Shown here: positions 1 through 26,034 of the stretch, piece by piece
Position numbering within the stretch: the stretch's first letter is position 1
Layout of the letters: every line of letters starts with the position of its first letter
Source of the DNA: Alphaproteobacteria bacterium
GTDB taxonomy: Bacteria > Pseudomonadota > Alphaproteobacteria > Rickettsiales > UBA3002
DNA: 26,034 bases
Direction of reading: 5' to 3'
NCBI GenBank assembly: GCA_021732545.1
Contig: JAKFUW010000234.1
Coordinates: forward strand, 1-26,034
Translations under genes and position numbers: made by a program
The notes under the pieces: generated by a model
The model's input: only the letters and a program-made list of their open reading frames with translations
Database searches by the model: none
Told to the model about the DNA's origin: nothing

Positions 1-540
1 AAAGAGACTGAAAGCAAACTTGCTGCTGGGGAAGAAGTTAAAGTTGGCAATCACATAATACAAAAAATGAGATCTGACAAAAGCACATCATACTGCATTC
101 ACCAAGATGCCGTTCCTATATTAGCTGAGCAGCTTGGTTTCTCTCTAGAGCTAAAAGGCCTGCCTGATAAAACGGCGGATCATTTAACGATCGCTGTGGG
201 GTTAGCAAAAGCCATGAACGTTAGTCCTGAAAATTCAAAATATTTGAGTTGGCTTAAGAACGCTCAAGCACGGCTTGCTGCTGGAGAAGAAGTTGAAATT
301 GGCGGTCACCTAATACAACAAATGAAAGCAGGTAAAGCACAAACGCCATACTGCATCCACAAAGATGCCGTGCCAGCTGTGCGGGCGGCGGTGGAGGCGT
401 TTGGCAAGGCTGAGGATGCAGCACAAGGCGCGCCTTCTTGGGTCGAAAAAGCCACGGGCGGAGAGAAAAAAGGCATCGATCCGAACGCTCCCCATATCCG
501 CGAGCGCACCGGTATGAAGCGCGATAAAACCGACGAATAA
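1..540 (+). CDS. Hypothetical protein with an internal repeat of about 85 aa, 5'-truncated by the window edge
   Basis: Frame 1 is open from base 1 (KETESKLAAGEEVKVGNHIIQK...) through the ORF-track start at 67 to TAA at 538-540. Segment LAAGEEV..GxHxIQxM....YCIHxDAVP occurs twice, 255 nt apart (nt 19 and 274). No family recognised. Confidence 0.75.
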   Translation, partial: KETESKLAAGEEVKVGNHIIQKMRSDKSTSYCIHQDAVPILAEQLGFSLELKGLPDKTADHLTIAVGLAKAMNVSPENSKYLSWLKNAQARLAAGEEVEIGGHLIQQMKAGKAQTPYCIHKDAVPAVRAAVEAFGKAEDAAQGAPSWVEKATGGEKKGIDPNAPHIRERTGMKRDKTDE

Positions 541-550
541 TCGTCATTTT

Positions 551-566
551 TCCCAACTGTGCCCAA
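551..566. promoter_or_regulatory. Upstream copy of putative MraZ operator (CCCAA x2, 10-bp spacing)
   Basis: TCCCAACTGTGCCCAA matches 697-712 (TCCCAACTGTACCCAA) at 15/16. Assignment rests on MraZ proteins binding short boxes with 10-bp period near their own promoter. Confidence 0.5.
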
Positions 567-668
567 AGCGTCACAGATAAAAATTTTACCCAAAATGCTG
601 CACTGCACACATGAAATTCATCAAATGATTCAATTTCATCCAAAAGCCATACACACCCCACTTTGCTA

Positions 669-697
669 TTGACTGTATCCAAAATTACACATAACAT
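669..697 (+). promoter_or_regulatory. Sigma70-type promoter of the dcw operon
   Basis: TTGACT (669-674), 17 nt, TAACAT (692-697), upstream of mraZ. Confidence 0.65.
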
Positions 698-739
698 CCC
701 AACTGTACCCAAGAAATTCCAAATAAAACCAAAATGGGT
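678..739. promoter_or_regulatory. Putative MraZ-binding repeat array
   Basis: NCCAA at 678, 698, 708, 718 and 728 (10-bp period; TTGGN on the other strand), followed by TGGGT at 735-739. Overlaps the promoter and predicted start site. E. coli MraZ binds TGGGN repeats of the same period. Confidence 0.65.
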
Positions 740-776
740 AGGCGCCACGGCAGGACATCACGATTGATCAAGGAAT

Positions 777-867
777 TGCCCGCCATGGCCGCACAAAAGA
801 TAAACCAGGGTTGGTTACGCACCCACAAGGCCATGGCGGGCACCCAAGTGGTGAGGTCAGGCACCAC
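777..867 (+). other. Structured 5' leader of mraZ
   Basis: Perfect 14-bp inverted repeat TGCCCGCCATGGCC (777-790) / GGCCATGGCGGGCA (829-842) enclosing a small AACCA/TGGTT stem; second stem GTGGTG (848-853) / CACCAC (862-867). Confidence 0.5.
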
Positions 868-908
868 AGGTTCGACCAAACCCTACGCACAAAGGGAAGG
901 TGTGGGCG

Positions 909-1361
909 ATGGCGTTGTTTCTGTCCACGTTCGAAAAGCAGATCGACAAGAAGGGGCGCGTGTCCGTTCCGGTGCCGTTTCGCACGGCGTTGGCGGGGCA
1001 AATCTTCAACGGCATCATCGCTTATTCGTCGTTTGTGAACCCATGCATCGAGGCGTGCGGCATGGATAGAATCGAAAAACTCAACGATCAGATCGAATCG
1101 CTGGATCCGTTTTCCGAAGAGCGCGATGCGTTTGCGACCGCGATTTTGGGGGGATCAGTGCAGCTGGCATTCGATGGCGAAGGCCGTGTGATGTTGCCCG
1201 AACTGCTGATTGAACAAGCGCAGATCAAAGCGAATTGCATCTTTGTGGGCAAGGGTGCCACGTTTGAAATGTGGGAGCCTGCGGCGTTTAAAGCCTATGA
1301 GGCGCAATCTCGCGAGATGGCGAAATCACGCCGCTTGGCGCTTAAGGGAGGCGGTGTATGA
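909..1361 (+). CDS. mraZ: Division/cell wall cluster transcriptional repressor MraZ
   Basis: MALFLSTFEKQIDKKGRVSVP and second repeat FDGEGRVMLP; first gene of dcw. ATG 909 preferred over GTG 900 (purine-rich AGGGAAGG upstream). Confidence 0.95.
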   Translation: MALFLSTFEKQIDKKGRVSVPVPFRTALAGQIFNGIIAYSSFVNPCIEACGMDRIEKLNDQIESLDPFSEERDAFATAILGGSVQLAFDGEGRVMLPELLIEQAQIKANCIFVGKGATFEMWEPAAFKAYEAQSREMAKSRRLALKGGGV

Positions 1362-2350
1362 ACGAGGCCGCGCAGTTGCAGGGAGTTACGGGGCGTCGCG
1401 CACATCTGCCGGTGATGCTGCAAGAAGTGCTCACTGCGTTGTCGCCCAAAGATGGGGAAATATATGTAGATGCAACCTTTGGCGCAGGCGGATATAGCCG
1501 CGCGATATTAGAATCTGCCAAATGCCGGGTGTATGCGATTGACCGCGACCCCAGTACACGATTGCTTGCCGACGCACTTGCCCGGGATTTTCCCGGGCGT
1601 TTTCTTTTATTGGCAGGATGTTTTAGCGATATGGTTAGCCTGCTCGCGCAGCAAGGCGTGACAGGTGTCGATGCGATTGTGATGGATTTAGGCGTGTCCT
1701 CGATGCAGATCGATCAGGCGGCGCGTGGGTTTTCATTCAAACATGATGGCCCGCTCGATATGCGCATGAGTTGCGATGGGGTGTCGGCGGCCATTCTGGT
1801 CAACTCACTACCCGAAGATGAACTGGCCGATATTTTATATATGTATGGCGAAGAAAAAGCCTCGCGCAAAATTGCCGCAGCTATTGTAGCCGAGCGCGAG
1901 ATTGCACCGATTGAAACCACCGCGCAACTGGCCGCGCTCATTCGCCGCGTGGTGCGCCAGTCTGGCGAGATGGACCCTGCCACGCGCACCTTTCAAGCGC
2001 TGCGCATTCGAGTCAATGATGAGTTGGGCGAATTGGAGCGCGCACTCGATGCTGCGCCAACATTGCTGCGCACCGGTGGCCGCTTGATTGTGGTATCGTT
2101 TCACTCGCTGGAAGACCGTATTGTGAAGCGATTTTTGCGCCCAAAATCTGAAGTTGCCTCGCGCCATGCGATGGCGGCACTCGTCCAACAACAACAAGAT
2201 TCAGGACTGGCCTTGTTCGATTTGCCAAGCGGCAAAGCGATCATTCCGGGTGTACCTGAAACGAGGCTAAACCCCCGCGCGCGCTCGGCAAAGCTCCGCG
2301 TTGCAATCCGCAACTCGGTTCAACGAGCACACGCGGAGATGGAGCCATGA
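1358..2350 (+). CDS. rsmH: 16S rRNA m4C1402 methyltransferase RsmH (MraW)
   Basis: HLPVML, DATFGAGGYS, DLGVSSMQID, GPLDMRM, ATRTFQALRI, SFHSLEDRIVK, NPRARSAKLR; ATGA overlap with mraZ. Confidence 0.97.
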   Translation: MNEAAQLQGVTGRRAHLPVMLQEVLTALSPKDGEIYVDATFGAGGYSRAILESAKCRVYAIDRDPSTRLLADALARDFPGRFLLLAGCFSDMVSLLAQQGVTGVDAIVMDLGVSSMQIDQAARGFSFKHDGPLDMRMSCDGVSAAILVNSLPEDELADILYMYGEEKASRKIAAAIVAEREIAPIETTAQLAALIRRVVRQSGEMDPATRTFQALRIRVNDELGELERALDAAPTLLRTGGRLIVVSFHSLEDRIVKRFLRPKSEVASRHAMAALVQQQQDSGLALFDLPSGKAIIPGVPETRLNPRARSAKLRVAIRNSVQRAHAEMEP

Positions 2351-2658
2351 CCTCAAAATTTTCGACCTTAGGCTGGATGGTGTTTTTTGCAGTCGCGGCG
2401 TTCGCGCTGTATCTGGTCAAATATCAGGTGCAAGACATTAAAGATGAGGTGAACACGCTGGAAGCCAAGGTGCAGCAAGAGCGCCAATCGATCAGTTTGC
2501 TGCGCGCTGAATGGTCGTATCTCAATCACCCCGAACGGCTCGAATCACTGGCCACTCAATATCTGGATTTGCAGATGTTTTCCCCTGATATTGTGCGCCA
2601 ATGGCACGATGTGCCGATGAAATCGCAGGCCGTTGCAGCCATTGATGTGAAGCCCTAA
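2347..2658 (+). CDS. ftsL: Cell division protein FtsL
   Basis: N-terminal TM segment, coiled coil, LRAEWSYLNHPERL motif; located between rsmH and ftsI. Confidence 0.9.
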   Translation: MTSKFSTLGWMVFFAVAAFALYLVKYQVQDIKDEVNTLEAKVQQERQSISLLRAEWSYLNHPERLESLATQYLDLQMFSPDIVRQWHDVPMKSQAVAAIDVKP

Positions 2659-4476
2659 ATGTCACGCAAAATGTATCGTCATAGCAGGAGGCCGCCCAGC
2701 CGTGTGATCAAAGGCGAAAGTCGCACGCATAAATTGCTCGATCAAAACCGGATTCGACTGGCGAGCATCATGGTGTGTTTTGCGTTTAGCTTTGTGGCGC
2801 TGGGTTTGCGTCTGGCCGAAGTGAGCCTGATGGGCGGCGGCGATTTACCCTTTAAGCGGTTAGTTTCTGAGCCGCAACTGATGCTGCAACGCGACGATGC
2901 ACAAGACACCGATCTGCACACCAAAGCGGTGGTGGCGCATCGCCAAAATATCCTCGATCGCAACGGCATTGTGCTGGCCACCAACGTGCAAACGGCATCG
3001 CTTGCGGCCAATCCATCCTTGATGAGCAACCCCAAGCAGGTTGCGCAATCACTGAGCACGATTTTGCACGATGTACCGCTTGCGGTGCTCACTAAAAAAC
3101 TCGACAGGCCTGATGCAACCTTTGTGTATATCAAGCGCAACCTGACGCCCAAAGAGCAGCAACGCGTGAATGAGCTTGGGGTTCCTGGGTTGTTTTTTGA
3201 GCAGCATGATCGCAGAGTTTATCCATTTGGCGATTTGCTATCGCATGTGTTGGGCTATGTCGATATCGATAATAATGGCATTGCAGGTATCGAGAAATTT
3301 TTTGATAAACGTCTGGAGTTGGGCCTCAAAGATGACGATGCGTTAACGCTTTCAATTGATGCGCGGATTCAATCGATTTTACATCAGGAACTCGCCGCCG
3401 CCAAAGAAACCTACTCCGCCATTGGTGCCACGGGTGTGGTGATGGATATTAAAAGTGGTGAGATTATCGCGATGTCGAGCCTGCCATCCTATGATCCCAA
3501 CCATCTGGAAAAAGCAACCGCCGATCAGATGTTCAACCGCGCTACCTTGGGTGCCTATGAAATGGGTTCCACCTTCAAAACCTTCACCGTGGCCATGGCG
3601 CTCAACGAAAAAGTGGTGACGATGGATGGCGGCTATGATGCCTCCAGCCCGATTCAGGCGGCGGGTTTTACCATCAATGATTCGCACCCCTTATATCGCT
3701 GGTTGAGCGTGCCTGAAATTTACGCTTATTCATCCAACATCGGCACGGTGCGGATGATTATGGATGTGGGCATGAAGCGCCAACAGGAATACCTTAAAAA
3801 GCTCGGTATGATGGAACAAGTCGCCATCGAGCTTCCCGAAAAAGCGCAACCTATTTTACCCAGCGAATGGCGCCCCATCAACAGCATGACGATTTCCTAT
3901 GGGCATGGCATGTCGGTGTCGCCGTTGCATCTGGTTCAAGGCATTGCCAGTGTGATTGGCGGAGGAAAACAAGCACGCTTAACGCTCATCAAAGACGGCA
4001 ATAAAAAACGTGATATGCCGCGCATTGTCAGCGAAGAAACCTCGCACCATGTGCGCGATTTAATGCGCGGTGTGGTGGAATATGGCACCGCCAAAAAAGC
4101 CAATGTGGTGGGTTACCAGGTTGGTGGAAAAACCGGAACGGCCGAAAAAGTTCAAGGCGGACGCTATGCAAAAAAAGCGATGTTATCGTCGCTGGTTTCG
4201 GCCTTCCCGATGGACGATCCAAAATATGTTATTTATGTCATGCTCGATGAACCACAAGGTACAAAAGAGACTTATGGTTTTGCAACAGGCGGCTGGGTAG
4301 CTGCTCCGGTTGTGGCCAATGTGGTATCGCGCATGGGGGTTTTGCTTGGCATGCAGCCCGTGAACCGAGGACCTGACCCGCAGCAAATGCGCTATTGGCA
4401 GGAAGCGGAACGGCGGAATGTGCAGGCGCGCGAGCGCCGAGAACAAGCGAGACTGACCCATGCCGTTTCTTACTGA
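2659..4476 (+). CDS. ftsI: Penicillin-binding protein 3 (septal transpeptidase FtsI)
   Basis: ILDRNG motif; catalytic motifs GSTFK (SxxK), SSN (SxN) and KTGT; N-terminal TM anchor. Confidence 0.95.
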   Translation: MSRKMYRHSRRPPSRVIKGESRTHKLLDQNRIRLASIMVCFAFSFVALGLRLAEVSLMGGGDLPFKRLVSEPQLMLQRDDAQDTDLHTKAVVAHRQNILDRNGIVLATNVQTASLAANPSLMSNPKQVAQSLSTILHDVPLAVLTKKLDRPDATFVYIKRNLTPKEQQRVNELGVPGLFFEQHDRRVYPFGDLLSHVLGYVDIDNNGIAGIEKFFDKRLELGLKDDDALTLSIDARIQSILHQELAAAKETYSAIGATGVVMDIKSGEIIAMSSLPSYDPNHLEKATADQMFNRATLGAYEMGSTFKTFTVAMALNEKVVTMDGGYDASSPIQAAGFTINDSHPLYRWLSVPEIYAYSSNIGTVRMIMDVGMKRQQEYLKKLGMMEQVAIELPEKAQPILPSEWRPINSMTISYGHGMSVSPLHLVQGIASVIGGGKQARLTLIKDGNKKRDMPRIVSEETSHHVRDLMRGVVEYGTAKKANVVGYQVGGKTGTAEKVQGGRYAKKAMLSSLVSAFPMDDPKYVIYVMLDEPQGTKETYGFATGGWVAAPVVANVVSRMGVLLGMQPVNRGPDPQQMRYWQEAERRNVQARERREQARLTHAVSY

Positions 4477-5929
4477 TTTAATTGCACAGTCGGGAGTTTC
4501 TGCCACGCTTGTTAGCGCGGCAGATGTGATGGTACGCGGTATCACTCAGGATTCACGTAACGTCAAATCGGGTGATCTGTTTGCGGCCATCAAAGGCACG
4601 CACAGCGATGGCACACAGTTTATAGAGGCAGCCGCAAAATCAGGTGCAGTAGGGGTAATGGCGCAACGCGGCGCGGTCGCAAATTGGCCGATACATATCG
4701 CGCATGTTGTGGTGGAAAATGACCGCTTAGCGCTCGCAAAAATGGCTGCAGCATTGTATCCTGGTCAACCGCAGCATATGGTGGCGGTGACGGGCACCAA
4801 TGGCAAAACATCAGTCGCTGAATTTTACCGCCAGATAATGACCTTGCATGGTAATCCCGCCGCATCACTTGGCACGCTTGGATTAAAGGTTAGTGGAGCC
4901 GATGTGGCACTTGATTACCCGACGGGTAACACCTCACCCGACGCGGTTTTATTACACCAAACGCTCGCTGCATTATGCGCAGCAAATGTGCAGCATGTGG
5001 CGATTGAAGCTTCAAGCCACGGCCTCGATCAATACAGACTCGATGGCGCACATTTTGAAAGCGCCGCTTTCACCAATCTCACGCATGATCATCTGGATTA
5101 TCACGCCAATATGGAAGAGTATTTTGCTGCAAAGTCGCGCCTGTTTTTAGAGCTACCATTGCGCAGCAATAATGTGTGGATCAATGCCGATGATGACTAT
5201 GGAAAACGACTGATGACGCTTTGCGCCGATACTGGAAAAACAGTTCAAGATTATGGTATCAGCGCACAGACGATGAAGTTGATAAGCGCCGCGCCAACGG
5301 CGAACGGCATGACATTATCGATGCAGTATGATGGTGAAAAAGCACAGGCATCGCTTCCATTATTCGGGGCATTTCAGGCGCATAATATCTGTGCTGCCAC
5401 AGGCCTTGCCATCACCAGCGGGTTGACATTGCACGATGCAGCAAAAACATGGCCCATGTTGCAAGGCGTGCGGGGGCGAATGGAGCATGTGGCAACGCTT
5501 GCCAATGGCGCCAATGTGTTTGTTGATTATGCGCACACACCCGATGCGTTGCAAACCGTGTTGATGCAACTGCGCGCACATTGCACGGGAAAGCTTCATG
5601 TGGTGTTTGGCTGCGGCGGCGACCGCGACACCACCAAGCGCCCCATCATGGGCAGGGTTGCTGCACACTATGCTGATCATGTGATTGTCACCGATGACAA
5701 TCCGCGCAGTGAAAATCCATCCACCATTCGCGCGGCCATCATGGCGCAAGCTGTAGGTGCAATTGAAATCGGCGACCGCGAACATGCGATCGCTCATGCT
5801 ATCAAAAATCTAAACGCACAAGACGTACTCATCGTTGCCGGCAAGGGACATGAAACCTATCAAATAATCGGATCGCAGACGCATCATTTCGATGATGCCG
5901 AAGTGATCAGAAAGGAAGCCGCGCTATGA
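4460..5929 (+). CDS. murE: UDP-N-acetylmuramoyl-tripeptide synthetase MurE
   Basis: DSRNVKSGDLFAA, VTGTNGKTS, EASSHGLDQYR, FTNLTHDHLDYH, DYAHTPDAL, DDNPRSE, AGKGHE. Confidence 0.97.
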   Translation: MPFLTDLIAQSGVSATLVSAADVMVRGITQDSRNVKSGDLFAAIKGTHSDGTQFIEAAAKSGAVGVMAQRGAVANWPIHIAHVVVENDRLALAKMAAALYPGQPQHMVAVTGTNGKTSVAEFYRQIMTLHGNPAASLGTLGLKVSGADVALDYPTGNTSPDAVLLHQTLAALCAANVQHVAIEASSHGLDQYRLDGAHFESAAFTNLTHDHLDYHANMEEYFAAKSRLFLELPLRSNNVWINADDDYGKRLMTLCADTGKTVQDYGISAQTMKLISAAPTANGMTLSMQYDGEKAQASLPLFGAFQAHNICAATGLAITSGLTLHDAAKTWPMLQGVRGRMEHVATLANGANVFVDYAHTPDALQTVLMQLRAHCTGKLHVVFGCGGDRDTTKRPIMGRVAAHYADHVIVTDDNPRSENPSTIRAAIMAQAVGAIEIGDREHAIAHAIKNLNAQDVLIVAGKGHETYQIIGSQTHHFDDAEVIRKEAAL

Positions 5930-7350
5930 ATCATCAAACTCCCTTATGGACTGCACGTGACGTTGTTGCAGCCACATCCGCTCAGGTTTCCGGTGTGCCC
6001 ACTTGGGTTGTACATGGCGTGAGCATCGATAGTCGTAGCGTGAAAGTAGGCGAATTATTTGTTGCACTTAAAGGTGAGCATATGGATGGCCATGATTATG
6101 TTGGTGCTGCGCTGCAAGCGGGAGCAAGCGGCGTGTTGGTGAGTCATGTACCCGCAGGCATCGTTGCCGATGACCGTATTTTGGTAGTTGAAAATACAGT
6201 AAAGGCGCTGGAGCAATTGGGTGTAGCAGCGCGTGCGCGATGCGCAGCAAAAATTATCGGAGTAACAGGAAGCGTTGGCAAAACCGGTTGCAAAGAAATG
6301 CTGAAAATGGCGCTTGGCGCTTGTGGTAAGGTCTATGCCACCAGTGGCAATTTAAACAACCATTATGGTGTGCCGCTAAGCCTTGCTAACATGCCCGCTG
6401 ATTGCGATTATGCGATCATGGAAATGGGTATGAATCACGCAGGTGAAATCAGTATGTTATCGCATTGGGTTCGCCCACATGTGTCGGTGATCACCACGGT
6501 GGAGGCAGTGCATCTGGAGTTCTTCGATTCCGTCACAGGCATCGCCGATGCAAAGGCTGAAATTTTTGATGGCATGGGCGAATCGGGCGTGGCGATTTTG
6601 AACGCCGATAATGCACATTTTAAACGGCTGCAGAAACACGCCGATCGCAAAGGACTTGATCGTGTGTTGTCATTCGGCACACGCGATAGCGCAACCTGCC
6701 AGATGCGTCAATATTCAACGGAAGGGTTGGAATCTGTGGTGGAAGCAGTGATAGCGGGCACGCCGCTGCGCTATCGTATAGGCGCGATCGGTAAACATTG
6801 GGGGCTGATGTCGGTGGCGGTGCTGGCTGCAGTCGAAGCACTGGAGGCCGATTTGGCAAAAGCCGCGCAAGCACTTTCGCAATTTTCAGAACCTGCGGGT
6901 CGCGGTAAAATTGATCAGTTAAAAGTGGCGGGCGGTCATTTGCGTTTGATTGATGATGCGTATAATGCCAGCCCGATTTCGATGCAGACCGCGTTTGAAA
7001 AAATGGCATTGGTGCGCGATAGCATTACTCCGCGCCCGCGCACGCTGGCGATCTTAGGCGACATGTTGGAGCTAGGCGGTGATAGCGCCGATTTACATGT
7101 GGGACTGGCTCCTACTTTGGTCAACAGCCAAATCGATTTGGTGTTTGCTGCAGGGACATTTATGAAGCATTTATACGATGCGTTGCCTGAGGATTTGCGT
7201 GGCGATTATGACGCCACCGCATCGGGCCTTGCTCCCAAAGTGGTGGGTCGTTTGCAGGCGAATGATTTGGTGTTGGTGAAGGGTTCAAACGGTAGCCGCA
7301 TGCGCGAAGTGGTGAATGCCATCCGCGATAATGCCAAGCACGCCGAATAA
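5926..7350 (+). CDS. murF: UDP-N-acetylmuramoyl-tripeptide--D-Ala-D-Ala ligase MurF
   Basis: IDSR, VTGSVGKT, GNLNNHYGVP, EMGMNHAGEI, DDAYNASP, LGDMLELG, VKGSNG. Confidence 0.97.
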   Translation: MNHQTPLWTARDVVAATSAQVSGVPTWVVHGVSIDSRSVKVGELFVALKGEHMDGHDYVGAALQAGASGVLVSHVPAGIVADDRILVVENTVKALEQLGVAARARCAAKIIGVTGSVGKTGCKEMLKMALGACGKVYATSGNLNNHYGVPLSLANMPADCDYAIMEMGMNHAGEISMLSHWVRPHVSVITTVEAVHLEFFDSVTGIADAKAEIFDGMGESGVAILNADNAHFKRLQKHADRKGLDRVLSFGTRDSATCQMRQYSTEGLESVVEAVIAGTPLRYRIGAIGKHWGLMSVAVLAAVEALEADLAKAAQALSQFSEPAGRGKIDQLKVAGGHLRLIDDAYNASPISMQTAFEKMALVRDSITPRPRTLAILGDMLELGGDSADLHVGLAPTLVNSQIDLVFAAGTFMKHLYDALPEDLRGDYDATASGLAPKVVGRLQANDLVLVKGSNGSRMREVVNAIRDNAKHAE

Positions 7351-7380
7351 AACAGGAATCACTATGCAAACGAAAACAGT

Positions 7381-7464
7381 GTCATTGCGAGCGAACAAAG
7401 TGAGTGTGGCAATCCATCTCGAAATGGATTGCTTCGTCGTCGCGTTGCTCCTGCTCGCAAAGAC
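7381..7464. repeat. CGTC-tagged REP/RPE-like cruciform palindrome between murF and mraY
   Basis: Outer IR GTCATTGCGAGC (7381-7392) / GCTCGCAAAGAC (7453-7464), 1 mismatch; inner perfect stem GCAATCCAT (7409-7417) / ATGGATTGC (7424-7432). Confidence 0.85.
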
Positions 7465-7491
7465 GGATAATTTTAGCAGATAGGAACATAC

Positions 7492-8580
7492 ATGCTCTAT
7501 AATTTACTCGCGCCCTATGCTAATGATTTCCAGCTCTTCAATCTGTTTCGTTATCTAACCTTTCGCTCTGGTGGCGCCGTTTTAACCGCACTCATCATCA
7601 GTTTTGTGATTGGCCCTGCGATGATCCGCTGGCTCAAATCCAAGCAGCATGGCGGGCAACCGATCAGGCTCGATGGCCCTGAATCGCATCTGCTCACCAA
7701 AAAAGGAACGCCCACCATGGGCGGCTTGATGATGCTATTATCGGTTGGAATTTCGACCTTATTGTGGGCGGATTTATCGAACCATTATGTGTGGATTGTG
7801 TTGCTGGTGACCTTTGGTTATGGGCTGATTGGCTTTGGCGATGATTATTTAAAAGTGAGCAAGAAAAACACCAAAGGCCTTCCTGGAAAACTCAAATTAG
7901 CGGGGCAGATTATCATTGCGCTGATCGCAGCATTATGGGTGCAGCAAGTAGCACCTGAAAACATCAACCACCACATGTCGGTGCCGTTTTTTAAAAATCT
8001 TTTGGTTGATCTGGCGTGGTTCTATATTCCGTTTGTATTGGTGGTGATGGTGGGGGCATCAAACGCGGTGAATCTAACCGACGGACTTGATGGTTTAGCG
8101 ATTGTACCGATCATGATTTGCGCAGGATGTTTTGCGCTGATTTGTTATCTGGTGGGTAACGCCGTCTTTGCCGATTATTTGCAAATTCTGATGGTACCTG
8201 GCACGGGAGAACTTGCGGTGTTTTGCGCCGCGATGATCGGCGCTGGCCTTGGGTTTTTGTGGTTCAATGCGCCACCCGCAATGGTGTTTATGGGCGACAC
8301 GGGAAGCCTTGCCTTTGGTGGCTCGCTGGGCATCATCAGCGTGATTGTGAAACATGAATTGGTGCTCGCAATCATTGGTGGATTATTCGTGATGGAAGCC
8401 GTGTCGGTGATGGTGCAGGTGGCCTCGTTCAAGTTGACTGGAAAACGGGTATTTCGCATGGCGCCGATTCATCACCATTTCGAGAAAAAAGGGTGGCCAG
8501 AATCGACCGTGGTGATTCGCTTTTGGATCATTGCGGTGATCTTGGCGCTGATTGGTTTATCGACATTGAAATTGAGATAG
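7492..8580 (+). CDS. mraY: Phospho-N-acetylmuramoyl-pentapeptide transferase MraY
   Basis: [49 protein letters not shown]; polytopic; AGGA upstream. Confidence 0.98.
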
Positions 8581-8585
8581 AGATC

Positions 8586-9968
8586 ATGATTCAACTTCCA
8601 TCATTACGCAATCAAACCATCGGCGTGTTAGGCCTCGGAAAAACCGGAAATGCAACGGTGGATGCACTGATTGCGTCAGGTGCAAATGTGATCGCGTGGG
8701 ATGACAATGAGGCCGCGCGCGAAGCATTGATAGTGGGGCGTTCTGGCAAAGTTAAAGTGCAGATTCCAGCTTCATGGCCGTGGCGTGATGTGGCCATGCT
8801 GGTGATGTCGCCGGGTATTGCGCTCACACACCCGAAACCGCATCATGTGGTGGAGCTAGCGCAGCAAGCAGGCGTCGAAATTATTGGCGATATTGAGCTG
8901 CTCTATCGTGCCTGCCCCGATGCTATTTATATTGCGATTACGGGTACCAATGGCAAATCGACGACGACTAGTTTGATTGGCCATATTTTGCAGCAATCAG
9001 GGCGGCATGTGCAGGTGGGTGGTAATCTGGGTCAACCCGTGCTCAGTATGGAGCCACTGAAGGCAGGTGACATCTATGTGTTGGAACTTTCTTCCTATCA
9101 ACTGGATTTAATAAACACGACAAGATTTAATGTCGCGGTGTTGCTTAATTTCAGCCCCGATCATTTGGATCGTCACGGTGATATGGCAGGATATATTGCG
9201 GCCAAAAAACATATTTTTGAACGCCAAGATTTGCAGTCCACGGCGATCGTGGGAGTCGATGATGCAACCGCCGAATCAGTATGCCGTGAGCTGATTGCGC
9301 ATGCTGCACAGAAGGTGATTCCCATCATGACCACGCAGCACAGTGACAAAGGTATTTGGGTGAAAGAGGCTGTGTTGCACAACCCATTAGCACAGCCCGA
9401 AATCACGTTGGATCTATCAGCATTTGAAACATTGCGCGGCGTGCATAATCATCAGAATGCAGCGGCGGCCTATGCAGCATGCTGGTCGGTCGGGATCGGC
9501 CACGCGCAAATTACTTCTGCTATGAAAAGTTATCCTGGCCTTGCACACCGAATGCAGCTGGTTGGTAAAAAAGACGGCGTAAGTTTTGTCAATGATAGCA
9601 AGGCAACGAATGCCGATGCTGCAGCAAAATCGCTTGGCAGTTACGAGACTATTTATTGGATAGCAGGGGGCATGGCCAAAGCGGGTGGTATTGAATCGCT
9701 TGCTCCTTATTTTCCGCGCATTAAACACGCTTTTTTAATCGGTACCGCGCAAGATGAATTTGCGGCAACCTTGCATGACCATGTGGCTGCACAAAAATGT
9801 GAAACGCTCGATGCGGCATTCCATGCTGCGCTGCAACAAATTGAACGCGATGGTGCGCAGAATGCAGTCATTCTTTTGGCACCTGCCTGCGCATCATTTG
9901 ATCAGTTCAAAAGCTTTGAACATCGCGGCGAGGTGTTTGTTGCGTTGGTGAATCAACATGCAATTTGA
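8586..9968 (+). CDS. murD: UDP-N-acetylmuramoyl-L-alanine--D-glutamate ligase MurD
   Basis: GLGKTG, SPGI, ITGTNGKSTTT, GGNLG, ELSSYQL, NDSKATN, APACASFDQF. Start moved to ATG 8586, just after the mraY stop. Confidence 0.96.
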   Translation: MIQLPSLRNQTIGVLGLGKTGNATVDALIASGANVIAWDDNEAAREALIVGRSGKVKVQIPASWPWRDVAMLVMSPGIALTHPKPHHVVELAQQAGVEIIGDIELLYRACPDAIYIAITGTNGKSTTTSLIGHILQQSGRHVQVGGNLGQPVLSMEPLKAGDIYVLELSSYQLDLINTTRFNVAVLLNFSPDHLDRHGDMAGYIAAKKHIFERQDLQSTAIVGVDDATAESVCRELIAHAAQKVIPIMTTQHSDKGIWVKEAVLHNPLAQPEITLDLSAFETLRGVHNHQNAAAAYAACWSVGIGHAQITSAMKSYPGLAHRMQLVGKKDGVSFVNDSKATNADAAAKSLGSYETIYWIAGGMAKAGGIESLAPYFPRIKHAFLIGTAQDEFAATLHDHVAAQKCETLDAAFHAALQQIERDGAQNAVILLAPACASFDQFKSFEHRGEVFVALVNQHAI

Positions 9969-11070
9969 CCGCACGAATCTTTCTCTCGTTGGTCGCTGGT
10001 GGTGGACGGTGGACCGCCCGACATGGTTTGCATTACTGCTGCTGATGTGTGTGGGCGCGGTGATGGTGACGGCGGCAAGTCCCGCTGTGGCTGAGCGTCT
10101 GGGTTATGATTCATTTTATTTTGTGACGCGCCAGCATATCTTTTTGGCGATGTCGCTGGCGGTGATGTTTGGTGTTTCACTTTTAAGTGTGCCGCAAATT
10201 CGCAAAGTGGCGGTGGCGACATTTTTAGTCAGCCTGATATTTATGTTGCTGCTGCCTTTGATTGGATTTGAAAATAAAGGTGCCATTCGCTGGGTACGGA
10301 TTGCGGGGATCTCGCTGCAACCATCGGAGTTTTTAAAGCCTGTTTTTGCCGTGGTGATGGCGTGGATTTTTGCGGAAAAATATCAGTCGCGCACCTTCCC
10401 TGCATTTCGGATTGCGCTAGCTGTTTATGCGCTGGTGGTGGTGCTGCTGATTATGCAGCCCGATTTTGGGATGACGGTGGCGCTGACCTGCATGTTTGGA
10501 ATTCAGTTTTTTCTGGCAGGCATGCCGTTTGTGTGGGTAGCGGTGATGCTGGGGATGGGGTTGTTTGGCGTGATTGCGGCCTATTTCTTTTTGCCGCATG
10601 TGACGCAACGGATTGATCGATTTTTAGACCCGTCATCGGGCGATAATTATCAGGTCGAAAAATCACTAGAGGCGTTTAAAAATGGCGGGTTGTTGGGGCG
10701 GGGACCGGGTGAAGGGGAAATCAAACACATCATCCCCGATTCGCATACCGATTTTGTGTTCTCGGTGGTGGGCGAAGAATATGGCCTCATTGTGAGCTTG
10801 CTGGTGATCGGAATTTTTGCGTTTGTGGTGATGCGAGGGCTATTTCGGTTGATGCAAGAGCAAGATGTGTTTGTGATGATTGCAGCATCTGGGTTGCTCG
10901 CGCAATTTGGGATTCAGGCGATTATCAATATGGGCGTGGCGGTGAATTTGCTACCCGCCAAAGGCATGACGCTGCCATTTTTAAGTTACGGTGGGTCGTC
11001 ACTGATTTCGATGGCGCTGGCGATGGGCATGTTGCTTGCGCTCACCCGAAAGCGATATGGGATAAGATAG
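9958..11070 (+). CDS. ftsW: SEDS peptidoglycan polymerase FtsW
   Basis: GAIRWV, LQPSEFLKP, QPDFG, PDSHTDFVF, KGMTLPFLSYGGSS. Confidence 0.97.
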   Translation: MQFDRTNLSLVGRWWWTVDRPTWFALLLLMCVGAVMVTAASPAVAERLGYDSFYFVTRQHIFLAMSLAVMFGVSLLSVPQIRKVAVATFLVSLIFMLLLPLIGFENKGAIRWVRIAGISLQPSEFLKPVFAVVMAWIFAEKYQSRTFPAFRIALAVYALVVVLLIMQPDFGMTVALTCMFGIQFFLAGMPFVWVAVMLGMGLFGVIAAYFFLPHVTQRIDRFLDPSSGDNYQVEKSLEAFKNGGLLGRGPGEGEIKHIIPDSHTDFVFSVVGEEYGLIVSLLVIGIFAFVVMRGLFRLMQEQDVFVMIAASGLLAQFGIQAIINMGVAVNLLPAKGMTLPFLSYGGSSLISMALAMGMLLALTRKRYGIR

Positions 11071-11127
11071 TTGCCAGTTGCCAGTTTTCAGCTATGACTA
11101 ACGACTCGCAACTCGCAACTGGCAACT
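11069..11127. repeat. Inverted pair of 7-mer tandem arrays (AGTTGCC / GGCAACT type), ftsW-murG
   Basis: AGTTGCCAGTTGCCAGTT (11069-11086) versus AACTCGCAACTGGCAACT (11110-11127): 17/18 complementary. Fills the 61-nt gap and begins in the ftsW TAG. Confidence 0.9.
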
Positions 11128-11131
11128 CATC

Positions 11132-12229
11132 ATGACTATCCTTCTTGCATCAGGCGGCACTGGCGGCCATATCTTTCCCGCGCAAGCGTTGGCGGAAAGT
11201 TTGCTTGCGCAAAACATTTCTGTGGCGCTGATGACGGATCGCCGTTTTCATCACTATAATGAGGCGGCGCTGCAAGGGGTGTTTGGGCGCATTCCACTGC
11301 ATCATATTCATGCCGGAAATCTGAGCGGTAACCTCATTCAAAAACTCAAAGGTTCGCTTGCCTTAGTGCGAGGCATTATGCAAGCGCGGCGGATCATCAA
11401 ACGCATGAAGCCTGCATGCGTGGTTGGCTTTGGCGGGTATCCCTCGTTCCCCACATTGTTGGCGGCAACGATGCTAAACGTGCCGACCATTGTGCATGAA
11501 CAAAATTCGGTATTGGGGCGCACCAATCGCTGGTTGAGCCGCCGTGTGAGCCGCATTGCGACCACCTATGAAACCACCCAATTACTGCCTGAAAGTTGCA
11601 AACATAAAGCGGTGTGTGTTGGCAATCCGGTGCGTGCGGCGGTGTTGGCGTTGCGTGAATTACCGTATGTTGCGCCTGAGCAAGATGGTATTTTACGAGT
11701 GCTGATCACCGGCGGTAGCCAGGGTGCGCATGTGTTTAGCGCCGTGGTGCCCGAGGCCGTGAAGTTACTTCCCGAAGCGCTGCGCGTGCGCTTGCGGATT
11801 GAGCAGCAATGCCGTGCCGATGTGATGGATGCCACGCGCGCCGCTTATGCCGCCATGGGAATTCAGGCCGATCTTGCGCCGTTTTTTGCTGACATTCCGC
11901 AACGCCTTGCTTCGGCGCATTTAGTGATTGGCAGAGCAGGGGCATCGACCGTGGCGGAGTTATCGTGCGCTGGCAGACCCGCGCTTTTGGTGCCCTATCC
12001 TGCGGCGATGGACAACCACCAATATTATAATGCGCAAAGCGTGGCGGATGCGAATGCGGGCTGGGTGATGGTGCAAGATGGCTTCACGCCACAAGCGTTG
12101 GCTGCGCGGCTGGAAGCTTTGTTGCTGACTCCCGATACACTCACCCAAACGGCCGCGAACATGCGCGAGCTTGGCAAGCCCGATGCAGCGGATGCGTTGG
12201 CTCGGTTGGTTTTGGGTTCTAGGGGCTAG
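11132..12229 (+). CDS. murG: Glycosyltransferase MurG
   Basis: GGTGGHIFPA, GFGGYPS, HEQN, GNPVR, GGSQGA, RAGAST, HQYYNA. Confidence 0.97.
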   Translation: MTILLASGGTGGHIFPAQALAESLLAQNISVALMTDRRFHHYNEAALQGVFGRIPLHHIHAGNLSGNLIQKLKGSLALVRGIMQARRIIKRMKPACVVGFGGYPSFPTLLAATMLNVPTIVHEQNSVLGRTNRWLSRRVSRIATTYETTQLLPESCKHKAVCVGNPVRAAVLALRELPYVAPEQDGILRVLITGGSQGAHVFSAVVPEAVKLLPEALRVRLRIEQQCRADVMDATRAAYAAMGIQADLAPFFADIPQRLASAHLVIGRAGASTVAELSCAGRPALLVPYPAAMDNHQYYNAQSVADANAGWVMVQDGFTPQALAARLEALLLTPDTLTQTAANMRELGKPDAADALARLVLGSRG

Positions 12230-12326
12230 GTGCTAGGGGCTATAGAAGAAATACACAGGGTGGTTGCGTATTGCAGACGATAGCGTTAGATATATGACTA
12301 GCCCCTAACCCCTAGAGCCTGGCCCC
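12215..12326. repeat. Inverted pair of 7-mer tandem arrays (GGGGCTA / TAGCCCC type), murG-murC
   Basis: GGTTCTA GGGGCTA GGTGCTA GGGGCTA (12215-12242, contains the murG TAG) and TAGCCCC TAACCCC TAGAGCC TGGCCCC (12299-12326); murC ATG at 12329. Confidence 0.9.
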
Positions 12327-12328
12327 TT

Positions 12329-13810
12329 ATGAACACAACTACCATTCGATCTTTTCCCGTATCCAAAACCATGTCGCTCGATGTGGGCACATTGCATTTT
12401 GTGGGCATTGGTGGCATCGGTATGAGCGGCATTGCGGAGGTGCTGCACAATTTAGGATATACCGTGCAAGGCACCGATTTAAGCGAGAGTGCCACGGTGG
12501 AACGCTTGCGCGGTTTGGGCATGAAGGTGATGATCGGCCACGCGGCAGAGCACATTGCGGGGGCCAGCGCCATTGTGATTTCGTCTGCGGTCAAACCCAC
12601 TAACGCGGAAGTGATCGAGGCGCGCAATCAACGGATTCCGGTGTTGCGTAGAGCAGAAATGCTCGCCGAATTGATGCGCTTGAAAATGACCGTTTCCATC
12701 GCGGGAACCCACGGCAAAACCACCACCACGTCACTAGTGGCCGCGATGTTTGAAGCGGCAGGCCTCAACCCCACCGTCATCAATGGCGGCATCATCAACG
12801 CCTATGGCACCAACGCTGTGCTAGGCAAAGGCGAATGGATGGTGGTGGAAGCCGATGAATCCGACGGCACCTTCATCAAGATCCCCTCAACCATTGCGGT
12901 CGTCACCAACATCGACCCCGAACATCTCGATCATTATGGATCGTTCGATAATCTGCGCGCGGCGTTTAAGCAGTTCCTCGAGAATATTCCGTTTTATGGA
13001 TTTGGAGTGATGTGTCTGGATCATCCCGAAGTGCAAAATCTCGTTGCCAAAATCACCGATCGGCGCGTGATCACTTATGGCCTAAGCCCCCAAGCCGATG
13101 TGCGCGCGGTGAATGTAGCGCCACAGGGTAAAGTGCAGCGATTCGATGTGGAAATTATGGACCGCGTGACCGCAGAAATTCGCGTGATCAAAGGCGTGGA
13201 ACTGCCGATGCACGGCCAGCATAATGTGCTCAATGCGTTGGCTGCGGTCAGTGTGGCGATTGAGCTTGGCATGCCCGATGCTGCGATCATCAAAGGCTTC
13301 AAGAACTTTGGTGGCGTCAAGCGCCGCTTCACGCAAACGGGGCAGGTGGATGGCATCACCATCATTGATGATTATGGTCATCATCCGGTGGAAATTGCGG
13401 CGACATTATCGGCGGCGCGCGCAGCGGTAGCCGGCACGCAAGGCCGCGTGATTGCGGTGGTGCAACCGCATCGCTATTCGAGGCTTTCGAGTTTATTTGA
13501 AGGTTTTTGCACCTGCTGCAATGATGCGGATCTGGTGATTGTGGCACCGGTTTACACTGCGGGCGAAGAACCGATTGAAGGCATTCACAGCGAGGCGCTG
13601 GCGGAGGGTTTGCGAAACCATGGCCATAAGCAGGTGATGCTGCTCGAATCGGAACATGATCTGGCTGGCTTGATTGATGAACTGGCACTCCCTGATGATT
13701 ATGTGATTTGTTTGGGCGCAGGCAGCATCAGCAAATGGGCGAATGCATTGCCTGAGCAATTATCGAAAATACGAAGTCATGAAAATACGAAGTCACGAAA
13801 CGCATCATGA
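12329..13810 (+). CDS. murC: UDP-N-acetylmuramate--L-alanine ligase MurC
   Basis: [59 protein letters not shown]. Exact start uncertain (a later ATG is possible). Confidence 0.96.
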
Positions 13811-13839
13811 CGTCGTGCCTTCCTGACGTCGTGCCTTCG
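13764..13839. repeat. Inverted pair of 8/16-mer tandem arrays inside the murC end and murB start
   Basis: CGAAAATACGAAGTCA TGAAAATACGAAGTCA (13764-13795) and TGACGTCGTGCCTTCC TGACGTCGTGCCTTCG (13808-13839). CGAAGTCA complements TGACGTCG and TGCCTTCG with 1 mismatch each. Confidence 0.75.
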
Positions 13840-14787
13840 TCTCTTCCTGCTGTGCGCGGCAGTTACAGGGCGTCCGCTGATTTATCGGCTACCACTTGGT
13901 TTCGCGTGGGTGGTTGCGCAGAGATTTTATTCAAGCCTGCTGATGCGGAAGATCTTGCGCATTTTATCGCGCATAAATCAAGCGATGTGCCTGTTACGAT
14001 TTTAGGCGTGGGATCTAATGTAGTGGTACGCGATGGCGGGATTGATGGCGTGGTGATTCGCTTAGGACGAGGGTTCACACAGATGACGCTTTCCCCTCAC
14101 CCTAACCCTCTCCCGGGGGAGAGGGAAGCTGCGCGCAGCGCAGCGGGTGATGAGGTGTTAACGGTAGGCGCTGGTTGCTTGGACACCAATGTCGCAGAGT
14201 TTGCCGCGCAACGTCACGTGCAAGGGTTGGAATTTTTAAGTGGGATTCCAGGCACCATCGGCGGCGCACTAGCCATGAATGCGGGAGCTTACGGCGCTGA
14301 GATCAAAGATGTGTTAATAATGGCGCAAGCGGTCAGCCCTGCAGGGCAATTAGTGTGGCTGGATGCACACGAACTCGAATTTTCGTATCGCCATTGTGGA
14401 TTGCCACATGGGTGGATTTTTACCGCCGCAGTGCTGCGTGCACCACGCGGTGACGAGGCGACGATTCGCACACGAATGGCTACAATTGCTGCGGCTCGCG
14501 AATCGACACAGCCTACACGCGAGCGCACGGGTGGCAGCACGTTTAAAAACCCCACACTGCCCGATGGCACCACAAAAAAAGCGTGGGAGTTGATTGACGC
14601 GGCCGGCTGTCGTGGTATGATGATAGGAGCGGCGCAAGTGTCGCAGTTGCATTGCAACTTTTTGATCAATAATGGCGGCGCCACCGCAGACGAGATTGAA
14701 CGGCTCGGCGAAGAAGTTCGCGAAAAGGTGTTCGCAAACTCCGGCATCAGACTGGAGTGGGAAATAAAACGCATCGGCAAGAAGTAG
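13807..14787 (+). CDS. murB: UDP-N-acetylenolpyruvoylglucosamine reductase MurB, with an in-frame palindromic insertion
   Basis: [63 protein letters not shown]. Confidence 0.96.
14093..14155. repeat. BoxC-like palindromic element in frame within murB
   Basis: CCCTCACCCTAA-CCCTCTCCC/GGGAGAGGG hairpin (14106-14125), GCTGCGC/GCGCAGC hairpin (14128-14144), closing GGGTGA; encodes [18 protein letters not shown]. Confidence 0.85.
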
Positions 14788-14842
14788 TCTCCAGCGGCCA
14801 GTGGCCAGTATTCTGGGGACTGGCAACTGACGACTGGAGACT
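14786..14842. repeat. Inverted pair of 7-mer tandem arrays (AGTNNCC / GGNNACT type), murB-ddl
   Basis: AGTCTCC AGCGGCC AGTGGCC AGT from the murB TAG; GGGGACT GGCAACT GACGACT GGAGACT (14815-14842). Outer units AGTCTCC/GGAGACT pair perfectly. Confidence 0.88.
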
Positions 14843-14847
14843 GCCTG

Positions 14848-15747
14848 ATGCACATAGCCCTACTTAAAGGTGGAATTTCAACCGAGCGCGAGGTATCGCT
14901 CACCAGCGGTGCAGCGGTGGAAAAAGCCTTGCTGACATTGGGCTATAAGGTGAGCCCGATTGATGTGGGACACGATGTGGCAGCACAACTTTCCGCGCTC
15001 AAACCCGACGCAGCATTCAATGCGCTGCATGGTCGCTATGGCGAGGATGGCTGCATCCAAGGCATCTTAGAATATCTGAAAATTCCTTATACGCATTCGG
15101 GCGTGTTGGCCTCGGCTTTGGCGATGGATAAACCGATGGCCAAACATATCTTTGCGCAAAGCGGTTTGCGCTGCGCAGCAGGCGACGTGTTCACGAAAGC
15201 GCAGATGCTAAGCGGCGATCCGATGCCACGACCTTATGTGGTGAAACCATTGAATGAAGGTTCCAGCGTTGGGGTCACGATTGTGCATGAGCATGACAAT
15301 TTTTTCTTCGATGCGACTAACTGGCATTTTGGCGAGGCGGTGCTGGTCGAGACCTATATTGCAGGGCGCGAAATTCAAGTGGCGGTGCTGGATAATGAGG
15401 CACTCGGCGCGATTGAGGTTAAACCGCTCAGTGGTTTTTATGATTATGAAGCCAAATATACAGATGGAAAAGCGCTGCACCTCATGCCCGCGCCGATTGA
15501 TAAAGCGCGCTATGATGAGGTGTGCGAACTGGGCTTACGTGCGCATCAAGCGCTCGGGTGCCGAGGACTTACACGATCAGATTTTCGTTTCAATGAAGGC
15601 GGCGACAATCAGTTTTACATTCTGGAAACCAATACGCAACCAGGCATGACGCCGCTGTCGCTCTCGCCCGAAATTGCCGCGCATCGCGGTATCAGTTTTG
15701 AGCAATTGATAGAGCGACTGGTGAAGGGGGCGCGGCTGGATGGCTAA
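14848..15747 (+). CDS. ddl: D-alanine--D-alanine ligase
   Basis: GGISTEREVSL, NALHGRYGEDG, PYTHSG, AMDK, VKPLNEGSSVG, FYDYEAKY, LETNTQPGMT. Confidence 0.97.
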   Translation: MHIALLKGGISTEREVSLTSGAAVEKALLTLGYKVSPIDVGHDVAAQLSALKPDAAFNALHGRYGEDGCIQGILEYLKIPYTHSGVLASALAMDKPMAKHIFAQSGLRCAAGDVFTKAQMLSGDPMPRPYVVKPLNEGSSVGVTIVHEHDNFFFDATNWHFGEAVLVETYIAGREIQVAVLDNEALGAIEVKPLSGFYDYEAKYTDGKALHLMPAPIDKARYDEVCELGLRAHQALGCRGLTRSDFRFNEGGDNQFYILETNTQPGMTPLSLSPEIAAHRGISFEQLIERLVKGARLDG

Positions 15748-16684
15748 AATTGGAAGTGCCATTGCCCCTTGTTCCCAGCTGATGGCGCAGCGTAAGATGT
15801 CGCATGATGACGATGAACTGCCGATGAAATGGGAAGAAGATTGTGTGGCGATCAGTCGCCAGAAAGCGCGACATCGCGCGCGCGCGGGCTGGAAGCGCCG
15901 TGTGATGCTGATTGCGATGGTGATGATTCCTACTTATGTGGGTTTGGGTGGCTGGTGGGTGTGGACGCAAAACTCCGCGCAAGTTTTTTCTAAATCCGTC
16001 ACAAACTGGGTGCTGGGCATCACCGCCGATGCAGGGTTTAAAGTGCAGCATATTGAGGTTGCGGGCCTTAAAAATCTGCGCCCCGAATGGGTGCTGGATG
16101 CGGCGAACATCCGCATCGGTGATCCGATTTTTAGCGTGTCGGTAGCCGCATTGTGGAAGAACATTCAAGCGCTCCCCGAAGTGCGCAGCGTGCAAATTGA
16201 GCGCGATCTGCCCGACACATTGCGGCTGGTGGTGACCGAGCGCGAGGCGGTAGCGCGGTGGCAATATCAGGGCCGTCAGCAGTGGATGGACCGCGATGGA
16301 ACGCTGCTCGCCAATCAGCAGCACGCGGCCACAGATGGCGATATGGTGCTGGTGGGTAAAGATGTGCCCGCGCATGCGGAGCGTTTTTTGAAGCTGATGG
16401 AAACCACGCCTGCGCTCAAAGAAAAAATTGTTTCTGCGGTGCGTGTGGGTAATCGTCGCTGGGATGTAGCGTTTGATAATGGTTTGGTGGTAAAGCTTCC
16501 AGCAAGCAATATGGCAGCTGCATGGAAAAAATTTGCGGCGCTGGTGGAGAATGAAAAACTGATGGATCGTGATATCAACATGGTGGATTTGCGCATTGAA
16601 GGTCGCGTCTTTTTAACGCTGAATCCGCAACCCGATGCATTGAAAATGATGCCGCTGACATTGACATCAGAGTCACCGCAATGA
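15740..16684 (+). CDS. ftsQ: Cell division protein FtsQ
   Basis: Single TM, POTRA-like segment (ALPEVRSVQIERDLPDTLRLVVTERE), RVGNRRWD, VDLR; between ddl and ftsA. Start uncertain. Confidence 0.92.
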   Translation: MAKIGSAIAPCSQLMAQRKMSHDDDELPMKWEEDCVAISRQKARHRARAGWKRRVMLIAMVMIPTYVGLGGWWVWTQNSAQVFSKSVTNWVLGITADAGFKVQHIEVAGLKNLRPEWVLDAANIRIGDPIFSVSVAALWKNIQALPEVRSVQIERDLPDTLRLVVTEREAVARWQYQGRQQWMDRDGTLLANQQHAATDGDMVLVGKDVPAHAERFLKLMETTPALKEKIVSAVRVGNRRWDVAFDNGLVVKLPASNMAAAWKKFAALVENEKLMDRDINMVDLRIEGRVFLTLNPQPDALKMMPLTLTSESPQ

Positions 16685-17955
16685 TGAGCAATTCTCTGAT
16701 GATGCATGAAGCGATTCGCGGTAAACATGGCAGCTTTGCGATGCTCGATATTGGCACGACGAAAGTGGTGTGTTTCATCGGCCATTTAACCGCCGACGGT
16801 GTGCAGATTAATGGCGTGGGGCATCAGCTGTGCAAGGGTATGAAATCGGGCGCGATCACCGATGTGGGCGGCGTGGAAGCCTCCATTTTGGCAGCGGTGC
16901 ATGCCGCGGAACAAATGGCGGGCGAGCCGATTGAAAATGTGATGGTGAGCGTGAATGGCGTGAGCCTGAAATCGCGTAGCGTATCGATTGAACTTGAAGT
17001 GGCAGGCGATGCTGCGCACGATCACGATATTGTCGATTTAATTCACGAAGGATGCGCGAGCTTAGAAGATGAATCGCATACGATTTTGCATGCGTTTCCC
17101 ATTCAATATTATCTGGATGCGACCAAGGGATTGTCCGATCCGCGCGGGATGGCAGGGCATGTGCTGGGCACCGAACTTCATGTGGTGACGGCCAATAATA
17201 TCTTCCTCAAAAACATCACCAACTGCGTGGCGCGCTGTCATTTAAACATCGATGGTTATGTGATGGCGTCGCACGCTTCGGCGTTGGCGTGTTTAACTGA
17301 GGATGAACGCGAGCTGGGCGTGACGCTGATTGATATGGGCGGCGGGGTCACGAGTTTTTCGGTGTTTGCAGGTGGCAAAAATATTTTCTCCGATGCGATT
17401 CCTGTTGGTGGCAAACATGTCTCTAATGACATTGCGCGCGGCCTTTCCACCACGCTGATTCATGCCGAGCGTTTGAAGACCATTCATGGCAGCGCGATTG
17501 GTTCGGTCAAAGATGCCGAGGTGATGATTGAAGTGCCGCAACTGGGCGAAGAAGATGAAGACGAAGCAGCACTCATGCCGCGCTCGCATCTGGTGGGCGT
17601 GGTGCGCCCGCGCATGGAAGAAATCTTTGAGATGGTGCGAAGCAAACTCGAAGCCGCAGGAGTCGACCGCGCAGCAGGCAGACGCTGTGTGCTCACCGGT
17701 GGCGGCAGCCAGATGATCGGTGTCACCGATTTAGCCTCGCGCATGCTCAGCAAACAAGTACGCAAAGGCCGCCCGATCGAAATTCCAGGGCTTGCTGAAA
17801 TGGCAAGCGGCCCATCGTTCGCCACCGCCATCGGCATGGTGCAATTTTTAACACACCAACCGTGGGAAGAATCCCTGCTGCACGATGCGCATTATGGCCA
17901 CCGCTTCATCCGCATGACCGACCGCGTGAAGCAGTGGTTTAGGCGGAATGTTTAG
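16681..17955 (+). CDS. ftsA: Cell division protein FtsA
   Basis: LDIGTTKV, DPRGMAG, LIDMGGGVT, PVGGKHVSNDIA, AERLK, LTGGGSQ, FATAIG, C-terminal WFRRNV amphipathic tail. Confidence 0.97.
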   Translation: MMSNSLMMHEAIRGKHGSFAMLDIGTTKVVCFIGHLTADGVQINGVGHQLCKGMKSGAITDVGGVEASILAAVHAAEQMAGEPIENVMVSVNGVSLKSRSVSIELEVAGDAAHDHDIVDLIHEGCASLEDESHTILHAFPIQYYLDATKGLSDPRGMAGHVLGTELHVVTANNIFLKNITNCVARCHLNIDGYVMASHASALACLTEDERELGVTLIDMGGGVTSFSVFAGGKNIFSDAIPVGGKHVSNDIARGLSTTLIHAERLKTIHGSAIGSVKDAEVMIEVPQLGEEDEDEAALMPRSHLVGVVRPRMEEIFEMVRSKLEAAGVDRAAGRRCVLTGGGSQMIGVTDLASRMLSKQVRKGRPIEIPGLAEMASGPSFATAIGMVQFLTHQPWEESLLHDAHYGHRFIRMTDRVKQWFRRNV

Positions 17956-18041
17956 GGGTAGGGGCGAGGGATGAGGGGCTAGGAGAGTTCACCTCTCCCA
18001 CTGGGAGAGGTAAAGTCACATCCCTCGCCCCTCGTCCCCCC
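17953..18041. repeat. 7-mer inverted arrays (AGGGGCG/AGGGATG type) enclosing a BoxC-like hairpin after ftsA
   Basis: AGGGGCGAGGGATG (17960-17973) pairs perfectly with CATCCCTCGCCCCT (18019-18032); internal ACCTCTCCC-ACT-GGGAGAGGT (17991-18011). Confidence 0.88.
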
Positions 18042-18097
18042 AATAACAATCCTTGTTATTCGTTCAAAATTCTGTTTATAATAGAACAAATTGGAGG
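18042..18097 (+). promoter_or_regulatory. Promoter, operator palindrome and RBS of the parDE module
   Basis: Perfect IR AATAACAA-TCC-TTGTTATT (18042-18060); TTGTTA (18053-18058), 18 nt, TATAAT (18077-18082); GGAGG at 18093-18097. Confidence 0.65.
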
Positions 18098-18103
18098 ATG
18101 CCC

Positions 18104-18370
18104 ATGAACATATCGATTACACCTGAACTTGAGCAATTTGTGCATGCGAAAGTGAAAAGCGGGATGTATAATTCGGCGAGCGAGCTCATCCGCGAGGCAT
18201 TGCGATTGCTTGCCGAGCGCGATGAACTGCACACACGCCGCATCGCCGCCATGGACGCCTTCTTGCAAGAGGGCATTGATTCCGCAGCAAATGGAGACCA
18301 TGTGACGCCGGAGGAATTATGGGCGGAATTGGATGAGATCATTCGTGAAGCAGAACAAAAACATGGCTAA
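18104..18370 (+). CDS. parD: Type II antitoxin, ParD family (ribbon-helix-helix)
   Basis: MNISITPELEQFVHAKVKSGMYNSASELIREALRLL; acidic C-terminus; overlaps the toxin start. Start set at ATG 18104, 6 nt after GGAGG. Confidence 0.88.
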   Translation: MNISITPELEQFVHAKVKSGMYNSASELIREALRLLAERDELHTRRIAAMDAFLQEGIDSAANGDHVTPEELWAELDEIIREAEQKHG

Positions 18371-18665
18371 GCGTTATATTATATCTACTCAAGCGCGTGC
18401 CGATATTGCTGCCATAACGCGCTATATTTCTGCGGATAATCCTGCGGCCGCCCGAAAAATGAAATTGGCGATGATGCAGGCATGTGAAAAGCTTGGCAAA
18501 CACCCATATATGGGGCAGGAGCGCGAAGACGTGACGTCTCAACCGCTGCGCTTCTGGCCAGTCCATTCCAACTATATGATTGTTTATGATCCAGCGACCA
18601 ATCTGGTGATGATCGTGCGCATCTATCACAGTGCGCGCTTCACGGCGATGCTCGTGCCGCAGTAG
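18363..18665 (+). CDS. parE: Type II toxin, RelE/ParE superfamily
   Basis: ARADIAAITRYISADNPAAA, LGKHPYMGQER, YMIVY, IVRIYHSAR; 100 aa, downstream of the antitoxin. Confidence 0.88.
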   Translation: MAKRYIISTQARADIAAITRYISADNPAAARKMKLAMMQACEKLGKHPYMGQEREDVTSQPLRFWPVHSNYMIVYDPATNLVMIVRIYHSARFTAMLVPQ

Positions 18666-18773
18666 GGTGAGAGATGAGGGGCTAGGTTTTAGATTGGTGA
18701 ACCAGATACCGGTATTGCTGCGCAAACCGGTATGACAGCTTTCACTCGACTCTCGACTCTAACTCCTCACCCC
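18663..18773. repeat. Degenerate 7-mer inverted arrays with a central hairpin after parE
   Basis: Left TAGGGTGAGAGATGAGGGGCTAGG; right ACTCGACTCTCGACTCTAACTCCTCACCCC. GGGTGAG (18665-18671) pairs with CTCACCC (18766-18772). Central ATACCGGT..TTGC/GCAA..ACCGGTAT stem (18706-18733). Confidence 0.7.
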
Positions 18774-18858
18774 ATTTTCCCCGTCCTTGTGCACAACTTC
18801 CAAAATCGGGTTGAAGCGCGTCAGAATGCGGCAAACGCGCATCCACAAGGCCGATTAG

Positions 18859-18915
18859 GTCATCAAGCGACCCTTTTGATTTAGAAAAACTGGATTCCCC
18901 CTGCGCGGGAATCAC
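18859..18915. repeat. Decayed copy of the CGTC-tagged dRS3-like element
   Basis: CTGGATTCCCCCTGCGCGGGAATCAC (18890-18915) resembles CTGGATTCCCGCTTTCGCGGGAATGAC (22230-22256); eroded left half starts GTCATC at 18859. Confidence 0.6.
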
Positions 18916-18944
18916 GCGTCACCCATGAAAAAACTTTGCAAGCG

Positions 18945-18960
18945 TTAACGCTTTTTTAAC
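18945..18960. promoter_or_regulatory. CtrA consensus box upstream of carD
   Basis: TTAA-CGCTTTT-TTAAC is an exact TTAA-N7-TTAAC match. It overlaps the palindrome AAGCGTTAACGCTT (18940-18953). Confidence 0.6.
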
Positions 18961-19104
18961 GATTTATTCGCCGCCCTATCATTTTGTAGTTTTTTTTACC
19001 CTAATTTTGTGTTATAACCCTGATCTCTCTTGATGAGAGCAATCACCTTTTTTAGTGATCGACAGCACCTAAGTTCGGTGCGGGGATGTTTTAACTTTGT
19101 TGCC

Positions 19105-19113
19105 TGTGGATAA
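19105..19113. promoter_or_regulatory. Perfect DnaA box upstream of carD
   Basis: TGTGGATAA, the reverse complement of TTATCCACA, 37 nt before the carD ATG. Confidence 0.5.
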
Positions 19114-19150
19114 CTTCCGGCATGCAACGCAACTTTTCGAAGGGTCGACT

Positions 19151-19651
19151 ATGGCAAAAGCAGTATTTAAGGTTGGCGAATATGTTGTATACCCTACGCA
19201 TGGCGTGGGCAAAATCACCGCAAAGGAAGTCGAAACCATCGGTGAGTTTGAATTGAACGTGTTTGTCATCAATTTTGAAAAAGACAAAATGACCCTGCGC
19301 GTTCCTGTAAACCGCGCTGAAGCAGCGGGCTTGCGTTCGGTATCAGGCGAAGGCGAAGTGAAAAAAGCACTCACCACCCTCAAAGGCCGCGCGCGCACCT
19401 CGCGTGGGATGTGGAGCCGCCGTGCTCAGGAATATGAAGCCAAGATCAATTCTGGCTGCATTATTTCGGTGGCCGAAGTGGTTCGTGATCTGCATAAAAA
19501 TGTCGATCAATCAGAGCGTTCCTATTCTGAGCGCATGATTTACGAGACCGCGATGAACCGTCTGGTGGGCGAAGTGGCGGCATCAGAGAAAACCGATAGC
19601 ATGAAAGCGCACGAAAAACTCATCCGCGCGTTGAAAAAACAAGCGGCATAA
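19151..19651 (+). CDS. carD: CarD/CdnL family RNA-polymerase-binding regulator
   Basis: FKVGEYVVYPTHGVGKI, MTLRVP, WSRRAQEYEAKINSG, AEVVRDL, SYSERMIYE. Start at ATG 19151 (GAAGGG upstream). Confidence 0.95.
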   Translation: MAKAVFKVGEYVVYPTHGVGKITAKEVETIGEFELNVFVINFEKDKMTLRVPVNRAEAAGLRSVSGEGEVKKALTTLKGRARTSRGMWSRRAQEYEAKINSGCIISVAEVVRDLHKNVDQSERSYSERMIYETAMNRLVGEVAASEKTDSMKAHEKLIRALKKQAA

Positions 19652-19672
19652 AACCAATACCTCTTTGTTGTT

Positions 19673-19711
19673 AAAAAAAACCGGCCCAGTGCAAATTGGG
19701 TCGGTTTTTTT
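19673..19711. terminator. Bidirectional intrinsic terminator after carD
   Basis: A8-CCGGCCCA-loop-TGGGTCGG-T7. Confidence 0.85.
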
Positions 19712-19715
19712 GTGG

Positions 19716-19764
19716 TTGAAATTGCGACACAATTAAGGTAAGGTAAAAGTATAAAAAGTAAGGA
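19716..19764 (+). promoter_or_regulatory. Putative promoter and RBS of the vapBC-type module
   Basis: TTGAAA (19716-19721), 17 nt, TAAGGT (19739-19744); repeated TAAGG; TAAGGA 6 nt before ATG 19771. Confidence 0.5.
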
Positions 19765-19770
19765 ATTCGC

Positions 19771-20031
19771 ATGCATTCGACCATTACCAGCAAAGGCCAG
19801 ATTACGCTACCTGCCGCGTTGAGGAAAAACCTGCAACTCAAACAGGGTGATATTGTGAATTTTGTGCCACTGCCTGACGGAAATTATCGGCTTGAGGCGA
19901 ATAGAAAAATTCCCATCACGGCGTTGAGGGGGATATTTGCTGTGTCAGGCCCTATCTTGAGTGTTGAGCAGATGAAGGATGCCATCATGGAAGCGGTGAA
20001 TGAAGATTATCATCGCTCCATTCAACCATGA
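19771..20031 (+). CDS. AbrB/MazE/SpoVT-fold antitoxin (VapB-type)
   Basis: STITSKGQITLPAALRKNLQLKQGD signature; ATGA overlap with the PIN gene. Confidence 0.9.
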   Translation: MHSTITSKGQITLPAALRKNLQLKQGDIVNFVPLPDGNYRLEANRKIPITALRGIFAVSGPILSVEQMKDAIMEAVNEDYHRSIQP

Positions 20032-20429
20032 TCGCGGTCGATACGAATATTCTGGTGAGGTATATTGTTCAGCTTGATGAGCCGTACACCAAAGTTGCCG
20101 ATCACTTTTTTGATACGTCAATCGCTCAACATAGGTCGATTTTCATTTCGCTGCTGGTATTGTGCGAAGTGGTCTGGGTACTGGGTCGTAGCTATGGATT
20201 TTCTCGAAAGCAGCTCGTGACAATCGTTGAAATGTTAAAAACTTCCGAGCATATCATTCTAGAGAATCCCGATATTGTAACGCTGGCGTTGGAGGATTTT
20301 CGTAGTAAAAAAGCAGGCTTTTCAGATTACATCATGCTGCATATCGCCGAAAGACATCGAGCCTTACCGCTTTACACCTTCGATCAAGCCCTTGCCGATC
20401 ATCCGATGGCGGTGCTGCTGGTGAAGTGA
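20028..20429 (+). CDS. vapC: PIN-domain toxin, VapC family
   Basis: MIAVDTNILVRY, LCEVVWVL, FSDY, YTFDQ: the four acidic PIN positions appear present. Confidence 0.9.
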   Translation: MIAVDTNILVRYIVQLDEPYTKVADHFFDTSIAQHRSIFISLLVLCEVVWVLGRSYGFSRKQLVTIVEMLKTSEHIILENPDIVTLALEDFRSKKAGFSDYIMLHIAERHRALPLYTFDQALADHPMAVLLVK

Positions 20430-20435
20430 AAAAGC

Positions 20436-21236
20436 CTAAACCCTTCTCTCCAGCATCAGTTTTTTAATTTCCGAAATCGCCTTGGCGGGGTTGAGGCCTT
20501 TAGGACAGGTTTTCGCGCAATTCATGATGGTGTGGCAGCGATAGAGGCGGAAGGGGTCTTCGAGGTTATCGAGGCGATCTCCCGTCATTTCGTCGCGGCT
20601 ATCCACAATCCAGCGGTACGCTTGCAGCAAAATCGCAGGGCCAAGATAGCGGTCCGAATTCCACCAATAGCTCGGGCACGAGGTGGAGCAACAGGCGCAT
20701 AAAATGCACTCATATAAACCATCCATTTTCTCGCGGTCCTCGGGCGATTGCAGGCGCTCCGAGTTGCTGGGCGGCGCGCTTTGGGTCTGCATCCAGGGTT
20801 GAATCGATTCATATTGCGCGTAAAAATGGCTCAAGTCTGGCACAAGGTCTTTGATGACAGGCATGTGCGGCAGCGGATAGATTTTGATGTCGCCTTTCAC
20901 ATCGCCAATCGCTTTGGTGCAGGCCAGTGTGTTGGTGCCATCAATATTCATCGCGCATGAGCCGCAAATGCCCTCGCGGCACGAACGGCGAAAGGTCAGG
21001 GTGGAGTCCATTTCATCTTTGATTTTGATGATAGCATCAAGCACCATCGGGCCGCAGCTATCCATATCCACTTCATAGCTATCGAGGGTAGGATTTTCAG
21101 CGTTACCAGCAGCATCCACGTGCTCAGGATTCCAGCGATAGACCTTGAAGGTTTTCAGATTTTTCGTGCCCGCAGGGGCGGCGTAATGGCGGCCTTTTTC
21201 AACCTTGGAATTTTTGGGTAGCGTAAATTCGGCCAT
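20436..21236 (-). CDS. sdhB: Succinate dehydrogenase iron-sulfur subunit
   Basis: [50 protein letters not shown]; GAGGA RBS. Confidence 0.98.
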
Positions 21237-21253
21237 AATGTCCTCTTTAGTGG

Positions 21254-21407
21254 TTAGAGTCGAGAGTCGTGAGTCGAGTAGCGCTTTGAGAGCGTTGTAA
21301 AATAATGTCCAAGGCCTTTGTATTTGTCATTCCGGCCTTCGCTGGGATCACAACATAGCAAGCTGGCTATGCACAGACCTTACTTTTTACTCGACTCTCG
21401 ACTCTAA
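21254..21407. repeat. Inverted pair of 7-mer arrays (GAGAGTC / GACTCTC type) between the M48 gene and sdhB
   Basis: TTAGAGTCGAGAGTCG (21254-21269) is perfectly complementary to CGACTCTCGACTCTAA (21392-21407). The latter contains the M48 TAG. 21389-21407 is identical to 18744-18762 (19 nt). Confidence 0.9.
21326..21349. repeat. Half copy of the CGTC-tagged element
   Basis: GTCATTCCGGCCTTCGCTGGGATC; hairpin ATTCCGGC-CTTC-GCTGGGAT, related to 22191-22217. Confidence 0.7.
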
Positions 21408-22300
21408 TCACTTTTTCTAATGTTAGGCAGCAGGCGCTGCTTGCCTGCTTTTTTCTGTTCAATTTCGGCAATGGTTTTGTTCATGGTTACAAAGCGCTCA
21501 GGCGTTGTCGGGTGGGTAGTGCGCGTATAGATTCCCTGCTTATTCACCTTCGCCATCTGACGCCAAAACTGCGGCGCATCTTCCACTTTGAATCCGGCAC
21601 GCGCAACGATATAAAGCCCGATATAATCGGCTTCATTTTCAAATTCGGGCGAATAGGATAGCAGCGCCGTTTGCGCACCTATTTTGCCGATTTGGCCTTG
21701 CGTGTTGATGCCTTGAGATGATGCCAATGCATCGAGCAGTGTGCCAAGCAACGCACCGCCCACCACGTTATTTTGCGTCGATTGCACATGCCGCATCATG
21801 TGGTGGCTATATTCATGCGCTAAGATAAAGGCGAGTTGATTATCGTTTTTGGCGAATTCAACCATATCAGCATTCATCACAATTTGCGTTCCGTCCGCAT
21901 GCGCGTTCAGGCCTTTACTTTTCGTTGAAAGTATTACCCTCATGTCGCAGTTGGCCTGAGATCCGTTGAGTTCACGGCACAGTTTGGTGGCTTCTGGTGC
22001 TAACTTATCAATCACACCTTTGAGTCGATCGCGCATCGCACTAATATCATCTTGGGTAAAAGATTTACCTTCATATTGCGACGTCACTTGCGCGTCTGCC
22101 ATATAGGATTGTTGCTGGCGTTCCTGCGCGATTTCAGCTTGCGAGGCGTGCGGTGTCATGGCGGTGGGTTTGGCACAGGCAGCCAGTAATGTCATCCCAG
22201 CGAAGGCTGGGATCCAGAACAAGCGAAAACTGGATTCCCGCTTTCGCGGGAATGACGATCGAACTGGCAACTGGCAACTGGCAACTGACAACTTCATCAT
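21404..22300 (-). CDS. M48 family zinc metallopeptidase, predicted lipoprotein
   Basis: NAHADG, LAFILAHEYSHH (HExxH), YSPEFENEADYIG, THP; lipobox LAA-C at residue 42. ATG 22300 overlaps the sdhA stop (TGATG). Confidence 0.85.
   Translation of the reverse strand: MMKLSVASCQLPVRSSFPRKRESSFRLFWIPAFAGMTLLAACAKPTAMTPHASQAEIAQERQQQSYMADAQVTSQYEGKSFTQDDISAMRDRLKGVIDKLAPEATKLCRELNGSQANCDMRVILSTKSKGLNAHADGTQIVMNADMVEFAKNDNQLAFILAHEYSHHMMRHVQSTQNNVVGGALLGTLLDALASSQGINTQGQIGKIGAQTALLSYSPEFENEADYIGLYIVARAGFKVEDAPQFWRQMAKVNKQGIYTRTTHPTTPERFVTMNKTIAEIEQKKAGKQRLLPNIRKSD
22191..22256. repeat. CGTC-tagged dRS3/RPE-like dimer palindrome, in frame in the M48 gene
   Basis: GTCATCCCAGCGAAGGCTGGGATCCAG + 12 nt + CTGGATTCCCGCTTTCGCGGGAATGAC. 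Two 8-bp hairpins; the right half fits ATTCCC-N8-GGGAAT (Neisseria dRS3 consensus). 66 nt. Confidence 0.9.
22262..22293. repeat. 7-mer tandem array (AACTGGC)3 AACTGAC AACT
   Basis: Same unit as at ftsW-murG. Begins 6 nt after the sdhA stop on the - strand and is read in frame as LSVASCQLPV. Confidence 0.92.
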
Positions 22301-24120
22301 CAATAAACCCTTTTCTTAGGCGGAAACACGTCCACATCGTCGGTCAGCGTTTCCATATGAACGGGGCGGTAATTGAGAGTGGTGCTGCCATCGGCGTCCA
22401 ACCAACAAATGGTGTGTTTCATCCAATGAGTATCGTCGCGCTCAGGGTGGTCTTCTTGCGAGTGTGCGCCACGGCTTTCCTTGCGGTTGAGCGCCGAATG
22501 CAGCGTGATGGACGATTGCGCACGTAAATTATCGAGTTCGAGTGCTTCGACCAGATCGCTGTTCCACACCAACCCGTGATCGTTGATTTTAAGATCGTTG
22601 AACGATTGATACACCGCATCAATTTTTTTGCAGCCTTCTTTGAGCGATTCATCGGTGCGAAACACCGCCGCGTGGTCTTGCATCACACGCTGCATGGTGC
22701 GGCGGATTTCAGAGGTGGGCGTTTTGCCGGATGCGTAACGGATATTATCGAAGCGCGACAAGGCTTGTTCGGTAGAATGAGCAGGGGCTTTGGCGTGCGC
22801 GCCACCGGGCTTGACCAGCTCGCGCGCGCGGTGCGCAGCGGCACGGCCAAACACCACCAGATCGAGCAGTGAGTTAGAACCTAAACGGTTGGCGCCATGC
22901 ACCGAAACGCATCCGGCTTCGCCGATTGCCATCAGGCCTGGCACCACGGTGTCGGGGTCGCCTTTGTGGAGTGTCACCACCTCGCCATGATAGTTAGTAG
23001 GAATACCACCCATATTGTAATGCACCGTGGGCAGCACCGGAATGGGTTGCTTGGTGACATCAACACCTGCAAAGATTTTCGCGGTTTCCGAGATTCCGGG
23101 TAAACGCGCGTGCAACACATCGGGATCCAAATGATCGAGGTGTAAAAAGATGTGGTCTTTATTCGCGCCAACGCCACGCCCTTCGCGGATTTCCATCGTC
23201 ATCGAGCGGCTGACGACATCGCGTGATGCGAGATCTTTTGCAGAAGGTGCATAGCGCTCCATGAAGCGCTCGCCTTCGGAATTGACCAAATATCCGCCTT
23301 CACCGCGTGCGCCTTCGGTAATCAGGCAGCCCGCGCCATAGACGCCCGTGGGGTGAAACTGCACAAATTCCATATCTTGCAGCGGAATGCCCGCGCGAAC
23401 GGCCATGCCGCCGCCATCGCCCGTGCAAGTGTGGGCGCTTGTTGCGGAAAAATATGCGCGGCCATAACCACCCGTTGCCATCACCGTTTGCTGGCCATAA
23501 AAGCGATGCATCGAGCCATAGTCGAGGTTCATCGCGAGCACGCCGCAACATTGGCCATCATCGGTCATCAGCAAATCAATCGCGAAATATTCGATGAAAA
23601 ATTTGGCCTGATGTTTGAGCGCCTGAGTATAAAGCGTGTGCAAAATGGCGTGGCCGGTGCGATCAGCTGCAGCACAAGTGCGAACCGCGGTGCCTTCGCC
23701 ATAGCGCGTGGTCATGCCGCCGAAAGGCCGCTGATAAATCTTGCCTTCCTCGGTGCGCGAAAAAGGCACGCCATAATGTTCGAGTTCAATCACTGCCGCC
23801 ATCGCGTTTTTGCACATATATTCAATGGCGTCTTGATCGCCCAACCAGTCGGAGCCTTTGATGGTATCATACATGTGCCAGCGCCAGTCATCTTCGCCCA
23901 TATTGCCCAGTGCCGCCGAAATGCCGCCTTGAGCAGCCACCGTGTGCGAGCGCGTGGGAAATACTTTGGAAATACACGCAGTGGATAGGCCTTGCTCGGC
24001 CATGCCAAAGGTCGCGCGTAAACCAGCGCCACCCGCACCCACCACAATCACATCATAATGATGGTCGGTCATAGCGTAGGCTTTGGTGATGGAAGGGGCT
24101 GAAGTGGTAGGCGATGCCAT
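22300..24120 (-). CDS. sdhA: Succinate dehydrogenase flavoprotein subunit
   Basis: [62 protein letters not shown]. Start at ATG 24120 (AGGAG 10 nt upstream). Confidence 0.98.
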
Positions 24121-24133
24121 AAAAAATATTCTC

Positions 24134-24535
24134 CTAAAAACCAACAACGTGCATTTTAATCACCGCCACCCAACTCATCACGGTGAGGGTGCTGAAAACC
24201 AGCAAGCTGGTGACGAGCATGGTGGTTTTGATGCAGGCGCAATGAACATAATCTTCGATCACCACCTGAATGCCGAGCTTGGCGTGCATGAACATGGCGG
24301 TGAGCAATATCAGCGTGGCAATGGTATGCAACGGTGAACTAAACCACACGGCCACCTCATAGACATCGCTGCCCATCATGCCGGTGATCATGGAATAGAC
24401 AAACCACAGTGATAGCGGAATCATGACGAGAGCGGTGATGCGCTGCATCCACCAATGATGGGTGCCGTCTTTAGCAGAACCAAGGCCACGCGCCTTGCTT
24501 AAAGGCGAACGCAAACGGGTTTTGTGATCGCTCAT
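24134..24535 (-). CDS. sdhD: Succinate dehydrogenase membrane anchor subunit
   Basis: [41 protein letters not shown]. Confidence 0.95.
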
Positions 24536-24933
24536 AGCGCGGCTCCGTTGTAGATTTTATCGCAGATAAAGACCCAGCTGATCGCGGTCATAATAAGCGC
24601 AAAGGCAATGACGGCAAGGCCGCTACGGGTCACGTTTTTCAGATCAAAGCCGCGCCCCATATCCCAAAACAGATGGCGGATGCCGTTGCCAAGGTGATAG
24701 AAAAACGCGAATGTCCAGCCGCCCAGCACGAGCATTCCCAGAGTGCTTACGGCTAATTCTTGCCAAAATTCAAAATAGGATTGGTCATAGGCGGCAGCCC
24801 ACAGCCACGCCACCAAAAACAGCGTGCCAAGGCTCAGGAAAACGCCGCTCGCGCGGTGAGTAATCGACATCACCGAGGTAATTTGCGGACGATAGATTTG
24901 TAAATGCGGCGACAAAGGACGCTGAGGTTTCAT
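24532..24933 (-). CDS. sdhC: Succinate dehydrogenase cytochrome b556 subunit
   Basis: RPLSPHLQIY, SITHRASG, YHLGNGIRHLFWD. Start set at ATG 24933; ATGA overlap with sdhD. Confidence 0.95.
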   Translation of the reverse strand: MKPQRPLSPHLQIYRPQITSVMSITHRASGVFLSLGTLFLVAWLWAAAYDQSYFEFWQELAVSTLGMLVLGGWTFAFFYHLGNGIRHLFWDMGRGFDLKNVTRSGLAVIAFALIMTAISWVFICDKIYNGAAL

Positions 24934-25066
24934 ATTGTGTCTCTTTGGTTTTAGAATGATTGTAATATGGGGCACATAATAGGAATTTTTGCAAGATAAT
25001 CCAGCGAAAATATCGATCACATCACAATGACGCGATGCTTATTGCGCTGCTGTATCAAAATAGCGA

Positions 25067-26023
25067 TTATTTGCTTTTTGAAGCTTTAGTTTGAGCGAGT
25101 GTGTCAATGAGATCACATGTGGTGGCATCCACCTTAAAATTGCCTGCTGCCCCAGCCAGAGCCGTGATTGAACGACCTTTGAAGTTTGATGCTCCGGTTA
25201 CTTCCACGGGCTTATCATTTTTTTTGCCATTGACCATTAAAAATGGCCTCAGTCTTTCAGGGAAATCCTCTAATGCACCAATGCGGTCACTGCCGACCTT
25301 CATCTCCACATCCAGCGTGGCCAGATTTTCATAGAGGGCTTGCGTGCTGGCAGCGATCTTATCTATTGTTCTATCTTTAAACAGGCCTGTCTTTTCAAGA
25401 GCCGTTTCAGCTGCTTTTTTTACGGCATCGAGCACACTATTTTCCCATTGATACAAATCAATATCGAAGGTTGGGCTGTCACTGGTTTCCTGATAACGGT
25501 ATCGATCCTTCGTTATGATTCCATAACTGCCAAAACGAATCAGTTGATCAAGTGAATCAGTGGCATGCCATGGAGTGCCATCAGATTTTTTGACGTTCGC
25601 GTATTTTTTCTCCAGCGCAACCAGATCAATCGGCAAATCGATTTCAAATCGTGGCTTTAATCCATTGTCTAATTTATTTTCATTTTTTCCTTTGAATGTC
25701 ACAACGGCATCAACATGGTTGCCATTTCGCGTGATTCGGATACGGGTTTTAGGGATTTGATCGGGGCTGATAATAGCTTGACTGATGTTGCCTATCTGGC
25801 TCCACCCATTTTTTCCTGCTAGGTCGTTTAATGTATCAAGTAGTGGCTTTTTAGTTTTGGGGTCAACCGCATGGCGATCGAGCAAAAATCCTTGCTCCAT
25901 CTCTTTGAAGGCATCGTTTACCTTTTCTATTGGAAGATTGGGAATGTTGGATACGCCAAAGGGTGTTTCGATGATTGCTTGCACATGCTTGGTATCAATG
26001 TGTTCAGTTATTTTCAACGGCAT
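25067..26023 (-). CDS. Divergent CYTH-domain (triphosphate tunnel metalloenzyme-like) protein
   Basis: CYTH-like segments in the expected order: EMEQGFLL, ISQAII, RIRI, VTFKG, RFEIDLPI, ITKDRY, FDIDLY, LDVEM, EVTG. In-frame TAA two codons upstream fixes the start. About 40% GC in a sampled line. Confidence 0.6.
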   Translation of the reverse strand: MPLKITEHIDTKHVQAIIETPFGVSNIPNLPIEKVNDAFKEMEQGFLLDRHAVDPKTKKPLLDTLNDLAGKNGWSQIGNISQAIISPDQIPKTRIRITRNGNHVDAVVTFKGKNENKLDNGLKPRFEIDLPIDLVALEKKYANVKKSDGTPWHATDSLDQLIRFGSYGIITKDRYRYQETSDSPTFDIDLYQWENSVLDAVKKAAETALEKTGLFKDRTIDKIAASTQALYENLATLDVEMKVGSDRIGALEDFPERLRPFLMVNGKKNDKPVEVTGASNFKGRSITALAGAAGNFKVDATTCDLIDTLAQTKASKSK

Positions 26024-26034
26024 GTGTTACACAC

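Follow-up and report, generated by a model that had tools for sequence, protein, structure and literature searches.

The period-7 repeat arrays that lie at gene junctions in the window, meaning the whole 26,034-nucleotide stretch of DNA analysed here, are on balance probably the two arms of small insertion elements that fold into hairpins and belong to the heptanucleotide-repeat class of bacteria (STRR/long simple sequence repeats/Xanthomonas-type). The element arrives whole, as arm, unique loop and arm, and lands at the junction of co-transcribed and often translationally coupled genes, within the final few codons of the preceding gene. From the left arm that gene then gains a different C-terminal end together with a TAG stop codon, and the right arm terminates a few bases ahead of the next start codon. 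The element is inherited afterwards, with arms that gain or lose whole 7-nt units, and orthologous junctions differ in units on both arms.

Heptamer arrays within the window

The host of the window is an uncultured drinking-water alphaproteobacterium, and sequence matching the window was found only in DNA contigs of two drinking-water metagenomes. The junctions concerned lie among cell-wall, cell-division and succinate-dehydrogenase genes, the names of which are backed by Pfam. An earlier note on this DNA had described period-7 arrays at seven junctions, six of them as inverted pairs; the arrays were confirmed at all seven by Tandem Repeats Finder and direct sequence reading. Five of the six pairs are strong, with RNA folds compared with 200 shuffles giving z-scores of -3.1 to -6.3, whereas the parE-carD pair is only weak, and the seventh array, at sdhA-M48, is single-armed.

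At the ftsW-murG junction, Tandem Repeats Finder placed arrays at 11069-11086 and 11104-11128, corresponding to a hairpin on the plus strand (11069..11128; z -6.0) in which the left arm, AGTTGCC repeated 2.6 times, has its first AG within the ftsW TAG stop, the loop is 17 nt, and the right arm (ACTCGCA ACTCGCA ACTGGCA ACT) ends 4 nt 5' of the murG ATG. The murG-murC hairpin (12215..12326, plus strand; z -3.1; array at 12219-12242) has a left arm of TAGGGGC TAGGTGC TAGGGGC, the first unit of which holds the murG TAG stop, a loop of ~55 nt and a right arm of TAGCCCC TAACCCC TAGAGCC TGGCCCC that ends 2 nt 5' of the murC ATG; an inverted-repeat search scored its arms as 22 nt and 86% complementary. 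Between murB and ddl, arrays at 14791-14809 and 14813-14843 belong to a plus-strand hairpin (14785..14843; z -4.5) with (T)AGTCTCC AGCGGCC AGTGGCC AGT on the left, ACTGGCA ACTGACG ACTGGAG ACT on the right, and the murB TAG stop as its left edge. The ftsA-parD hairpin (17953..18040, plus strand; z -6.1) has the arms TAGGGG TAGGGGC GAGGGAT GAGGGGC TAGG and ATCCCTC GCCCCTC GTCCCC, which are 100% complementary over 14 nt (17960-17973 / 18019-18032); the ftsA TAG stop forms its first left-arm unit, and its loop contains a small hairpin of its own.

The locus downstream of parE (18663..18775, plus strand; z -1.9) is mixed. Its first part, TAGGGTGAGAGATGAGGGGCTAGG, repeats the left arm of the ftsA locus in direct orientation, has the parE TAG stop at its start and is 22/24 identical to 17959-17985, and the locus ends with the right arm of another family, CTCGACT repeated 2.3 times (array at 18745-18760); no inverted repeat of at least 10 nt was returned for it by the inverted-repeat search. 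On the minus strand, the M48-sdhB element is 164 nt in length (21249..21412; z -6.3; arrays at 21256-21278 and 21390-21405) and reads AGTGATT AGAGTCG AGAGTCG ... CGACTCT CGACTCT AACCACT, with arms of 21 nt that are 95% complementary (21249-21269 / 21392-21412). The M48 TAG stop (21404-21406) and the last three M48 codons are inside this element. The single-armed sdhA-M48 array (22262..22296, minus strand; z -0.2; 22262-22293 by Tandem Repeats Finder) consists of AGTTGTC, three copies of AGTTGCC and AGTT, directly 3' of the sdhA stop.

Genome-wide period, placement and polarity

Exact runs with a 7-nt period and a length of 16 nt or more numbered 125 across the genome, as against 12 for period 8, 36 for period 6 and 1-36 across the comparison periods from 4 to 12. 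Under a single mismatch rule, the genome-wide scan that the earlier note had proposed returned 160 period-7 arrays, compared with 8-34 for any one of the other periods between 5 and 11. The arrays are not randomly placed with respect to genes: by a rough gene model built on ORFs, their density is 308/Mb in intergenic and 45/Mb in coding DNA, with arrays of other periods at 3-40/Mb. Over-representation of 7-nt repeats and a preference for intergenic DNA, the two features of the heptanucleotide-repeat class, are thus both present. Stops of 34 genes fall within 12 nt of an array start, and TAG is the stop codon in 21 of them, compared with 25% genome-wide (odds ratio 5, p 6e-6).

The proposal that right arms follow the left arms with which they are paired holds across the genome, since adjacent arrays match as inverted units (at least 6/7) in 20 of 39 cases (51%) compared with 9% of random pairs; 29 array pairs have an inverted unit match of at least 5/7. 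Similarly, the AG every 7 nt that had been noticed on left arms, with CT on right arms, can be sharpened to AGT and ACT, which were found in 103 of the 160 units. Polarity is fixed as 5'-(AGTNNNN)n...(NNNNACT)n-3', AGT being on the left and ACT on the right in 23 pairs and the other way round in one. The units were claimed to be locus-specific, and do vary between loci, but not purely so, given that AGTTGCC-type units account for 41 of 251 exact runs; the most frequent units genome-wide are AACTGGC, ACTCTCG, AACTCGC and AACGACT. A shared architecture is therefore evident, as had been suggested, but the AGT/ACT sequence core and a dominant unit are shared as well.

Filled and empty junctions in relatives

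Junctions were compared with those of relatives whose proteins are 79-88% identical. The 164 nt at the M48-sdhB site are represented by an empty site, consisting of TAG, 5 nt and ATG, in L215 (79%) and L220 (86%). Conversely, murD and ftsW overlap in the window genome and in L212, and are separated in L211 by a 126-nt hairpin spacer, with which the end of MurD changes from ALVNQHA(I/V) to ALVGEVVK. No clear target-site duplication was observed at these two filled sites. The suggestion that the arms are generated locally consequently stands only in part: whole hairpins, including the loop, arrive as insertions, and it is the number of units that subsequently shifts in 7-nt steps.

Inheritance is apparent at the ftsW-murG junction, where the orthologous hairpins of L211 and L212 differ by indels of 7-nt units and the hairpin is kept across relatives with 83-88% identical MurG. 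All four hairpin-bearing ftsW-murG junctions in the family have a TAG stop at the array edge; most family members are without hairpins at this junction and at murG-murC. Orthologues had been proposed as a place to look for compensatory change, and the outcome was divided. At murG-murC in L211 (MurG 88% identical) both arms have changed, to TAGTGCC/GGCACTA from the TAGGGGC/GCCCCTA of the window genome, but compensatory double changes were absent among the three ftsW-murG orthologues. The arms in relatives also include quite different units, such as TAGGGTT, CGGGAAG and AGGATTC.

Association with S23p genes

Both genes of the window genome for S23p (PF05635), an Avd-like four-helix-bundle protein, C20 and C90, are flanked by inverted 7-8-mers, with AGTTATC and TAACTGA bracketing the C20 cassette, and all 12 of the S23p genes in relatives are array-bracketed and co-directional within housekeeping operons. 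The carA-carB junction holds a gene-less hairpin in the window genome (units AGTCGCC/AGTTGCC) and an S23p cassette in three genera, the latter with AGTTCAG units. Since the same arms bracket S23p genes, the gene-less hairpins have the build of S23p intervening-sequence cassettes minus the gene. None of the seven window loci holds an S23p ORF. Moreover, the loops showed no similarity to each other or to sequence elsewhere in the genome and contain no S23p remnants, with an HMM of 14 S23p proteins run over all intergenic DNA returning only C20 and C90; descent of the gene-less hairpins from S23p cassettes is therefore unsupported.

A co-occurring enzyme had been put forward as something to search for across genomes. 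In the 80%-complete assembly neither RVT_1 nor Y1 transposase (PF01797) was matched, and these searches accordingly revealed no insertion enzyme. The S23p genes are flanked by housekeeping genes, and assignment to a diversity-generating retroelement, in which S23p would be the Avd-like component, was rejected because no reverse transcriptase lies beside the Avd-like gene. S23p itself does co-occur with arrays: among 250 alphaproteobacteria drawn evenly class-wide, with array richness scored by proxy, 6 of 11 S23p-positive genomes were array-rich as opposed to 9 of 239 S23p-negative genomes (odds ratio 31, p 6e-6). Exceptions are three array-rich genomes in which no small S23p was found, and two with S23p and no arrays by the proxy used.

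In Coxiella, the intervening sequence of 23S rRNA contains tandem GACAGAT heptamers, with a copy number that varies between strains, and the 5' cut by RNase III is at the first heptamer repeat (Warrier et al. 2016, PMC4990558). Like the S23p intervening sequences of Coxiella burnetii and Leptospira, the present elements have terminal inverted repeats and a stem with tandem heptamers, and the Coxiella-type build, in which the S23p ORF lies in the loop right after the 5'-stem heptamers, is also that of the two S23p cassettes of the window genome and the 12 in relatives. The loci differ from these intervening sequences in lying between protein genes of operons as opposed to in helix 25 or 45 of 23S rRNA, and in that the seven within the window carry no S23p gene. 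The window loci are all between protein-coding genes. No 23S gene is present in the assembly, and one complete and two partial 23S genes of relatives have no inserts. RNase III is encoded at C142.

Known repeats and alternative explanations

The closest described repeats are not of the S23p type alone. The intergenic heptamers GGGAATC of Xanthomonas (GGGGAYT in Nostoc) include 70-75 Xanthomonas cases of convergent array pairs in which a stem-loop is possible, mostly between aligned ORFs and very near the upstream stop codon or overlapping with it. The majority of the Xanthomonas repeats are transcribed, and paired arrays are few in Nostoc (Rehm et al. 2015, PMC4692102). About 90% of the Xanthomonas repeats are intergenic, and the window genome resembles them in having tandem heptamer arrays in convergent pairs, between aligned ORFs and at or overlapping the upstream stop. 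Xanthomonas has a single G-rich unit per genome, read as quadruplex-forming, with increased local genomic stability reported (PMC4692102), whereas the window genome has many units with an AGT/ACT core; its dominant units, AGTTGCC, AGAGTCG and AGTCGTT, lack G-tracts, and only a minority of units are G-rich, in the window those of the murG-murC and ftsA loci alone. Rehm et al. mention neither S23p nor polymorphic insertions (PMC4692102). The earlier note knew of no such family in alphaproteobacterial dcw operons, but families of this kind are on record, in the form of the Xanthomonas pairs (PMC4692102) and the Coxiella S23p heptamers (PMC4990558).

Heterocystous cyanobacteria, whose STRR heptamers reportedly have the units CCCCAGT, TTGGTCA and CAACAGT (Mazel et al. 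1990), are a further point of resemblance: in them, as in the window genome, 7-nt tandem arrays lie between genes and one genome contains several unit families. Written in the present phase, STRR1 and STRR3 become AGTCCCC and AGTCAAC, and hence share the AGT core. The window genome is, however, alphaproteobacterial and has other units, and this core alone is held in common with the canonical STRR units.

The alternative that survives best, although unlikely, is that the hairpins constitute a host-beneficial RNA structure code, in that selection maintains them between cistrons as sites of processing or stabilisation, and they fix the proportions of an operon's proteins. The models for this are the REP/BIME hairpins of E. 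coli and, in phage T7, the sites for RNase III that separate early genes. REP/BIME sequences occur with RAYT transposases in enterobacteria and pseudomonads, REP being a conserved 20-40-nt sequence as opposed to tandem heptamers. The present hairpins resemble them as short extragenic palindromes between operon genes that may be able to stabilise or punctuate mRNA; REP/REPIN-RAYT membership itself was rejected, the units being tandem heptamers and PF01797 unmatched in the 80%-complete assembly. The stems are stable and without T-runs, and spacers between co-directional genes contain 73 of the 93 intergenic arrays (0.52 per kb, compared with 0.23-0.27 in convergent or divergent spacers), which, together with conservation of the ftsW-murG hairpin and transcription of most Xanthomonas repeats (Rehm et al., PMC4692102), favours such a code. 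However, sense and antisense stability are equal (10 vs 10), as are G.U pairs (50 vs 56), giving no strand asymmetry and hence no signal of RNA-specific selection, and stem formation does not need a fixed AGT/ACT polarity. Junctions that are filled or empty in close relatives, and hairpins missing from most family members at ftsW-murG and murG-murC, are unexpected for a required regulatory site.

Less likely still is that the arrays are periodic DNA or RNA binding sites for a protein that reads AGTNNNN every 7 nt and affects downstream translation, candidates being S23p and S1/Csp/CsrA-type factors. The latter have been proposed for the TAACTGA direct repeats of marine Beggiatoaceae, some Cyanobacteria and Bacteroidetes, for which translational regulation was suggested; in Beggiatoa this single unit forms 169 direct sets and one inverted set (MacGregor 2015, PMC4679880). 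These repeats lie just 5' of start codons where ribosome-binding sites are rare, and the right arms examined here likewise finish 4-26 nt before start codons, with several downstream genes, murG and murC among them, having no Shine-Dalgarno sequence. Reverse-complemented and set in the present phase, TAACTGA becomes AGTTATC, and this exact pair brackets the C20 S23p cassette. The trinucleotide at a fixed phase, its strict polarity, the S23p association and the reporter effects of heptamer deletion in a Nostoc preprint (10.1101/2022.06.06.494920) also fit binding sites, but 57 of the 160 units lack AGT, the arms of relatives use quite different units, and the two arms would show opposite strands to an RNA-binding protein.

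Pure replication slippage, by which long simple repeats without mobility or function persist where harmless, is improbable as a full account. In many bacteria no long simple repeats are as over-represented as those with heptanucleotide units, and 7-nt indels do occur between orthologues; a slippage origin was proposed by Mrazek et al. 2007, as relayed in PMC4679880. Slippage nevertheless leaves unexplained the inverted matching partners, the 23:1 polarity, the arrival of 164 nt, unique loop included, in a spacer of 5 nt, the TAG bias and the S23p association. Least probable of all are classical miniature inverted-repeat transposable elements that a transposase from another locus mobilises. In their favour, the elements terminate in inverted repeats, relatives differ in whether a site is filled, and three GAGAGTC-family copies (C1, C86 and C99) share the outer unit AGTGGTT/AGTGATT. 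Against them, the loops are dissimilar, the arms vary from copy to copy, the two filled sites have no clear target-site duplication, and Y1, the only transposase family screened, is unmatched in the 80%-complete assembly.

Proposed fate and implications of the insertions

If the arrays are the arms of hairpin insertion elements, stems of 15-30 bp would be transcribed within the operon mRNA and, by analogy with the S23p intervening sequences of 23S rRNA, could feasibly be substrates for RNase III. The insert would then be cut out or cut through with the flanking cistrons remaining functional, which would explain why inserts are tolerated in essential operons. In the authors' view the elements are perhaps selfish or near-neutral passengers as opposed to a host-designed code. 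It can be suggested more tentatively that gene-less heptamer hairpins and S23p cassettes form one element family that colonises operon stop/start junctions across many phyla, with the Avd-like S23p as the family's own factor for maintenance, spread or arm homogenisation, and RNase III removing the elements from mRNA as from 23S rRNA.

To our knowledge, no function or origin proposed for heptanucleotide repeats has gained acceptance since 1990. The repeat class is already known yet unexplained, and the bracketing of S23p genes by the same arms provides a testable lead to its origin; the tie, which is both statistical and structural, gives experiments a specific protein to address and, in RNase III, a specific enzyme. 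Were hairpins and S23p cassettes to prove one family, the STRR/heptanucleotide-repeat and rRNA intervening-sequence puzzles would have a single answer.

In essential operons (dcw, sdh), the arrays behave as inserted hairpin units that rewrite the final codons and stop codon of the upstream gene and uncouple overlapping genes. At a practical level, the repeats interrupt assemblies made from short reads, displace the predicted starts and ends of genes, and inflate the share of TAG among stop codons, which is 25% here. Arrays are also translatable, as the sdhA-M48 array, read in frame, makes up residues 3-13 of the called M48 lipoprotein precursor, at the N-terminus and ahead of the signal peptide. 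A palindromic repeat of another family (22199-22258) comes after this array.

Genomic context

The alphaproteobacterial genome containing the window originates from drinking-water metagenomes and comprises 1.68 Mb in 291 contigs at 80% completeness, with the window representing all of contig C1. No representative of the same genus is present among species genomes. An exact-protein look-up of MurG returned no identical protein on record, its identity to MurG of other genera of the family is at most 63%, and the best match to FtsA (59% identity) is from a 'Rickettsiales bacterium' MAG. Logan contigs obtained by homology search were employed as close relatives. The gene names assigned in the earlier note were borne out by Pfam, which supports ftsW, murG, murC, murB, ddl and ftsA, a parD/parE pair, carD and a MazE-like/PIN pair, together with sdhB, an M48 peptidase gene, sdhA and sdhD/C on the minus strand. 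There is no ftsZ after ftsA, the dcw cluster stopping at this point.

Heptamer arrays and hairpins

Period-7 arrays were detected with Tandem Repeats Finder, and read directly, at every junction where the earlier note had placed them. Five of the six inverted pairs described there are clear when folding is scored against 200 shuffles, namely those at ftsW-murG (z -6.0), murG-murC (z -3.1; arms of 22 nt, 86% matched), murB-ddl (z -4.5), ftsA-parD (z -6.1; perfect 14-nt arms) and M48-sdhB (z -6.3; 21-nt arms, 95% matched). The sixth, after parE, is weak (z -1.9), lacks an inverted repeat of at least 10 nt, and appears to combine left and right arms from two different families. The sdhA-M48 array is single-armed, as had been stated. 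Rfam searches of the window at gathering thresholds revealed no families.

A hairpin absent from the original list lies between murC and murB (13764-13838; z -3.4), and is built like those at other junctions but with a 16-nt period. Here, GAAAATACGAAGTCAT (2.3 copies) and TGACGTCGTGCCTTCC (1.9 copies), which are mutually inverted, are located 5' and 3', respectively, of the ATGA stop/start overlap, and both are translated, forming the MurC tail and the MurB N-terminus. Additionally, the same left arm is found in direct orientation on either side of the parD/parE toxin-antitoxin pair (17953-17985 and 18663-18688; 22 of 24 positions identical), a module that apparently either inserted into a heptamer hairpin or arrived along with one.

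Analysis of the whole genome revealed 125 exact runs of at least 16 nt with period 7, compared with 12 with period 8 and 36 with period 6. Under one scoring rule, 160 period-7 arrays were identified, their density being 308 per Mb between genes and 45 per Mb within coding sequence, each other period from 5 to 11 being present at 3-40 per Mb. An ACT/AGT trinucleotide occurs in 103 of the 160 consensus units. Left and right arms do track each other: of 39 cases in which arrays are separated by less than 400 nt, 20 are inverted partners with units matching at six or more of seven positions, as opposed to 9% of random pairs, and direct matches between such neighbours are not enriched. In 23 pairs the 5' arm is of the form AGTNNNN and the 3' arm of the form NNNNACT, the order being reversed in one; since a stem could form without this near-invariant polarity, something presumably reads the sequence besides the structure. 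The proposal that units are locus-specific holds insofar as they differ between loci, but not purely so, the AGTTGCC type being dominant (41 of 251 exact runs). A three-unit GCCAGTT run is present in contigs of many phyla.

The arrays are not random relative to genes, being approximately twice as dense in co-directional spacers as in convergent or divergent spacers. In 34 genes the stop codon is 12 nt or less from where an array begins; TAG accounts for 21 of these stops, as opposed to 25% of those in the genome as a whole (odds ratio 5, p = 6e-6). In the window, the terminal TAG of ftsW, murG, murB, ftsA, parE and the M48 gene is in every case inside or abutting the first unit. Right arms finish 4-26 nt ahead of the next start codon.

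Insertion and inheritance of hairpins

Comparison of filled and empty junctions indicates how the hairpins sit on gene ends. The M48-sdhB junction is empty in two relatives (M48 79% and 86% identical), in which CAAGAAGGATAG is separated from the ATG by the 5-nt spacer TTTGT. In the present genome a 164-nt element (21249-21412) occupies this junction, the C-terminal residues of the M48 protein have changed from QEG to KSD, and the left arm contributes a new TAG. Similarly, murD and ftsW overlap in this genome and in one relative. In the relative whose MurG is 88% identical, they are separated by a hairpin spacer of 126 nt with arms of the GTGAAGT type, the MurD tail has changed from ALVNQHA(I/V) to ALVGEVVK, and the terminal TAG is within the arm. 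The heptamer hairpins are therefore insertions: at both sites a translationally coupled junction has been split, its last codons overwritten and a stop codon provided by the element. No convincing target-site duplication was found at either filled site, a possible AAA at M48-sdhB being too short to count.

Hairpins are inherited after insertion, and then drift. The three close lineages all have the ftsW-murG hairpin; its loop (TTTTCAGCTAT) is recognisably common to them, arm lengths vary by whole units, and the present genome has a 7-nt indel adjoining the loop. The murG-murC hairpin of the relative whose MurG is 88% identical has TAGTGCC/GGCACTA arms in place of TAGGGGC/GCCCCTA: either the two arms have altered in concert, or a second insertion has displaced the first. 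In genera of the family that are further removed, 3 of 12 ftsW-murG loci have hairpins with TAGGGTT, TAGGGTG or TAGGTTT units, the rest being plain spacers. The TAGGGTT/AACCCTA arms (ftsW-murG of genome G023, locus L192, and locus L204) correspond to (TTTAGGG)n and match the telomere repeat of plant type exactly, probably by coincidence.

Association with S23p genes

The genome has two PF05635 (S23p) genes, both bracketed by repeats. The first follows a ribonucleotide reductase gene and lies between AGTTATC... and ...TAACTGA arrays, with a second small ORF 3' of S23p within the same arm pair (contig C20, 6992-7627). The second (contig C90, 3348-3662) is between a serC-like gene and serA, flanked by ATCGTTA and TAACGCNN 7-8-mers. 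Inverted arrays with cassette-specific units were present on both sides of the S23p gene in all 12 examples examined in relatives, each gene being co-directional within a housekeeping operon (carA-carB three times, serC-serA, ilvH-ilvC, iscS-iscU, cysH-cysD, ahpC-trxB, nuoC-nuoD and others). The three carA-carB S23p proteins are mutual best matches (56-66%) with a nearly constant unit, AGTTCAG/AGTTCGG, indicating that cassettes are inherited across genera. The present genome has at carA-carB a hairpin without a gene, the units of which differ from those of the S23p cassettes there. Its ilvH-ilvC and iscS-iscU junctions, which carry S23p cassettes in relatives, have inserts of 400-480 nt with small unannotated ORFs and without heptamer arms (C50, 4990-5470; C34, 4080-4480).

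When 250 genomes were sampled evenly from the alphaproteobacteria, 6 of the 11 with PF05635 were array-rich compared with 9 of 239 without (odds ratio 31, p = 6e-6), array-rich being defined, with a cut-off set after seeing the data, as at least 10 matches of the AGT-phase pattern or its reversed control; at a cut-off of 5 the odds ratio is 24. This proxy detects some units only, and the association has exceptions in both directions. Among solved structures, the closest to S23p is that of XCC0516 (2gsc, E = 4e-24) from Xanthomonas campestris, a species known for heptamer repeats. No S23p remnants or similarity were found in hairpin loops.

A second PF05635 class, scoring 53-75 bits in open frames of 270-340 aa, occurs about once per genome in the family (relatives G008-G024; e.g. 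G012, C1:850119-850418), and has the appearance of a larger conserved protein that contains an Avd-like domain and differs from the S23p genes, in which a domain of roughly 105 aa occupies open frames of 120-207 aa.

Nature of the elements

By a slight balance of probability, the hairpins are intervening-sequence-like, heptamer-armed insertion elements that are tolerated at operon junctions. The Coxiella intervening sequence is described as having a 28-bp terminal stem and a strain-variable number of tandem GACAGAT heptamers directly upstream of S23p, with the 5' RNase III cut at the first repeat (Warrier et al. 2016, PMC4990558); by analogy, the present hairpins might also be processed by RNase III. 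Xanthomonas GGGAATC arrays are reported as approximately 90% intergenic and for the most part transcribed; the majority are between aligned ORFs, where they adjoin or overlap the stop codon of the upstream ORF, and 70-75 are convergent pairs able to form stem-loops (Rehm et al. 2015, PMC4692102). TAACTGA repeats have been described ahead of start codons (MacGregor 2015, PMC4679880), and a Nostoc preprint describes effects of heptamer deletions on a reporter (10.1101/2022.06.06.494920). Intergenic hairpins tied to S23p do not feature in the portions of these four sources drawn upon here. To these, the present genome adds two filled/empty site pairs, the TAG statistics, the 23:1 polarity and the class-wide S23p association.

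The earlier note, the observations of which are upheld, had read the arrays as an RNA-structure code or as arms generated locally, and this interpretation is supported only in part. The compensatory change anticipated across orthologous junctions was not seen, with double changes in 0 of 24 pairs among three ftsW-murG orthologues, and strand asymmetry gave no sign of selection at the RNA level, the sense strand folding more stably than the antisense in 10 out of 20 hairpins (G.U pairs 50 versus 56). REPIN/RAYT and retroelement readings were rejected, as neither a Y1 transposase nor a reverse transcriptase gene was found in this 80%-complete assembly. Loops are unique, with no similarity to one another or to the rest of the genome except for a nested palindromic repeat. 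The 23S rRNA gene is missing from the assembly, and no intervening sequence was present in the complete 23S of relative G031 or the partial 23S of G018 and G008. Intrinsic terminators were dismissed by eye, the stems having no T-run behind them.

Palindromic repeats and assembly breaks

A second repeat family consists of palindromes of type CATTCCCGCGAAAGCGGGAATC, with 31 genome matches at up to four mismatches. Copies in the window are at 22199-22258, 21320-21350 and about 18885-18915, one being nested within the loop of the M48-sdhB element, and resembling palindromes occur in murG-murC spacers of relatives. The AGTTGCC array and a palindromic repeat together encode the N-terminus of the M48 lipoprotein precursor (22180-22303, minus strand). 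In the relative whose M48 is 86% identical, a plain signal peptide, MNIQKLFLVAGLLLLTAC, occupies this position, and the lipobox cysteine is conserved. Repeats that inserted here seem to have been co-opted as a secretion signal.

Repeats are probably responsible for much of the break-up of the assembly into 291 contigs. At approximately 5x depth, contigs of the source metagenomes spanned two hairpins without indels and others stop at arrays; in Logan records X1 and X2 of these metagenomes, contigs end at 14790 and 22254 (X1) and at 18667 (X2), and another X2 contig starts at 22263. Near-identical hairpins, differing by one base and with identical flanks, are found near a contig start (C151, 23-74) and a contig end (C71, 7028-7079).
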